Below, piece after piece: positions 1 through 64,000 of a stretch of DNA of 64,000 bases. The stretch comes from Patescibacteria group bacterium (GTDB lineage: Bacteria > Patescibacteriota > Microgenomatia > UBA1400 > UBA1449): assembly GCA_050942955.1 (NCBI GenBank), contig JBMNOG010000004.1:4431-68430 (forward strand), written 5' to 3'. The translations under genes were made by a program, and so were the position numbers. The notes under the pieces were generated by a model. It was given only the letters and a program-made list of their open reading frames with translations, was not told where the DNA came from and ran no database searches. Every line of letters starts with the position of its first letter. Position 1 is the first letter of the stretch.

Positions 1-1284
1 CTCTTTCATATCGTACCTATCCCAATCTTCGGTTTTTAACAGTCCCTCCTTTTGGCACTCTTTAAATAGTCTTGTCCCTGGATATGGCACCACTAGCGTT
101 ACCTGGAGTGAATCAATAAGCCCTCTTTCAAAGAGTCTCTTTGTTTTTGTGATTGTATTTTTCGCCTCAGCCTCAGACTCCCAAGGGTAGCCAACCATAC
201 AGGTAACATGTGGCTGAAGGTTGCCGTTCGTTTCCCGGTTTACTTTTTTAATTATTTCCAGTTCTTTCTCAACATCTGTAACACGTATCCCTTTACCGAT
301 ACGGTCAAGCGTTTCCTGATTCGCCGACTCAAGCCCATACAGAAGAAATCTAAAATTGGCTTTAGCCATATACCTATAATCTTCCTGAGTTAAAGCACCA
401 AAACGCATATTACAGCTTAGTCTCACCTTTTTGTGGTACCCCCTTTTAACCATACCTTTGCAAAACAGGCGCAGCCACTTGCCTACCATCATTGTCCCGG
501 CATCATCCATAATTTCCTTTACGTTATACTTCTTAATTAGTTCTCCTATTTCATCTAAGACATTCTCAGCACTTCTTACCCTAAACTTCGGGTAGAGAGT
601 CGTCCAAGAACAAAAAGAACAGCCGCCGGTTTTCCTCCACCAGCAATCTCTTCCGGACATAATGTAAGTACCTGGCGTATACTTAAAGTTGCCGTTTTCG
701 TGTGCGTAGAGCTGCCAACGGGTCAGCTCTCTGTCAATAAACGGCACGGTGTTTAGATCATGATTAAGTGCAAACCGGCCAGTGCTTCTAACAGACTTCT
801 TATCCCGGTACCAAATACCCGGCTCAAGCGCAGTACCTTTAGCCAAATGATTAGCTAGGCTTAGAAGCAAAAAATCATAGTCGCCACCACAGAGGATAAA
901 ATCAACTTTTGAGTTGCTAAAACTTTCCTCAGGTAAAGCTGTCACGTGGTCTCCGACTAAAATAACTTTAGTTTTTAGCGTAGTTTTAATCTCATTAATA
1001 ATTTGCCAGTGCCGTTTGATTACCGGAGTTTTTGTTTCCATGACTATAAGGTCCGGACCAAACTCTACAACCTCTTTCAGCCAAGTTTTATATGTTTTTT
1101 TCTCAGCTATACCATCCAGCCACAAGATTTCGTGTCCATGTTCTTTAAGTAATGTTGCAGCTTGGGCGGGTACCACAGGATAAATATATGTTGCTGAAGG
1201 AAACCATTGGAACTGGCGGTTTTGACTAAGACGCGGAACACCTTTTGGAGATTTCATTGGTGGATAGCCGATAACTACTTTCAT
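1..1284 (-). CDS. B12-binding domain / radical SAM protein. The ORF is open to the window start, so it is 3'-truncated by the window edge.
   Basis: Translating the minus strand from the ATG at 1284 gives MKVVIGYPPMKSPKG... The N-terminal Rossmann-like B12-binding region contains VILVGDHVTALPEE. A Cys cluster DCWWRKTGGCSFCSW (C-x7-C-x2-C) lies in a radical-SAM-like core. The ORF is absent from the ORF track because it runs off the edge. Confidence 0.65.
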   Translation of the reverse strand, partial: MKVVIGYPPMKSPKGVPRLSQNRQFQWFPSATYIYPVVPAQAATLLKEHGHEILWLDGIAEKKTYKTWLKEVVEFGPDLIVMETKTPVIKRHWQIINEIKTTLKTKVILVGDHVTALPEESFSNSKVDFILCGGDYDFLLLSLANHLAKGTALEPGIWYRDKKSVRSTGRFALNHDLNTVPFIDRELTRWQLYAHENGNFKYTPGTYIMSGRDCWWRKTGGCSFCSWTTLYPKFRVRSAENVLDEIGELIKKYNVKEIMDDAGTMMVGKWLRLFCKGMVKRGYHKKVRLSCNMRFGALTQEDYRYMAKANFRFLLYGLESANQETLDRIGKGIRVTDVEKELEIIKKVNRETNGNLQPHVTCMVGYPWESEAEAKNTITKTKRLFERGLIDSLQVTLVVPYPGTRLFKECQKEGLLKTEDWDRYDMKE

Positions 1285-1426
1285 ACTCTTGATTATAAAG
1301 TAGAGGTAGGTTCAAAACCACGTTTAACACAACCTGACACAATAGAAAATGACAATAGCTTATAGTAAACTTTACATAGCATTCTTATTTACAAATAAAT
1401 AGCGCTTTCAAGCCGTAAAACAACCT

Positions 1427-2311
1427 ATGAAAATGAAGATCACCAAGGCAGTTATTCCGGCTGCCGGTATTGGCTCAAGATTTCTACCCTGGACAAAAGC
1501 CATGCCTAAAGAAATGCTGCCGATTGTTGATAAGCCGGTTATCCAGTACATTGTCGAAGAATGTGTTAATGCCGGTATTGAAGAAATTGTAATTGTGACT
1601 GATAGCCGCAAGCGTGCCATAGAAGATCACTTTGACTACGCGCCAGAGTTGGAGAACCGTTTGGAAAAGTCCGGCAAAATCAAACAACTTACTGAAATTA
1701 AACGCATTGCTGAACTTGCGGACTTTATCTACATCAGACAAAAGGGTCCTTACGGCAACGCTACTCCTGTTATTTCTGCACGAAAGGTTCTAGATAAAGA
1801 ACCATTTGTAGTTTTATGGGGAGATCAGTTCACTTGGGCGAAGCCTTCTAGGCTCAAACAGTGTTTACAAGTCTTTGAAAAGTACCAGAATCCCGTTTTT
1901 GCAGCTATGAAGGTAAATGATGAACAAAAAAAACACTGTGGTGTTGGAAGAGTTGAACTCATGTCAAAAAATCTCTATAAGCTAGAAGAAATTGTCGAAA
2001 AACCGGGACCGGAAAATGCCCCCTCAGACCTTATGGTATCGGGAGTTTACATATTTACGTCTGATATCTTCCCCATTCTTGAGAGGCTTACTCCCGGAAA
2101 AGACGATGAGCTGTGGCTGGTTGATGCTGTAAATCTACTTTGCAAACAAAGAGACTGCCTGGCGGTAGAAATTGAGAATGGCAAGTTTTATGACACTGGC
2201 AACAAGTTTGCCTACCACCAAACTGTTGTCGATTTTATGCTTGAGGATCCGGAGATCGGCGAAAAAATGTGGGATTATATTGCCACTAAGCTAAAAATCA
2301 AAGGAAAGTAG
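1427..2311 (+). CDS. galU: UTP--glucose-1-phosphate uridylyltransferase
   Basis: The N-terminus KAVIPAAGIGSRFLPWTKAMPKEMLPIVDKPVIQYIVEE is the canonical GalU nucleotidyltransferase motif. Length is 294 aa. Confidence 0.9.
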   Translation: MKMKITKAVIPAAGIGSRFLPWTKAMPKEMLPIVDKPVIQYIVEECVNAGIEEIVIVTDSRKRAIEDHFDYAPELENRLEKSGKIKQLTEIKRIAELADFIYIRQKGPYGNATPVISARKVLDKEPFVVLWGDQFTWAKPSRLKQCLQVFEKYQNPVFAAMKVNDEQKKHCGVGRVELMSKNLYKLEEIVEKPGPENAPSDLMVSGVYIFTSDIFPILERLTPGKDDELWLVDAVNLLCKQRDCLAVEIENGKFYDTGNKFAYHQTVVDFMLEDPEIGEKMWDYIATKLKIKGK

Positions 2312-2318
2312 TTGCTAG

Positions 2319-2864
2319 TTATTCTCTACAGCAGTCTATTGCTTTTTGGACTATCTGCCCGAGCTTATCAAAGATACTTGAACTGATTTTTTCCTGAGGT
2401 TTGTTATCTTCGTCAATGAACGCAATTTCTCCTGAGTCTGATTGCTTTACTCCATTTGTCTTAACTATTCCCAGATTCAACCCCCAAAATAAGCTATAAA
2501 GTTTATATGCTTTGTCAAACATCCCCCTTGCTTTCTTATCATCACCTTTACCCAGCATCTTTGTGCCCACTTCCATAAGGCGCACTGAACCGGCCAGTAG
2601 GTGTTTACTGATACACCAAACCTCGCCTTCATAGTCTTTGATAATTTGCTTGAGAAGAGACTTACGCATTTCCCTGACGTCTTTTAGTAGGTTAAAGTAC
2701 TCATTCTTGCCGGTTTTACTGCCGCTAAAGAACAGGTGTTCCTCAATACTAATAAGATTCATGATCGCAATAGAGAGGTCCTCATCAGAAGAAAGATCCA
2801 GCTTCTCCCCTTTTTCCATTTTCTTGATTTTATCTAAAAATTGCTGGACATCTTGTTTGGCCAT
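2319..2864 (-). CDS. hypothetical protein (181 aa, cytoplasmic, Lys/Glu-rich)
   Basis: Clean ORF tightly packed against galU (tail-to-tail). No motif recognised. Confidence 0.45.
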   Translation of the reverse strand: MAKQDVQQFLDKIKKMEKGEKLDLSSDEDLSIAIMNLISIEEHLFFSGSKTGKNEYFNLLKDVREMRKSLLKQIIKDYEGEVWCISKHLLAGSVRLMEVGTKMLGKGDDKKARGMFDKAYKLYSLFWGLNLGIVKTNGVKQSDSGEIAFIDEDNKPQEKISSSIFDKLGQIVQKAIDCCRE

Positions 2865-2874
2865 AAACTCTCCT

Positions 2875-3378
2875 TTATCTGGTTATAAAGTAAAATATGC
2901 CACTTGAAAGTAAAAGGAGAACTACGGGAAGGATCACCTTCTGGTAGTAAACAAAAACTTTACCATCATTTTTTGATCTTAGAAGACTGTCAAGTTTTAC
3001 ACTTAAGTAAAATGCAAGAGTGCCAACACCAGTTCCCAAAAGCAGTTTATCAACTCCCCACAGTGTATTAAACGGAGCGCCGATAACTTTCCCCCAATAC
3101 AAGGGCAGCAGCGTCAGAAGGTAAATAAGAGCAATAGACAAGAGTTTTTTACATGGAAGCCGAACCTGTTTTTTTTCGAGATAAGCAGCCAACCAAAGAC
3201 TACTCGATAAAAGCAAACCACCAACCCATACTCCAGATACTGCGTCGTCTATTCCTAACCAACGCGACAACCCTAAGCCTGCACCAACAGCTACAGTACA
3301 AGCAGGACAAACCGCAGAAACTGCAGGAGGAAATACTAACGATACTGACAGCAAAATTGCAAACAAAATTAAAGTCAT
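2875..3378 (-). CDS. polytopic membrane protein with a CPAC motif. It may be the partner of the adjacent thioredoxin-fold lipoprotein.
   Basis: Several hydrophobic helices (MTLILFAILLSVSLVFPPAVSAVCPACTVAVGAGLG...). The start is taken at internal Met so that it abuts the upstream gene. The track ORF is 2875..3444. Confidence 0.45.
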   Translation of the reverse strand: MTLILFAILLSVSLVFPPAVSAVCPACTVAVGAGLGLSRWLGIDDAVSGVWVGGLLLSSSLWLAAYLEKKQVRLPCKKLLSIALIYLLTLLPLYWGKVIGAPFNTLWGVDKLLLGTGVGTLAFYLSVKLDSLLRSKNDGKVFVYYQKVILPVVLLLLSSGIFYFITR

Positions 3379-3379
3379 A

Positions 3380-3814
3380 TTACTGTGTACTGTCAGAAGG
3401 TGATGCTCCCCCGTCCACTGGTTTCTCATACCCGATTTTTCCATTAAGATAAAGAATGATCTGATTGTTCCCTAAATAGCACTGGCCGTCTGCATACATA
3501 AATGGAATGCCAACCTTATCAACAGGGAGTCCACATTCTTGGGCTCTTTGGCCCAGTTCCTGGTTGTGTTTAGGGAAATTCTGTCCAACCTGTCTTTTCT
3601 CAATCATTAGTTTCTCATCAATGTTATTTTCCTTAATGTACTGCTCCAAATCCCGGCAATGAGGACAATCCGGGCTGGAATAAAGAATAAGCGTGCTTTG
3701 GCTTTCTGAACTTGATACGCCTTCTACCGCACCCCCACCGGAACTATTCGGAACAGTGCAGCCACCTAAAACGACAGCCAGTAGAAGCGGTAAGATAATC
3801 AGGGTTTTCTTCAT
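3380..3814 (-). CDS. thioredoxin-fold lipoprotein, DsbA/glutaredoxin-like (CPHC active site)
   Basis: MKKTLIILPLLLAVVLGGC is a lipoprotein signal/lipobox. SSPDCPHCRDLEQYIKEN is a CxxC thioredoxin-fold motif. The start is chosen at the internal Met preceding the signal peptide. Confidence 0.6.
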   Translation of the reverse strand: MKKTLIILPLLLAVVLGGCTVPNSSGGGAVEGVSSSESQSTLILYSSPDCPHCRDLEQYIKENNIDEKLMIEKRQVGQNFPKHNQELGQRAQECGLPVDKVGIPFMYADGQCYLGNNQIILYLNGKIGYEKPVDGGASPSDSTQ

Positions 3815-3911
3815 AGGGGTTGCAATAATATCAATTATAGAAAAATTTGCAACATCAGTACAGTAACAATATTCCACACTAATGCTTTACAGAGTCAAAT
3901 AGTATTTAAAT

Positions 3912-4664
3912 CTATAGCAATTTTGCTTCAATTATTTTAATTTCCTTATCTGGTCTGCCATCGCCTGTAGAAACTACAGGGTCAACTTTTTCAAGAATTT
4001 TATCCAGAACCGGAAAGTCTTTTTCGGTTATCTTGCCAAAAATGGTATATGCCGGTGGCAGTTTTGTGTCTCTTAGCATAATGAAAAATTGACTGCCGTT
4101 TGTGTTTGGCCCGGCGTTTGCCATAGCTACATAGCCTTTCTTGTAGACTGCGTACCTGCCGTTAAAGTCCGCATATAGTTCCGGGGCAATAAATTCCCCG
4201 GGCTTGTTTTCTATAAAAATCTCATCTTCAAATTCCTGACCAAACGCTGATTCGCCTCCTCTGCCGTTTCCAAGCGGGTCCCCACCTTGTATTATGGAAA
4301 AATTTTCCCTCTCAGCTATCCGGTGAAATGTCAGACCATCAAAATACTTTCTATGGGTGAGTCTAATAAAGTTTTCGGTTGTTTTAGGGGCCGCCTTATC
4401 AAGCATCTCTATGTTTAATGTACCGAAGTTAGTTTCCATAACCACTGTCCGGCCGGTTAAGACCAAATCTTTTTCCTGCTCCAGTAGTGCCTCTGGGGAA
4501 ATGGTTGGATCGGGTTGGTTTATGTTTTGTGAGTCCGTAGTGGTAGTAGTGTTTTGCGAGTTGGTATTATTCGAGTTTGTAACCACCTTGTTTGTACAGC
4601 TGGTTAGCACCAGAGCCGCAGCAATCGAGAATAAGGATAAATATTTAGCGGAATAGCTTGCCAT
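3912..4664 (-). CDS. peptidyl-prolyl cis-trans isomerase, cyclophilin type (lipoprotein)
   Basis: Cyclophilin motifs HRIAERENFSIIQGGDPLGNGRGGES and MANAGPNTNGSQFFI. N-terminal lipoprotein signal AAALVLTSC. Start at internal Met (track ORF 3912..4721). Confidence 0.85.
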   Translation of the reverse strand: MASYSAKYLSLFSIAAALVLTSCTNKVVTNSNNTNSQNTTTTTDSQNINQPDPTISPEALLEQEKDLVLTGRTVVMETNFGTLNIEMLDKAAPKTTENFIRLTHRKYFDGLTFHRIAERENFSIIQGGDPLGNGRGGESAFGQEFEDEIFIENKPGEFIAPELYADFNGRYAVYKKGYVAMANAGPNTNGSQFFIMLRDTKLPPAYTIFGKITEKDFPVLDKILEKVDPVVSTGDGRPDKEIKIIEAKLL

Positions 4665-4788
4665 AGGTATTTTAGCTCTTAGTAACCTTACAAGATTATC
4701 ACATTCTTCTTTTGTAAGCATGCCATATTTTGAAAATACTGCTTCACCTTTCTATAATAGAAGCGTTAGTAAATTAGGAGAACTAAGT

Positions 4789-5667
4789 ATGAACAAACAA
4801 ACAAGAGTCGGATTTATTGGCCTAGGGCTTATGGGCAACCCGATGGCAAAAAACCTTAAAAAGGCCGGTTTTGACCTGAAAGTTTACAACCGTTCTAAGG
4901 AGAAACTCGAGGAATTTATTGAGATGGGAGTGCCGGTATACAATAGTCCGGCAGAACTGGCAAAAGACTGTGATGTGGTTATAAGTATCGTTACCGGGCC
5001 TGAAGACGTTAGGGAAGTTATGGTTGGGCCTGAAGGAGTGATTGTCAGCGGCAATTCTACTCTCACTGCAATAGATATGAGTACTATCGGTCCTTCTGCA
5101 GCAACTGAAGTTGGTGAAGTACTAGCAGAAGCTGGGATAGAGTTTTTAGATGCGCCAGTTACCGGCAGTGTTGCCAAAGCCACTACAGGAGAACTGACAA
5201 TCTTTATTGGCGGCAAAGAAGATGTTTTTGAGAACGCTAAACCGATATTTAAGGCCATGGGAACAAACTTGCAGTATATGGGGAAAAGCGGCAGCGGCCA
5301 AGCTATTAAACTCATCAACAACCTTATTGTTGCCTCAACTATAACTACCCTGGCTGAAGGCTTTTTGCTGGCTGACATGATGCAACTCCCAAGAGAAAAA
5401 GTTGCACAGGCGCTGGAAGACGTGCCCGCTTTATCGTTTTTCATGAAACTTAAACTGCCAAACATGGTTAACAATGACTTTCCTGTAGCCTTTTCGATGG
5501 CCAATATGGACAAGGATTTACGCCTAGCTTTATCCGAGATGCAAAACGCAGACGGCAATCTCGAAGTGCTTAAGAAAGTTGAGCAATATTACAGTGAGGG
5601 GTTGGAAAAAGGGCTGGGAAGCAAAGACATCTCGGCAGTTCTGAAAGTTCTTCAGGAAAAAGGATAG
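4789..5667 (+). CDS. NAD(P)-dependent oxidoreductase, 3-hydroxyisobutyrate dehydrogenase / 2-hydroxy-3-oxopropionate reductase family
   Basis: RVGFIGLGLMGNPMAKNL is the Rossmann GxGxxG motif. The 6-PGDH-like NAD-binding domain and C-terminal helical domain are typical. Start at MNKQTRVGFIG. Confidence 0.8.
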   Translation: MNKQTRVGFIGLGLMGNPMAKNLKKAGFDLKVYNRSKEKLEEFIEMGVPVYNSPAELAKDCDVVISIVTGPEDVREVMVGPEGVIVSGNSTLTAIDMSTIGPSAATEVGEVLAEAGIEFLDAPVTGSVAKATTGELTIFIGGKEDVFENAKPIFKAMGTNLQYMGKSGSGQAIKLINNLIVASTITTLAEGFLLADMMQLPREKVAQALEDVPALSFFMKLKLPNMVNNDFPVAFSMANMDKDLRLALSEMQNADGNLEVLKKVEQYYSEGLEKGLGSKDISAVLKVLQEKG

Positions 5668-6018
5668 TAAATCTAAGAGTGTCTCTGGCAATAACAGGTC
5701 TAACTTCAAGTAAAGTCTGTGGTTAAAGTACGCTGTTTCGAGTTGTTTTCCTCAAAACGTAATTGAAATGAATATTGTGAAGTTTTCGAACTAACACCTG
5801 AGAACGAGATGAAATTTATGCTTGTTTATGCTATAATTATAGGATATACAGCTAGAGGTAGCTGTTTTTGTTTCCGCATGAAACTAACTATAAGCAGTTA
5901 TGTTTTCTTCTGGAAGCGCACCTTAACAAGCAGCAGTAGGTTTGTTTTTCCTGCCGCTTTAGGTTTGTAAAACACTATAAGCTTAAAGTGGCAGGAAAAC
6001 TTTTCTTTGGAGGAAATC

Positions 6019-6459
6019 ATGAGCAAGATCGGAGAGTCGTTCGTTCAAGGGAAGGAGAAGGTCACAGAGGCATCAAGGAAAGGCTGGTCACTACTCAGTA
6101 CAGTGATTACAATACTTTTCTTGTTGGCCCTTGTCGACAGGTTTAACCTAGTGATCAAACTAGGCTCGAACTTGTTCGACACAACGGAGTCAGTCATCAC
6201 CGCAGGAGCAGCTGCGCCGACACAGTTCTCGAACATGGCAGTTCCGCCTCAACCACAGATGGTTTCAACCAGCCAGCACATTCTGTGCCAGGCTGAGCTG
6301 TACACCATCCAGAAAGGTGATACAGCCTGGGGGATAGCCCAGAAATTCGGCGTGCCGTTGCCACTCCTTTTGGGAGCCAACGAGATGTCTGTAGAACAGG
6401 CATCTCAACTTTCGATCGGCCAGCAGCTCCGAATCCCAGTTTTTCCGCTGGGTCAGTAG
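6019..6459 (+). CDS. membrane-anchored LysM-domain protein
   Basis: GGAGGA SD 5 nt upstream of the ATG at 6019. TM helix LLSTVITILFLLALV. C-terminal LysM domain: YTIQKGDTAWGIAQKFGVPLPLLLGANEMSVEQASQLSIGQQLRIP. Confidence 0.7.
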   Translation: MSKIGESFVQGKEKVTEASRKGWSLLSTVITILFLLALVDRFNLVIKLGSNLFDTTESVITAGAAAPTQFSNMAVPPQPQMVSTSQHILCQAELYTIQKGDTAWGIAQKFGVPLPLLLGANEMSVEQASQLSIGQQLRIPVFPLGQ

Positions 6460-6834
6460 CCGTCAGCAAGACATACAAGAGACCGCACAGTGATACGCGA
6501 AGCAATTCCGCTAAGCTGTGCGGTCTCAATCTTTGGAAGATGCCAAAGAAAATCCTAACCTAAATCCCTTCTTATCCTCCATCCACAACCTACTGCTGCT
6601 TAATAAATACATTTTTCCATATATACGTGCCATATTTGCTTTCTCCGCTAGAAAAGACTATAATATATTATAGGATATGTTTATCCTAGGTTTATGGGCA
6701 GATAAGCCAAATGGGGCTTAAATCTACCTCTAAATTGCACTTTAACAAGCAGCAGCAGGCAGTTGGCTTCCCAACCATAAGGCTAGTTTATATGGCTTTA
6801 GGGGTGGGAAGTCAATAAAAAATAAAGGAGAAGG

Positions 6835-7167
6835 ATGACAAGGTGGTGCGTTCTATTCTGTGTTCTAGTAACCGCAGTACTTCTTATAGGCTGCGGCACC
6901 TTCTTCGATGGTGACGCTGTCACCGTCAACTCCGAAGCATATGGGTTTTTTAATCCGTATTGCTACGGGGATGAAAAATTTGAGAGGTGGAACTCGTTTA
7001 CCATCTCTCAAATGTGCAAGTCGGTCCTAGCTCCTTCCACAGAAGGGGTAATTGAGAAGGGTGGTGACTACGATACTGCCTTCCTCAACGGGTGTGCCCG
7101 GGTAGTTTTTCAGGATGGTCAGGTACTGTGGGTACCGACCAAATATCTAGAGAAAGGGGAAGAATGA
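6835..7167 (+). CDS. small lipoprotein (110 aa), hypothetical
   Basis: AGGAG SD upstream. Signal peptide plus lipobox VLLIGCG. Confidence 0.55.
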   Translation: MTRWCVLFCVLVTAVLLIGCGTFFDGDAVTVNSEAYGFFNPYCYGDEKFERWNSFTISQMCKSVLAPSTEGVIEKGGDYDTAFLNGCARVVFQDGQVLWVPTKYLEKGEE

Positions 7168-7313
7168 TCTTAGGATTTTCGAAGTCCGTCCAACTCTGGC
7201 TCCTCGGGCTGACCCTATTGGCCATTGCTGCCATTTACATGGCAACACTGCCAGTGGCAGCAAACGAGGAGTGTCTTCTCACCCACCTGCTCGCCGCTCT
7301 TCTGGAGTGGTGA
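7164..7313 (+). CDS. possible 49-aa single-TM peptide. ATGA start/stop overlap with the upstream lipoprotein gene suggests translational coupling.
   Basis: MILGFSKSVQLWLLGLTLLAIAAIYMATLPV is TM-like. It lies inside a GC-rich, hairpin-dense patch, so it could alternatively be non-coding. Confidence 0.25.
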   Translation: MILGFSKSVQLWLLGLTLLAIAAIYMATLPVAANEECLLTHLLAALLEW

Positions 7314-7655
7314 GATGAAATGGGGAGGAGATTCTGTCTTCCCGGCATTTTCCGTTAGCGATAACGGTATGCTGGGCAAGGTTCTTGCCTCGGTTTTCTC
7401 CTGGCTCCGGCTGGGAAGAGGTGAGGACCGCTAGGTCTGAGGCACAGGGCTGCCAGCACTCAAACAACGCCGTTTGGTGTTGTGCAGCCCTTGCCCCGCT
7501 TAGGCAAAAATAATCTTTTCTTTATTATTTGCCTTCCCTGACCCATGTTCCGCCTGCTGCTGCTTCCGTTTTCCAAAAATTCAACCACCATACAAGACAA
7601 TATTCTTCGATACAGAAAGCTGCTTTTGTACTGACCCAAGCTGCACTTAACCTGC

Positions 7656-7979
7656 CTATTCTTCAGGCTTTACCCTTTCAACAACAAACCTAAGCGCAGA
7701 ACGCTTTTCACCATCTATCTCAACAGTCACAAACTCAGGGTAAAAGTAAAGGTCGGCTCCGTACGCCAGTAAATTTCCCCTTGCGGCAATAATGGCCTTA
7801 CAAGTAATGTAGACTGCCTCTTTGCCCATAACTTGCAGTTCAACTTTATCCTGTTGCCTTAACAAACTAAAGATATGCCAACCGGCTTTGATGAAGTCGG
7901 TGTCTGCAGCGATTTTAGTATACAGCTGCTTTGCTTCGGGCTCGTCCTCGTTTAAGTATCTCTGATCTTTTTCCTGCAT
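7656..7979 (-). CDS. spoVS: SpoVS-family protein (stage V sporulation protein S homolog) with an ~18-aa N-terminal extension
   Basis: KAIIAARGNLLAYGADLYFYPEFVTVEIDGEKRSALRFVVERV aligns closely with B. subtilis SpoVS (AVAIARGFVAPSGVDLICIPAFTDIQIDGEERTAIKLIVEPR). Confidence 0.7.
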   Translation of the reverse strand: MQEKDQRYLNEDEPEAKQLYTKIAADTDFIKAGWHIFSLLRQQDKVELQVMGKEAVYITCKAIIAARGNLLAYGADLYFYPEFVTVEIDGEKRSALRFVVERVKPEE

Positions 7980-8165
7980 AGAATAGAATTTTGGTAAACA
8001 GGTTAATCATAATTTTTTTTATCTATTTATCAATGCATATATGATATATACCTTGTCTTATCATGTCTTGAAATTCTTTCATGACTCTTACAAAAATCAA
8101 CTTCATCTCTTACACCCTACCGCTAGGATGGCTTGGATACTAATTCCTGCCCTTGAAAGGGGTAT

Positions 8166-9281
8166 ATGAGAATTGCACAAATTGCGCCACTAGCTGAGTC
8201 AGTTCCTCCTAAAAAATACGGGGGTACCGAGAGGGTTGTTGCCGCTTTAACTGAGGGTCTAGTTTTAAGAGGTCATGATGTTACCTTGTTTGCCAGCGGT
8301 GACTCTGAAGCCAAGGCAAAACTTTTTGCCACGTACCCAAAGCACCTGCGTGAGGCTATGCCTAAAGACTCAGTTAGAAGAACCATGGCTACTTTATCTC
8401 ATCTAGGTGTGGCGTATGCTCATCAGGAGGAGTTTGATATTATCCATGACCACACAGGTTTTTACGGCAATGCTTTTGCGTATTCAGCCCAAACACCAAC
8501 ACTGGTCACTATGCATGGAGCCTTTACCAAAGAGAATATCGAACTCTTTGAGTCTTTAAGCAGGGCTTACCTTGTGACTATTTCCCACAGGCAAAGACAG
8601 TTGGCACCGCACCTAAATCATATTGCCACTATTTACAACGGCTTAAACTTTGATAACTACCCGTTTTCTGATACACACGAAGGGTACTTGCTGTACGTAG
8701 GTCGTATTAGCCAAGAGAAAGGTACACGATACACAGTTGAGGTAGCCAGAAGGCTAAACATGAGGCTTATTATTGCTGCCAAACTGGATAACCCTAAAGA
8801 CAGGCGATACTTTAAGCGCTACGTCAAACCCTACATTTCAGACAAAATCCAGTGGGTAGGTGAAGTCACAGAAGAGGAACGGAACAAACTCTATGCCAAT
8901 GCCTTGTGCCTTCTCCACCCTGTAACCTGGCCCGAACCATTTGGCTTGACCCTTATTGAAGCTATGGCGTGCGGCTGTCCGGTAATTGCTTTCAATCAGG
9001 GTTCTATTCCTGAAATTATCCAGGATAGACGGACAGGGTATATAGTTGGTAACGTCGATGAGATGGCTGCAAGAGTTAAGCTAATTAGTGAAATTAGTCG
9101 TGAGGAATGCAAAAACCACGCCAGAAATAACTTTAACGCTGATAGGATGGTTGAAGCCTACGAGTCTTTGTACTCAACGCTTTTGCAGCTTCTCAACCAG
9201 CAAAAACAGCACATTCTACCGCATACCCGAATGACTCCCCAGTATTCCGGTAAACGTAAGGCTCGTCCCACACTCCAGTAA
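8166..9281 (+). CDS. glycosyltransferase family 4 (GT-B, retaining)
   Basis: EPFGLTLIEAMACGCPVIAFNQGSIPEII is the GT4 C-terminal signature. N-terminal KYGGTERVV. Confidence 0.85.
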   Translation: MRIAQIAPLAESVPPKKYGGTERVVAALTEGLVLRGHDVTLFASGDSEAKAKLFATYPKHLREAMPKDSVRRTMATLSHLGVAYAHQEEFDIIHDHTGFYGNAFAYSAQTPTLVTMHGAFTKENIELFESLSRAYLVTISHRQRQLAPHLNHIATIYNGLNFDNYPFSDTHEGYLLYVGRISQEKGTRYTVEVARRLNMRLIIAAKLDNPKDRRYFKRYVKPYISDKIQWVGEVTEEERNKLYANALCLLHPVTWPEPFGLTLIEAMACGCPVIAFNQGSIPEIIQDRRTGYIVGNVDEMAARVKLISEISREECKNHARNNFNADRMVEAYESLYSTLLQLLNQQKQHILPHTRMTPQYSGKRKARPTLQ

Positions 9282-9372
9282 AATAATTTATATTGATATA
9301 TTAATAAATAAGGCTCAGAAATTTGGTTGGTTTGCTTGCATTAGTGTAAAAATAGTGTAAGCTCAAAACCCG

Positions 9373-10662
9373 ATGAGCCGGCAATTTCTTTCTTCGATTG
9401 CGTACAATTGTATCCTGGATCTTGCCAGCAAAGAAGGTATTTATGCTTCCTCAAAACAAGAGGCATATGGTTGCGTTTTTGGCCGCGACACTGCTATTAC
9501 CGTTCTTAAGCTTTTAAATAGTTACACACACGACCAAAACCGACAAATCTTGAGTATTTCAAAAAACGCCCTGGAAACTTTAATCAAACTACAAGGGAAA
9601 GGGTTTAACGTAGAAAGCGGGGAGGAGCCGGGCAAGTGTATTCATGAATATAGAGAAAAGGATTACGAAAGACTAATTAACAGCCAGAAGCCCTGGTATC
9701 TCTATCCAGACAAGAAACTCAGAAACTACGACTCTATTGATGCAACCCCTTTAATGCTTATTGCTGTTTATAGGTATTGGCAGCTTACAAATGATACAGA
9801 GTTTTTCTTGAATGCTCACCCGTCAGTTGAAGCCGGACTTAACTGGATCATGAACTACGGCGACAAAGACAGGGATTTTTTAATTGAATATGAACTGACC
9901 AAAGAGAGAAGGTGTGGTGGTTTGACAGTCCAGTCTTGGACGGATTCCGGAGAGTGCTTGCTTCAACCTGATAAAACATTTCCTGTCTATCCTATTGCTG
10001 CAGTTGAGGTTCAGGCCTTTGCCTGGCTGGCATTAAAACTCTGGAGCGATGTTTACCAAAAACACTCAACTACATTCAGTCAAAGACTAAAAGACTATGC
10101 TTCCAGTATGAAGAAATCTTTTAATAAACACTTCATTATTGAAGATAGCGGCCATTTTTACGCTGCTCAAGCTTTAGATGGAAATAAAAATCAGATCCGC
10201 ACGGTTACTGCCAATCCACTCTTGTGCCTCTGGGCAACCTACAAAAATGATGGCAGTCAGGAGTCGATTGTCGAGGAAATCTATGTTCCGCACTTTGTTG
10301 ACAGAGCATTTCACGAAGATATGTTTCTGTCTGATGCCGGAATTAGAACCATGAGCGCTCTAGCACCAACCTATAACCCAACCCCAACTTCATACCATAA
10401 CGGCAGTTTTTGGCCCATTCTTAACGGCCTTATCCATGAGGGTTTAATTACCTGGAAGTACTACATTGAAGCTGAGCTTCTGGCTAAAGCCAGCCTAAAA
10501 CCCATTCTCGAGTTTAAATGTCCCATAGAGCTCTATATTAAAGACTCGAATGGTGCTTTAGCTGAGTATACATCACCAAGTGGCCACAAAGGATGTCGAT
10601 TCCAGGCTTGGACAGCTGCAGCGATTTTAGATTTGATTAAGGATTATAAAGAAGAAGGATAA
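9373..10662 (+). CDS. amylo-alpha-1,6-glucosidase / glycogen-debranching-enzyme C-terminal-domain-like (six-hairpin glycosidase)
   Basis: 429 aa with GDE_C-like motifs (GCVFGRDTAITVL, ...DATPLMLIAVYRYW, QSWTDSGE). It immediately follows the GT4 gene. Confidence 0.7.
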   Translation: MSRQFLSSIAYNCILDLASKEGIYASSKQEAYGCVFGRDTAITVLKLLNSYTHDQNRQILSISKNALETLIKLQGKGFNVESGEEPGKCIHEYREKDYERLINSQKPWYLYPDKKLRNYDSIDATPLMLIAVYRYWQLTNDTEFFLNAHPSVEAGLNWIMNYGDKDRDFLIEYELTKERRCGGLTVQSWTDSGECLLQPDKTFPVYPIAAVEVQAFAWLALKLWSDVYQKHSTTFSQRLKDYASSMKKSFNKHFIIEDSGHFYAAQALDGNKNQIRTVTANPLLCLWATYKNDGSQESIVEEIYVPHFVDRAFHEDMFLSDAGIRTMSALAPTYNPTPTSYHNGSFWPILNGLIHEGLITWKYYIEAELLAKASLKPILEFKCPIELYIKDSNGALAEYTSPSGHKGCRFQAWTAAAILDLIKDYKEEG

Positions 10663-10730
10663 GTAGTGTCCCATGCCTGGATGTTTCTTTTCGCTAGATC
10701 AAGTAAAAACATCGTTAAGGCACAAAAAAG

Positions 10731-10804
<74 letters not shown>

Positions 10805-11027
10805 AGACAAAACCACTCCCCATATTTTAGCCGCAAACCCCTTATCAATCAAGTTTTTAGAGTGCAAAACCTATACGTAATTTCAGGCGAAATTTGCCCA
10901 GTGACAGTTCGCAATATATTTTGTAAAATGCAGACTCCTCACTGTGCTGTGCTTCCAAAAAGTATTAGTAACAAAGGAATTATTACTAAGCTTGACTTCA
11001 TAGAAACCAAGGAGTTTCTGGTGTGCA

Positions 11028-12794
11028 ATGTCACTGACTAAGAGAATTTTACTACTTGCAAAACCCTACTGGAAAAGGCTTATCGGGATTAGTGCTGCTA
11101 TACTGGCTATTAGCGGTCTTAAACAGGTTGAGCCGTTTGTTTTAAAGCAAATTACTGATACGATTGTCAATTCCTCACAAACACCTCAAGCATCGTTTGT
11201 AAACGTTTTGTCAGGGTTACTTTTGTCATTTCTTGGAGTCAAACTCCTGATTGTCGTTTTCAATAGGTTATCCTGGTATCTGGCAAACGTTTTTACATAC
11301 CGCTTTAGGGCAGTATTAAGAGAAGAAGGCTTCAGTCATTTATTAAGCCTTCCAATTAAATATTTTAACTCAAATCAGTCCGGCCACCTTATGAGTCGGC
11401 TTGACAGAGGCACGCAACAAATAACCTCTATTATTAACAACTCAGGCATGTATTTTCTGCCAAACGTAGTAACCGCTGTAATCGGAATTTTTGTTGTCAC
11501 TAAGTTTAATCCGGTGATTGCTCTTGCTATGGTAGCAGCATACATACCGGTTGGGTTTATCAACTACAAGAAGTTCACCAGAAACCAATCTCTTGAAAAA
11601 AGAGAAAACCGAATGTTTGATAAACAGTATAGTCATTTCTGGGAGATAATCGGAGCAGTTGAGCTAATTAAGTCGTTCACTGCAGAAAAATTCGAGCTAA
11701 AGCAACTCCGGAAGTTTAATAAAAATATAACCAAGAACCGTCTGAAAATTGAGAAAAACCATAACCTCTTTACATTGTCTGACATCTTTCTGGAAATCTG
11801 GGTTTGGGGAATTTACGCCTGGATTGTCTACCTGACGTTTAGTGGCAATTTTACAGTCGGAACAATGGTTTTAATGCTTAGCTACGTAGGCATCATTAGA
11901 GAACCTCTGTGGTCGCTTAACTGGATTTTTTGGGAGATCAAGCGGGCCCAGATTGGAGCTAAGGATTACTTCTCAATAATGGACGAAAAACTAGCTGTGA
12001 CAGAGTCGGCAAATGCCTTACAGCTTAAGAAGTCAGATGGGCACATTAAGTTTGAGAACGTGACCTTTAACTACAGCAACGGCAAGGACGTTTTGAAAGA
12101 CGTTTCTTTTGAAATTACACCTGGAACAACATGTGCGCTTGTGGGTAAATCAGGGGCTGGAAAGTCCACTATTATCGCACTTTTGAGCCGATTTTTTGAG
12201 GTTTCTAAAGGCAGAATTCTTATAGACGGTACAGATATTCGCAGAGTTTCATTAAAATCCTTACGAAAATGTATTGGTGTTGTTTCCCAGGAACCGTATC
12301 TTTTTGCTGACACAATTGAAGAAAACCTGCGTTACGGCAATCCAAACGCCACTCATAAACAAATTGAAGAGGCATGCAGGTTGGCTAATGCTCATGAGTT
12401 TATTGAGAAATTACCTAAAGGTTACAAGACCCGTATTGGTGAAAAAGGAGTTAAACTTTCGGGAGGACAAAGGCAAAGGTTGAGTATTGCCAGAGTTATT
12501 CTCAAAGATCCGGCAATCCTGATTTTCGATGAGGCAACCAGTCAACTTGACAGCCACTCAGAGGCGCTTATCCAGCAGTCATTGGCTAAACTGTCTCATA
12601 ACCGGACAACAATAATTATTGCCCACAGGTTATCGACAGTAAAAAGAGCCAACAAGATTATTGTTTTTGACCAGGGCATGAGGCTTGAAGAAGGACCACA
12701 CGATGAGCTTATAAAAAACGACAAGCTTTACTCGTCCTTGTTTAACTTGCAAAACGGCATAAACGAACAGCCTCACTATAACTACATTCAGTAA
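11028..12794 (+). CDS. ABC transporter, fused permease/ATP-binding protein (type I exporter, MsbA/LmrC-like)
   Basis: 6-TM N-domain. Walker A GKSGAGKST, signature LSGGQRQRLSIAR, Walker B ILIFDEATSQLD. Confidence 0.9.
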   Translation: MSLTKRILLLAKPYWKRLIGISAAILAISGLKQVEPFVLKQITDTIVNSSQTPQASFVNVLSGLLLSFLGVKLLIVVFNRLSWYLANVFTYRFRAVLREEGFSHLLSLPIKYFNSNQSGHLMSRLDRGTQQITSIINNSGMYFLPNVVTAVIGIFVVTKFNPVIALAMVAAYIPVGFINYKKFTRNQSLEKRENRMFDKQYSHFWEIIGAVELIKSFTAEKFELKQLRKFNKNITKNRLKIEKNHNLFTLSDIFLEIWVWGIYAWIVYLTFSGNFTVGTMVLMLSYVGIIREPLWSLNWIFWEIKRAQIGAKDYFSIMDEKLAVTESANALQLKKSDGHIKFENVTFNYSNGKDVLKDVSFEITPGTTCALVGKSGAGKSTIIALLSRFFEVSKGRILIDGTDIRRVSLKSLRKCIGVVSQEPYLFADTIEENLRYGNPNATHKQIEEACRLANAHEFIEKLPKGYKTRIGEKGVKLSGGQRQRLSIARVILKDPAILIFDEATSQLDSHSEALIQQSLAKLSHNRTTIIIAHRLSTVKRANKIIVFDQGMRLEEGPHDELIKNDKLYSSLFNLQNGINEQPHYNYIQ

Positions 12795-12843
12795 GTTTCA
12801 TTTCTCTCCCCTGCTTGTCTAATATCTTTCTTCCCATTACCAT

Positions 12844-14634
12844 ATGATACAGATATTTGTCAGCTTTATGCAAAACCTAGTCGGGATAATCAAGATCGCA
12901 AAACCATTGCGAAAATTGGCAATTCTTGTTGCTGTACTCATACTTATTGGTGCTATTTTAGGTCTTGTTACCCCCATTATCACCAAGCAGATTATTGATG
13001 AGATTGTTGCCAATATTCAAAATGAGGGCGGTAATCTCAACCGGCTCTATCTTTTAATTGGCCTGAGCTTTGTAGTCAACGTTTTTACAATTTTTATCGG
13101 CTCAGTTTCAGAAAGGCTGGGTGACCATTTCTCCGGCAAGCTTAATAAATACCTCACTGAATACTTTTACGCTAAGATTTTGACATTACCTCAGAGCTAC
13201 TTTGATACAGAGCTCTCCGGAAAGATTGTAAATCAGTTAAACCGCGGTATAACCTCAATCAGGCAGTTTGTTAATACAGCCTCAAATTTTATCCTACCAA
13301 CAATTCTCCAGACGATTTTTACTATCGCTGTTATCACGTACTACAATGTCCCTACGGCTATTCTTCTTATTCTCCTGTTTCCGGTTTATACATATTTAAG
13401 TCTCTACTCAACCCGCAAATGGGGCAAAGAAGAAGTAAAGAAAAATAAAATCGAAGACGTTACCCGAGGCCGAATTACAGAGGTTGTATCCAGTATTAAG
13501 ATTGTTAAAACGTTTACTAACGAACTTAGAGAATTAAAAACTCTTAGTAAGAACCTAAACCAAATTAATACCATCTATGCGAGACAGAGTACAACGTTTC
13601 ATATTTTTGACTTTCTGCGAAATCTTAGCCTGCACATTATTTTACTAGGTATAAACATCATTATCTTTTACAGTGCGTTTCGCGAGCTTATTACTATTGG
13701 TACCATGGTTTTAATTCTTGAACTGGTGTTTCAAGCAAGACGGCCGCTATTTGCCATGTCATTTATCTTAACACAGGTACAAATGGCAGAGAGCGGTTCG
13801 AAAGAGTTTTTTGAGATTCTTAACCTTGAAACAATTGAGAGGTATGGAGAGTCTCTTAAGCTAGGCAAGGTCAAAAACCCTAGTATCAGGTTTAAGAATG
13901 TTGGTTTTAGTTATAAGGATTCTGAGGAAGTGCTCAAAAATGTTTCTTTTACGATTAACCCTGGAGAGAAAGTAGCTTTAGTTGGGCCAAGCGGCGCCGG
14001 GAAAACAACAATTATTAACTTAATTCTCAAGTTCTACGAGCCGTCTAAAGGTACCATTTACTTAAAAAATACATCCTACAAAGATTTGACACACAGAGAT
14101 ACGAGGGAAAATATTGCTCTTGTTTTCCAAGAAAATGAACTTTTCTCTTCAACGATTGCCGAAAACGTAGCCTATGGCCAAAAGGTTTCGCGAAAAGAAA
14201 TTATAAAGGCTTTAAAGTTTGCCAATGCGTATGATTTTGTTCAAAAATTGCCAAAAGGCATTAACTCCAAGGTTGGTGAACGGGGCGTAAAACTTTCGGG
14301 CGGGCAAAAGCAGAGAATTCAGATAGCTAGAGCTATTTTGAGCAACCGGCCGATTCTTATTCTTGACGAAGCGACCAGTAATCTTGATGCCAAATCAGAA
14401 CGGCTGGTGCAGCAGGCTCTAGAAAATCTTATGAAGGGTAGACTAGTTATTATCATTGCTCACAGGCTCAGCACCATCCAAAACGTTGACAGGATTTTTG
14501 TAGTTGATAAAGGAAAAATCGTTGACAAGGGCACACCCAAAGAACTCTCAAAACGCCCTGGAATTTACAACACTCTGCTTACTTACCAACTTGAAGGTGA
14601 TAGAAAACTTCTGGAAAACTTTGAGATTTACTAG
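12844..14634 (+). CDS. ABC transporter, fused permease/ATP-binding protein (second half of a heterodimeric exporter)
   Basis: Walker A GPSGAGKTT, signature LSGGQKQRIQIAR, Walker B ILILDEATSNLD. It sits directly downstream of its paralog. Confidence 0.9.
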   Translation: MIQIFVSFMQNLVGIIKIAKPLRKLAILVAVLILIGAILGLVTPIITKQIIDEIVANIQNEGGNLNRLYLLIGLSFVVNVFTIFIGSVSERLGDHFSGKLNKYLTEYFYAKILTLPQSYFDTELSGKIVNQLNRGITSIRQFVNTASNFILPTILQTIFTIAVITYYNVPTAILLILLFPVYTYLSLYSTRKWGKEEVKKNKIEDVTRGRITEVVSSIKIVKTFTNELRELKTLSKNLNQINTIYARQSTTFHIFDFLRNLSLHIILLGINIIIFYSAFRELITIGTMVLILELVFQARRPLFAMSFILTQVQMAESGSKEFFEILNLETIERYGESLKLGKVKNPSIRFKNVGFSYKDSEEVLKNVSFTINPGEKVALVGPSGAGKTTIINLILKFYEPSKGTIYLKNTSYKDLTHRDTRENIALVFQENELFSSTIAENVAYGQKVSRKEIIKALKFANAYDFVQKLPKGINSKVGERGVKLSGGQKQRIQIARAILSNRPILILDEATSNLDAKSERLVQQALENLMKGRLVIIIAHRLSTIQNVDRIFVVDKGKIVDKGTPKELSKRPGIYNTLLTYQLEGDRKLLENFEIY

Positions 14635-15114
14635 CTACTTCACAATTACTGTAGCCTTATGTTCTAGGTTTTGAGTATCAAAGAAATAGTATCTACCTTC
14701 TTCAGAAAATGTTGTACTCTTAGTTTTTCCTGGATCGAGTGTAATAATTGTTTCCGAAAGGCCTTGTACGCTGCCTTTACTTAGATTATTCCGGATTTGC
14801 CGCTTTTTAGAGCTTATGTTTTTCCAAATCACTCCTTCACCTGGCTTAATAATAATTAAGCCAGGATAAATATCTTCTTCGGTTAATTCAAATGTATACT
14901 CCTTAAGTGAAACTCCCGTATCCGGCAGAATATCAAAATCCGGAGTTGGGGTAGGACTCGGTGTGGGGCTGGGAGTTGGTTCAGGTGAAACTGTAGGTGT
15001 CGGTGAAGGTAGGGGCTCGAGGTCAACCTGCTCATCTCTGGTAAAGAAAAAAATTATCCCTCCTAAAATTACTGCCAAAATAAGCAAACCACCAATAAGT
15101 TGCACTAGCGTCAT
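14635..15114 (-). CDS. membrane-anchored protein with a Pro/Thr-rich linker and a small beta-sandwich-like C-domain
   Basis: N-terminal TM (LIGGLLILAVILGGIIFFF). Linker PSPTPTVSPEPTPSPTPSPTPTPD. No enzymatic motif. Confidence 0.5.
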   Translation of the reverse strand: MTLVQLIGGLLILAVILGGIIFFFTRDEQVDLEPLPSPTPTVSPEPTPSPTPSPTPTPDFDILPDTGVSLKEYTFELTEEDIYPGLIIIKPGEGVIWKNISSKKRQIRNNLSKGSVQGLSETIITLDPGKTKSTTFSEEGRYYFFDTQNLEHKATVIVK

Positions 15115-15303
15115 GATGAAACTCTACGAAGCAAATATCAAGCCTTGTTTACAGATCTGTAATAGGAAAGTAAGAAAAGATTGATTATTCATTATTTAGT
15201 AGTGCTTATTACTGGTTTATTACATGACACTTATGGCAATTTAATGTGTAGCAAATATGTTTTAATCTAGTTTCTACATTTAGTTCTTTGAAAAAGCAAT
15301 CCA

Positions 15304-15384
15304 ACATAGAGAGTAATTCTGAAGTAGTGCCAGCCTCATACGGCTTGAGGAGCAAGGCATGCTTTAGAATAGTCTCTCTATGTC
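15304..15384 (+). promoter_or_regulatory. ~80-nt extended imperfect hairpin in the 5' region of the GTG-start gene at 15412
   Basis: Outer arms acatagagag / ctctctatgt (10 bp). Middle arms attctgaag / ctttagaat. Inner hairpin gcctca-tacggct-tgaggag. It ends ~20 nt before GGAGG-N5-GTG. Confidence 0.35.
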
Positions 15385-15411
15385 TCCGATTCCAATCCGC
15401 AGGAGGCTACC

Positions 15412-15912
15412 GTGAACTCACACTATTCGAACTACGCTATCAGATTACTCGTCGAAGAAGGGAAGGAGGCACAACAAGTTTGGTATGAAGAAAAACTATA
15501 CATCATCGCTCCTCAGAGTACCAATTTTTCAGTTCTGGCAATAATCCGTGGGGTCACTACAAACACATACGCTAGGTTTTACGTCTGCGGTCTTTGTTCT
15601 ACAACGGGTAAAACAAAGTCAGATGATGACCTTGGTGAGTGGCTCGAACCTCCGGTCGACGCTACCGCAATATGCAACTGGGTCACAGAAAGCAAGAAGG
15701 CAGTGCCGTTTTGCTTTGGTTTCGACAAGATAACTGAAGTGAATGTTAATAAAGATGATTACGGTATGATAGTGGTTAAGTTTTACAGCTACTCAGGCGA
15801 TATCAATTGGCAAAATTACTTGTACAAGCCGATAGCTCCTTCTGCTAATTTGCTAACACTGGCAAGTATCCAAACACTTACCTTTATGTCTGAAGAGGAG
15901 GTTGGCTACTAG
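15412..15912 (+). CDS. hypothetical Cys-containing protein (166 aa), GTG start
   Basis: GGAGG SD 6 nt upstream of GTG. Followed by a strong hairpin terminator. No recognisable domain. Confidence 0.45.
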   Translation: MNSHYSNYAIRLLVEEGKEAQQVWYEEKLYIIAPQSTNFSVLAIIRGVTTNTYARFYVCGLCSTTGKTKSDDDLGEWLEPPVDATAICNWVTESKKAVPFCFGFDKITEVNVNKDDYGMIVVKFYSYSGDINWQNYLYKPIAPSANLLTLASIQTLTFMSEEEVGY

Positions 15913-15963
15913 AAGGCGGAGGCAGTGCCGTGACAAGTGTCACGAGTAAAATATGAAGAGAGG

Positions 15964-16024
15964 CGGGTCGAAAGTGCCGAATGGATCTAAGATCCACCAA
16001 GCAACTACTTTCGACCGCTTTTCC
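15964..16024 (+). terminator. intrinsic terminator (compound hairpin plus T-tract)
   Basis: gggtcgaaagt...ggatc-taa-gatcc...actttcgacc is followed by gcttttcc. Confidence 0.5.
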
Positions 16025-16102
16025 GAATACTTGAATGTAAAAAAATATTCAGAAAAGCTTTTACTTCTTGATGTTAATAGAATAGACCGAATAAACCGGT
16101 CA

Positions 16103-16119
16103 ATTTTTGCTGGTGATCC
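16103..16119 (-). repeat. partial duplicate of the tRNA-Glu 3' end (T-arm/acceptor fragment)
   Basis: gtgatcccacgggga(c) repeats the 3'-terminal ~15 nt of the tRNA-Glu at 16173-16189. It lies 53 nt downstream of the tRNA, and no 5' half is present. Confidence 0.6.
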
Positions 16120-16172
16120 CACGGGGACCCTTGTTCGCTTCGCTCCAAGGACAGGCTCAAACCCGTAGACTG

Positions 16173-16245
16173 TGATCCCACGGGGAATCGAACCCCGGTT
16201 TTTGGGATGAAAACCCAATGTCCTAGGCCACTAGACGATGGGACC
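16173..16245 (-). tRNA. tRNA-Glu (anticodon TTC)
   Basis: GGTCCCA acceptor, anticodon stem TTGGG/CCCAA with loop TTTTCAT, T-arm CGGGG-TTCGATT-CCCCG, 3' TGGGATC-A. No encoded CCA. Confidence 0.85.
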
Positions 16246-16344
16246 AAACTTAATTTCACTTTTTAATCAGCAACACCAAAATACAATACACCGAAAGCTG
16301 CCGAACTTAGATATTATACTAAAAAATCTCAAATTTAACAGGAA

Positions 16345-17529
16345 CTAAGGGGTTAAAACAATACCCTTGGTATACTCTAATATATTTTGGCCTTCGTGAA
16401 TGTCTCTCCCTGGAACAGGAGTTAAAACTTTTGAAGAGTTCTGGACAGTATCAGAAACAATATCTACTGTTGTCTGCTCAAAATCTCTTTGGCCTTCGTA
16501 GTAAATCTCGGCAATTTTAATCTCCTTATCCTGTGAGTTTACTGCTAGTTTTGCTTTGCGCGAGGGGTCAGTAAAGAGGGATAAGCGTATTTGTCCAGGA
16601 GCAATCAGGCTAACATGGTACACCTCAAAAAAGTCGCCAAAAACAATTCGTTCAGGCGTAATCTTGATATCCATTGGGTTATAGCTAACAACCACATCAA
16701 CAGCAGTAACATCATTTTTTTCCGTAGCAAGGTACGCCGCAATGATGCCGGATTTTTCTTCAAGCCGTAGGTATGTACCCTTTTCTCTCAGTGCTCTTTT
16801 AAGAACCGAGTTTTCGAAAGGTTGAATTAAAAACTGCTCAGGCTGCCGGGTTAAAGCTGCTAAATCTCCAAAACGGGAACTTTCCTGGTACTCAGCAATA
16901 ACCGCTAGTCTGTGAGAGTACAACTGAATTTGAGGATTCCAAACACCGGAACATGTGATCAAACTTACCTGAGGTTCTTTTCTGTCACCGTAGATTTTAT
17001 CCTGCGGAAACCCATCAAGCGGAACATTTATAACCTCTTTAACTGTATAGAGATGTTGCATGCCGACATTGTTTACAATAAAAAATTGGTCTCCTTCTTG
17101 CAGATTTTTCAGATTGTAAAAAATTGCCGGAGCGCCGGTTGGCGTATCATAATGGCCGGACAATACTGCACTCCCCTTTTGTCCTGGAGGAGTACCGTAG
17201 CGGTACCAACCTACATGAGCAGCATTAGACGGTACCTCCATTTCCTGAGTTTCAGGTACATAGCCAACAGGGACAATCTCGGTGTCAATGTTAAGTGTTG
17301 GAATGATAAGCTTAACCGGAATTGGTGTTGGTGTTGGATTGGGTGTAGGGTTTGGCGACTGCTGGGGGAATCCAATAGGAGCTACCTTGCTGCTATCTTG
17401 ATTGGTTGGAGTACTGTAGGTGCCTACCATCCAGTGCAAAACCAGAGCTCCACCAATAATCATAAATAGACTAAATATTAGTAGTGATTGAATTGATATT
17501 TTGTCTAAAATCTTACTAACAAGTTTCAT
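16345..17529 (-). CDS. sortase-family transpeptidase with N-terminal TM, PT linker and a ~200-aa C-terminal extension
   Basis: Sortase core: IPTLNIDTEIVPVGYV ... AVLSGHYDT ... VSLITCSG (catalytic Cys in the TLITC-type motif). Linker PNPTPNPTPTPIP. Confidence 0.8.
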   Translation of the reverse strand: MKLVSKILDKISIQSLLIFSLFMIIGGALVLHWMVGTYSTPTNQDSSKVAPIGFPQQSPNPTPNPTPTPIPVKLIIPTLNIDTEIVPVGYVPETQEMEVPSNAAHVGWYRYGTPPGQKGSAVLSGHYDTPTGAPAIFYNLKNLQEGDQFFIVNNVGMQHLYTVKEVINVPLDGFPQDKIYGDRKEPQVSLITCSGVWNPQIQLYSHRLAVIAEYQESSRFGDLAALTRQPEQFLIQPFENSVLKRALREKGTYLRLEEKSGIIAAYLATEKNDVTAVDVVVSYNPMDIKITPERIVFGDFFEVYHVSLIAPGQIRLSLFTDPSRKAKLAVNSQDKEIKIAEIYYEGQRDFEQTTVDIVSDTVQNSSKVLTPVPGRDIHEGQNILEYTKGIVLTP

Positions 17530-17531
17530 GC

Positions 17532-18011
17532 CTAGATAAGTCTCCTATTGGTATAGGCATGGGTGAGAGCTACAGCTACAGCATCAGCTGCGTCATCCTG
17601 CTTAAAAACTTCCTCCGTCTGCAAGTGAAATTTTAAGATAGCCTGGACTTGCTTTTTGTCTGCTCTCCCATACCCAATCAGTGCTTGTTTCACCTGGAGC
17701 GGTGTATAGTCAAAAACCGGTAGCCCCGACATCACCCCTGCTAAAACAATCACTCCCCTAGCATGGCTGGCTAGAATAGCGGTTTTTTGATTGGTGTTGA
17801 AAAACAGGCTTTCGACAGCAATTTCTTCAACTTTCTGCTTTTTTATGACATCAGTAATTGCCTTAAATACAGTTAAAAGCCGATCATTGAAAGGACTATT
17901 TTTAGATGTAGTTATGCAATCGCAGGCAATATACTTTGCTTTACGTTTCGAGTAATCAATAATACCCCAACCTATCCTGCCATAACCCGGGTCTATACCT
18001 AAAATTTTCAT
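17532..18011 (-). CDS. ruvC: crossover junction endodeoxyribonuclease RuvC
   Basis: MKILGIDPGYGRIGWGII... and the conserved acidic residues. 159 aa. Confidence 0.9.
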   Translation of the reverse strand: MKILGIDPGYGRIGWGIIDYSKRKAKYIACDCITTSKNSPFNDRLLTVFKAITDVIKKQKVEEIAVESLFFNTNQKTAILASHARGVIVLAGVMSGLPVFDYTPLQVKQALIGYGRADKKQVQAILKFHLQTEEVFKQDDAADAVAVALTHAYTNRRLI

Positions 18012-18030
18012 ACCTAAATTGTAGCATCTG

Positions 18031-18048
18031 TTGCTAGCTGGTATAATA
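18031..18048 (+). promoter_or_regulatory. possible extended -10 promoter (TGgTATAAT) ~210 nt upstream of tRNA-Lys
   Basis: ctgGTATAAT at 18039-18048. No good -35. Confidence 0.3.
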
Positions 18049-18260
18049 CCACTGTTCAGTGAAAACTGAACTTATTTAATTGGAAAGAGCTTTTCATCCA
18101 CTTGAAACTACATTAGGAAGTGAATTTTGGACCGTTAGCCCGTGCAGGTCGAAGACAGACCGTCCTGGAAGCAAAACGACCATGGATTAGTTCGAGGCCG
18201 AGGGCCTGAGATGATACCGAGAATGGTTAGCACTTATATAGAAAGATAAATTAATATTTT

Positions 18261-18334
18261 GGGCCGTTAGCTCAGTTGGTTAGAGCACCTGCCTTTTAAG
18301 CAGGGTGTCCTGGGTTCGAGTCCCAGACGGCTCA
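18261..18334 (+). tRNA. tRNA-Lys (anticodon TTT)
   Basis: GGGCCGT acceptor, D-arm GCTC-AGTTGGTTA-GAGC, anticodon stem CCTGC/GCAGG with loop CTTTTAA, T-arm CTGGG-TTCGAGT-CCCAG, ACGGCTC-A 3' end. No encoded CCA. Confidence 0.9.
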
Positions 18335-18458
18335 CAAAGTATTTCTCTCTCTGTTACTTAGTTCGGTATTTTTAGTATTTTTGTTGTAACTTCAATTTTA
18401 CTCAAGAAAAAGTGTTCCAGACCCAGATGGCGCTATTGATAAATCTCCAAAGCTAGTA

Positions 18459-18489
18459 ATTGACACGATACAATAATCCACCTATAATC
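18459..18489 (+). promoter_or_regulatory. sigma70-like promoter (TTGACA-N19-TATAAT) placing the AbiEi ATG at or within a few nt of the transcript start (leaderless)
   Basis: ttgaca at 18459-18464 and tataat at 18484-18489. The ATG is at 18498, with no SD. Confidence 0.45.
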
Positions 18490-18497
18490 AGTGGTAT

Positions 18498-19085
18498 ATG
18501 GTATCGTTAAAACAGATATCTGAACTTCAAGCTTTAGATAAAATATTTTATGACAGTAAAGACTTGTCAGTTTATCTCGAAGTAAGCGGAAGAACACTAG
18601 AGAACACGATAAAAAAGCTTCTAGATGAGAATGTATTAACGTCTCTTGAAAAGGGTAAGTACTATGTAACTTCAAAAAAACCTAATGAATTTCAAATCGC
18701 GCAATTTCTTTATAATCCCTCATACATCTCTTTTGAAACAGCGCTAAATTACTATGGTATTTTACCCCAGTTTCCTCAGGCTGTAACATCAGCAACAACA
18801 AAAAGAGCTAGAAGCAAGCTGGTTTCTGGAAAAGAGTATTCATATAGCCATATTAGCAAAAACTACTTTACTGGCTATGAAAACAGAGATGGGTTTCTTA
18901 TTGCTACTGCAGAAAAAGCTTTAATAGATCAAATATACTTCTCTTTTAAATCACTTAGATCTATAGACAACCTAGATGAATATGACGTTTCAAAGATAGA
19001 TAAAAACAAAGCTAAAGAATACGCAGAACTAATTGAAGGATCTTTAGGAAAAAGAATTGTTACATTTGTAAATGAAAACGTATGA
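18498..19085 (+). CDS. AbiEi-family antitoxin / transcriptional regulator (type IV TA, abortive infection AbiE)
   Basis: N-terminal wHTH-like region and the characteristic SYISFETALNYYGIL segment. 4-nt ATGA overlap with the downstream toxin gene. Confidence 0.7.
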   Translation: MVSLKQISELQALDKIFYDSKDLSVYLEVSGRTLENTIKKLLDENVLTSLEKGKYYVTSKKPNEFQIAQFLYNPSYISFETALNYYGILPQFPQAVTSATTKRARSKLVSGKEYSYSHISKNYFTGYENRDGFLIATAEKALIDQIYFSFKSLRSIDNLDEYDVSKIDKNKAKEYAELIEGSLGKRIVTFVNENV

Positions 19086-19852
19086 TAGACCTTGCCGCAA
19101 TTAAACAATTATCAACAAAGTATCAGATTAATCAATATGTAGTAGCACGAGAGTATCTTCAAATTGTCGTTCTAAAAGAACTGTATGAGGAAAATTTTTC
19201 TAAAGACATTTTTTTTAAAGGAGGCACTGCCATACGTATAGTGTATGGAGGACAACGATTTTCAGAAGACTTAGATTTCACCTCTCAGGCTACTGAAGGA
19301 TTTGAAGACAAAATCAATAAGTTCTTCCAAAACCTTACTAACAACTATCCTGTTACATTTAAGGAGAGAAAGTCACTTACTGGTAAAAGCTACCTTCTTA
19401 CCGGAAAAATTGAGTCATTATCTTCTCCCGTTTTTATTAGAACTGACTTCTCTTTAAGAGAGAATGTTTTAGAACCAACTAATCAAATACTAAGAACAGA
19501 TTACCCTGTTATTGTGCAAAATTTTATTCGCACGTTATCAAAAAATGAAATGCTTGCTGAAAAAGTGAGAGCAATCATAAAGAGAAAGAAACATAGGGAT
19601 ATTTATGATTTTTGGGTCCTCCTAGAGTTAGGGGCAGAGTTCAATACTACTTTGATCTCTAAAAAAATGGAGTTTTATGGAGAAAAATTTGATAAGAATA
19701 CTTTATTGAAAGAGCTTGGTAAGTTTAATAAAGACGACTTCACAAGAGACCTCTCTCCTCTTGTTAGCTATCAAGACAAAGAAAGGTTACCTCAGCTATT
19801 CGACTATGTATTGGCTTATGCAACTAAGGCAGTATCTTTACAGACTAATTAA
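19082..19852 (+). CDS. AbiEii-family nucleotidyltransferase toxin (DUF1814-like)
   Basis: FKGGTAIRIVYGGQRFSEDLDF is the nucleotidyltransferase GS...D.D motif typical of AbiEii. Translationally coupled to the upstream AbiEi gene. Confidence 0.75.
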   Translation: MIDLAAIKQLSTKYQINQYVVAREYLQIVVLKELYEENFSKDIFFKGGTAIRIVYGGQRFSEDLDFTSQATEGFEDKINKFFQNLTNNYPVTFKERKSLTGKSYLLTGKIESLSSPVFIRTDFSLRENVLEPTNQILRTDYPVIVQNFIRTLSKNEMLAEKVRAIIKRKKHRDIYDFWVLLELGAEFNTTLISKKMEFYGEKFDKNTLLKELGKFNKDDFTRDLSPLVSYQDKERLPQLFDYVLAYATKAVSLQTN

Positions 19853-20341
19853 GTTCTACTCTTACCATTTTAATAGTTATCTCACCATTTTCATACGTAA
19901 ATCCCAACTTCTTCAGTTCCTCATAAAGTTCTAGTACACTCTCGAGTAAGGTGTTCCACCTATGGGGCAATTGGCTCACAAATAAAGAAAACCTCGCGAA
20001 AGTGGGGTTTTTCTTTATTTTGACGATCTGGGACGAGAAGCAAGACATGAGCGAAGCGAGCGTCAGTCCCGAACTGGGTGAAAGCCAACTTCGGGGAGTC
20101 CCAGACGGCTCACTCTTTGGGAGTCAGTGTACGCTAACTCAATTTTTTATTGAAGAAGGTGGATTTCCAATAAAAATAGCTTTATTCCCCAAAAGTAAAA
20201 AGGCTATTGAAGAGTCAAATTACTGTTTAATTCTTAATAAAATTGTGGAGTCAAGATTATTAAAAACAAAAATACATAATAATAAATTTTTTGAGGAAAT
20301 ATATTTAGAAACTTTAAGCAAGCAATAGATATATTTATTTT

Positions 20342-20659
20342 ATGGATATAAAGAAAGCTCAAACTTTAGTAGATCATCATTTAGAAGAAATTGGGTACAA
20401 AAAAATTGAAACAACCACAGAACAAGCTTTTATCCACCTCATAGAAGAAACAGGAGAAGTGGCAAGAGCCATACTCCATAAACAAACAAAAAGGAACAAA
20501 CTGGCAACCACCACTGACCCTTCTAATCTTAAAGATGAAGTTGCAGATATCTTCTGGCAAACCCTAAAACTAGCTATTTATCTAGACATCGATCTAGATG
20601 CAGCCTTTAAAAATAAATACAGAAAAAATAGAAATAAGATGAAGAATAATAACAAATAA
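20342..20659 (+). CDS. MazG-like nucleoside triphosphate pyrophosphohydrolase domain protein (small)
   Basis: EEIGYKK...HLIEETGEVARAI...KDEVADIFWQTLKLA is the MazG EExxE / D motif pattern. 105 aa. Confidence 0.65.
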   Translation: MDIKKAQTLVDHHLEEIGYKKIETTTEQAFIHLIEETGEVARAILHKQTKRNKLATTTDPSNLKDEVADIFWQTLKLAIYLDIDLDAAFKNKYRKNRNKMKNNNK

Positions 20660-21143
20660 ATAAAGTTTATTAACATTCCTGCCCGAAAGGAAAAATAATA
20701 GGTCTTTGGGTAGGATTCTCCCTAATTTTTCTAATTGTCTCCCTCTTTTTTTCCAATCTTTATATATCGCCAAAATTTAAACTTTATTCAAAGCGTTATT
20801 CAAGTAACGGTAATCTTATCAGGTTTGCTCTCAGCTGGATTCTTTACTTGTAGAGTTAAATATATTTCCAGTTCCGGAAATCCAGAAGCGTTAGAAAAAT
20901 CTAAGCGCACTAGTTTTTAAAAAGACTTGTTTTGTGTGTTTCTGTTTGAAAATTAACTCTGTTCTTATGTTTTATTAATAATTGTCAACTAGACTTTAGC
21001 TGTACTTTGACATTGCCCATCCATATACCCAGATCATACATCTCCATTCTTACACACGCGTAAGAACTAGCTAGAGCAACTGCTTATGCTTTAATTGTAG
21101 GAACGATCCCTAGAACCCTAGCTTAACTAGAAGGAGTAAACCC

Positions 21144-21392
21144 ATGCGCAACCGCAACCGGTTAGTAACACTATTCACGGTTATCTGGATCCCAGTCGCT
21201 CTATTTATATGCTTTCTCGTTTTATTGGGAACGGATCTCGCTCCAACAGCATACGGAGTTTTCTGGAACATCATTGGTGCCATCATTGCTATAGTAGCCA
21301 GCGGAGCTCTACTCATAGCAATACCTCTCTTTTTTATCTTTGGAATTCCATGGTTAATCGCGAGATTAACACGTAACCGAAGGAGAAGGTAA
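21144..21392 (+). CDS. small 2-TM membrane protein (82 aa) with Arg-rich C-terminus
   Basis: Strong SD AAGGAG 7 nt upstream. Two hydrophobic helices. Ends RLTRNRRRR. Confidence 0.5.
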   Translation: MRNRNRLVTLFTVIWIPVALFICFLVLLGTDLAPTAYGVFWNIIGAIIAIVASGALLIAIPLFFIFGIPWLIARLTRNRRRR

Positions 21393-21512
21393 GAATTATC
21401 AAGTTAGGCAGATGGGCATCAAAGCCGGGGGGCTGAAACCTCAAAGTTATTCTTTACTGCTGTTTTAGTCCCCCTAGTTCGATTATTCAGCCTTTCAGCA
21501 AAGCAAAATAAA

Positions 21513-21776
21513 CTAAGGTTTAACCTGACCCCTTCTTCTAGCTTTTTCTCTCTCCTCTCTAGCTTTGGCATGTGCTTGAGCATGCTCCCTATCTAAACGT
21601 ATTTTCATATCAGTCTTCTTCTGACATTCCGGATCAGGGCAAACCATGATAGTATGGGTAACTTTGCTTGTGCCACCATATGTCTTAATCTCTTCAATCC
21701 AGGTTTTTGCTACAATTCTTTCTTTTCCACAGATCGGACATGGGTTAAATTTTCCAGACTTAGGATCAGATACCAT
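21513..21776 (-). CDS. small zinc-ribbon protein (CPIC...CPDPEC) with a basic C-terminal tail
   Basis: Two CxxC pairs spaced ~30 aa apart. Lys/Arg-rich tail. Confidence 0.5.
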   Translation of the reverse strand: MVSDPKSGKFNPCPICGKERIVAKTWIEEIKTYGGTSKVTHTIMVCPDPECQKKTDMKIRLDREHAQAHAKAREEREKARRRGQVKP

Positions 21777-21974
21777 GTTAATAGTTCCTGATTAGGGAGA
21801 AAGATACAGGCAGGTCCGAGTGATACCGGGGTATCTTTAACAAGCTAAACAAGGAGGAATATGTTTTACTCCTGCATAAATTCTGTACTAGTATAGCAGG
21901 AATTTACAACCATTTCAGACCAAAAAAAGAGGCCTGCAAATACAGACCTCTTAGAATTAGCAAGAAATACTAAT

Positions 21975-22268
21975 TTACCAACGTTTAGAATCGGAGTGTT
22001 CCCTTCTATTCTCACGTGGTTGCATAGGACGGGCTTCGTTAACAATAATGTTACGTCCACCAAAATCTTTGCCATTGAGAGTTTCAATTGCATTTTTAGC
22101 TTCTTCTTCACTGGACATTTCAACAAAACCAAAACCTTTACTTCTACCACTGAATCTGTCCATGATTACGTTAGCAGAAACTACCTGACCAGCTTGTGAG
22201 AAAAACTCTTCCAGCTGCTCATTAGTTACAGTATAGGGTAAACTACCTACAAATAACTTGGTTGCCAT
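21975..22268 (-). CDS. RNA-binding protein with RRM domain
   Basis: RNP-2 LFVGSL and RNP-1 KGFGFVEM. ~97 aa, glycine-loop type. Confidence 0.85.
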   Translation of the reverse strand: MATKLFVGSLPYTVTNEQLEEFFSQAGQVVSANVIMDRFSGRSKGFGFVEMSSEEEAKNAIETLNGKDFGGRNIIVNEARPMQPRENRREHSDSKRW

Positions 22269-22512
22269 TACTCTTCACCTCCTAAATATAAAACTTGAAT
22301 CCGTTTAATTGAAATTAAGACTTAAAGAAGTAGGAAAATGCAGACATTGCGACCACACTTCACAAAAAGATCTCTATCAACTAACAATTGATTCGCGAAC
22401 TTTTAAATAACAGCGTAATTATATACCATATCTAATAAAAGTTAATCAGGAAGTTTAATCTTATTTTTTTCATGAATTTTCCGAACGTAGGTATTATTGT
22501 TATAGTGAACCT

Positions 22513-24768
22513 ATGCAGTTTCTACCAAAAAAAATTACATTCCTCAAAAAACTCGTGCTTTTGCTGTCATGTTTACTTTTTACTACTCTTATTCTTGTCT
22601 TTTTTCTTTTATACAGAGAGTACCTTAGAGAGATAAATCAAGAAGAAAGCGTCTTTAATGTCCCGCCGGTTCTGGTTGAAACAGATTACAAACCACCATG
22701 TCTGCAACAGGTAAATCAAGACGGTTGGGAAATTAAGGATGGCAAGGTACTTACCTATCCAAGATGCCTGACAGTCATGAACAGCCGTTTTGGCTCCCGT
22801 TTTAACTTTGACTGGTATTTCGGCCAACAAAAAGTTAAATCAAGCTCCATGGGTAATATGCAGGACTTTGATAGTAACTTCGTTATTCAGATTTCGGATA
22901 GTGAGAAGTCAACCCAACTTTTTCCCCTGCAGCCCAATTCTGAACCAGTGAAAGTTTCATCGAGTTTGGGTCTAACCTACCATGAAATCAACTTTGAACT
23001 TGAAGATGTCGTTTTAACCGTCATTGTGCGTTCACCCTTTGCACCAAGTAAATCAGTGAAAGATGAGAACACAAAACTAAGCGTTGCGCCATTCTTCTAT
23101 ATTGATTTTGAAGTAGAAAATAAAACTCAGAACATTCTGGAAAAAACTATAAGTATCTCCCTTGGTGATTTTGAGAAGAGAGAAGATAAGAGAAACCGGA
23201 TTATGCTCTACTATCTTGATCCGATAGATAGTAATGCTCAAAGAGTTTTAACTGCTGCTAATGACAAAGATATTGAGGCCGATGTACGAAAATTTAGCGG
23301 TGGTATTCGCTGGAACATTCTTATAAAACCTCAAGAGAAAACAGGAAAACGTTTAGTTTACGCAAATTATACAGATAATACTGCCCTAGTTGAAAGTTTT
23401 AATACTGCCCCTAAGACGCATGAGAGTAATGCAAGCGTCACTGTATCGTCCCCAAATACCAATAGACACCAACTTAAGTTCGCATATACAAATTGGTTTA
23501 AAAATGTAGTTGACGTTGTCAATTACGCGTTTTCCAACCAGAGAAAAATTCTTAGAGCCACAGATGATTTTGAAAAAATCCTAAGCTCAAATACTAGTTT
23601 AACTCCACAAGAAAAATGGCTAGCGGCTCAAGCATTCCACTCATATATTGGCAATACGAGATTAGTATATGATTTGCAGCAAAAAGAATACGGCTACTAT
23701 GTCTGGGAGGGTGAGTTTAAGTACTTAAACACCCTGGATGTCGCTCATGATTACGCTGTAGTTGAAGGTATGTATTTTCCCTGGGTCTTAAAGTATGAAC
23801 TTGAGTCCTGGAAAAAAGCAGTCAAATATGATGAGAAGGGCGCTGTTATTCCTCATGATCTTGGCATCCACCACAGCGTTACCGGTACAGAAGCATACCA
23901 GATACCCGGCTGGCAAACTTCAGGTATGCCGGTTGAAGAGAATGCTAACTTCATTATTTTAAGCTACTGGTACTTACATAACACCGGAGACACAGTATTT
24001 ATTAAAGAACTTTCTCCTTTTCTCTCTGAATTGGTGCTTTCTCTTGTTAACCGCGATCAGAACGGCAATGGCATCGCTGACTCAAACATAGGTATGACTA
24101 CCTACGATTCTGATTCAAACTCTGCTCTCAAAGATGGACCGGATAGCAGTTACTTAGCCTTAAAACAACTGACTGTTTACATTTTTGCTGAAAAAATATT
24201 TGCTTTGACGGACGATACCCAAGCGCAAGAGCTTGTTCGAGAACAGACACTGCATATCTCTAACTCTCTTGCGAATGTCTACGAGCAGTACGGCTTCATT
24301 CCATTATCTTTAGATCCGGAGTTTGTGGAGAAAAATCAATTTGAAGGCAAGAAAGTAAAAGGTATTGAAGAGCAGGGATTTGCCTATATCTCAGGTTTAT
24401 ACTACCTGGCTTTAACTGAAACTAACTCACCATATCTAAAAGAATTGTTACCAGCACTTTCAAAAACATATCCTAGCGCTTACGAGAAATCGCTGGTAAA
24501 AAGCTCGCAAGGTGCAGTAGTTGGTCTCCAGCTTACCGAGTATCAGGCATTAAATTTGGGCTGGTTTTCCCATAGCCTCATGGCAGATTATATTGCCGAG
24601 AAGCTGTTTACCCAAGATTACAACTCCTGGGAAACATTTTACCCGAGAATTTATGACAGTCCTTATGGGTTTACCGACGGCCACTACTTTAATGAGCCCT
24701 TCTATCCGCCGCGTCTATGTTTACTTTACTACCCAAGAGGAGTTACAATTTTCTCTTTCTTAAAATAG
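22513..24768 (+). CDS. large membrane-anchored protein, C-terminal (alpha/alpha)6-barrel glycoside-hydrolase-like / glutaminase-A-like region (tentative)
   Basis: N-terminal TM (LVLLLSCLLFTTLILVFFLL). The C-terminal half contains PHDLGIHHS... and SYWYLHNTGD..., reminiscent of six-hairpin glycosidase superfamily proteins. Confidence 0.5.
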   Translation: MQFLPKKITFLKKLVLLLSCLLFTTLILVFFLLYREYLREINQEESVFNVPPVLVETDYKPPCLQQVNQDGWEIKDGKVLTYPRCLTVMNSRFGSRFNFDWYFGQQKVKSSSMGNMQDFDSNFVIQISDSEKSTQLFPLQPNSEPVKVSSSLGLTYHEINFELEDVVLTVIVRSPFAPSKSVKDENTKLSVAPFFYIDFEVENKTQNILEKTISISLGDFEKREDKRNRIMLYYLDPIDSNAQRVLTAANDKDIEADVRKFSGGIRWNILIKPQEKTGKRLVYANYTDNTALVESFNTAPKTHESNASVTVSSPNTNRHQLKFAYTNWFKNVVDVVNYAFSNQRKILRATDDFEKILSSNTSLTPQEKWLAAQAFHSYIGNTRLVYDLQQKEYGYYVWEGEFKYLNTLDVAHDYAVVEGMYFPWVLKYELESWKKAVKYDEKGAVIPHDLGIHHSVTGTEAYQIPGWQTSGMPVEENANFIILSYWYLHNTGDTVFIKELSPFLSELVLSLVNRDQNGNGIADSNIGMTTYDSDSNSALKDGPDSSYLALKQLTVYIFAEKIFALTDDTQAQELVREQTLHISNSLANVYEQYGFIPLSLDPEFVEKNQFEGKKVKGIEEQGFAYISGLYYLALTETNSPYLKELLPALSKTYPSAYEKSLVKSSQGAVVGLQLTEYQALNLGWFSHSLMADYIAEKLFTQDYNSWETFYPRIYDSPYGFTDGHYFNEPFYPPRLCLLYYPRGVTIFSFLK

Positions 24769-24851
24769 TTTCATTTAGTTCTTACACGTCTTTTATGTAC
24801 CTATTACCTTCCAATACTAAATTAGATAAGAATTATAAATGAATGAAAATT

Positions 24852-25091
24852 ATGCCCTACAAAAGCAATTCTGAACTACCTGAATCAGTGCGCAAGTCTT
24901 TGCCTGAACACGGACAAGACATTTATCGTGAGGCCTACAATAGCGCCTGGGAGCAGTACGATGAGCCTGAGGAGAGACGGGGTGGTAGGTCAAGAGAAGA
25001 AACAGCTCATGCCATTGCTTGGAGCGCTGTAAAAAAAGAATATGAAAGAGTCACGCAAGGCAAGTGGGTAAAAAAAAGAAGACTAACCTAG
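24852..25091 (+). CDS. chaB: ChaB-family protein (cation transport regulator-like)
   Basis: MPYKSNSELPESVRKSLPEHGQDIYREAYNSAWEQY...REETAHAIAWSAVKKEY aligns almost residue-for-residue with E. coli ChaB. Confidence 0.85.
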   Translation: MPYKSNSELPESVRKSLPEHGQDIYREAYNSAWEQYDEPEERRGGRSREETAHAIAWSAVKKEYERVTQGKWVKKRRLT

Positions 25092-25708
25092 CGGCTTTCG
25101 TTCCGAGGTTTCACTCTTTTATACCTTTCCAAAATTAGTTGCTTATTCCTTTCAAAAATGGAGCGTAAGCGATCATCATCTTTAGTTTCATCATCGTCTT
25201 TATCTTCCTCTTTTTTCTCATCTCTTTCTTCCCATACTCCTCGGGTTCTTTCATCATCCTTGCTTTCTTCCTTTTTCTCTGCTTTTTCACCAGCTTTAGT
25301 TGCTTCCTTTTCAGTTTCTACCCTAACAGTTTCCTGGATTACGTCAGACTTCTTTACTGGTTTTGGCGGCACTTCAAGACCTTCAACTTCATCTTTAATT
25401 TCTGGCAGAGTGGATTTTTCCGGATTGCCACTTATAGCTACACGTACGGTATCTGAAAACTGTCTGAGAGGGTACAGGGAGTCGCCTGGTTTTGCAACAG
25501 AGGCTCTTACATAAGTCAGACCTCCACCGATTAACAGTGCAATAAGAATCATAAAAGGTATAGCTACCCGAAGGAAGGGATGTCTGAAAGTCACTTGATC
25601 TTCCAAAAGTGGAACTATGTCTTCCCAGCTCTGCTTAACTTTTCCAGGAGTAACAGTTATAGAAAGGTAATCCTGTTTTCGTCCTTTAAGGTAAGTATCA
25701 GTTTTCAT
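25088..25708 (-). CDS. putative anti-sigma factor (single-TM, acidic C-terminal domain) cotranscribed with the ECF sigma
   Basis: Overlaps the upstream sigma gene by 11 nt. TM LRVAIPFMILIALLIGGGL. Very Glu/Asp/Lys-rich tail. Confidence 0.5.
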   Translation of the reverse strand: MKTDTYLKGRKQDYLSITVTPGKVKQSWEDIVPLLEDQVTFRHPFLRVAIPFMILIALLIGGGLTYVRASVAKPGDSLYPLRQFSDTVRVAISGNPEKSTLPEIKDEVEGLEVPPKPVKKSDVIQETVRVETEKEATKAGEKAEKKEESKDDERTRGVWEERDEKKEEDKDDDETKDDDRLRSIFERNKQLILERYKRVKPRNESR

Positions 25709-26240
25709 ACGTATATTCTTTTATATATTGTCGCATTTTCTTTAAAATCCGGTGAACTCTGACTCTAACAGCTCCTTCTTCCTTATTAACAACTTGGGCA
25801 ATCTCATTGAAAGATAACTCTTCAAAATATCGTAAAACAATTAACAGTTTTTCAAACTCCTTCAAAAACCCCATGGTTTTATACACTACTGCTTTTTGTT
25901 CCTTAGAAAGAAGGGTTTCCTGGATATCATCATCTGAGGGAATGGTTTCGGCCGTATCTAGCGCTAAGTTTTTCTTCTTACGCTTAAAATCGATAACAGC
26001 GTTTCTGGCAACAGCGAAGATAAAAGCCTGGAGCGTTCCCTTCTGAACATCAAAAGAAGATAAGGATTTCCAGGTCTTTAAAAATGTATTCTGCGTTAGA
26101 TCAGAGGCAGTTTCCGGATCATACACCATATAGTAGATAAACCGGTAAATCCGCTTGTAGAAGGTCTCGTAAATCTGTCCAAACGCCTGTTTGTCTCCAT
26201 GCTTAGCCAAGATGACCAAAGCGTCTAGTTCTTCTGACAT
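25698..26240 (-). CDS. ECF-type RNA polymerase sigma factor (sigma-70 regions 2 and 4)
   Basis: Region 2 FYKRIYRFIYYMVYDPETASDLTQNTFLKTWKSL. Region 4 LIVLRYFEELSFNEIAQVVNKEEGAVRVRVHRILKKMR. Confidence 0.85.
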   Translation of the reverse strand: MSEELDALVILAKHGDKQAFGQIYETFYKRIYRFIYYMVYDPETASDLTQNTFLKTWKSLSSFDVQKGTLQAFIFAVARNAVIDFKRKKKNLALDTAETIPSDDDIQETLLSKEQKAVVYKTMGFLKEFEKLLIVLRYFEELSFNEIAQVVNKEEGAVRVRVHRILKKMRQYIKEYTYEN

Positions 26241-26336
26241 AGCGGCATTATACCTTACTAACTATGTAATACGTGCAAGTCCCGGTTTTGTAACATTATT
26301 GCTTGGTCTTCGTTATATGTAGTGAAAGGAGATATT

Positions 26337-27017
26337 ATGAAAAATCTTACTATCACGTTTCTCACGTTTTTGTTTGTTGTTATCCTTGGTACCCAAATTG
26401 CGCTTGCCAAAGAGGGTTCTGGAGGAAAAGATAAAAAACCTGACCTTAAAGCTAAAATTACTACTCAGCTTGAACATGTCAGTCAATTTCTGAAAGCAAA
26501 GGTTAACAATGAAACCTTTGACATTCAGGGTGAGATAGAGTCTGCATCTGAGACAAGTTTTATTGTTGGCGGCCAGACTATTATCGTTGATCCTACCATG
26601 GTTGCCAAATTTACCCAAAAAGGCATTCTGGAAGAGGGGCAAAGAGTAAAAGTCAGAGGGATTATTACAGAAGATGGATACTTAGCTCAAGATATTAATG
26701 TTATCGGCACCGGACAGGGCAGGTATCAATTTAAGTTTGAAAACGGCGTTGTCGTCACCCCTACTCCGGATGAGAATGCCGATGATGATACACAGGATGC
26801 TACCCCAAGTGCATCACCCAGCCCTACCCCTCAAGGCAGCCTTAATTCGGGTACAGATGGTCTTATCGGAAGCCTGAACTCCGACACTGAAACTACTACC
26901 GGTAGCCTTGATTCGTCTACAGAAAGAGTAACAACCAGAATTAGAATCTCAGGAACTCTAGAAAGGGTTAGGGCTTTTATCGATAATTTATTTTCGTACT
27001 TTAGTCTTAGCTTTTAA
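26337..27017 (+). CDS. secreted protein with Ser/Thr/Asp-rich C-terminal region, hypothetical
   Basis: AAGGAG SD. Signal peptide MKNLTITFLTFLFVVILGTQIALA. Confidence 0.5.
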   Translation: MKNLTITFLTFLFVVILGTQIALAKEGSGGKDKKPDLKAKITTQLEHVSQFLKAKVNNETFDIQGEIESASETSFIVGGQTIIVDPTMVAKFTQKGILEEGQRVKVRGIITEDGYLAQDINVIGTGQGRYQFKFENGVVVTPTPDENADDDTQDATPSASPSPTPQGSLNSGTDGLIGSLNSDTETTTGSLDSSTERVTTRIRISGTLERVRAFIDNLFSYFSLSF

Positions 27018-27040
27018 TTCGATTTCTTTATAGGGCAGGA

Positions 27041-27070
27041 ATTAGCGCCCCACTAGGGGCGCTAATAGAT
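27041..27070 (+). terminator. hairpin terminator (perfect 10-bp GC-rich stem)
   Basis: ttagcgcccc-acta-ggggcgctaa followed by tagattttgac. Confidence 0.55.
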
Positions 27071-27392
27071 TTTGACTTTAGGTAGAATACCTGTTTTGAG
27101 CCTTTTCTAATAGTTGAAACGTTAAATAAAATTAAAAAAGAGATAACAAAAATAACTAAAACTAGCATTAATACAACAGTTTTGTTTTTACTCTTTTGCC
27201 TTTTTGCTATCATTCTCTACATAGTATAACTTTGAGGATAGACTTACCATGTAGCGGTAAAAGATAGGAAAGCAATTGTTATTGTCCTGGTATTTTGGAT
27301 CTTGCTATTAGTTAAAAAATAGCTACAGCAAATAAATTTTGACAGTTTATTCAGCTTAACAAAAATAACAGCTATCCTTTACAATAAGCAGT

Positions 27393-28310
27393 ATGAGAGT
27401 TGTCCACTTAAATGTAACCAGTCTCTTCTCTTCACTCCTACAGGGTGAGAAATACCCTCTCTCTCTTGAGAAGACCAATACCATAGCTAATCCCCATACT
27501 ATTGAGGCAGTAACGCTAACTCCAAGATCAAAAGTAAACGATGATAATCTTCAAAACTTGCCGTCTCTCAAACTTATTGTCACCAGAAGTGTCGGAGTTG
27601 ATCACATAGATAAAAATGCGTGTAAAAAGCGTAACATTGCGGTGTATCACATAGAAGACTACGGCGCCTTCAATATTGCTGAACATACCCTAGCGCTTCT
27701 CCTATCCGGAACCAGAAACATTGTTAGATCACAGAGAAACATTAACGCTGGAAAGTTCGAGCACGAGAATTTAGCTGGATTTGCTTTAAGGAACAAAACA
27801 GTAGGCATTATTGGTACAGGTAAAATTGGGCTTGAATTCATTAAGCTCCTTAAACCGTTTGACGTAAACGTTATTGCCTATGATATTTTTGAAAATTATG
27901 AAGCCCAAAAGCGTCTGGGTTTTACCTATACCACATTTGAATCGCTACTTAAGGAAAGTGATGTTATCAGTCTGCACGCACCCCTAACCCCAAAAACCCG
28001 CCACATGGTAAATCAAAAGGCTATCCAGCTCATGAAGGAAGATGTCATCCTCGTCAATACCGCCAGGGGTGATTTAATAAACACTCAAGACCTTGTGAAA
28101 AATATTGTAAAGTTTAGATTTGTTGGACTTGACGTTTTAGAAGACGAAGCCAGCTTTAGCAAAAGCCATCCGCTATTAGCTTTTCATAACGTACTCATCA
28201 CCCCTCATATGGCTTATCTTTCTGAGTACTCCCTGAAAAAGATTTGTGAGGAAACAGAGAAGTGTATCACCAGCTTCATGAATAACAACTCCAGTGGACG
28301 AATCGTTTAG
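27393..28310 (+). CDS. D-isomer-specific 2-hydroxyacid dehydrogenase family protein
   Basis: NAD-binding GIIGTGKIGLEF and the catalytic-domain pattern. 305 aa. Confidence 0.8.
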   Translation: MRVVHLNVTSLFSSLLQGEKYPLSLEKTNTIANPHTIEAVTLTPRSKVNDDNLQNLPSLKLIVTRSVGVDHIDKNACKKRNIAVYHIEDYGAFNIAEHTLALLLSGTRNIVRSQRNINAGKFEHENLAGFALRNKTVGIIGTGKIGLEFIKLLKPFDVNVIAYDIFENYEAQKRLGFTYTTFESLLKESDVISLHAPLTPKTRHMVNQKAIQLMKEDVILVNTARGDLINTQDLVKNIVKFRFVGLDVLEDEASFSKSHPLLAFHNVLITPHMAYLSEYSLKKICEETEKCITSFMNNNSSGRIV

Positions 28311-28380
28311 TTTCTGATTACTAAGTTCTTACCCCTTCATTACTCCATTTTCACGCCCTCACTTTAGCTTGAGTTGACTA

Positions 28381-29469
28381 TTGGTGATTATGAAGGCTAA
28401 CATACTTTCAAACCTCAAGAAAATTGCTATTCTGCGAGCTAATGCCCTCGGAGATTTTATTTTCGCCCTTCCGGCACTAAAAGCACTTAGAGAGACGTAC
28501 CCTAAAGCTGAACTTGTATATCTGGGTAAACCCTGGCACGAAACATTCCTCAAAGACAGAAAAGAGATTGTAGATAGAGTTGTCACTATTCCAGTAAGTT
28601 ATGGAATAAGAGAGGAAAACGGGAAAAGGGAAAATACTAAGGAACTGGAATCATTTTTCTGTGGAATGCAGAAAAAGAAATTTGACATTGCCATCCAGCT
28701 TCATGGAGGCGGCAGAAATTCAAACCCATTTGTCTCTAAACTAGGCGCACAGATAACAATTGGTTCTCAAACTTTTGATGCTTTAGGTTTAGACACAACC
28801 ATTCCATATATTTATTACCAAAACGAGTATTTACGATGTCTGGAGATCGTGGCCTTAGTTGGTGCAAAAACAAAAGAGATCGTTCCTCATCTCAACGTTA
28901 GACCTAAAGATGTAAATGAGGCTAGGGAAGTTATCGGAGGTATGTCTAAACCCCTAGTTATCCTACACCCTGGGGTAAACGACCTAAGAAGACAGTGGCC
29001 TGAAGAACGTTTTGCACAAGTCGGAGATTCACTTGCAAAAAAGGGTTTAAGTATTGCTCTTACCGGCACTAAAAATGAAGAAAAGCTGGTAAGCAACGTG
29101 ATAAGGAAAATGCAGATAAAGCCTCTAAATCTCTGCAGCAAACTGACAATCAATGGATTGACTGGTTTGTTAAAAATTGCAAAACTTATTATCAGCAATG
29201 ACACAGGACCACTTCATCTTGGAGCAGCCATAGGTACAAAAACAGTGGGAATCTACTGGTGCGGTAACCGCATCAACGGCGGACCGATAACAATTGCCAC
29301 AAATACTCCCTTAATTTCCTGGTTAACTCGCTGCCCCTTATGTGGAACAGACATGACAAAGTTAATAGTTAAGAAAAGTCATGAATGCAGCCACAACGTC
29401 TCGTTTGTTAAAGATGTATCTGTCAAAACTGTATATGAAGCGGCTAACTACCTTCTAGCTGAAGAATAA
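28381..29469 (+). CDS. glycosyltransferase family 9 (heptosyltransferase-like) with a C-terminal Cys/His cluster
   Basis: N-terminal ILRANALGDFIFALPALKAL is the GT9 signature. C-terminal CPLCGTDMTKLIVKKSHECSH. Confidence 0.75.
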   Translation: MVIMKANILSNLKKIAILRANALGDFIFALPALKALRETYPKAELVYLGKPWHETFLKDRKEIVDRVVTIPVSYGIREENGKRENTKELESFFCGMQKKKFDIAIQLHGGGRNSNPFVSKLGAQITIGSQTFDALGLDTTIPYIYYQNEYLRCLEIVALVGAKTKEIVPHLNVRPKDVNEAREVIGGMSKPLVILHPGVNDLRRQWPEERFAQVGDSLAKKGLSIALTGTKNEEKLVSNVIRKMQIKPLNLCSKLTINGLTGLLKIAKLIISNDTGPLHLGAAIGTKTVGIYWCGNRINGGPITIATNTPLISWLTRCPLCGTDMTKLIVKKSHECSHNVSFVKDVSVKTVYEAANYLLAEE

Positions 29470-29596
29470 AACTATTGCTTGTAGTTTGAGACACCGAAAG
29501 ATAAGTTTTGGTTGATAAAACAATTAGTTGGTTCCTCTTCCTCATCTCTTACACACCTTTTATATATCCCTCATTTTCCAACTTTACTCTTTGGCT

Positions 29597-30634
29597 ATGA
29601 AGATAACCAGAGTTTTTAGCAGAGATCAAAAACTTAAAATCGGAGTATTTAGAGCGTTGTACTTAGGCGACCTACTCTGTAGTGTGCCAGCATTTAAGGC
29701 TATAAGAAAAACCTTTCCTGAGGCCAATATCACTTTAATATCTCTACCTTGGGCAGCTGAGTTTGCAAAGCGTTTTGCCTATATTTTCAACAGTTTTATC
29801 AAGTTTCCCGGCCTTCCTGGACTACCTGAGCAGCCAGTTAATCCCAAAAAATCTCTGGAATTTTTTCAGCATTTGCAAAATGAACAGTATGACCTTCTTT
29901 TGCAAATGCAAGGTAACGGTAGTATTGTCAACACTGTTTTACCTCTAGCTGACGCTACTGCCATGGCCGGTTTTTACATGGCGAGAGGTTTTCGGCCCAA
30001 CCGCTACTTTTTCATGAGGTATCCAAACAACCTTTCTGAAGTTGAGAGATACTTAAAACTTACTCACTACCTTGGAATGGATTGTGAAGATAAACAACTG
30101 GATTTTCCTCTCTATCAAAGTGATTATAGGGAATTTGGATTACTTGAGGCACAGCTTGGGTTATCAAAAGAAAGGTATGTCTGTATTCACCCTGGAGCGA
30201 GAGAGAAATTAAGACGCTGGTCCCCTCTTAATTTTATTACCGTCGCAGATGAGATAGCAAGCAAAGGTTACAAGATAGTTTTAACTGGAACTTCAAGTGA
30301 AAAAGGGTTAACAAAGGCCATTGCCCATTCCATGCGTTACCCAGCTCTGGATTTAGCAGGAAAAACTTCTCTTGGAGCTCTGGCTCTTACCATTAAGAAT
30401 TCTCAGTTAATGGTCTGCAATGATACCGGTGTTTCCCATCTTGCAGCTGCCCTATCTCACCCTACAGTTGTCATCTCTCTCTCTAAAGATAAGAAGCGCT
30501 GGAAACCAGCAAACAGTTCCCTGCACCAGTTTGTGCCTGGGGAGACAAACAACGCACTTGAAGAAGTACGCTTCCGGATTTTCAACTTTTTAAGTACTCA
30601 AAGCAGCTATCCTGCCCTCACGCTCTATTCATAA
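29597..30634 (+). CDS. glycosyltransferase family 9 (heptosyltransferase-like)
   Basis: KIGVFRALYLGDLLCSVPAFKAIRKTFPEANITLISLPWAAEF is the GT9 N-domain. Start chosen at MKITRVF (track ORF from 29528). Confidence 0.75.
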   Translation: MKITRVFSRDQKLKIGVFRALYLGDLLCSVPAFKAIRKTFPEANITLISLPWAAEFAKRFAYIFNSFIKFPGLPGLPEQPVNPKKSLEFFQHLQNEQYDLLLQMQGNGSIVNTVLPLADATAMAGFYMARGFRPNRYFFMRYPNNLSEVERYLKLTHYLGMDCEDKQLDFPLYQSDYREFGLLEAQLGLSKERYVCIHPGAREKLRRWSPLNFITVADEIASKGYKIVLTGTSSEKGLTKAIAHSMRYPALDLAGKTSLGALALTIKNSQLMVCNDTGVSHLAAALSHPTVVISLSKDKKRWKPANSSLHQFVPGETNNALEEVRFRIFNFLSTQSSYPALTLYS

Positions 30635-30653
30635 CCTAAAGGAAAGGGTGCGT

Positions 30654-31664
30654 ATGGTATCAGGAAATTTATCAAAACTCAGAATCTTTACCTGGCATAT
30701 CCATGGGAGCTACCTATACTACCTTTCACACTGTCCATGCAACTTTTATATTCCCAAAGACTCAAATAATAAAGATGGATATATCGGCAAAACAAGTAAT
30801 TTTCCCTGGAGAGAAAAAGTCCATGAAATTCTGAAAACTGAAGTGAAGACTCAGGATTTTGACATAATTCTTTTCCAGTCCAAAAAAAATTATTTGAAAG
30901 ATCAATACGATATTTTGTCTCCACACCAAAGAATGTTGCCAAAGATTTTCTTGGAACATGATCCGCCACAAAAACATCCGACTAACACTAAACATGTAGT
31001 TGACGATCCCAATGTTGTTATTGTTCATGTTACAGACTTTAACAATCTCATGTGGGACAACAACCTCTCGCCTACCGTAGTTATTAAGCACGGAGTAAAA
31101 ATTCCCACAAATGTCCGGTACAACGGTCATCTACAAAAGGGTGTCGTCGTTATTAATAATATTGTTAAAAGAGGCCGAAGATTAGGGCTAGACATTTTCG
31201 AGAAAGTCAGGAAGCAAATTCCTCTTGATATTGTCGGGATGAACTCAGAGTTAGTCGGGGGACTAGGCGAAGTTCCTTTTATAAAACTTCCTCAGTTTAT
31301 TTCCCATTATCGTTTCTTTTTTAACCCCATCAGATACACAAGTCTAGGCCTCTCTGTCCTTGAAGCTATGGCTGCTGGTATGCCGGTTGTTGGTCTAGCA
31401 ACCACAGAAGTACCTTTGGTTTTGGAAAACAACGTAACTGGTTTTACCCACACAAACACCGATTTCCTGATTGAAAAGATGTATCAACTCCTAAACAACC
31501 CTACATTGGCCAGGAAGCTATCAGGCAACGCCAAACGCTTTGCAAACACACACTACAACATAGTTAAGTTTACACAAAACTGGCTCAACTTGTTTACTTC
31601 CATTACAAAGAAAACAAGCCGAACAGTTAGGCCACTTTCAAACAGCTTAGCTGTGAGTGTATGA
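30654..31664 (+). CDS. glycosyltransferase, GT4-like (GT-B C-terminal domain)
   Basis: SLGLSVLEAMAAGMPVVGLATTEVPLVLENNVTGF is the GT4 motif. Confidence 0.6.
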   Translation: MVSGNLSKLRIFTWHIHGSYLYYLSHCPCNFYIPKDSNNKDGYIGKTSNFPWREKVHEILKTEVKTQDFDIILFQSKKNYLKDQYDILSPHQRMLPKIFLEHDPPQKHPTNTKHVVDDPNVVIVHVTDFNNLMWDNNLSPTVVIKHGVKIPTNVRYNGHLQKGVVVINNIVKRGRRLGLDIFEKVRKQIPLDIVGMNSELVGGLGEVPFIKLPQFISHYRFFFNPIRYTSLGLSVLEAMAAGMPVVGLATTEVPLVLENNVTGFTHTNTDFLIEKMYQLLNNPTLARKLSGNAKRFANTHYNIVKFTQNWLNLFTSITKKTSRTVRPLSNSLAVSV

Positions 31665-33580
31665 CTATGATGAACATTGCTTTTATCAGTGAACACGCCT
31701 CTCCCCTTGCTGCACTTGGCGGTGCCGATAGTGGCGGTCAAAACGTCTATGTCGCAAAGCTAGCATACCAGTTGGGGGAAATGGGCCACAAAGTTGATAT
31801 CTTTACCCGCTGGGACAATAAAGCTTTGCCCTTATCGGTAAACCTAACTCCGAATGTCAGGGTAATTCATGTCAAAGCCGGTCCGAAAACTTTCATACCT
31901 AAGGAAGAACTCTTGCCACACATGAACTCTTTTACTCAAAGCATGCTTTCTTTTCTTAAGTACAGTCAGACAACGTACGATTTTGTCCATGCCCACCACT
32001 GGATGTCTGCCCTAGTTGCTGCAGATATAAAACAAGAGCTGAAAATTCCGTTTGTAGTCACCTTCCATGCCCTGGAAAAAGTACGACTAAAATACCAAAA
32101 AGAGGTAGCTTCACTTCAAGCTAAACGAATTAATGTTGAAGAAGACGTGATCAAAAAGTGTAACTACGTAATTGCCGAATGCCCCCAGGATAGAGACGAT
32201 CTCATTACCCTTTACAATGCTGATCCAAGAAAAATTGTTACTATTCCTGCTGGGTTTGATCAGAAAGAGTTCTATCCGATTGACCGGATACTGGCTTGCA
32301 GCGTCCTCAAACTTGATCCCAGTATAAAGTATGTCCTGGCACTCAGTAGAATGGTACCCAGAAAAGGAATTGAGACTATTGTCCGCGGCTTTGCCCGATT
32401 TTTGAAAGATAATCAAAGCAGTATGAAACTGCTTATTGTTGGCGGTGAGTCTGATTTGCCTGACCCAGAGTACACTCCGGAAATCGCCAGGCTGACCGGT
32501 ATTGCCCGAGATGAAAACATTGAAGAGTCTGTAATCTTTACCGGCAGAAAAGACAGATCAGTATTAAAGTACTTTTACAGTGTAGCTGAGGTGTTTGCTT
32601 CCACTCCTTGGTATGAACCTTTTGGCATAACGCCACTTGAAGCGATGGCATGTGGCGTGCCAGTTATTGGTACAAGAGTTGGAGGCATCAAGTTTACTGT
32701 AAAAGATAATGAGACAGGGTACCTTATTGAACCTCAAAAACCCCAACAGTTTACTAAAGCCCTAGAAGCACTTGTATCAAACCCATATAAGCTCCGGATT
32801 TTTAAAGAAAACGGGGTAAAACACGTCAATGAGTACTTTACATGGGAAAAAGTAGCCAGACAAATGCAGGCGTTGTACCAAAAAGTACTTCCTCAGATGA
32901 CTGTGAGTGATACCTTTCTTCCCTTACCTGAAAAAGTAGTTGAGATAGCTTTCAGTGAATTCACCCAACTTTTAAGTAAACCGATGAGAAGTCTTAAAGA
33001 AAACATTCTTTCCGCAGCAAAGATAATTGAGGAAACATTTGAACACAACGGCAAGGTTATAGTTTGTGGTAACGGCGGCAGCGCAGCTGATGCCCAGCAC
33101 TTTGCAACAGAACTAGTAGGTAGGTTTCAAATTCCTCAAAGACCGGCTTTCCCCGTAATGGCGTTAACAGCCGATTCAACTTTTCTTACAGCCTGGTCAA
33201 ACGATGTTTCCTTTAGAGAGGTGTTCTCAAGACAAATTGAGGCCTTCGGGCAAGAAAGAGATACCGTTATTGGCATCAGTACTAGCGGCAATTCTGAAAA
33301 TGTTGTTAAGGCATTTGAAGTTGCTCACGATAAAGGTATGTTGGCTATTGGTATCTTAGGCAAAGATGGTGGTGAGGCTGCAGAAGAAGCAGATGTATCT
33401 GTGATTGTACCCTCGCAAAACCCTCAACGCATTCAGGAAACTCATCTACTCATATTGCATACGTTGGTAGAAATTGTTGAAAACTATCTACTCAGCAAAG
33501 AACTTCAACAACGTAGCAAGGGTATGGGTAGAAAAAAATCAACACAAAAAATAGTGAAAGGAGAAATATGGAAAATATAA
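31661..33580 (+). CDS. gmhA: fusion protein: N-terminal GT4 glycosyltransferase (sucrose-phosphate-synthase/MshA-like, GGQNVYV) + C-terminal sedoheptulose-7-phosphate isomerase GmhA (SIS domain)
   Basis: N-terminus ASPLAALGGADSGGQNVYVAKLA. C-terminal ~190 aa (KVIVCGNGGSAADAQHFATELVGRF...GISTSGNSENVVKAFEVAHDKGMLAIGILGKDGG...IQETHLLILH) aligns along its length with E. coli GmhA. Confidence 0.8.
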   Translation: MTMMNIAFISEHASPLAALGGADSGGQNVYVAKLAYQLGEMGHKVDIFTRWDNKALPLSVNLTPNVRVIHVKAGPKTFIPKEELLPHMNSFTQSMLSFLKYSQTTYDFVHAHHWMSALVAADIKQELKIPFVVTFHALEKVRLKYQKEVASLQAKRINVEEDVIKKCNYVIAECPQDRDDLITLYNADPRKIVTIPAGFDQKEFYPIDRILACSVLKLDPSIKYVLALSRMVPRKGIETIVRGFARFLKDNQSSMKLLIVGGESDLPDPEYTPEIARLTGIARDENIEESVIFTGRKDRSVLKYFYSVAEVFASTPWYEPFGITPLEAMACGVPVIGTRVGGIKFTVKDNETGYLIEPQKPQQFTKALEALVSNPYKLRIFKENGVKHVNEYFTWEKVARQMQALYQKVLPQMTVSDTFLPLPEKVVEIAFSEFTQLLSKPMRSLKENILSAAKIIEETFEHNGKVIVCGNGGSAADAQHFATELVGRFQIPQRPAFPVMALTADSTFLTAWSNDVSFREVFSRQIEAFGQERDTVIGISTSGNSENVVKAFEVAHDKGMLAIGILGKDGGEAAEEADVSVIVPSQNPQRIQETHLLILHTLVEIVENYLLSKELQQRSKGMGRKKSTQKIVKGEIWKI

Positions 33581-34293
33581 AGGGAAAAGTTGCGTTGGTT
33601 ACAGGCGGCAGCCAGGGGCTTGGCGCAGCTATTGTTGAAGCTTTAGCCAAACATGGAGTTACGACAATTATTGGAGACATTAAAGATCGGCAGGCAGAGA
33701 TAGTACGAAAACGTTTATCTAAAGAAGGCAGTAAGGTTTTTAACTATCATCTTGATGTTAGCAGTGAAATCAGCACTACCGAAGTTATCAATAAAATTCA
33801 GAAAGAGTTTGGGCGTTTGGATATCTTAGTAAATAACGCCGGCATTGATGTAACTAAACCTGTTGATGAACTCACTATTGAGCAGTGGGATCGGGTTCTG
33901 GGAGTAAATCTTAGAGGTCCGTTTATATTGTCAAAACTTGCTCTCGAAGCAATGAAGAAGCAAAAAGGCGGACATATTGTTAACATTACCTCAACAGCAG
34001 CTAAGCGCGCTTGGGCCAATGCCTCAGCTTACCACGCCAGCAAATGGGGACTTCTGGGTATGAGTCACTGCTTCTTCTGTGAAGCCAGAAAGTTCAATGT
34101 TAAAGTATCTGCTGTCGTATCCGGAGGCATGAGAACTCGATTTATTCTTGACCGTTTTCCTGAAGTAGACCCAAACACCTTACAAGACCCAATACATGTT
34201 GCTAAAACAGTATTATTTATTCTTAAACAAGCAGATGAAACTGTCATTCCTGAAGTTATGGTTTTGCCGCTTAACGAAACCTCTTGGCCTTGA
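33568..34293 (+). CDS. short-chain dehydrogenase/reductase (classical SDR)
   Basis: GKVALVTGGSQGLGAAI and catalytic YHASK. 241 aa. Confidence 0.85.
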   Translation: MENIKGKVALVTGGSQGLGAAIVEALAKHGVTTIIGDIKDRQAEIVRKRLSKEGSKVFNYHLDVSSEISTTEVINKIQKEFGRLDILVNNAGIDVTKPVDELTIEQWDRVLGVNLRGPFILSKLALEAMKKQKGGHIVNITSTAAKRAWANASAYHASKWGLLGMSHCFFCEARKFNVKVSAVVSGGMRTRFILDRFPEVDPNTLQDPIHVAKTVLFILKQADETVIPEVMVLPLNETSWP

Positions 34294-34310
34294 GCCGGAA
34301 AAGGTTGACT

Positions 34311-34901
34311 ATGAGAAAACTACCAAAAAAAGCCATATTTTTGGACAAGGATGGGACACTTATACCTAATATTCCCTATAATGTAGATCCTGAACGTATC
34401 GCTTTAAACCCTGAAGTAGGAAGATCATTAAAATCCCTTCAGGATGCAGGATTTCTCATAGTTGTAATCACAAACCAGTCAGGTATTGCGCGAGACTTTT
34501 ATTCTGAAAAAAATCTTATTCCTATAGAAAAAAAGCTAAAAAAACTACTGGTTGATTTTAACGTAAACCTTAGTGGTTTTTACTACTGTCCCCACCATCC
34601 ACTGGGGACTATCCCTTACAACATAGTGTGCGAGTGCCGCAAACCAAAACCGGGACTGCTTTTTAGGGCAGCACGCAATCTGTATATAGACCTATCCAGT
34701 TCCTGGATGATTGGTGATACGTGGAGCGATATCGGAGCAGGTTTTAATGCTGGTTGCTTCACAGTTTTATTATCACCTTACCCGAACACGATGACTCCTG
34801 AAAGCAAGTTCACTCCTGATTTTAAAGCTAAAAACTTTAGCGAAGCTGCCTCAATTATCTTAGAAACTCAGGAGATATTGGTAAATACCAGTAAACTATG
34901 A
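34311..34901 (+). CDS. gmhB: D-glycero-D-manno-heptose 1,7-bisphosphate 7-phosphatase (HAD family)
   Basis: AIFLDKDGTL...VVITNQSGIARDFYS...YYCPHHP...CECRKPKPGLL...IGD aligns with E. coli GmhB, including the Cx(D/E)CRKP motif. Confidence 0.8.
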   Translation: MRKLPKKAIFLDKDGTLIPNIPYNVDPERIALNPEVGRSLKSLQDAGFLIVVITNQSGIARDFYSEKNLIPIEKKLKKLLVDFNVNLSGFYYCPHHPLGTIPYNIVCECRKPKPGLLFRAARNLYIDLSSSWMIGDTWSDIGAGFNAGCFTVLLSPYPNTMTPESKFTPDFKAKNFSEAASIILETQEILVNTSKL

Positions 34902-36400
34902 AAGTTACTGATCAAAAAGCTCTGGATAGAATTAAAAAAGTTAATGTTGCCGTGTTGGGAGAGGCTATTTTGGATGTATTTATTGAAGGGGTTTCACAGC
35001 GGCTTTCCCGAGAAGCTCCTGTTCCTATTGTAGAAGTTGAATCAAAAAAAGCAGTCGCCGGTGGCGCTGCAAACACCGCCGTGAACACGACCACCCTAAG
35101 CGCCCACACCTATTTTCTGTCCGTTGTCGGAAAGGACAAAGAAGGTGAAAGCATAAAAACGATCTTGAGTAAGTATGGAGTGGAAACAAGATATGTAGTC
35201 GAAGACACAAGTAGGAAGACACTTTCAAAACAGAGAGTTGTTGCAAACAGTCAAGAACTGGTACGTTATGACCAAGGTACAACTTCTCCAATCTCTACCG
35301 AGGCAGAATTAGCATTAATTCAAAATCTAAAAAAAATTCTTTCGTTAATTGATGTTCTGATAGTCTCTGACTACGGTTATGGTGTTATCACCTCTCAGGT
35401 TTTAAAAACTTTATCAGAAATTAGAAATCAGAAAGAGATTATCATAGCAGTCGATTCTAAGAATCTGCGCAACTATAAGGAAGTCAAACCAACGCTGATT
35501 AAACCTAATTACATAGAGGTAGTAGAAAACTTGGGATTAACACCGGTTTCAGACAGTCTTGAAAGATTCAAGCAAGTTAGAGCCAGGAAAAAGAATCTCT
35601 TTGAATGCTGTGATCCTTCAATTATTGCGGTTACCTTGGATAAAGACGGAGCCTTGTTATTTAAAGACAGGCGTTACGTGTACCGAACCTATGCTCGGCC
35701 GGTTAAACAGTCAAACTCTATTGGAGCCGGCGATACGTTTATTAGCGCATTTACCCTTGGACTAGCTGCAGGCATGTCTTTATCAGCCTCAGCTGAGTTG
35801 GCAGCTGCGGCTAGCCAGGTTGTTGTTGATAAAACTGGCACAGCTCCATGCTACCTTAACGATTTAGAAATCCACAGTGAACACAATAAAAAAATCGTGT
35901 CAAATATAAACGAACTGCTGCTTATCTTGGACAAAACCAGAAAAGAAGGTAAGCAGATCGTGTTTACCAACGGCTGCTTTGACATTATTCACTCCGGACA
36001 TGTAACCTACTTAAGCCGGGCAAGAGAGTTAGGAGATGTGCTGGTTGTAGGTGTTAATAGTGACAAGAGTGTCCGCCATTTAAAGGGCTGGGAAAGACCA
36101 GTTAACCCTCTTCCCGATAGACTTAAAGTGTTAACAGGTCTAAGCAGTATAGACTACGTCATCCCGTTTGAAGAATATACCCCTATTAAACTAATTAAAA
36201 CCATAAAACCTCACATCTTTGTAAAAGGCGGAGACTATACTCTTAAAACTCTTCCGGAAGCCCCGTTTGTAAAGAAGTACGGTGGGAAAGTTAAAATCTT
36301 ACCGTATATTGAAGGCAAATCAACCACAGGTATTATTGAAAAAATTCAAAGAGTATTTCTTGATAGATTTTTTTTCACTCATAATATTAGACCGAGATAA
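34898..36400 (+). CDS. hldE: bifunctional D-beta-D-heptose 7-phosphate kinase / D-beta-D-heptose 1-phosphate adenylyltransferase
   Basis: N-terminal ribokinase-like domain (NVAVLGEAILDVFIEG..., GAGDTF). C-terminal cytidylyltransferase-like domain (IVFTNGCFDIIHSGHVTYLSRARELGDVLVVGVNSD). Confidence 0.9.
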   Translation: MKVTDQKALDRIKKVNVAVLGEAILDVFIEGVSQRLSREAPVPIVEVESKKAVAGGAANTAVNTTTLSAHTYFLSVVGKDKEGESIKTILSKYGVETRYVVEDTSRKTLSKQRVVANSQELVRYDQGTTSPISTEAELALIQNLKKILSLIDVLIVSDYGYGVITSQVLKTLSEIRNQKEIIIAVDSKNLRNYKEVKPTLIKPNYIEVVENLGLTPVSDSLERFKQVRARKKNLFECCDPSIIAVTLDKDGALLFKDRRYVYRTYARPVKQSNSIGAGDTFISAFTLGLAAGMSLSASAELAAAASQVVVDKTGTAPCYLNDLEIHSEHNKKIVSNINELLLILDKTRKEGKQIVFTNGCFDIIHSGHVTYLSRARELGDVLVVGVNSDKSVRHLKGWERPVNPLPDRLKVLTGLSSIDYVIPFEEYTPIKLIKTIKPHIFVKGGDYTLKTLPEAPFVKKYGGKVKILPYIEGKSTTGIIEKIQRVFLDRFFFTHNIRPR

Positions 36401-36409
36401 ATCAAGATT

Positions 36410-37534
36410 ATGAAAACTGGTTCCTGGGAAAATGTAAAAAAGGTACTCGCTGTCAGGCTTGATAGCATGGGAGACCTTCTGATGACTACACCCGCCCTAA
36501 GAGCTATAAAAGAGTCACTACACACAAAAAAACTTGTTTTGTTAACATCACGATCGGCCAGTTTAGCAACCCAATTTATTCCTGAGATTGATCAAACAAT
36601 CGTTTTTGATGCTCCCTGGGTGAAAACCCAAAGCAACAATATTGCTGCCAATTACATCTCAAACACCATTGCAAAACTGAAGAAGGAACAGTTTGATGCT
36701 GCTATTATTTTCACTGTCTGTAGCCAAAATCCGCTTCCTGCTGCTTTGCTATGCTATATGTCCCAAATACCACTTCGCTTAGCATACTGCCATGAAAACC
36801 CTTATGCCCTCCTAACTCACTGGCGGCCTGATCCTGAACCGCAGTTTTTTATCCGCCATGAAGTTGAAAGACAATTGAGTTTAGTAGCAAGTGTCGGATA
36901 CACAGCCTCGAATAAAACCCTATCGCTTACCCTAACTCAAACGGCACACAATTCAGTTATAGCAAAACTGAAAACACTAAAAGTTGATCTGCATATACCC
37001 TGGGTGGTCTTACATCCGGGTGTTTCTGAGGAAAGACGTCAGTACCCTTTGAAAAATTTTTGTAAGGCTCTTAAAGAGTTACAAAAACTCACTGATTTTC
37101 AGATTTTGGTTACCGGAAATGCGGCAGAAACTGAACTATCAAGGCAAGCAGCGCAGGAAATTGGCAGAAAAGCTGTTTCACTGGGAGGACAACTAACTTT
37201 AGAGGAGTTTGCTGCTCTCATTGCTCTTTCTCAGCTACTTATAACTAACAATACCGGCCCTGTTCATATAGCTGCCGCAGTTGGAACTCCTGTTGTAGAT
37301 CTATACGCTAATACTAACTCTCAGCACACTCCCTGGATGGTACCAAATCGGGTTCTAATATTTGATGTTCCCTGTAAAGCCTGTGAAAGGGGTATATGCT
37401 CTACCGGACCTCATCATATTCAAAAACACGTAAAACCTAGGGAGATCGTTAAAGCCTCCTTAGAACTTTTGTTACCAAAGTTTAAAACCGAGTTACTATA
37501 TGGCAAAAGTAGATGTTTTAATTCCAACACGTAA
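36410..37534 (+). CDS. glycosyltransferase family 9 (heptosyltransferase-like) with a C-terminal Cys cluster
   Basis: VLAVRLDSMGDLLMTTPALRAIKESL is the GT9 signature. C-terminal VPCKACERGICSTGPHH. Confidence 0.75.
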   Translation: MKTGSWENVKKVLAVRLDSMGDLLMTTPALRAIKESLHTKKLVLLTSRSASLATQFIPEIDQTIVFDAPWVKTQSNNIAANYISNTIAKLKKEQFDAAIIFTVCSQNPLPAALLCYMSQIPLRLAYCHENPYALLTHWRPDPEPQFFIRHEVERQLSLVASVGYTASNKTLSLTLTQTAHNSVIAKLKTLKVDLHIPWVVLHPGVSEERRQYPLKNFCKALKELQKLTDFQILVTGNAAETELSRQAAQEIGRKAVSLGGQLTLEEFAALIALSQLLITNNTGPVHIAAAVGTPVVDLYANTNSQHTPWMVPNRVLIFDVPCKACERGICSTGPHHIQKHVKPREIVKASLELLLPKFKTELLYGKSRCFNSNT

Positions 37535-38297
37535 CCGGAGTGAAGCTCTTACTGCCACTCTAACCAGTCTTTACTTTCAAAGCTTTTCAGATTTTCGGGT
37601 AATTATTTCTGATCAGTCAGATAACTTTATTGCTTCTGAAACCATAAAAACAATCTTTCGAATGTATAGTGCCAACAAAGAAAAAGTGACTTTATTGCAC
37701 AACCTTCCTCGTAAAGGCATTGCTCAACAACGCCAGTTTCTCCTAAATACAACAACGGCAGAGTACTGTCTTTTTCTTGATGATGATTTAATCCTTGAAC
37801 CCTACGTACTTACCAACATGTTTAAAGCCATAACAGAGGAAAAGTGTGGTTTTGTCGGTATGGCCCCAATTGGCTTGAGTTTTAAAAAGGATATCCGGCC
37901 CAAGGAGCAGTCAGTTGAGTTCTGGAGTTGCGGTGTTAAACCGGAAGCAGTAACTCCAGTAAGCAAAAAGTGGCAGCGGCACAAACTTCACAACGCCGCA
38001 AATATTTACCATGTTGCAAAAAAATTTAAACTAAAGCCAGAAAATCAGCAAAAATATAAAATTGCTTGGGTGGGCGGTTGTGTTTTGTATGACACCTCCA
38101 AGCTAAAGGTATGCGGAGGGTACTCATTCTGGGATAAAGTCCCAAAGGTAACTTGCGGCGAAGATGTTTTGGCTCAACTTAGAGTCATGAAGAAATTTGG
38201 AGGCTGTGGTCTTCTCCCTTCAGGCGCGTACCACCAAGAGCTACCGACAACTTTGATTAACAGAAAACATGATGCACCCTTCCTACTTGGTATTTAG
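37500..38297 (+). CDS. glycosyltransferase family 2
   Basis: VDVLIPTRNRSEALTATLTSLYFQSF...ISDQSDN and DDD are the GT2 DxD region. Confidence 0.75.
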   Translation: MAKVDVLIPTRNRSEALTATLTSLYFQSFSDFRVIISDQSDNFIASETIKTIFRMYSANKEKVTLLHNLPRKGIAQQRQFLLNTTTAEYCLFLDDDLILEPYVLTNMFKAITEEKCGFVGMAPIGLSFKKDIRPKEQSVEFWSCGVKPEAVTPVSKKWQRHKLHNAANIYHVAKKFKLKPENQQKYKIAWVGGCVLYDTSKLKVCGGYSFWDKVPKVTCGEDVLAQLRVMKKFGGCGLLPSGAYHQELPTTLINRKHDAPFLLGI

Positions 38298-38484
38298 CGG
38301 CCCTTTTATTACGAAAAGTTTACCCTATTCTAACAACATTATTATTAAGTTTTACTTATATGGATCAATATCATCGTACTTTTTGTAGTCATTTTAGGCT
38401 ATTGAAAGGGTACCTTGAACAGTTCTTTGACAGTAAAGGGGTGTTAATCGGGATCGGTCTAACACGTGCGGACAGGAGACAACT

Positions 38485-38823
38485 GTGCTTAAAAGAGTAG
38501 GCATTACCCTGGCAGTCGTGCTCATCGTTTCAGTCATCAATAATCCCATACTCGCAGGAGAGGAAAGCTGCACTAATCCCTCAATTTACCTGGAACACAG
38601 CCAGCTCACAATCTACCCACCAGGGACCAATGCCCACATTACCATCACAAACCTCTCAAGCGAGTGCTATGCTAATGTCGGACTTGCGTCCTACAAGTGT
38701 CTTAGCCCTCACGGCGACTTTCATGAGCTTTACCAGTTCACTGCAACCACAGTTAGCCCGGGGTACACCATCAACCTTGATGTTCCTGTCCCGTCTTGTG
38801 CTGCAAAAGTAGTCGCCTTTTAG
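38485..38823 (+). CDS. small secreted Cys-containing protein, hypothetical (GTG start)
   Basis: Signal peptide ITLAVVLIVSVINNPILAGEES. Six Cys. Confidence 0.4.
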   Translation: MLKRVGITLAVVLIVSVINNPILAGEESCTNPSIYLEHSQLTIYPPGTNAHITITNLSSECYANVGLASYKCLSPHGDFHELYQFTATTVSPGYTINLDVPVPSCAAKVVAF

Positions 38824-39030
38824 GGACACGTTATCACTACTCCAGGAAAGGTTGACTACAACCAAAGGCTGATCGACTCCGTCGCCACAACCAACAGACC
38901 CTACTGCAGCTGGCCTTTCCAGGTTTATCTGCCTGCTGTCGTTTCCGACACCCCTTAACTGTATGCCGAAGTGAGCAGGCAAACCTTGACTTCATGTCAT
39001 CATGCCTGCTCACTTCGGCCCGTCTCCCCA

Positions 39031-39066
39031 ATAACGAAAAAGGCCACCTTTTTCAAGATGGCCTTA
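39031..39066 (-). terminator. probable terminator for the minus-strand glycosidase gene
   Basis: On the minus strand: aaggcca-tcttgaaaaagg-tggcctt followed by tttcgttatt. Confidence 0.4.
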
Positions 39067-39094
39067 AAGAATTCCTGCCGAATTCTTTCAAGCG

Positions 39095-40639
39095 TTAGCG
39101 CTGTCCTTTAAAGAACGACTGAACCTCGTCAAACTGAGGACGGCTGGAAAAGTCGTTGTTAATTAGTGCTTCATTACCACCCATGCCCATATGCCAGTAA
39201 TTGAAGCCAACAACACCTGGGCGATTGCAGGCACCCATACTGTCTATAACCTGACGCTCTACATCACCTGAACCGGCACTTCCCCATTCACCGATAATGA
39301 TGGGTACTCCGGGATACCTGGACTGAAGTTCATCCAAACCTTGCTTCATGGTTTGACCGATGAGTTCAGGGTAGTGGTCGATAGTAATATTTCCCATCTT
39401 CTGGACTGTGGTATCTTCCAAGATACCATTCCAATCAGGGTTATTACTGCCCCAAGCGATAAAACCGTCAAAACCGTAGTAGCCGGTTTTTACTTTACCA
39501 CCCAAACCTATTTCAGAGAAAGCCTGGTTGGAAACATCAATAGCATCCCTCAGCCACTGGTTGAAGTGCTTAATATCTCTGAACTGGCAAACACCCTGCG
39601 CGCAGTAGGTCATATTACCAATACCACCATTCTGCGGTTCCGGTGCGGGGGTAAAGATATCTCCCTCAGCAAAGAAATCCCGATGAGCTTTTATGTAATC
39701 CCGGGTTTTTGCTAAATAGTCAGTGCTGTTGTTTTTGGGAGTATCGTAGATACCTTCAAATGCCAAAAACATGTGACGGTGCCACACTTTCAGACCCCTT
39801 GAGCGGATAACATCCACCCAGGTTTTAGTGTATGAAACAGCATCGCCGCAAGCCGGATTGTCATATGGCGTTTCAACAGCTACATGGGTTACACCCAGCT
39901 CTTTAGCCTTATCCACCCAGCGTTCAATATACCCATGGTCAGGCATATTACAAATCCTATCCTTAGTCTCCTTCATTGAGGAAACACTCTGGATTTCCCA
40001 GCTTTTACCAGTCAAAGGAACCGGAGCGGGGGTTGGGGTTGGTGTAGGCAGCGGCTCAGTTGTTGGCTGAGGAGTTGGCTCAGTTGTTGGAACTGGAGTC
40101 GGATCCGGAGTAGGGCTTGGGGGCGGATCCTCTGAAACCGCTTTACTGCCCAGCAGTTTAGCGCTGGTAATATCTACTTTAAACTCACCACGGTTCCAGA
40201 TTCGCACATGGAATGTCCCTACCCGTTCGTTTGTTTTTAACCCGGGAAAATCTGCAAGCGGAATAGTAACAGTCTGTTCCCCGTTTTTGCAGTTTTCTCC
40301 GTAGTTAGAAAGAGACACATAGTGCCATTCACCACCATAGGGCTGATCGAAAATCAGGGCTGATGCATCTCCTCCCAGCAAACAAGTGCCGTGGAGATTG
40401 TATGTAACTTCTAAGGCAGTTTTGTTGTTTAAGGAGTTGGACCTAATCGGCTGGTAACGCTCCGAAGCGCCATCTCGGCCGCTTAAGTTCCAGGGACGTT
40501 TAAGGAGCTCAGTGCTTTCTTCAGCTTTTACTGAAGAAATACTCCCTGAAAAGATTGTGACTAACATACCGGCAAGCGCCAGTAGAGACAGGTATTTTCT
40601 ACCGTGTCTTTTGAAAGTCGTTGAAAGACTTTGCGACAT
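39095..40639 (-). CDS. secreted glycoside-hydrolase-like TIM-barrel protein (clan GH-A-like) with N-terminal beta-domain and PT-rich linker. The start is uncertain.
   Basis: Signal peptide KYLSLLALAGMLVTIFSGSISSVKA. Linker PSPTPDPTPVPTTEPTPQPTTEPLPTPTPTPAPVP. Catalytic-domain motifs IIGEWGS and GGNEAL. The track ORF extends to 40852, but that 5' region looks non-coding. Confidence 0.55.
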   Translation of the reverse strand: MSQSLSTTFKRHGRKYLSLLALAGMLVTIFSGSISSVKAEESTELLKRPWNLSGRDGASERYQPIRSNSLNNKTALEVTYNLHGTCLLGGDASALIFDQPYGGEWHYVSLSNYGENCKNGEQTVTIPLADFPGLKTNERVGTFHVRIWNRGEFKVDITSAKLLGSKAVSEDPPPSPTPDPTPVPTTEPTPQPTTEPLPTPTPTPAPVPLTGKSWEIQSVSSMKETKDRICNMPDHGYIERWVDKAKELGVTHVAVETPYDNPACGDAVSYTKTWVDVIRSRGLKVWHRHMFLAFEGIYDTPKNNSTDYLAKTRDYIKAHRDFFAEGDIFTPAPEPQNGGIGNMTYCAQGVCQFRDIKHFNQWLRDAIDVSNQAFSEIGLGGKVKTGYYGFDGFIAWGSNNPDWNGILEDTTVQKMGNITIDHYPELIGQTMKQGLDELQSRYPGVPIIIGEWGSAGSGDVERQVIDSMGACNRPGVVGFNYWHMGMGGNEALINNDFSSRPQFDEVQSFFKGQR

Positions 40640-41010
40640 ACAGAAAAATCCGAATTGCGAAACCACAAATGAATGCATTTGCTGCCGCATACTCTTACGC
40701 AAAAGCGGGAAATTCCACAATTCTCTTTCTTCTAACCAAACTTTATAAATGAAGCGAATTTCTTCAAGACGCTGAAATGTAAAAAATAGTAAGTACAATG
40801 TAAAGATTGCGTAAGGGAGTTTCGATACTAGCAAATAGCTACCTAATTGCAAGGGTAGATAGGTATGTTTTTCAGGCAGAGTTAGAAGAAGTTTTGAAAG
40901 TTTTTATTTTTATTTATATTGATATAGTAGTAATAAATAAATTTGTGCTACTAACACACCATCAATATATTAGTTTGGTTAAAACTACAGGGGAAAGTTA
41001 TTCCAGTACG

Positions 41011-42495
41011 TTATACAGGACATGTATGCGCCACAGGCCCAATCCACATGTTGCCGTCCTTGGCTAGAAGTTCATTTGCCTCTTTGGGTCCCCAGGTGCC
41101 AGCTTTATACAAAGCAGGGGTAACATCATGTTTTTTAAGATAATTAAGAAATGGATCAACAAACTTCCAGGCAGCAAAAACAGAATTAATATTCATAAAC
41201 CATGTCCGTTTCCCTGAATACGCTTGCTCAATAACTTGTTCATAGGCTTCTATGTGCTCTTTGAAAAAATTATGGTAGCAAAAGTTCATGACAACCGGTT
41301 CAAGGTCAAAACCTCCCCCTGGTTTTTGGGCATCAAAACGCAGAAAGATGCCCTCAGCGGGTTGGATACGGATGGTAAGAATGTTATGTCGAGACCTGTC
41401 TTGAAAAACGCTTTTAGGAGATTTCTTAAATAAGATTGATAACTCAACTACAGATTGGGGCAGACGCTTGCCGGCACGGACATAAATGGGAATATTTCTC
41501 CAGTTATGGTTATTAATATAAATTTTCATGGCGGCAAACGTTTCAGTTTTTGAGTCTTTGGCTACACCCTGCTCTTCTCTGTAGCTTTTTACAGGCTGAT
41601 TGCTAAGACATCCGTTCTCATACTGTCCCACCGTAAAGTAGTTTTTAATAAGCTTTTCATCAGGGATGTAGAGGTCTTCCAAAGCTTTAGCGCGAGCTGC
41701 TTGGACATCTTCGGCTTTAAGACTCGCTGGTCTTTCCATAACGGCCAGAGCCAGAAACTGTAATAAGTGGTTCTGAACAACATCCCTGATTGCCCCGGTT
41801 TTTTCGTAAAAGGAACCTCGCTGCTTCACTCCCATTTCCTCTGCCATAGTGATCTGCATGTGATGAATGTATGTTTTATTCCAAACACTTTCAAAGATAG
41901 TGTTAGCAAAACGGAACGCTAAAATATTTTCAATCGTCTCTTTGCCTAAATAATGGTCGACAGGGAATATCTGTTCGGGCCTGAAGTGTTTTTCAACAGC
42001 TTTGTTTAGCTTGGTTGCAGAAGCAAGGTTAGTACCAAACGGTTTTTCAATAAGGACTCTTACCCACCCTCTAGTTTTATGTCTCATTTCTCCAAGGTTT
42101 TTTACAGCATCTACAAATAAATTTGGCGGAACAGAAAGATGAAATAGAAGGTTTATTTCACTATCTTGTTCTCCTGATAGTTTGCTGATTAACCTATTTA
42201 GGGAAGTAAACGTTTTCTTATCAGTCAAATCACCACGGACATAATAAATCTTAGTTTTAAACTGATTCCAGGCACTTTCATTAAGAACTCCAAGACTTCC
42301 CTCTAAACTTCGGCGGACATGAAGTATGAATTCTTCTTTTGTAAGTGGGCGCCTGCCGTTCCCAACTAAAACAATATCCTGGGGTACGCGCATGGTTTCA
42401 AACAAGTTGAAAACCGCAGGAATAATATTTTTCTCGGCCAGGTCGCCGGTTATTCCAAACACTGTAAAAATTAAAAGTCCCTTTTGCCTTGTCAT
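41011..42495 (-). CDS. zwf: glucose-6-phosphate 1-dehydrogenase
   Basis: IFGITGDLA NADP-binding motif, PVDHYLGKE active-site motif, EKPFG. Confidence 0.9.
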   Translation of the reverse strand: MTRQKGLLIFTVFGITGDLAEKNIIPAVFNLFETMRVPQDIVLVGNGRRPLTKEEFILHVRRSLEGSLGVLNESAWNQFKTKIYYVRGDLTDKKTFTSLNRLISKLSGEQDSEINLLFHLSVPPNLFVDAVKNLGEMRHKTRGWVRVLIEKPFGTNLASATKLNKAVEKHFRPEQIFPVDHYLGKETIENILAFRFANTIFESVWNKTYIHHMQITMAEEMGVKQRGSFYEKTGAIRDVVQNHLLQFLALAVMERPASLKAEDVQAARAKALEDLYIPDEKLIKNYFTVGQYENGCLSNQPVKSYREEQGVAKDSKTETFAAMKIYINNHNWRNIPIYVRAGKRLPQSVVELSILFKKSPKSVFQDRSRHNILTIRIQPAEGIFLRFDAQKPGGGFDLEPVVMNFCYHNFFKEHIEAYEQVIEQAYSGKRTWFMNINSVFAAWKFVDPFLNYLKKHDVTPALYKAGTWGPKEANELLAKDGNMWIGPVAHTCPV

Positions 42496-42528
42496 ATCCC
42501 TTCAATTATACAAGCCATAAATCTGTTG

Positions 42529-42693
42529 CTAGTAACGGGTTTTGCGAGCTGAGCCGCCTTTGACTCCTAAACTCAACCTCTCTTTTAAAACCTTTTTATG
42601 AAGATTATCTTGACCTAATAACTTCATGTGTTCCTGCTTTTCATTGTCATTAGCAGCTTCGTACCCGCATACAGGACAGATCCAGTATGCCAT
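42529..42693 (-). CDS. 54-aa CxxC small protein (MAYWICPVCGYEAANDNEKQEHMKLLGQDNLHKKVLKERLSLGVKGGSARKTRY)
   Basis: Perfect SD GGAGGTG 5 nt upstream of the ATG. Below the ORF-track size cutoff. Sits between zwf and a lipoprotein gene. Confidence 0.5.
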   Translation of the reverse strand: MAYWICPVCGYEAANDNEKQEHMKLLGQDNLHKKVLKERLSLGVKGGSARKTRY

Positions 42694-42891
42694 ATGTGTC
42701 ACCTCCTTCCTTCCAGAAGATTGTAAAAAGTGCGAAGTTTGTATTTAGTAAATAGTCAAAATAGTAACAATTTTTTAGATTACGTAGCAAACATAATAAC
42801 AATTTGATAGTTTTGTAAGAGACAGGTAAGTAACTAAAATAACTCTGGCATTTCTGTAAAAAATCCATACAATAAATGTAGATACCTAGTT

Positions 42892-43656
42892 ATGACTGCA
42901 GAATACCCTTCTCCATCCCAAGAACAAATAGCCAGGCTACCTGAAAAAAAAGATTTACTGTCAAAAATCAGACCATCGATGGTTCCGGTACTTATGGCAA
43001 TTGTTATAACTTTAAGTGGCTGTAGCGATGCGCAAATAGAAAACGCAATCGCAGCTGAAGCTACAGCCACTGCACAATATCAGGCCGATAGGTACGCGGC
43101 CGAGCAAGCGTATAAGGAAGAAACCGGTATAACCGCATGGGAAGAGCGGCTAAAACAAGAGCAGGTAGATCAGGAAAGGATAGTTGCTCAAAAAGCAGCA
43201 CTTGAAACAGCCTTGAATAATAGTATGGGTCTGAATCCATACAGACAAGTTATCTACGACCCATCAAAGTATCGGGTTATGCCAGAAGAAGGAGTAAATA
43301 TACGGACTTTTCCCAGCTCTATGTTAAAAAATGAAACTATTATTGGAGGCCTAAGTCAGGGCATGATCCTGCCGGAGATAGAGTTTACTATTAAAAGAGA
43401 CACTGGAAAAGATATTGAGTACTGGGCAGCTATTCCTTGGCCTCAACTTGAAGAAGTTGTACATGTTCCAGAATACGGAACAGAGACAGAGCATCTTCGC
43501 AGGGGCTACATCAAAAGCGATGTAATGGGTCAAAATCTACCAATAAGTACACAAGAGACGGGGCAGGAAAGAGAAGGATATGGCTTTGTCTGTATTAGTA
43601 TGGGAGCTACAAATTATGTGGGTTTGGAAAAAGTGCCTGATAACGTAGTTAATTAA
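42892..43656 (+). CDS. lipoprotein, hypothetical
   Basis: Signal plus lipobox VITLSGCS. Coiled-coil-like Ala/Glu/Gln-rich N-region. Confidence 0.5.
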   Translation: MTAEYPSPSQEQIARLPEKKDLLSKIRPSMVPVLMAIVITLSGCSDAQIENAIAAEATATAQYQADRYAAEQAYKEETGITAWEERLKQEQVDQERIVAQKAALETALNNSMGLNPYRQVIYDPSKYRVMPEEGVNIRTFPSSMLKNETIIGGLSQGMILPEIEFTIKRDTGKDIEYWAAIPWPQLEEVVHVPEYGTETEHLRRGYIKSDVMGQNLPISTQETGQEREGYGFVCISMGATNYVGLEKVPDNVVN

Positions 43657-43709
43657 ATAGCTATTAAAGATAGATTTTAGAGTGTTAATCACTACACTTA
43701 TAGAGTAAA

Positions 43710-44597
43710 CTACCCAAGCTGATTAGAAGTAGTACTGAGTATGAACTCAGCGTTAGCAACCTGAAACCATCTAGTCGTATACTTTTCAATTTCTGCCATT
43801 TCTATTTTTGCATCCCTATGTTGAAACAAAAGCTCTAGAAGCTCTAGTCCTTCCCTGTAAAATCCCTGCTGTTGTTTGGGCAAAGCTGAGGCTACAGTTA
43901 ACATAACCATGTCTTCAAAAATCTGATCAGCATGCTGTTTATCAATTTGTTCTAATCTTGCAACTAAAGGTTCCACTTCAATGGGGGCATGAACCTTAAT
44001 TGCACCTTTTAGACCTTCTTTGCAAGATGTGATTGGGAGAACAAATCCCGCTCTGCGTGCCAGTTTTGCCAAACCAGGCTTAGCTTCAATCATCTGCTTA
44101 CTTCGTTTCCCTTCAGGATAATACGCTACTACACCACCATTTCTAAGAATTCTTATAGCTTCCCTTAAAGACGCAGGGTTATTCAATTTACACACTTCTT
44201 CACTGAAGTCATCTTTTTCTCTCCAGATATCAATTGTCTTAATCCCCATCGTCTCAATCCCTTTTGGAACTGCCTGCCCCCACTTACCGGCCTTTCGTCC
44301 TTCTCTGAATCCTCTAGCAAGCATTATTGCCCTTGTCTCAGGGTTGGCTTCTAACTCTTTAACTATCCAAGCAGAATCGTACGTTCGCACCAAATTTGGG
44401 TGATTGAGAACAACTAAACACGACTGGCCGCCAACCAACCTTTCTTGGGCCTCATTAAGGTTATATTCTCCCTCTATTTTGGTAAAGACTTCCAGCACTT
44501 TAGTCAATTTAACAAAGGGCTCAACTTCTTCAGGAACCCCAAAGGTTCCGGGAATTCTTTCGTATAGTAGTGTTCTCAGGAAATTTTCGCGCTCCAT
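43710..44597 (-). CDS. acyltransferase-like protein (lysophospholipid acyltransferase / PlsC superfamily, tentative)
   Basis: VVLNHPNLVRTYD resembles an HxxxxD block. YYPEGKRS resembles the FPEGTRS block. Confidence 0.45.
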   Translation of the reverse strand: MERENFLRTLLYERIPGTFGVPEEVEPFVKLTKVLEVFTKIEGEYNLNEAQERLVGGQSCLVVLNHPNLVRTYDSAWIVKELEANPETRAIMLARGFREGRKAGKWGQAVPKGIETMGIKTIDIWREKDDFSEEVCKLNNPASLREAIRILRNGGVVAYYPEGKRSKQMIEAKPGLAKLARRAGFVLPITSCKEGLKGAIKVHAPIEVEPLVARLEQIDKQHADQIFEDMVMLTVASALPKQQQGFYREGLELLELLFQHRDAKIEMAEIEKYTTRWFQVANAEFILSTTSNQLG

Positions 44598-44714
44598 ACA
44601 GCTTGATTATTTTCTCAATTAGAAAACAAAAAATGTATTATACCCTAACTGTCAGGCATAAGCCAGATAGCTTGGTTGATTTTCTTTTTACTTATTGTAT
44701 AGTGTGTTTATCTT

Positions 44715-45287
44715 ATGATTGCGTATCTTTCCGGTACTGTTACTCATCTTTCTCCCGGCAGCTGTATTGTTCTTGCTGGCAGCGTTGGGTATGAGGTTTT
44801 TGTGCCAATCCGCACTGCCCAGAAACTCAAAACAGATAAATCTACTGAGTTGTATATTTATACCTATGTTCGCGAAGACCAGTTGAAACTATTCGGTTTT
44901 GAGACTCTACTTGAAAGGGATATTTTCACCTCAATTCTCAGTGTTTCAGGTGTTGGCCCCAAAATTGGCTTATCGATTTTGTCTTCCGGCACTGCCAGTG
45001 AAATCACTAAAGCTATAAGTGAAGCTAATGTCAGTTTCTTTACGAAAATTAAGGGCTTGGGTAAGAAGAATGCCCAGAAAATAATCATTGATTTAAAAAG
45101 TAAACTTGGTAGTATACAAGAACTTGATCTGCAAAATGAGACATCATACTCTGAAGACGTTATCGAAGCATTACAAACTTTTGGGTTCGGGAAGAAGGAA
45201 ATAGTTACTACCCTTGAATCACTTGATAAAGATCTTCCTGAACCTCAACTCATAAAACTAGCCCTGCAACGGCTTGGAAAAGCGTAG
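44715..45287 (+). CDS. ruvA: Holliday junction DNA helicase RuvA
   Basis: MIAYLSGTV... OB-fold N-terminus, HhH region (SVSGVGPKIGLSIL), ~190 aa, immediately upstream of ruvB with overlap. Confidence 0.85.
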   Translation: MIAYLSGTVTHLSPGSCIVLAGSVGYEVFVPIRTAQKLKTDKSTELYIYTYVREDQLKLFGFETLLERDIFTSILSVSGVGPKIGLSILSSGTASEITKAISEANVSFFTKIKGLGKKNAQKIIIDLKSKLGSIQELDLQNETSYSEDVIEALQTFGFGKKEIVTTLESLDKDLPEPQLIKLALQRLGKA

Positions 45288-46287
45288 CATGACACCGCCC
45301 AACTCACTTAAACCAACTGAGGAAATCTTTGATCAAACCTTGCGGCCAAAATCTCTAAAAGACTTTAATGGCCAGCCGACTATCAAGAAAAACTTGGAGA
45401 TTTTGGTTTCAGCCAGTAAAAATCGTAATGAACCGATCGATCATATTCTATTTTATGGTCCGCCAGGATTAGGTAAAACTTCTTTAGCTAATGTCATTGC
45501 CTCAGAAATGGGTGTCAGTATCCGTATTACTTCCGGTCCGGCTATAGAGAGATCAGGAGATTTGGCAGCGATTTTAACTAATTTGCAGGAGGGCGATATC
45601 TTGTTTATTGATGAAATCCACAGACTTAATAAAACCGTTGAAGAGACTCTCTACCCTGCCATGGAAGATTTTTGTCTGGATATCATTGTAGGTAAAGGAC
45701 CGGCCGCCAGAAGCTTGAGGCTTGATTTACCCAAGTTTACCATTATCGGAGCAACCACCCGCATTGGGGCTATTGCCTCTCCTCTTAGAGACCGCTTCGG
45801 GGCAGTCTACAGACTGCAGTTTTACAACGAAACTGATCTTGAAAAAATTATCCTGCGCTCAGCCTCCATCTTAAAGCTCAATATTTCTAAAAAAGCTGCC
45901 GCAGTACTAGCAAAACGATCGCGCCGCACACCCAGAATTGCCAATAGGCTTCTTCGTCGTGTGCGAGACTTTGCCGAAATCAAAAACAACGGGGTAATTG
46001 ATGAGCAGATTTTAGGCAAAGCCCTTGATTTTCTGGAGATTGACAGCAATGGTCTTGATCATACTGACCGCCAGTACTTGAAAACTATTTGCCATAAGTA
46101 CCAGGGCGGACCGGTTGGCCTTGAGACGATTGCTACAACTATGGCCGATGACGCCAGCTCAGTTGAGGAAGTCTGCGAGCCTTATCTGATGCAACTGGGG
46201 TTTGTGAAACGGACAAAGCAGGGCCGGGTAGCTACAAAAAAGGCCTTTGACTATCTGGGTAAAGAGAAAATCCCAACGTTATTTTAA
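45274..46287 (+). CDS. ruvB: Holliday junction DNA helicase RuvB
   Basis: Walker A GPPGLGKTSLA, Walker B LFIDEIHRL, sensor TTRIGAIASPLRDRFG. Confidence 0.95.
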   Translation: MEKRSMTPPNSLKPTEEIFDQTLRPKSLKDFNGQPTIKKNLEILVSASKNRNEPIDHILFYGPPGLGKTSLANVIASEMGVSIRITSGPAIERSGDLAAILTNLQEGDILFIDEIHRLNKTVEETLYPAMEDFCLDIIVGKGPAARSLRLDLPKFTIIGATTRIGAIASPLRDRFGAVYRLQFYNETDLEKIILRSASILKLNISKKAAAVLAKRSRRTPRIANRLLRRVRDFAEIKNNGVIDEQILGKALDFLEIDSNGLDHTDRQYLKTICHKYQGGPVGLETIATTMADDASSVEEVCEPYLMQLGFVKRTKQGRVATKKAFDYLGKEKIPTLF

Positions 46288-46331
46288 CCCCAGGAACCGC
46301 AATCTACTCTTTGCTTGTATAATAACCACGT

Positions 46332-47489
46332 ATGCAGATTTTGTTTTCTACGCTTCTAAGATTCATAGCTTTTATATTTTGTTTGGTTTTACTTTCGTTA
46401 TTTCTACCTGCCAAGACACTAGCCATAACTGACCCGTTAGTAAGTGAAAACAATAAATTTGGGATTCACATCTTTGATCCATCAGAAATTGACAAGGTAA
46501 GCGATCTAGTTAACAGCAACGGTGGAGAATGGGGGTATGTAACTGTTCCTGTCAGGGCTGATGACCGCAACCGGGAAAAATGGAATGCTTTCATGAAGAA
46601 GTGTAGTGACAAGAAACTTATTCCTCTCATAAGGCTCGCTACTACCATGACTCCTAAAGGGTGGGTAAAGCCATCACAGTATGATGACATTGATTTTGCC
46701 AATTTTTTAAACGATCTTGATTGGCCTACCCAAAACCGCTACATCATCGTCTATAACGAACCCAACCATGCTACTGAATGGGGCGGCGAAGTTAACCCCG
46801 AAGAGTATGTTCAGGTTCTTGAAAAAACTACCCAGACATTTAAAGACAGAAATGAAAATTTCTTTATTTTACCTGCAGGACTAGATGCAGCCGCTCCAAA
46901 CAAGTCCGGCTACATGAACTGGAAAACATTTCTTATGCGTATGTATGCCGAAAACCATAACGCTTTGAGTTCTATTGATGGCTGGACATCTCACAGCTAC
47001 CCTAATCCAGCATTTTCCAGATCCCCATATGATAGACACGACCACAGTATTACATCCTTCAAACATGAAGCAGACCTTGTTAAGCGCTTAACTGGGAAAA
47101 CTCTGCCTGTTTTCATCACTGAAACCGGCTGGAGTAATGAGCACTTAAGTGACTGGACTATTGCTAATTACTATGAAGTGGCCTTTTCTTCAGCATGGGC
47201 AGATGACCAGATAGTAGCCATAACTCCATTTGTCCTCCATGCCGGTAATGGTCCTTTCACCGTTTTTTCATTGCTTCATCCTGACGGTAGTCCAAAACCT
47301 CAGTACGAAACACTCAAAAACCTACCTAAAACTAAAGGACAACCGCTACCCAATGTTGAAGAGCCCGAAGTTGAAACAGTTCTACCGGTTTTAGGTGAAG
47401 TTACTGAAGCCACACCGCCCAGTAAACCCCTTTTTGATATTAATACATTAAACAAGCTATCAGATGTTTTTAATTGGTTTAAGAACTAA
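46332..47489 (+). CDS. secreted glycoside hydrolase, clan GH-A (GH5-like)
   Basis: Signal peptide. YNEPNH is the NEP acid/base motif. ITETGWS carries the nucleophile Glu. Confidence 0.65.
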   Translation: MQILFSTLLRFIAFIFCLVLLSLFLPAKTLAITDPLVSENNKFGIHIFDPSEIDKVSDLVNSNGGEWGYVTVPVRADDRNREKWNAFMKKCSDKKLIPLIRLATTMTPKGWVKPSQYDDIDFANFLNDLDWPTQNRYIIVYNEPNHATEWGGEVNPEEYVQVLEKTTQTFKDRNENFFILPAGLDAAAPNKSGYMNWKTFLMRMYAENHNALSSIDGWTSHSYPNPAFSRSPYDRHDHSITSFKHEADLVKRLTGKTLPVFITETGWSNEHLSDWTIANYYEVAFSSAWADDQIVAITPFVLHAGNGPFTVFSLLHPDGSPKPQYETLKNLPKTKGQPLPNVEEPEVETVLPVLGEVTEATPPSKPLFDINTLNKLSDVFNWFKN

Positions 47490-47492
47490 CCT

Positions 47493-48179
47493 ATGCACTA
47501 CCTTATTCATGGAGACTACCATTTAGCTTCAAGAAACTATCTTGTTTCACTTATAGAACAGGAGAAAAAGAATAAAAGAGAAATTATCCGATTAGATGGG
47601 GTCAAAACCACTCTCAATGAACTTATCCAGGCTGCAGCCAGCAACTCGCTTTTTGGTAACGAAAAAACTATTGTAGCCGAAAATTTTTTTTCCAGACAGA
47701 AGTCAAACGAACAGCAGCAGATCCTTGAGTGGCTTAAATCATACGATAACACAAATACTCTCATTCTTTGGGAAAGCAAAAGTATCGGCAAAGTACTACA
47801 ACGCAGTCTCCCTCAGAAAACTCAGGTAAAGGAATTTAAAACTCCGGCGCTAGTTTTTAAGTTGGTAGAACAAATCTCCCCCAAAAATAAATCGCAAGCT
47901 CTGGGTACTTTAGAAACCGTTCTGCAAAAGGAGCCGGCAGAGTTTCTGTTTGCCATGATCTGCCGCCAAATCCGGCTTTTAACCATTATAAAAGGTGGTG
48001 CAGAGGTCAAAGGCGCTCCCTGGATGGTAGGCAAACTTAAAAAACAGGCGTCCGATTTTACCCTGGAGCAACTCTTGACAAACTACCAGAAACTTTACAG
48101 ACTTGATAAGCAAATTAAGACCGGCCAGACCATTATGCCGCTTTCATGGCATTTATCTGTGTGGCTGAGTGAATTATAA
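47493..48179 (+). CDS. holA: DNA polymerase III delta subunit-like (short)
   Basis: MHYLIHGDYHLASRNYLVSLIEQ...SLFGNEKTIVAENFF matches the HolA N-terminal pattern. Confidence 0.55.
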   Translation: MHYLIHGDYHLASRNYLVSLIEQEKKNKREIIRLDGVKTTLNELIQAAASNSLFGNEKTIVAENFFSRQKSNEQQQILEWLKSYDNTNTLILWESKSIGKVLQRSLPQKTQVKEFKTPALVFKLVEQISPKNKSQALGTLETVLQKEPAEFLFAMICRQIRLLTIIKGGAEVKGAPWMVGKLKKQASDFTLEQLLTNYQKLYRLDKQIKTGQTIMPLSWHLSVWLSEL

Positions 48180-48234
48180 AGTTACAGTTAGCCATTATAC
48201 GTTAAGTAAGATTACATGTTTTACTTATTCTTAG

Positions 48235-49602
48235 ATGGCTACCCATATGCAAGTCGATCCTTCAATCTTTAAATCCTATGATATTAGAGGTGTATACGAA
48301 GAGAATATTTCCGACAAAACAGCTAGTGCTATTGGTAAAGCCTTTGTTTCAGTAGTTAAACCTGAGAAAGTTGTGGTCGGCAGAGATGGAAGGGTTTCTG
48401 GACCAGCTTTACATAAGGAAATTGTTAAAAGTCTCACAGACATTGGCACAGATGTTATTGATATTGGCATGGTTTCTACAGATATGTACTACTACGCTTG
48501 CGCAGTAAAAGGGCTTTCCGGCATTATGATTACTGCCAGTCATAACCCCAAAGAGTACAACGGTTTTAAGATGGTGGAAAAAATCCCTTACTTTTTAACT
48601 GGAGATGAAGGGATTGCCCAAATCAGGAAGCTAATTGAGACTGATTCCCTCCCTCAACCTACAGCAAAAAAGGGGAAGGTTTCTCAGTGGAATGTAATGG
48701 ATGAGTTTATAAAAAAAATACTGTCTTTAGTTGATACAAAAACTATAAAACCGATGAAGGTGGTTGCAGATACAGGCAATGGTATGGTTGGCCCAATACT
48801 TGAAAAACTTACCAAGCATCTTCCGCAAATAACCATCGTCCCAATGTATTTTAAACCAGATGGTACTTTTCCAAACCATGGCGGTGACCCCTTACTTGAA
48901 GAAAACCGCAGAGAACTACAAAAGCGGGTGGTTTCCGAAAAAGCCGATTTGGGAGTTGCTTTTGATACCGATGGCGACCGCTTTTTTTCAATTGACAGTA
49001 AGGGTAGATTTGTTCCAGGAGACTTTCTAACAGCTATTCTTTCCCAATATTTTTTAATGGAAAATCCCGGTGCTGCAATAATCTATGACATTCGTGCCTC
49101 CTGGGTAGTACCTCACACTATTGAAGCTATGGGAGGTAAAGCTCTCTATAACCGTGTCGGCCATTCCTACATCAAAAAGCGGATGATAGAAGAAAACGGT
49201 TTGTTTGGAGGCGAAGTTAGTGGCCATTACTATTTTAAGGATTTCTTCCTTTGTGACACAGGAGTTGGTTCTATGCTCTACCTTATGGCATCACTCTCCC
49301 AGTCGGGCAAAGCCCTAACGCAAATCATGGATACGTATGAACAAACCTACTTCATTTCCGGAGAAATTAATAGCACGGTAGAGGATATCCCCGCTGTCCT
49401 AAATCGAATTGAAAAAAAATACGGACCCAACGCAGTAGAGGTTATAAAAATTGACGGCATAACCATCATTAACAAAGACTGGAAATTTAACGTCAGAGGT
49501 TCAAATACTGAACCTCTTATCAGACTTAATCTTGAAGCCACATCTAGAAAACTTATGGAAGAAAAACGCGATGAAGTCCTAGCAGCAATAAGAGGAAATT
49601 GA
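48235..49602 (+). CDS. phosphomannomutase/phosphoglucomutase (alpha-D-phosphohexomutase)
   Basis: Active-site loop TASHNPKEYNGFK. Metal-binding DTDGDR. Sugar-binding GEVSGH. Confidence 0.9.
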   Translation: MATHMQVDPSIFKSYDIRGVYEENISDKTASAIGKAFVSVVKPEKVVVGRDGRVSGPALHKEIVKSLTDIGTDVIDIGMVSTDMYYYACAVKGLSGIMITASHNPKEYNGFKMVEKIPYFLTGDEGIAQIRKLIETDSLPQPTAKKGKVSQWNVMDEFIKKILSLVDTKTIKPMKVVADTGNGMVGPILEKLTKHLPQITIVPMYFKPDGTFPNHGGDPLLEENRRELQKRVVSEKADLGVAFDTDGDRFFSIDSKGRFVPGDFLTAILSQYFLMENPGAAIIYDIRASWVVPHTIEAMGGKALYNRVGHSYIKKRMIEENGLFGGEVSGHYYFKDFFLCDTGVGSMLYLMASLSQSGKALTQIMDTYEQTYFISGEINSTVEDIPAVLNRIEKKYGPNAVEVIKIDGITIINKDWKFNVRGSNTEPLIRLNLEATSRKLMEEKRDEVLAAIRGN

Positions 49603-49619
49603 GGTTTTGATGTCATTGC

Positions 49620-50680
49620 AAAACTCAGGACAGCAGACGCTCGGGAACTCACTCGCAAAAGCGAGGAAAAAATCCCGAACGCCTGCTGCGTTCACTGCAC
49701 GCTAGCTCGCTAATAACACAGCGTTAGGCATTCTTCCTAGCCGAAGAAGACGTTTGCAGCGCTTGCAAACATTCGTCTTCCCAGCAGGAGAAGTACTGAC
49801 AGAGCCTATCGCCGGTTCACCACAGAAGTCGCATATGCGCTTCTGGCGCTTTCTGTTACTCATCGAAGTCTCCTTTGACGGGCATATTGGAGCTTCGTCT
49901 TGTTAGCACAGACCTGAGATCTAAAAATTCTCAAATACTTGGGCCTATGCTTTATCCGACAGCTTGCTTGAGATGGTTTGTCCACACCTCATCTCCTCGA
50001 GCCGTTCCGGCGGCCTTTGTTCCTCTGTCGCTTTCTGCGACACGAAGAACAGAGTCCATCTTTCCCTACAGGAAAGAGGCTGCGGCCACAGTCACGGCAG
50101 GATTTCGGTTGAGACTTCTTTGTCTCCTGCATGACACCCTCCTGTGGCAGTACAAAGTAAATGTGTCACTCTGGGGAGAGGGCGACTCCCCGCAGAGTTG
50201 GCAAGTGGAGAATCTCTCTTAGCATCTTTTCCCTCAATCTATAGGTTAGGCTTTCGCGGCAACCAATGCATCCTGGCGGCAACTAGCCTGGTTCTTCTGT
50301 GCACTCTTGATGCACTGCATGCAAACTATTGAATTCGGAGAGAACTGATTTGGGCACGACCCCTTACACCAATAAGGTCGCTTCACTTCCTTCGCCACTA
50401 CCGTCTTTTCCGTCACGTTATCCTCCAGTTAAGTGGGGATTGAAGTGCACCGATGCCGCTTCTCTGCTTTCGCCCTGTGACGCAGATGCCAAAATACAGG
50501 CAAACTTTGTCAAAGCAAAGATGCGGAGAGGCAAAGGACAATTAAAAGATATCCTCTCCCTTTCCGCAGCTTTGCAGGCAAAAGCAAAATAAATTGCAAT
50601 GACTTGTTAACGTGCAGTAAGGTACAAAAAGGTGCCAAAAAACAGGCTGCGCTTTAGCCTGGTTTTGTTTTCTATGTACA
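49620..50680 (+). ncRNA. candidate large structured non-coding RNA or long structured 3' UTR. Strand and exact ends are not established.
   Basis: ~1 kb with GC ~50-55% versus ~38% for the flanks. No credible ORF on either strand. Many strong local hairpins. Ends with an intrinsic terminator at 50636-50672. Confidence 0.3.
50636..50672 (+). terminator. intrinsic terminator, potentially bidirectional
   Basis: ccaaaaaacaggct-gcgcttt-agcctggttttgttttc (A-tract / stem / T-tract). Confidence 0.6.
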
Positions 50681-50877
50681 ACAAAATCCGCCTGTTTTTC
50701 CAAGCGAATTAAGCAATTACATTATAAAATACTTTTTTTCTCGAGGAAATATTCAGTTTATACTTTTATAACAACAATATTAATGAAATATGTTCCAATA
50801 CGTGCTTTCTACTTGCAGGAAAACCTTGGTTTAGCGTAATATAAATTAAGCCCTTTTAGTAGCCCAAAATCTGCCCT

Positions 50878-53202
50878 ATGTCATACACCTTACCCCTTCA
50901 TACCATCACCAAGGAAGATACCCATCTCATCGGGACAAAAGCGGCCAGTTTGGGTGAACTTATTCGTTTCCACGTTAATGTTCCTGAAGGTTTTGTGGTA
51001 ACCACACAAGCGATGGAGTTCTTCCTCAAAGAAAATAATCTTAAAGAAAAAGTAGAACAGGAATTGACACTTCTTGACAGAGACAACCCCGAAAGTTTGA
51101 AAAAGACCAGCTACAGAATAAAGCAGATCGTTCTCTCTACTCCTTTCCCAAAGGAACTAATTAATGAGATTTTTGACGCGTACGAAGATTTAGGAGGAGT
51201 TATTGCTAATCCTGAAGTAGCTATCCGCACCTCACTCACCACAGATACGCCTTCAAGTGGCGAGCACTCTCTGTTTTTAAATATTAAAGGCGAGGCTACT
51301 GTAGGCCAACTAGTAAAAGAAGTCTGGGCTTCACAGTTTAATCCTTACAGATTGCAAAAACTGGAAGATCTGTTTAATCAACATATTGCTGTTGTAGTCC
51401 AGAAAATGCTCACTGCTGAGACCTCCGGATTTATTCATACTTTAGATAGTAGATCAAACAATAAACGCGTATTTGTTATTGAAGCTATCTGGGGAACCGG
51501 AGAGTATCTTGTTCAGCATAAAGTCGAACCTGACCGCTACACCGTCAACAAAGATACTCTGGAAATTGTTACAAAGAACATAAAAGCACAGGAAATACAG
51601 CTTATAAAAACCGGTGAGGCTATCAAGGAAAAATATGTTCCTTCAGCTAAGCAGGAACAGCAAAAATTAACTGATGGAAAGATAAAAGAGCTGGCTGAGA
51701 TCGGAAAGAAACTCCAAAAACTTCATTTTTACCCTCAGACAGCTGAATGGGTAGTTGCAAAAAACAAGATTTATATTGTTCAGCTTCAACAGCTTCTTGA
51801 AACAGATAGTAAGGATACTATCCTGGTTAAAAATGAACCCCCGGCTTTAGTACAGCCTACATCGTACAGCTTACCCGTTCTTCTGGAAGGCGTGGGAGTT
51901 AGTCCGGGTGTAGTTTCTGGTACCGTTCAACTTATCGATAACCCTCAGGACATAAATCTTGTTGATAGCAAAGACATTGTAGTTATTAAAGAACTAACAC
52001 CTGAATTTTTCCCTATCGTAAGACAAAGTAAGGGCCTTATTACTGAAAAAGATAGTATCGGTTCACCGGCCGCACTTCTTGCCAGAGAATTGGGTATTGC
52101 CGCCATTGTCGGAGTTGATAATGCCACAACAACCCTAAAACCTAACCAACTGATTACTATCGATGGCGAAGGCGGATTTATCTACGAAGGTAAACCCAAC
52201 CTTTCAAGCAAACATATTTCCTACTCTCGTGATGAGTTTAAGGCTTCAACCCCACAGGTTCCGCAGCCTTCTCACCCGCCTGCAAGAAAAGGAAACATTA
52301 AGAAACCTCGTCTGAAAACCGCAGCCCGCATTTTGGTTGATTTACCTTCTGGGGGAGATCCAAAATCGATTAAAGATGTTCCGGCTGATGGTGTTGCCCT
52401 AATTCGGGGAGAGTATGTTTTTTCCCAACTTGGTATCCATCCCAAAAAGCTTGTTGCCGACGGTAAAACTAGCACAGTTGTTTCTGCACTAAGAACTACT
52501 CTTGAGGATATTATCAGGGTTTTCCCAAAAAATGATGTCTATTATCGTTTTTCTGATATGCAGAACACACACTTTACAAAAACTGCAGGTGGCAAAGACT
52601 ATGAGATAGACGAAGCTAATTCCTTACTTGGTTTTAGGGGTAGTTTCCGACATCTTTATCACAAGGAAATACTTGAGGCTGAGATTGAGGCTGTCAAGAA
52701 AGTCAGAGAAAACTTCACAAACCTCCATGTCGTAATTCCATTAGTTAGGTCATTGAAAGAATTTGAAGAAATTAAAGCGTTTCTTGCAGACCATGGTCTC
52801 AAGTCTACATCCACTCTTGAAGTCTGGTTATGCGCCTCTACTCCGGCTAACTTAATTCTAACTCCTCAGCTCACAAACCTTGGAGTTGACGGATTTATGG
52901 TTGATCTTAATGAATTGGCATGCCTTACTTTAGGGGTAGATTCAGGTAATACTGAAGTTCTTCCTTTATTTAACGAAATTGATCAGTCTGTTATTTGGCT
53001 TCTTGAGCATTCTGTGCGCTACAACCAACGTCAGGAAAAACCTACGGTAATCTGTGGCAAGGCTTGCGGCCAATACCCTCATTTTGTTGATAAAATGGTC
53101 AAAGCCGGGGCTTGGGGTTTTGCTGTTCCACCTGATTTAGTCGAAGCCGCCAGAAGATATACCGCTTCTGCTGAGTTAAAATTGCTTGACATAACCGGTT
53201 AA
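50878..53202 (+). CDS. PEP-utilizing enzyme (PEP synthase / pyruvate,water dikinase family) with His-to-Pro at the expected phospho-histidine position
   Basis: N-terminal ATP-grasp-like PPDK_N domain. Central mobile domain DSIGSPAALLARELGIAAIVG (canonical GGRTSHAAIIARELGIP). C-terminal PEP-binding TIM barrel with VICGKACGQ. Confidence 0.8.
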   Translation: MSYTLPLHTITKEDTHLIGTKAASLGELIRFHVNVPEGFVVTTQAMEFFLKENNLKEKVEQELTLLDRDNPESLKKTSYRIKQIVLSTPFPKELINEIFDAYEDLGGVIANPEVAIRTSLTTDTPSSGEHSLFLNIKGEATVGQLVKEVWASQFNPYRLQKLEDLFNQHIAVVVQKMLTAETSGFIHTLDSRSNNKRVFVIEAIWGTGEYLVQHKVEPDRYTVNKDTLEIVTKNIKAQEIQLIKTGEAIKEKYVPSAKQEQQKLTDGKIKELAEIGKKLQKLHFYPQTAEWVVAKNKIYIVQLQQLLETDSKDTILVKNEPPALVQPTSYSLPVLLEGVGVSPGVVSGTVQLIDNPQDINLVDSKDIVVIKELTPEFFPIVRQSKGLITEKDSIGSPAALLARELGIAAIVGVDNATTTLKPNQLITIDGEGGFIYEGKPNLSSKHISYSRDEFKASTPQVPQPSHPPARKGNIKKPRLKTAARILVDLPSGGDPKSIKDVPADGVALIRGEYVFSQLGIHPKKLVADGKTSTVVSALRTTLEDIIRVFPKNDVYYRFSDMQNTHFTKTAGGKDYEIDEANSLLGFRGSFRHLYHKEILEAEIEAVKKVRENFTNLHVVIPLVRSLKEFEEIKAFLADHGLKSTSTLEVWLCASTPANLILTPQLTNLGVDGFMVDLNELACLTLGVDSGNTEVLPLFNEIDQSVIWLLEHSVRYNQRQEKPTVICGKACGQYPHFVDKMVKAGAWGFAVPPDLVEAARRYTASAELKLLDITG

Positions 53203-53334
53203 GCACCTATTTTGTTAAGCTCCTCTTGGCAAAATTTATCTCAGGTGTAAAATTGACAGTGAAACTGCTTTGTGCGTATTTGGTAAGTAATTTTATTAAA
53301 CTTGGAACAAAAGCTTTTTGTTTCATTTATGCGT

Positions 53335-54591
53335 ATGAAAATCTCCCAAATTTTTGCAAGAGAAATTCTCGACTCCCGCGGTTATCCTACGGTTGAGACG
53401 GTAGTAGGGCTGGAAAACGGCATGTACGCAGTATCATCTGTTCCATCGGGTGCCTCAACCGGCACCCATGAAGCTGTGGAACTGCGCGACAACGACCCTC
53501 AGCGCTTTATGGGAAAAGGCGTGCTTCAGGCTGTAGCCAACGTCAACACTGTTATTGCGCCGGTTCTCATCGGAGCTGACGTAACCGAACAGGAAATTCT
53601 TGATAAAAAGATGCTCGAGCTTGACGGTACAGTCAATAAAGGCAGGCTTGGAGCTAACGCTATTCTTTCTATTTCTGAGGCGTTGCTAAAACTAGCTGCT
53701 CAGGCTTCAGGAAAAGCTTTGTACCAATATGTCTACGAAATGTACGGGCTAACCAAAAAGTTTGTCATGCCCCAACCTACACTAAACGTCATTAATGGCG
53801 GTAAACACGGTAACGGTAAACTTGAATTTCAGGAGTTTCATATCCTACCACACACGCAGCAAACATTTGTGGAAATGATGCGTATGGGGACTGAAGTGTA
53901 CCTGAATCTTCAGAAACTCATGAAGGAAAACGGCATCTTCCAAGGTGTTGGCGACGAAGGCGGCTTTACCGGCAATTTCAGAAGCAATAAAGAGGGTTTA
54001 GATTACCTGGAAATGGCTATTGAAAAAACTGGCTATGAACTGAATAAAGATGTTAAGGTAGGCTTAGACTCTGCCGCTACCGAGTTTTACGGTGAAGACG
54101 GCAAGTATCATATTAGCGACAAATCCTTCCCCTTAACCCGCGAGGATATGATTGCTTACTACCAGGAATTGTCTGAGAAGTTCAACTTTGGCTATCTTGA
54201 AGACGGTCTGGCAGAAGATGACTGGGAAGGCTGGCAGAAACTGACTAAAGCATTTTCCGGCACTCAAACAGCTATCATTGGTGATGATCTGCTTACCACT
54301 AATCCAAGTCGTGTTGAGAAAGCTATTGAGCTAAAAGCCTGCAATGCAGTCTTGGTTAAACCTAACCAGATCGGCTCAGTTACCGAGGTAATCGATGTGG
54401 TTACCAAAGCCAAGAAAGCCGGCTGGAAGATAGTCCTGTCTCATAGAAGTGGTGAAACCAATGACACTTTTGTTTCTGATTTTGCTGTCGGAGTCGGAGC
54501 TGATATTGTGAAGTTCGGGGCTCCGGCTAGAGGTGAGAGAATTGCCAAGTATAACAGGTTAATGGAGATTGAGCAGGAGCTGAAGAAGTAA
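53335..54591 (+). CDS. eno: enolase (phosphopyruvate hydratase)
   Basis: MKISQIFAREILDSRGYPTVE..., SHRSGETNDTF and other enolase signatures. Confidence 0.95.
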   Translation: MKISQIFAREILDSRGYPTVETVVGLENGMYAVSSVPSGASTGTHEAVELRDNDPQRFMGKGVLQAVANVNTVIAPVLIGADVTEQEILDKKMLELDGTVNKGRLGANAILSISEALLKLAAQASGKALYQYVYEMYGLTKKFVMPQPTLNVINGGKHGNGKLEFQEFHILPHTQQTFVEMMRMGTEVYLNLQKLMKENGIFQGVGDEGGFTGNFRSNKEGLDYLEMAIEKTGYELNKDVKVGLDSAATEFYGEDGKYHISDKSFPLTREDMIAYYQELSEKFNFGYLEDGLAEDDWEGWQKLTKAFSGTQTAIIGDDLLTTNPSRVEKAIELKACNAVLVKPNQIGSVTEVIDVVTKAKKAGWKIVLSHRSGETNDTFVSDFAVGVGADIVKFGAPARGERIAKYNRLMEIEQELKK

Positions 54592-54621
54592 ACATACCCT
54601 TACCTTCTAAAGATATACATG

Positions 54622-54652
54622 AAACAGGGGCGTAACAGCCCCTGTTTTTTTT
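54622..54652 (+). terminator. intrinsic terminator shared by convergent eno and uvrA
   Basis: aaacaggggc-gtaaca-gcccctgtttttttt. Confidence 0.7.
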
Positions 54653-54671
54653 ACAGCTTAAACTAGGAAAT

Positions 54672-57591
54672 CTACAATACGTCTTTCAAAAACTTCCCTG
54701 TCCAGGAGTGTCCTGCTTTGGCAATATCTTCAGGCGTGCCCTCAGCAATAATTTCTCCACCCTCATCTCCACCTTCTGGTCCCATATCAATGATCCAGTC
54801 GGCATTTTTAACAAGATCCAGATTATGCTCAATAACAATAATGGTATTACCCTTTTCAACCAGTTTTTTAAGGACAATTAAAAGTTTTTCGAGATCAGCA
54901 AAGTGGAGTCCGGTTGTGGGCTCGTCAAGCAAATAGACTGTCTGGGTACTGCTGGTTTTAGACAGTTCTGCCGCTAGTTTAATACGCTGGGCTTCTCCTC
55001 CGGAGAGAGTTGGTGCCGGCTGGCCGAGCTTGATGTACCCCAAGCCTACATCGTAAAGTGTCTGAAGTTTGCCATGAATAGCGCTGTGGTTTTTGAAAAA
55101 CTCTAGAGCTTCCTCAACCGTCATTCCCAAAACGTCAGCAATATTCTTACCCTTGTAATGAACCTGAAGAGTTTCGTAGTTGTAGCGAAGACCTCCACAG
55201 ACCTCACAGTCGACATAAACGTCAGGTAAAAACTGCATCTCAATTTTTATCTGCCCTTCTCCCTGGCACGCTTCACATCTACCACCCCTGACGTTAAACG
55301 AGAACCTGCCTGGCTTATAGCCACGCATTTTCGCTTCTGCAGTTTGGGAGAACAAAAACCTGATGTGGTCAAACGCTTTGGTATAGGTAGCCGGATTCGA
55401 GCGGGGAGTTCGGCCAATGGGTGATTGGTCGATTAGAGCTACTCGTTTAACATTTTCAATACCCTTCAAATCTTTGTAGTTGCCACCTACCTCTTTATGC
55501 CTGAAGTTAAGCTGAGAAGCCAAAGCATGGTAGAGAGTATCGTCAATGAGAGTGGATTTGCCTGAGCCCGAAACTCCGGTAATAACAATGAATTTGTTAA
55601 GAGGAAACTTGACTGAGATATTCTTGAGGTTATTTTCTTTGCAACCCACAATTTCCAAGGCATTGTCTACTTCCCCGTTTTTATGACCGGTAACTCTGAT
55701 CTTCTTCTCCCCAGAAAGGTACTTGCCAGTCAAAGAATTAGTGTTTTTTGAAACTTCCTCAGGAGTACCAAAGGCAACTACTTTTCCTCCAGCCTCTCCG
55801 GCCAGAGGCCCAAAGTCAATAAGCCAATCAGCTTCTTTCATTGTCTCCATGTCATGCTCAACAACTATAACAGTGTTGCCAAGTTCCCGCAGATGCTTGA
55901 GAGTTTCAATAAGCTTCTTGTTATCTCTTTGGTGGAGTCCGATGGAGGGTTCATCCAATACATATAAAACCCCCGACAGACCGGAACCAATCTGGGAAGC
56001 TAACCGAATTCTCTGAGCTTCACCGCCAGCTAACGTTCCGGCTGAACGGGCTAAGTTAAGGTAATCCAAACCGACTGACACCAAAAAACCTAGCCTTGAT
56101 TCAAGTTCTTTCAGAATAGGTGCGGCAATCACAGTTTCTTTCTGGGATAAAACCGGAGACTTCAAGCTCTTGACCCAAGCTAAACTTTCTTTGATCGGCA
56201 TCTCAGCCACTTCCACGATACTCTTTTTGTCAATAACCACTGCTAAAGCTTCAGGCTTTAGCCTTGAGCCCAAACAGTCCGGACAGGTTTCTTTGCGCAT
56301 AAAGCGCTCAATCTCGCTACGCATAAAATCTGACTTAGTTTCTCTGTGCCTTCTCTCGAGGTTGGGGATCACTCCTTCAAACCTATAGTCCACAGTGTAG
56401 TGCCTGCCCTGGGCATTCGTTCCCGAAACTTCATAGAGCTCGTTGCCTGTACCATACATAATGAGGTTTAGGTCTTCTTCTTTCATTTCTCCAATTGGAG
56501 TTCTTAGAGAAAACCCTTTTTTCTTAGCAACCGCCGACATGATGTTGAAAAACCAGGAACTATTCTCGACAGCCCTATTGAAGGGTAAAATACCCCCTTC
56601 AGTAATACTGAGCTTAGGGTTAATAACAAGGTTTTTGTCAATTTTAAGAAGTGTACCGATACCACTGCAAGTTTCACAAGCTCCGTGAGGGGTATTGAAA
56701 GAAAATATTCTCGGCTCAATCTCAGGAAGAGTTAAGTTACAGTTAGGACAGGCAAACCTCTCGGAAAAGAGGTGGTCTTCAAACTTCTTGGGTTTGTCAG
56801 GAAAGCTAAAACTCTCATCACCAATAAAACTAGCAACAGTGAGCCCATCCGAAAGTTTTAAGGCAGTTTCCAGTGATTCAACCAAGCGGGTTCTCAATTC
56901 CTGAGGATTTTTGAGTTCATCAGGGGCAATCATAACCCGGTCAACCACAGCTTCAATAGTGTGCTTATTATTCTTCAAGAGGCTTATATCCTCATCCAAA
57001 TTAATCACATGACCATCTATCCTCACCCGCTGGTAGCCTTTTTGTTTAAGCGAGTCCAGTAAACTCTGGAACTCGCCTTTTCTACCTCTTACCACCGGGG
57101 AAAGGATCATGAGTCTTATCCTCGCTTTTTTAACCAGCGGATCAGCTGCCTTTTGTTTAGCCAGCTCAAGGACTTGATTATAGATCTGATCTACCGACTG
57201 TTGGGCAATCTCAATGCCGCAGTTAGGACAATGAGGGTGGCCGATTCGGGCAAATAGAAGCCGTAAGTAGTCATAAATTTCCGTAATAGTTCCAACTGTT
57301 GATCTGGGATTGTGGGAAACGGTTTTCTGGTCAATGGAAATAGCGGGCGAAAGACCTTCAATAAGTTCCACATCCGGCTTCTTCATTACGCCCAAAAATT
57401 GCCTGGCATATGAAGACAAACTTTCTACATACCGTCTCTGACCCTCAGCATAGAGCGTATCAAAGGCAAACGAGCTTTTGCCGCTTCCTGAAAGTCCGGT
57501 TAAAACCACCAGTTTGTTCTTAGGGATTGTTACATCAATACCTTTTAGATTATGTTCTTTTGCACCCTTAACTGTAATTTGGTCTTGTGCC
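54672..57591 (-). CDS. uvrA: excinuclease ABC subunit A
   Basis: Two ABC ATPase modules (GLSGSGKSS, GVSGSGKST) and zinc-finger Cys clusters. AAGGAG SD upstream of MAQDQITVKG (the track ORF starts earlier at an alternative codon). Confidence 0.95.
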
Positions 57592-57839
57592 ATAAGTCTC
57601 CTTTTGTGATTCGAGCCACATATTGTAGCTGAAATATAAGGAAAATGGAAGCGTATTAAACAGGAAAAAGACTTGGGCAACCAAGAAGTAAGTACAGCAA
57701 ATAATAATTTTAAAAAACAGTGCGAATACTGCAAGATTATTTTTGGTTCTTACTGTGGTTGCTGCTATCCTGTTTGGAAGGCAGGGTGGCCTGTCAAAGC
57801 ATGCCAGGCCACCCCCCGGCACTAGAAGAGAGATTGCTG

Positions 57840-58046
57840 CTAGCCAGCAGCTTCCGGTTGTTGTTCTCTCTCTTTAATACGCCTGATCTTGCGGCGCAGC
57901 TCGTGTTGCTGCGACCGCAGCCCGTTGATTTCCTCCTGAATCCCAAGTTGTTGGATAGTTGATTTACCATCCATTGACTGGGAGAGGCTGTCAATTTGCC
58001 TCTCAAGTTTTGAGACCAGTTTCACGAACTCTTGCTTCCGGCTCAT
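57840..58046 (-). CDS. small coiled-coil protein (68 aa), hypothetical
   Basis: GGAGGG SD 5 nt upstream of MSRKQEF... Heptad-like Leu/Gln/Glu/Arg pattern. Lies in a GC-rich patch. Confidence 0.4.
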   Translation of the reverse strand: MSRKQEFVKLVSKLERQIDSLSQSMDGKSTIQQLGIQEEINGLRSQQHELRRKIRRIKEREQQPEAAG

Positions 58047-58271
58047 TTCAGCCCTCCATAAAACTGTTAGAATAGCTTCCACGTCTTCAGCTTTAAAAGC
58101 TGTGCTGGGATTATACAAAAGTATAGTACTAATGTAAATATTATGGGATAAATAGGAGGAGAATAATAGAGGAAACTGCTGGAAGGGGTGCTTGCTTGCG
58201 CTTTAGAAACGTCGCATTGACGTTTAAGCGGTGGGCAAGACTCCCCTTCCAGCCGGATCTTCCAGCAAACA

Positions 58272-58679
58272 CTAAGCTACCGAGAAACCCAAACCGGATG
58301 CTTCTTTGAGGTAGCTATCAATTCGACACTTGACCTGTCCAGACATGAGTGATAACGAGGACACCGTGTCGCCATAGTACACAAGAGCTGCCGCAACAAC
58401 CATACTCGGGGTTTCTGGATCAACGACCCGGAGGAGAAATGCCCCACCTCGCTGGACAGAGTTGACAAAATGAAACCTTAGAGCCGGATCAAGCCCGTTT
58501 TGGTTTGCGGCAATGATGCCATTTGCCTCAAGCTCGATTCTCAGACCCGTACGATCGGTCTTGTAGACAACAGTGCACCTGTCCCCAGGCTTTGCCAGAA
58601 GAGCGAAAAGGTCAATATTTTTGCTATTTTTGACAATAACCGGTACGGCACGCCCACATGCATGGACCTCAAAGCTCAT
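58272..58679 (-). CDS. hypothetical protein (135 aa) in GC-rich insert
   Basis: Clean ORF, GC ~50%. No motif recognised. Confidence 0.45.
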   Translation of the reverse strand: MSFEVHACGRAVPVIVKNSKNIDLFALLAKPGDRCTVVYKTDRTGLRIELEANGIIAANQNGLDPALRFHFVNSVQRGGAFLLRVVDPETPSMVVAAALVYYGDTVSSLSLMSGQVKCRIDSYLKEASGLGFSVA

Positions 58680-58715
58680 GATGCTCCTTTAAGCTCTAAC
58701 ATGCTTGGACGACTA

Positions 58716-59072
58716 CTAGATTGCGATTTGAGTCGTTGCCACCTCCGTGAGAACGTTGAGAGAAATCCTATTCAGGATTTCAGGCCAGCGGGATGGATAC
58801 TCTTGTCCACCTTCCCTAAGATGATGAACTAAATATTGCGCATCCGTTAGGCTCCCAAGCCAAGCAAGACGTTGATCGCATCTGGTAATGAGTTTTTCAA
58901 TCGCCAGAGGCAAATCCTCCAATGATTGGAGAATGACCGGGGCAATACCCATTTCAGGGTCATGGAGAACTCTCTCTAGCTCCAGAATGGTTTCCGGGCT
59001 GAAGAGGATCTCCTGCAGGAGTTGCCGCATGTTCTCCAAGCCCTCAATCTCGTGTTCCCGGCAGGATAACAT
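58716..59072 (-). CDS. hypothetical protein (118 aa) in GC-rich insert
   Basis: Clean ORF upstream of and co-oriented with 58272..58679. No motif recognised. Confidence 0.45.
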   Translation of the reverse strand: MLSCREHEIEGLENMRQLLQEILFSPETILELERVLHDPEMGIAPVILQSLEDLPLAIEKLITRCDQRLAWLGSLTDAQYLVHHLREGGQEYPSRWPEILNRISLNVLTEVATTQIAI

Positions 59073-59345
59073 TGTCTTTTCTCCTTGCTGGAATTCCGAA
59101 ATGTCAAATGTAGCCTAATTGCTACAAGCAAGTATTATACTCTCCTCAGGCAAACACAAATAGATTAACAGGGGTACCTTCTTTATCCTAAGTTCAAAAG
59201 CTCAAGATTAGATAATCTGAGCATACATAGTAGCAGGAATATAGGAGTAAACTGGACGTCTACTTTGCTATCTTCATCTATATGGTATAATATTAAAAAT
59301 GTGTGTAATAAATACGTATAGAAATTCACTCTTTCTTTAGTATTT

Positions 59346-59639
59346 ATGACAAAAATTGAGAGAAGATTAGGACAGAAATCTTTTGATGCCTATCAGGCAA
59401 ACAAATCCAGGTTGATAGGTATTGCAATGACGGTAGCCGAGTTTGACTCGGCAAATGGTGAGATAATATATGATGACAGCCGCTGGACTGGACAATCGAT
59501 ACTCCAATCGCTAAAAGGTTGCGGGTATGATACCGTTTACCAATTTATGAGGCAATTTATAGATATTTTTGGAATGCCAACCCCAAAAGATGATGGGCGG
59601 CTGGTTTGGAGAGTTAATAAAACTTCAGATTTATTTTAA
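59346..59639 (+). CDS. hypothetical protein (97 aa)
   Basis: ORF with ATG start convergent with uvrB. No motif recognised. Confidence 0.35.
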   Translation: MTKIERRLGQKSFDAYQANKSRLIGIAMTVAEFDSANGEIIYDDSRWTGQSILQSLKGCGYDTVYQFMRQFIDIFGMPTPKDDGRLVWRVNKTSDLF

Positions 59640-61741
59640 TTTTTTCGCTCTTCAAGCTCCCTAATCTTATCCCGTATCCTCGCCGCCCGCTCAAAGTTCA
59701 AGTCCTTGGCCTCAGCCAGCATGGCCCGACGCAACCTCTTTTTAAGCAGCTCTTTATCTTGAGGAGTATAGTCATCAGGGTTAATAGTCTCAAGCACAAT
59801 CTCATCCCCTTTGGGGGTGAGTTTAAGAGAGACTTTTTTGCCATCAGACTCTTCTTTAGGTTCGCGTTTAATAAGTTTTTCCCTGATTTTCTTTTGGATT
59901 GTAGCCGGTTTTATACCATGTTCCTCGTTGTAGGCTAGCTGAACCTCCCGTCTGCGGTTCACTTCAGTTATAGCTTCCTTCATTGACCGAGTTTGAGTGT
60001 CGGCATACATTATTACCCTACCCTCCACATGCCGTGCAGCCCGACCCATTGTTTGGATAAGTGAAGTTTTAGAGCGCAGAAAACCCTCTTTGTCAGCATC
60101 CAAAATAGCTACTAATGTTACTTCAGGTAAGTCCAGGCCCTCTCTCAAAAGGTTAATACCGACAACTACATCATACACTCCGGTACGCAGATCATCTAAA
60201 ATGTCTTGCCTATCCAGAGTTTCAATATCAGAGTGAAGGTACGCCACTTTGGGCATCTCAAAATCGGGACTACCCTGCTTGAAGTTTTCGAAGTTTTTTT
60301 CTTCGTTAAGATAGTCGGTTAACGCTTCTGCTAAACGTTTTGTAAGGGTGGTTACTAAAACCCTTTGGCCTTTAGCTTTTCGCTTCATGATTTCGCGGGT
60401 CAAATCCTCTATCTGGTTATCTGTAGGTCTTACCTCAACTTCTGGATCAACTAAACCAGTTGGCCTTACCAGCTGTTCAACAACCTCAACATGAGGCCGC
60501 GATAGTTCCCAATCGCTAGGAGTAGCAGAGACGAATACGGTCTGATTTACTCTTTGCAAAAACTCATCAAACTGGAGGGGTCGGTTATCAAGAGCCGAGG
60601 GGAGCCTGAATCCGTAGTCAATCAGTGTTTGCTTGCGAGCCCTGTCTCCGTTATACATTCCCCGTATTTGCGGGATAGTCATATGGGATTCATCGATAAC
60701 CAGGAGCCAGTCTTTTTTTTGCATGAAGTAATCAATGAGAGTATACGGAGCTTCTCCGGGTTTGCGACCATCAAAGTAGCGGGAATAGTTTTCAATACCG
60801 TTAACAAACCCGAGCTCTGAAATCATGTCAAGGTCGTAGTTAACCTTCTGCTCAAGCCTGTACGCTTCAATAGTTTTACCGGACGCTTTAAGTTCTTTCA
60901 GTCGTAATTTTAAATCTTTGCGAATGTTTGCAAATGCAGCTTCCTGTTTTGCAGGATCAGTAATGTAGTGTTTGGCAGGAAAAAGAATATACTCTTCAAG
61001 GAGAGAATTTGAAACACTGGCCACTGTGATGTCAGTTATTGGGTCAACAGGCTTAGCTGAAATCGGGTCAAGCCACTGCATTTTCTCCAGAATATTGCCA
61101 AGAAACTGGAGCCTTAGCAGGTTATCCTGATATGCTGGCCAAACCTCAATTATGTCTCCTTTCACTCTGAATGAACCTCTTTTCAGGTCAAAATCACTTC
61201 GCTCATACTGAAGCCTGGTAAGTTGCGAAAGCAAGTCCTGCCGCTTCATCACTTCACCCACTTTTAGAGGGATAACAAAGTGGCTGTACTCTCTTGGGTC
61301 ACCAATGTTGTAGATACAGGAAACTGAAGCAACGATAATGACATCGTTGCGAGTCTGGAGGTTAGTTGTTGCCAAAAGCCTTAACTTGTCAATTTCTTCG
61401 TTTATCTCAGTTTCTTTTTCAATATACGTGTCTGTTGTCGGAATGTAGGCTTCAGGCTGGTAGTAGTCGTAGTAGGAGACAAAGTATGAAACCCCGTTTT
61501 TTGGGAAGAAATCCCTAAACTCTTGGTAAAGTTGGCCGGCCAGAGTTTTGTTGTGAGAGATTACTAGTGTCGGCCGCTGGAGCTTTTCAATCACATTAGC
61601 TACAGTAAACGTCTTACCGCTACCAGTAACTCCCAGAAGCACCTGGTTTTCTTTGCCGGACTCAAGGTTTTTAACAAGTTTCTCAATAGCCTGTGGTTGA
61701 TGACCGGTTGGGCTGTAGTTTGAAGCAATTTTGAATTTCAT
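59636..61741 (-). CDS. uvrB: excinuclease ABC subunit B
   Basis: MKFKIASNYSPTGHQPQAIEKLV...GVTGSGKTFT (helicase motif I), beta-hairpin region, and a C-terminal UvrC-interaction coiled-coil. Confidence 0.95.
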   Translation of the reverse strand: MKFKIASNYSPTGHQPQAIEKLVKNLESGKENQVLLGVTGSGKTFTVANVIEKLQRPTLVISHNKTLAGQLYQEFRDFFPKNGVSYFVSYYDYYQPEAYIPTTDTYIEKETEINEEIDKLRLLATTNLQTRNDVIIVASVSCIYNIGDPREYSHFVIPLKVGEVMKRQDLLSQLTRLQYERSDFDLKRGSFRVKGDIIEVWPAYQDNLLRLQFLGNILEKMQWLDPISAKPVDPITDITVASVSNSLLEEYILFPAKHYITDPAKQEAAFANIRKDLKLRLKELKASGKTIEAYRLEQKVNYDLDMISELGFVNGIENYSRYFDGRKPGEAPYTLIDYFMQKKDWLLVIDESHMTIPQIRGMYNGDRARKQTLIDYGFRLPSALDNRPLQFDEFLQRVNQTVFVSATPSDWELSRPHVEVVEQLVRPTGLVDPEVEVRPTDNQIEDLTREIMKRKAKGQRVLVTTLTKRLAEALTDYLNEEKNFENFKQGSPDFEMPKVAYLHSDIETLDRQDILDDLRTGVYDVVVGINLLREGLDLPEVTLVAILDADKEGFLRSKTSLIQTMGRAARHVEGRVIMYADTQTRSMKEAITEVNRRREVQLAYNEEHGIKPATIQKKIREKLIKREPKEESDGKKVSLKLTPKGDEIVLETINPDDYTPQDKELLKKRLRRAMLAEAKDLNFERAARIRDKIRELEERKN

Positions 61742-62000
61742 AGATTTTGTAGTATACCAAAAATGAGATTCCAAATCATTGCGGATATATTTGAAAAATC
61801 AAAGATTATAGAAACTCAGTATTGGAAATTCTAGCTTTGTACTTACATTTTGCACTTAGTACTGAGCTTTCTGTACCTTTTGCCAAACTGGCACTTGCAG
61901 GTTCGTATATTTTTTGCCAAACTATTACCAAACTCTGCACAACGTTAACTGCCTGCTAAATTTGGTTATAAACATTATCTGCCCTAAAGGTTAGTACCCT

Positions 62001-62666
62001 ATGGCAAATAACGCTCCTGAACACACAGTTACTCTTTACAAACGTCAGAGGCAAATCGTTGAGTTTATTTCCCAGTTTATCCAGAGAAACGGTTACTCAC
62101 CTACGTTGCGCGAAATCGGAGATGCTATGGGGTTATCTTCTTTAGCTACTGTTCATGAGCATGTAGCCAGACTATGTGAAAAAGGAGTGCTTAAAAAAAC
62201 TACAGGCAATAAAACCCGCGGCATCATTGTTGTTGACAGCAAGCTTGGCTCGTTCCAACAAGGTGTTAATTTACCAATACTAGGCTTCTTTTCTGCCGGC
62301 CAGCCGATTGACCCCTACAATAAGCCTGAGGCATATGTACAGGTTTCAGCTGAAATGCTTTCAGGAAGAAAACGGGCTTTTGCCCTTGAAGTTCGAGGCG
62401 ATGCCATGATTGATGAAGGAATCATTGATGGAGATTACATTGTTGTTGAGGAGGAAATTGATATTAATGACGGTGATGTTGTTATCGCCATTCTTGAAAA
62501 CGGCAGCGCTACCTTAAAAAAATTCTACAAAGAAGCTACGCGTGTCAGGCTTGAATGTATTCATAGTAACAATCACCCAATCTATGCAGCTAGAATTCAG
62601 CTTCAGGGCCGCAGCCTTGGAGTAGTCAGGCATTTTGCTACGTTTAAGACTGATTATAAAAGTTAG
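62001..62666 (+). CDS. lexA: LexA-family repressor (S24 peptidase fold) with the catalytic Ser replaced by Ala
   Basis: N-terminal wHTH (YSPTLREIGDAMGLSSLATVHEHVARLCEKGVL). Ala-Gly cleavage site in ILGFFSAGQP. Catalytic block LEVRGDAMIDEGIIDGDYIVV (B. subtilis LEIMGDSMIDAGILDKDYVIV). Lys in ATLKKFYKE. Divergent from uvrB. Confidence 0.85.
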   Translation: MANNAPEHTVTLYKRQRQIVEFISQFIQRNGYSPTLREIGDAMGLSSLATVHEHVARLCEKGVLKKTTGNKTRGIIVVDSKLGSFQQGVNLPILGFFSAGQPIDPYNKPEAYVQVSAEMLSGRKRAFALEVRGDAMIDEGIIDGDYIVVEEEIDINDGDVVIAILENGSATLKKFYKEATRVRLECIHSNNHPIYAARIQLQGRSLGVVRHFATFKTDYKS

Positions 62667-62753
62667 CCTGTTTCCAGTATAATATCTCCCAGGTAAAAGC
62701 TATTTATTCATTAGGAACATTCAGCTATTGCTGAATGTTAAAACGAGAATGGT

Positions 62754-63521
62754 ATGAATAAAAACAGTACTAAACTAAATAACAATGCTAACGTATTAGA
62801 CCAAGGACTTTATGTCATTGCCACCCCTATTGGCAACAGACAGGATATAACTCTAAGGGCTCTTGAAACTATGTTTGGCGTAGACATTTTACTCTGCGAA
62901 GACACAAGAAAAACTAAGCTCCTTTTAGATTATTACAGACAGAACCTGATTACTGCAAACGTAAGCAGTTTACTTGAGATTTCGCTTGAGAGGATACCTC
63001 AACTTATCTCTTACTTTGAACATAATGAAGACCAGCGTGTACCTGAAGTGCTTTCCTACCTACAGAAAGGCTTAAAAGTCGGTCTGGTTAGTAATAGCGG
63101 CACCCCAACTATATCCGATCCAGGGTATAAACTCGTTAAAACCTGCAGAGAGAGCGATATTAAGGTTTTTAGTGCTCCCGGACCTTCTGCTATCATCTCT
63201 GCCCTCTCTATTTCCGGCCTATCTTCAGATAAGTTTACTTTTCTAGGGTTTTTACCTAGAAAACCAGGGAAGCAAAATAAAATCTGGAAGGATATTCGAA
63301 ACAGTTCGTTGGGGCAAACAGTGATTTTTTATGAGTCTCCTTTCAGGGTCTTTAAAACTCTGGCAAACATGGAAAAATGCTTTGGTAACATCGAAGTTAC
63401 TATTGCCCGCGAATTAACCAAGAAGCATGAAGAGGTGGTTACAAAACCAATTATCAAGTGGCTGGAACAAAAAACGTTTAAAGGTGAGTTAGTAGTCCTA
63501 TTTCGCTGTTCCAAGGAGTAG
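62754..63521 (+). CDS. rsmI: 16S rRNA (cytidine1402-2'-O)-methyltransferase
   Basis: LYVIATPIGNRQDITLRALE...LLCEDTRKTKLLL...SNSGTPTISDPGYKLV...FYESPFR...IARELTK aligns with E. coli RsmI throughout. Confidence 0.85.
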   Translation: MNKNSTKLNNNANVLDQGLYVIATPIGNRQDITLRALETMFGVDILLCEDTRKTKLLLDYYRQNLITANVSSLLEISLERIPQLISYFEHNEDQRVPEVLSYLQKGLKVGLVSNSGTPTISDPGYKLVKTCRESDIKVFSAPGPSAIISALSISGLSSDKFTFLGFLPRKPGKQNKIWKDIRNSSLGQTVIFYESPFRVFKTLANMEKCFGNIEVTIARELTKKHEEVVTKPIIKWLEQKTFKGELVVLFRCSKE

Positions 63522-64000
63522 ATTTAAAGCCCCGTATACCGGCGGTTTCTGAGGCCTGATAATGACCGCCTTTGGAAATTCCTCTTTTATACTTTGCGAA
63601 AATCTGGAAACGGAAATCATAGCATCTGAGAACATCCCACCGCTTGCAACCAGGTCAAAAACCTGATCTTCAAAATGAAGATTTATACAGACTGCTCTTA
63701 CCATGTTCACCAAGCTTTCCACAGCATCATCAAGAATCTTTAGAGCCAAGTTATCATTTTTCTCAAGTGCTTGAGGTAAAAGAAGAGATATACGCGCTAT
63801 TGAGGCTTTATTAAAGCCAGGAGCATACACTTTTTGCTTAAGCTTAGCTATCTCAGTAACTGAGAAATAATTTTTGACCAGATCCTCAAGCTCAGTTTTT
63901 TCTTCACGGCCATCCGCACTCATGACTGCAGCTTTTAAAATCTTAAGGCCAATATCGTACGCACTACCTTCATCACTTAGGAGATAGTCCAAACCCCCAG
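63498..64000 (-). CDS. BadF/BadG/BcrA/BcrD-type ATPase (N-acetylglucosamine-kinase-like), C-terminal part. The N-terminus lies beyond the window end.
   Basis: The ORF is open at the window edge. YDIGLKILKAAVMSADGRE... is typical of this sugar-kinase/ATPase family. Confidence 0.5.
   Translation of the reverse strand, partial: GGLDYLLSDEGSAYDIGLKILKAAVMSADGREEKTELEDLVKNYFSVTEIAKLKQKVYAPGFNKASIARISLLLPQALEKNDNLALKILDDAVESLVNMVRAVCINLHFEDQVFDLVASGGMFSDAMISVSRFSQSIKEEFPKAVIIRPQKPPVYGALNLLLGTAK

Follow-up and report, generated by a model that had tools for sequence, protein, structure and literature searches.

We propose, with a probability of about three in four, that the lexA gene of the window (the whole stretch of 64,000 nucleotides analysed here, 64 kb) encodes the ordinary LexA, turned pseudo-protease, of a tiny uncultured bacterium of the Candidatus Beckwithbacteria group (Patescibacteria, Microgenomates): a repressor that would no longer cleave itself and would still regulate its own gene, in a clade where self-cleavage is relaxed. 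What defines the SOS response of bacteria is a switch, the self-cleavage of LexA. In this clade of reduced-genome, probably symbiotic bacteria that switch appears to have been dismantled, with the repressor, its predicted operator and its linkage to the excision-repair genes kept. The gene, its domains and the residues that matter for catalysis are the following.

62001–62666, plus strand: lexA coding sequence, 221 aa, GenBank MGI5827827.1, the single positional ortholog of LexA
62034–62207, plus strand: LexA_DNA_bind (PF01726) winged-helix domain, residues 12–69, Pfam E = 8e-18
62274–62612, plus strand: Peptidase_S24 (PF00717) fold domain, residues 92–204, Pfam E = 1e-22
62295–62300, plus strand: Ala99-Gly100 at the E. 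coli scissile-bond position, codons GCC GGC read directly, retained
62403–62405, plus strand: codon GCC at the nucleophile position, Ala135, read directly
62517–62519, plus strand: Lys173 at the general-base position (E. coli Lys156), codon AAA read directly, retained

MGI5827827.1 is the exact protein of the window and is annotated 'MAG: transcriptional repressor LexA [Patescibacteria group bacterium]'. The TIGR00498 lexA model, an NCBIfam equivalog, matches it over its full length with 167.7 bits against a cut-off of 110.95. The preliminary description, made from the DNA letters, had read a full-length LexA with a winged helix-turn-helix, an Ala-Gly bond and a conserved Lys, and this reading was borne out by Pfam, TIGR00498 and the structure-sequence alignments. 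In the AlphaFold model the N-terminal domain forms three helices followed by a two-strand wing, and the S24 domain has a pLDDT mostly above 90; the best structural matches of the modelled C-terminal domain are all LexA, with TM scores of 0.70–0.78 against LexA C-terminal domains.

The catalytic site was aligned by HMMER to solved LexA structures (T. maritima, P. aeruginosa and E. coli) and by BLASTP to E. coli LexA. Both methods run without gaps through the catalytic block, where VRGDAMID stands opposite VSGMSMKD, and all of four independent alignments agree in placing Ala135 at the position of E. coli Ser119, as had been claimed before. By HMMER and BLASTP, Ala99-Gly100 corresponds to Ala84-Gly85 and Lys173 to Lys156; the residue before Ala99 is Ser, which gives SAG in the window protein instead of AAG. 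The Ser-Lys dyad is thus incomplete, with Ser replaced by Ala and Lys kept. The nucleophile column holds Ser in 77 of the 80 loci from GTDB species representatives, so Ala135 is a true outlier. By every criterion of sequence and fold other than the nucleophile the protein is LexA and, judged by that residue, does not count as an active S24 peptidase. The residues of the RecA-F203 pocket were considered as a diagnostic and set aside as non-discriminating: they are hydrophobic in the window LexA, but they are core residues.

Replacement of the nucleophile by Ala is found in the structures of standard uncleavable forms of the protein: LexA S119A (1JHH), LexA S125A (8S7G) and LexA S160A (6A2S). 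The first of these, the engineered non-cleavable LexA, carries the same residue change as the window protein, where, unlike in the laboratory protein, the Ala is natural and fixed. The likeness to S119A drawn in the preliminary description therefore stands as to the residue; its equation of S119A with the classical lexA(Ind-) mutation does not, the classical lexA3(Ind-) allele being G85D. By analogy with the behaviour of Ser-to-Ala mutants in other LexAs, the window protein would be unable to cleave itself by the S24 mechanism, whether stimulated by RecA* or spontaneously, and the earlier prediction that RecA-stimulated autocleavage is lost gains support from this analogy.

A single base change would restore Ser at Ala135: the closest Ser-bearing ortholog has TCC where the window has GCC, and the preliminary description had accordingly offered a sequencing or assembly error as one of three options. 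The possibility that Ala135 is an artefact of sequencing, assembly or binning, the true codon being TCC, has a probability that we regard as practically nil. In Logan assemblies of two further runs, a contig from SRR31066179 agrees with the window without mismatch over 3234 bp, and one from ERR10905741, which comes from a slightly different population, shows 3 mismatches in 2543 bp, all of them in flanking sequence and none in lexA. Both encode the identical 221-aa LexA and, because these runs were assembled independently, an error is excluded for practical purposes. In addition, Gly, His, Thr, Asn, Phe, Leu and Ala are found at the nucleophile position in many independent assemblies of orthologs.

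Two excision-repair genes lie next to or near lexA, as had also been described.

59636–61741, minus strand: uvrB, ATG at 61741, 701 aa, divergent from lexA, an arrangement conserved across Microgenomates
54672–57734, minus strand: uvrA, near the uvrB-lexA pair

The mechanically called uvrB reading frame starts at a TTG at 61774; the ATG at 61741 gives 701 aa, which fits the 694–701 aa of the relatives, and this start sets the lexA-uvrB intergenic region at 61742–62000. On the 3' side of lexA follow genes for an rsmI-like methylase, a BadF/BcrAD ATPase, an S26 signal peptidase, ParB, L27, SpoU, L21, FtsW and IleRS. The closest Ser-bearing homolog (P0002; 74% identity; GESM at the nucleophile), from another species of Candidatus Beckwithbacteria, has the same gene order. 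The complete order from the divergent uvrB through lexA to IleRS is common to the window, to a Ser-bearing locus (L003) and to loci with Gly (L005) and His (L018) at the nucleophile position. It is kept as far as the contigs extend in loci with Phe (L008), Thr (L085 and L086) and His (L087), and the downstream lexA-rsmI pair is kept in another locus with Thr (L088). The divergent layout of uvrA-uvrB and lexA is conserved widely across Microgenomates.

The second option of the preliminary description was a cleavage-dead paralog: the window LexA would be surplus, with the SOS response run by a canonical, cleavable LexA encoded at another site of the genome. LexA paralogs occur in other bacteria, and the genome sequence examined amounts to about 76 kb; even so, we consider this very unlikely. 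The window gene occupies the conserved lexA slot, common to the Ser-bearing ortholog of a related species, and the operator motif described below is kept in its own promoter. The second lexA that one would then expect was found neither in the 64-kb window, nor in the downstream 10 kb, nor within 10 kb at any of 88 loci, and the 80 GTDB lexA loci belong to 80 different genomes, none of which contributes two, including the three with a non-Ser LexA. As far as the reachable sequence goes, the gene would be the organism's LexA rather than a spare copy. With error excluded and a paralog unlikely, the option left standing is the third, regulation without LexA self-cleavage.

The Thr-bearing relative L085 has a tandem pair of S26 signal-peptidase genes (4878–6046) downstream of lexA-rsmI, against a single such gene in the window, and a weak S24 match is also seen for one of the pair. 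Many of the GTDB records used here (L008, L012–L015, L017–L020, L061, L065 and others) carry the title 'uncultured Pseudomonadales bacterium', 'Methylococcaceae bacterium' or 'Nevskiaceae bacterium'; these titles appear to be mistaken, since both the LexA and the gene order in the records are of the usual Microgenomates type.

The loss of the nucleophile extends well beyond the window. Among the 120 best database matches to the window LexA, most read G-[DES]-S-M at the nucleophile, A-A-G at the cleavage site and L-K-[KR]-F at the Lys. Sixteen of the closest matches, the window protein included, form a set that we call eroded. At the nucleophile position they have A, H, T, G, N, F or L, or have kept S; D or S frequently replaces the Gly that lies two residues earlier, and L frequently replaces the Met that follows. 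The AAG of the cleavage site has become SAG, STG, YAG, ISG, TNG, KNN, MNN, KNG, RAG or VPG, and the catalytic Lys remains in 14 of the sixteen, the other two having Arg. The sixteen, a set of Beckwithbacteria LexAs, group together in 86% of neighbor-joining bootstraps, a value that could be inflated by long-branch attraction among fast-evolving C-terminal domains, and the clade that unites them with their canonical sister group is recovered in 100%. The comparison with orthologs proposed earlier to decide whether Ala is lineage-wide thus found a clade-wide loss of the nucleophile, with many different residues in place of Ser.

The two domains of the eroded proteins differ in their divergence, as given here by identities and by the ratio of C-terminal to N-terminal divergence.

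Eroded clade: N-terminal identity 0.80, C-terminal identity 0.55, divergence ratio C/N 2.32
Close canonical group: N-terminal identity 0.82, C-terminal identity 0.84, divergence ratio C/N 0.85
Other canonical LexAs: N-terminal identity 0.73, C-terminal identity 0.76, divergence ratio C/N 0.89

The DNA-binding domain of the window LexA is 83–92% identical to that of most clade members and 70–71% identical to that of the two most divergent ones, L008 and L018. Comparisons between the same genomes and the window gave 69–75% for UvrB, 57–73% for L27 and about 62% for IleRS. For a transcription factor, an identity of 83–92% in this domain across L003, L005 and L085–L088 is unusually high.

That lexA is simply decaying, a pseudogene in progress without remaining function, would agree with the eroded catalytic residues and the faster evolution of the C-terminal domain. 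We regard it as extremely improbable, because the reading frame is intact and full-length in at least 16 lineages, neither UvrB nor ribosomal protein L27 is as well conserved as the DNA-binding domain, many positions of the C-terminal domain are invariant, the operator motif is conserved and the fold is predicted with high confidence. The pattern is that expected where self-cleavage is under relaxed constraint and DNA binding under strong constraint, and gene decay does not fit it. Not all members of the clade need be inactive, because some keep Ser (DDSM, DNSL) or have Thr. The retention of Ala-Gly and Lys173 in the window LexA, and of Lys in 14 of the 16 proteins, would be unexpected if the entire catalytic apparatus were unconstrained.

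The intergenic region between lexA and uvrB holds the elements of a predicted operator and promoter.

61902–61934, no strand assigned: predicted composite LexA operator, TTCG-N7-TTTGCCAAACT-N4-CCAAACT, from the position weight matrix (PWM) and alignment with relatives
61893–61898, plus strand: putative -35 hexamer TTGCAG, a poor match (TTGAC in relatives), from alignment with relatives only
61865–61889, plus strand: upstream partial duplicate of the operator/promoter core, 76% identical, holding the first copy of the 12-mer

The 12-nt direct repeat flagged in the preliminary description is present as TTTTGCCAAACT at 61878–61889 and 61912–61923, 34 nt from start to start; 11 nt beyond the second copy comes a third, incomplete one, ACCAAACT. 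A pattern search of the same region agreed with the earlier reading that no CTGT-N8-ACAG or GAAC-N4-GTTC box is present, and found no exact GTTC-N7-GTTC and no cyanobacterial-type box there either.

The motif discovery that had been suggested for recA, uvrA, uvrB and lexA orthologs was carried out on lexA upstream regions (n = 82), by a de novo Gibbs search, with 61 sites kept for the PWM. It returned a direct repeat with an 11-bp period, A-TTCGG-N6-TTYGG (of the TTCG-N7-TTYG type), which in most of the 82 regions has a TTGAC -35 hexamer on one side and the -10 region on the other. At a threshold of at least 16 bits the PWM has 63 matches within 260 bp upstream of lexA (81 loci) against 20 in the remaining ~1.37 Mb, an enrichment that is partly circular, the matrix having been trained on lexA promoters. 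The scarcity of the motif elsewhere shows that it is not a general promoter element but specific to lexA promoters.

The top PWM match in the 64-kb window is AGTTTGGTAATAGTTTGGCAAAAA (AGTTTGG-N4-AGTTTGG) at 61911–61934 on the minus strand, 67–90 bp upstream of lexA. It scores 17.5 bits, a value reached somewhere in only 6% of shuffled windows, and it is the reverse complement of the second and third copies of the 12-mer. The repeat unit is the reverse complement of a LexA half-site, and these two copies, 11 bp apart, form the best match to the box. On the plus strand, a TTCG-N7-TTTG match of moderate score (12–13 bits) at 61900–61923 adjoins the minus-strand box. The composite TTGAC-N3-4-TTCG-N7-TTTGCCAAACT-N4-CCAAA is conserved upstream of lexA in Ser-bearing, Thr and His relatives. 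The predicted operator overlaps the putative -10 region of the lexA promoter; a consensus sigma-70 scan gave nothing useful for this promoter and, as it did not pick up the -35, the promoter was placed solely by alignment with relatives.

No other strong box was found within the 64 kb than the one at lexA/uvrB. Weaker matches of 10–13 bits in the window, including those upstream of uvrA, were rejected as further LexA boxes, since their number, 8 where 6.5 are expected, is about what chance would give. The first copy of the 12-mer was considered as a second operator and likewise rejected: its full-box score is 1.5 bits, that of an orphan half-site in a partial duplication. In the interval 61865–61923 the lexA promoter/operator core is partially duplicated in tandem (34 bp), with 25-nt units 76% identical. 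With a conserved predicted operator in the promoter of lexA itself, the window LexA would most likely autoregulate. The preliminary reading would accordingly be refined in two respects: the loss of the nucleophile appears clade-wide rather than a single mutation, and the repeat appears to be part of the predicted LexA operator, which in Patescibacteria has direct-repeat and not palindromic form.

The mechanism that we propose for the non-cleaving repressor is as follows. Selection for self-cleavage would have been relaxed in the clade, whose members lost the nucleophile, its flanking Gly or Met, or the Ala-Ala-Gly site, and all of which would retain the DNA-binding domain, an intact S24 fold and an operator in their own promoter. 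A dimeric repressor, its S24 domain now probably only a dimerisation module, is predicted to bind the direct-repeat box of 11-bp period (TTCG-N7-TTYG type) overlapping the lexA promoter. We infer that it continues to bind DNA, with the regulatory consequence of steady negative autoregulation of lexA and perhaps control of the divergent uvrB. Because the nucleophile is Ala, there would be no removal of LexA by its own Ser-Lys dyad when RecA filaments form. DNA damage sensed by RecA probably cannot switch the window LexA off in the usual way, and its target genes would be expressed constantly or released by another signal. The Walker-A signature of RecA was searched for in the 64-kb window and the fetched loci and was found in neither.

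Damage-inducible control could also have been retained, if the window LexA were still cleaved in a non-canonical manner, through another nucleophile such as Ser169 or by a separate protease, or were countered by a protein anti-repressor. The S24 domain is, by prediction, intact and well folded rather than lost, and Ala-Gly and Lys173 (the latter in most of the clade) are still in place. Position 169 (62505–62507; the position of E. coli Glu152), four residues before Lys173, holds Ser in five members of the eroded clade, whereas canonical relatives have Leu, Met or Phe there. Ser169 is nevertheless not conserved across the clade, and no alternative Ser, Thr or Cys with clade-wide conservation was found beside Lys173. 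The cleavage site is destroyed in many members (KNN, MNN, TNG, VPG), the oxyanion-hole context G-x-S-M is eroded as well, and the genes conserved beside lexA are housekeeping genes, with no candidate partner gene among them. We consider such retained inducibility unlikely.

A broader idea is that an entire lineage within Beckwithbacteria uncoupled LexA from RecA-triggered self-cleavage, retaining it beside uvrAB as a DNA-binding regulator under tight conservation, and that control passed to a new input: a partner protein or a trans-acting protease that works on the fast-evolving S24 domain, for example, or a nucleophile moved elsewhere, as to Ser169. This we put forward tentatively and hold to be doubtful; if true, it would mean that symbiotic bacteria with reduced genomes have a new means of switching an SOS-type repressor.

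Compared with canonical LexA (TIGR00498; E. coli; T. maritima 3K2Z), the window protein has the same two-domain architecture and fold, aligns from end to end, keeps Ala-Gly and Lys, adjoins nucleotide-excision-repair genes and has a predicted operator in its own promoter. It differs in the clade-wide erosion of the determinants of self-cleavage and in its predicted operator, which is a direct repeat and not CTGT-N8-ACAG or GAAC-N4-GTTC. The LexA box of Alphaproteobacteria and Acidobacteria is GTTC-N7-GTTC (see references 51–53 of PMC7739468). The predicted operator resembles it in its direct-repeat geometry, 11-bp period and TTC core, and several Microgenomates sites read exactly GTTC-N7-GTTC; on the other hand, the consensus here is TTCGG-N6-TTYGG and, in the eroded clade, a second, inverted pair (CCAAA-N6-CCAAA) abuts it. 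For Patescibacteria, a LexA motif that is a direct repeat has been reported (Sanchez-Osuna, Barbe and Erill 2017, Environ Microbiol 19:3465, as cited in PMC7739468). The motif described here is likewise a direct repeat in lexA promoters of the same superphylum, with an 11-bp period.

A natural cleavage-dead LexA has a clear precedent in Synechocystis sp. PCC 6803, in which Ala-Gly has become Gly-Gly and Ser119 has become Asp; that protein is considered non-cleavable and not an SOS regulator (PMC3091678, PMC1524924). The window LexA is likewise a natural ortholog without the nucleophile, kept as a DNA-binding regulator, here a predicted one. The two belong to unrelated phyla, so the loss was independent. 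Unlike the Synechocystis protein, the window LexA has lost only the Ser, with Ala-Gly retained (as SAG) and Lys kept, and its gene is still linked to uvrAB; in several relatives within the clade the Ala-Gly site is lost too (STG, ISG, TNG, KNN, MNN, KNG, VPG). In the literature searched, no description of a cleavage-dead LexA in Patescibacteria was found. The case is one of independent loss that extends over a clade and leaves the linkage to repair genes in place. LexA would then be able to persist as a plain autoregulated repressor, with this clade as a second independent natural example beside Synechocystis. The proteins also offer an evolutionary series (Ser, Ala, Gly, His, Thr, Asn, Phe and Leu, with intact or destroyed sites) for the role of an S24 domain without cutting. 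Annotation pipelines call the eroded proteins 'transcriptional repressor LexA', a name that would mislead by suggesting that the SOS response is inducible.

In the window as a whole, three tRNAs were all that Rfam and tRNA scans detected. Most other Microgenomates have uvrA directly beside uvrB; in the window, three small hypothetical ORFs (135 aa, minus strand; 118 aa, minus strand; 97 aa, plus strand) lie between them at 58272–59639, none of them matched by Pfam or PADLOC. L086 has a comparable set of three (157, 118 and 95 aa) in the corresponding position.
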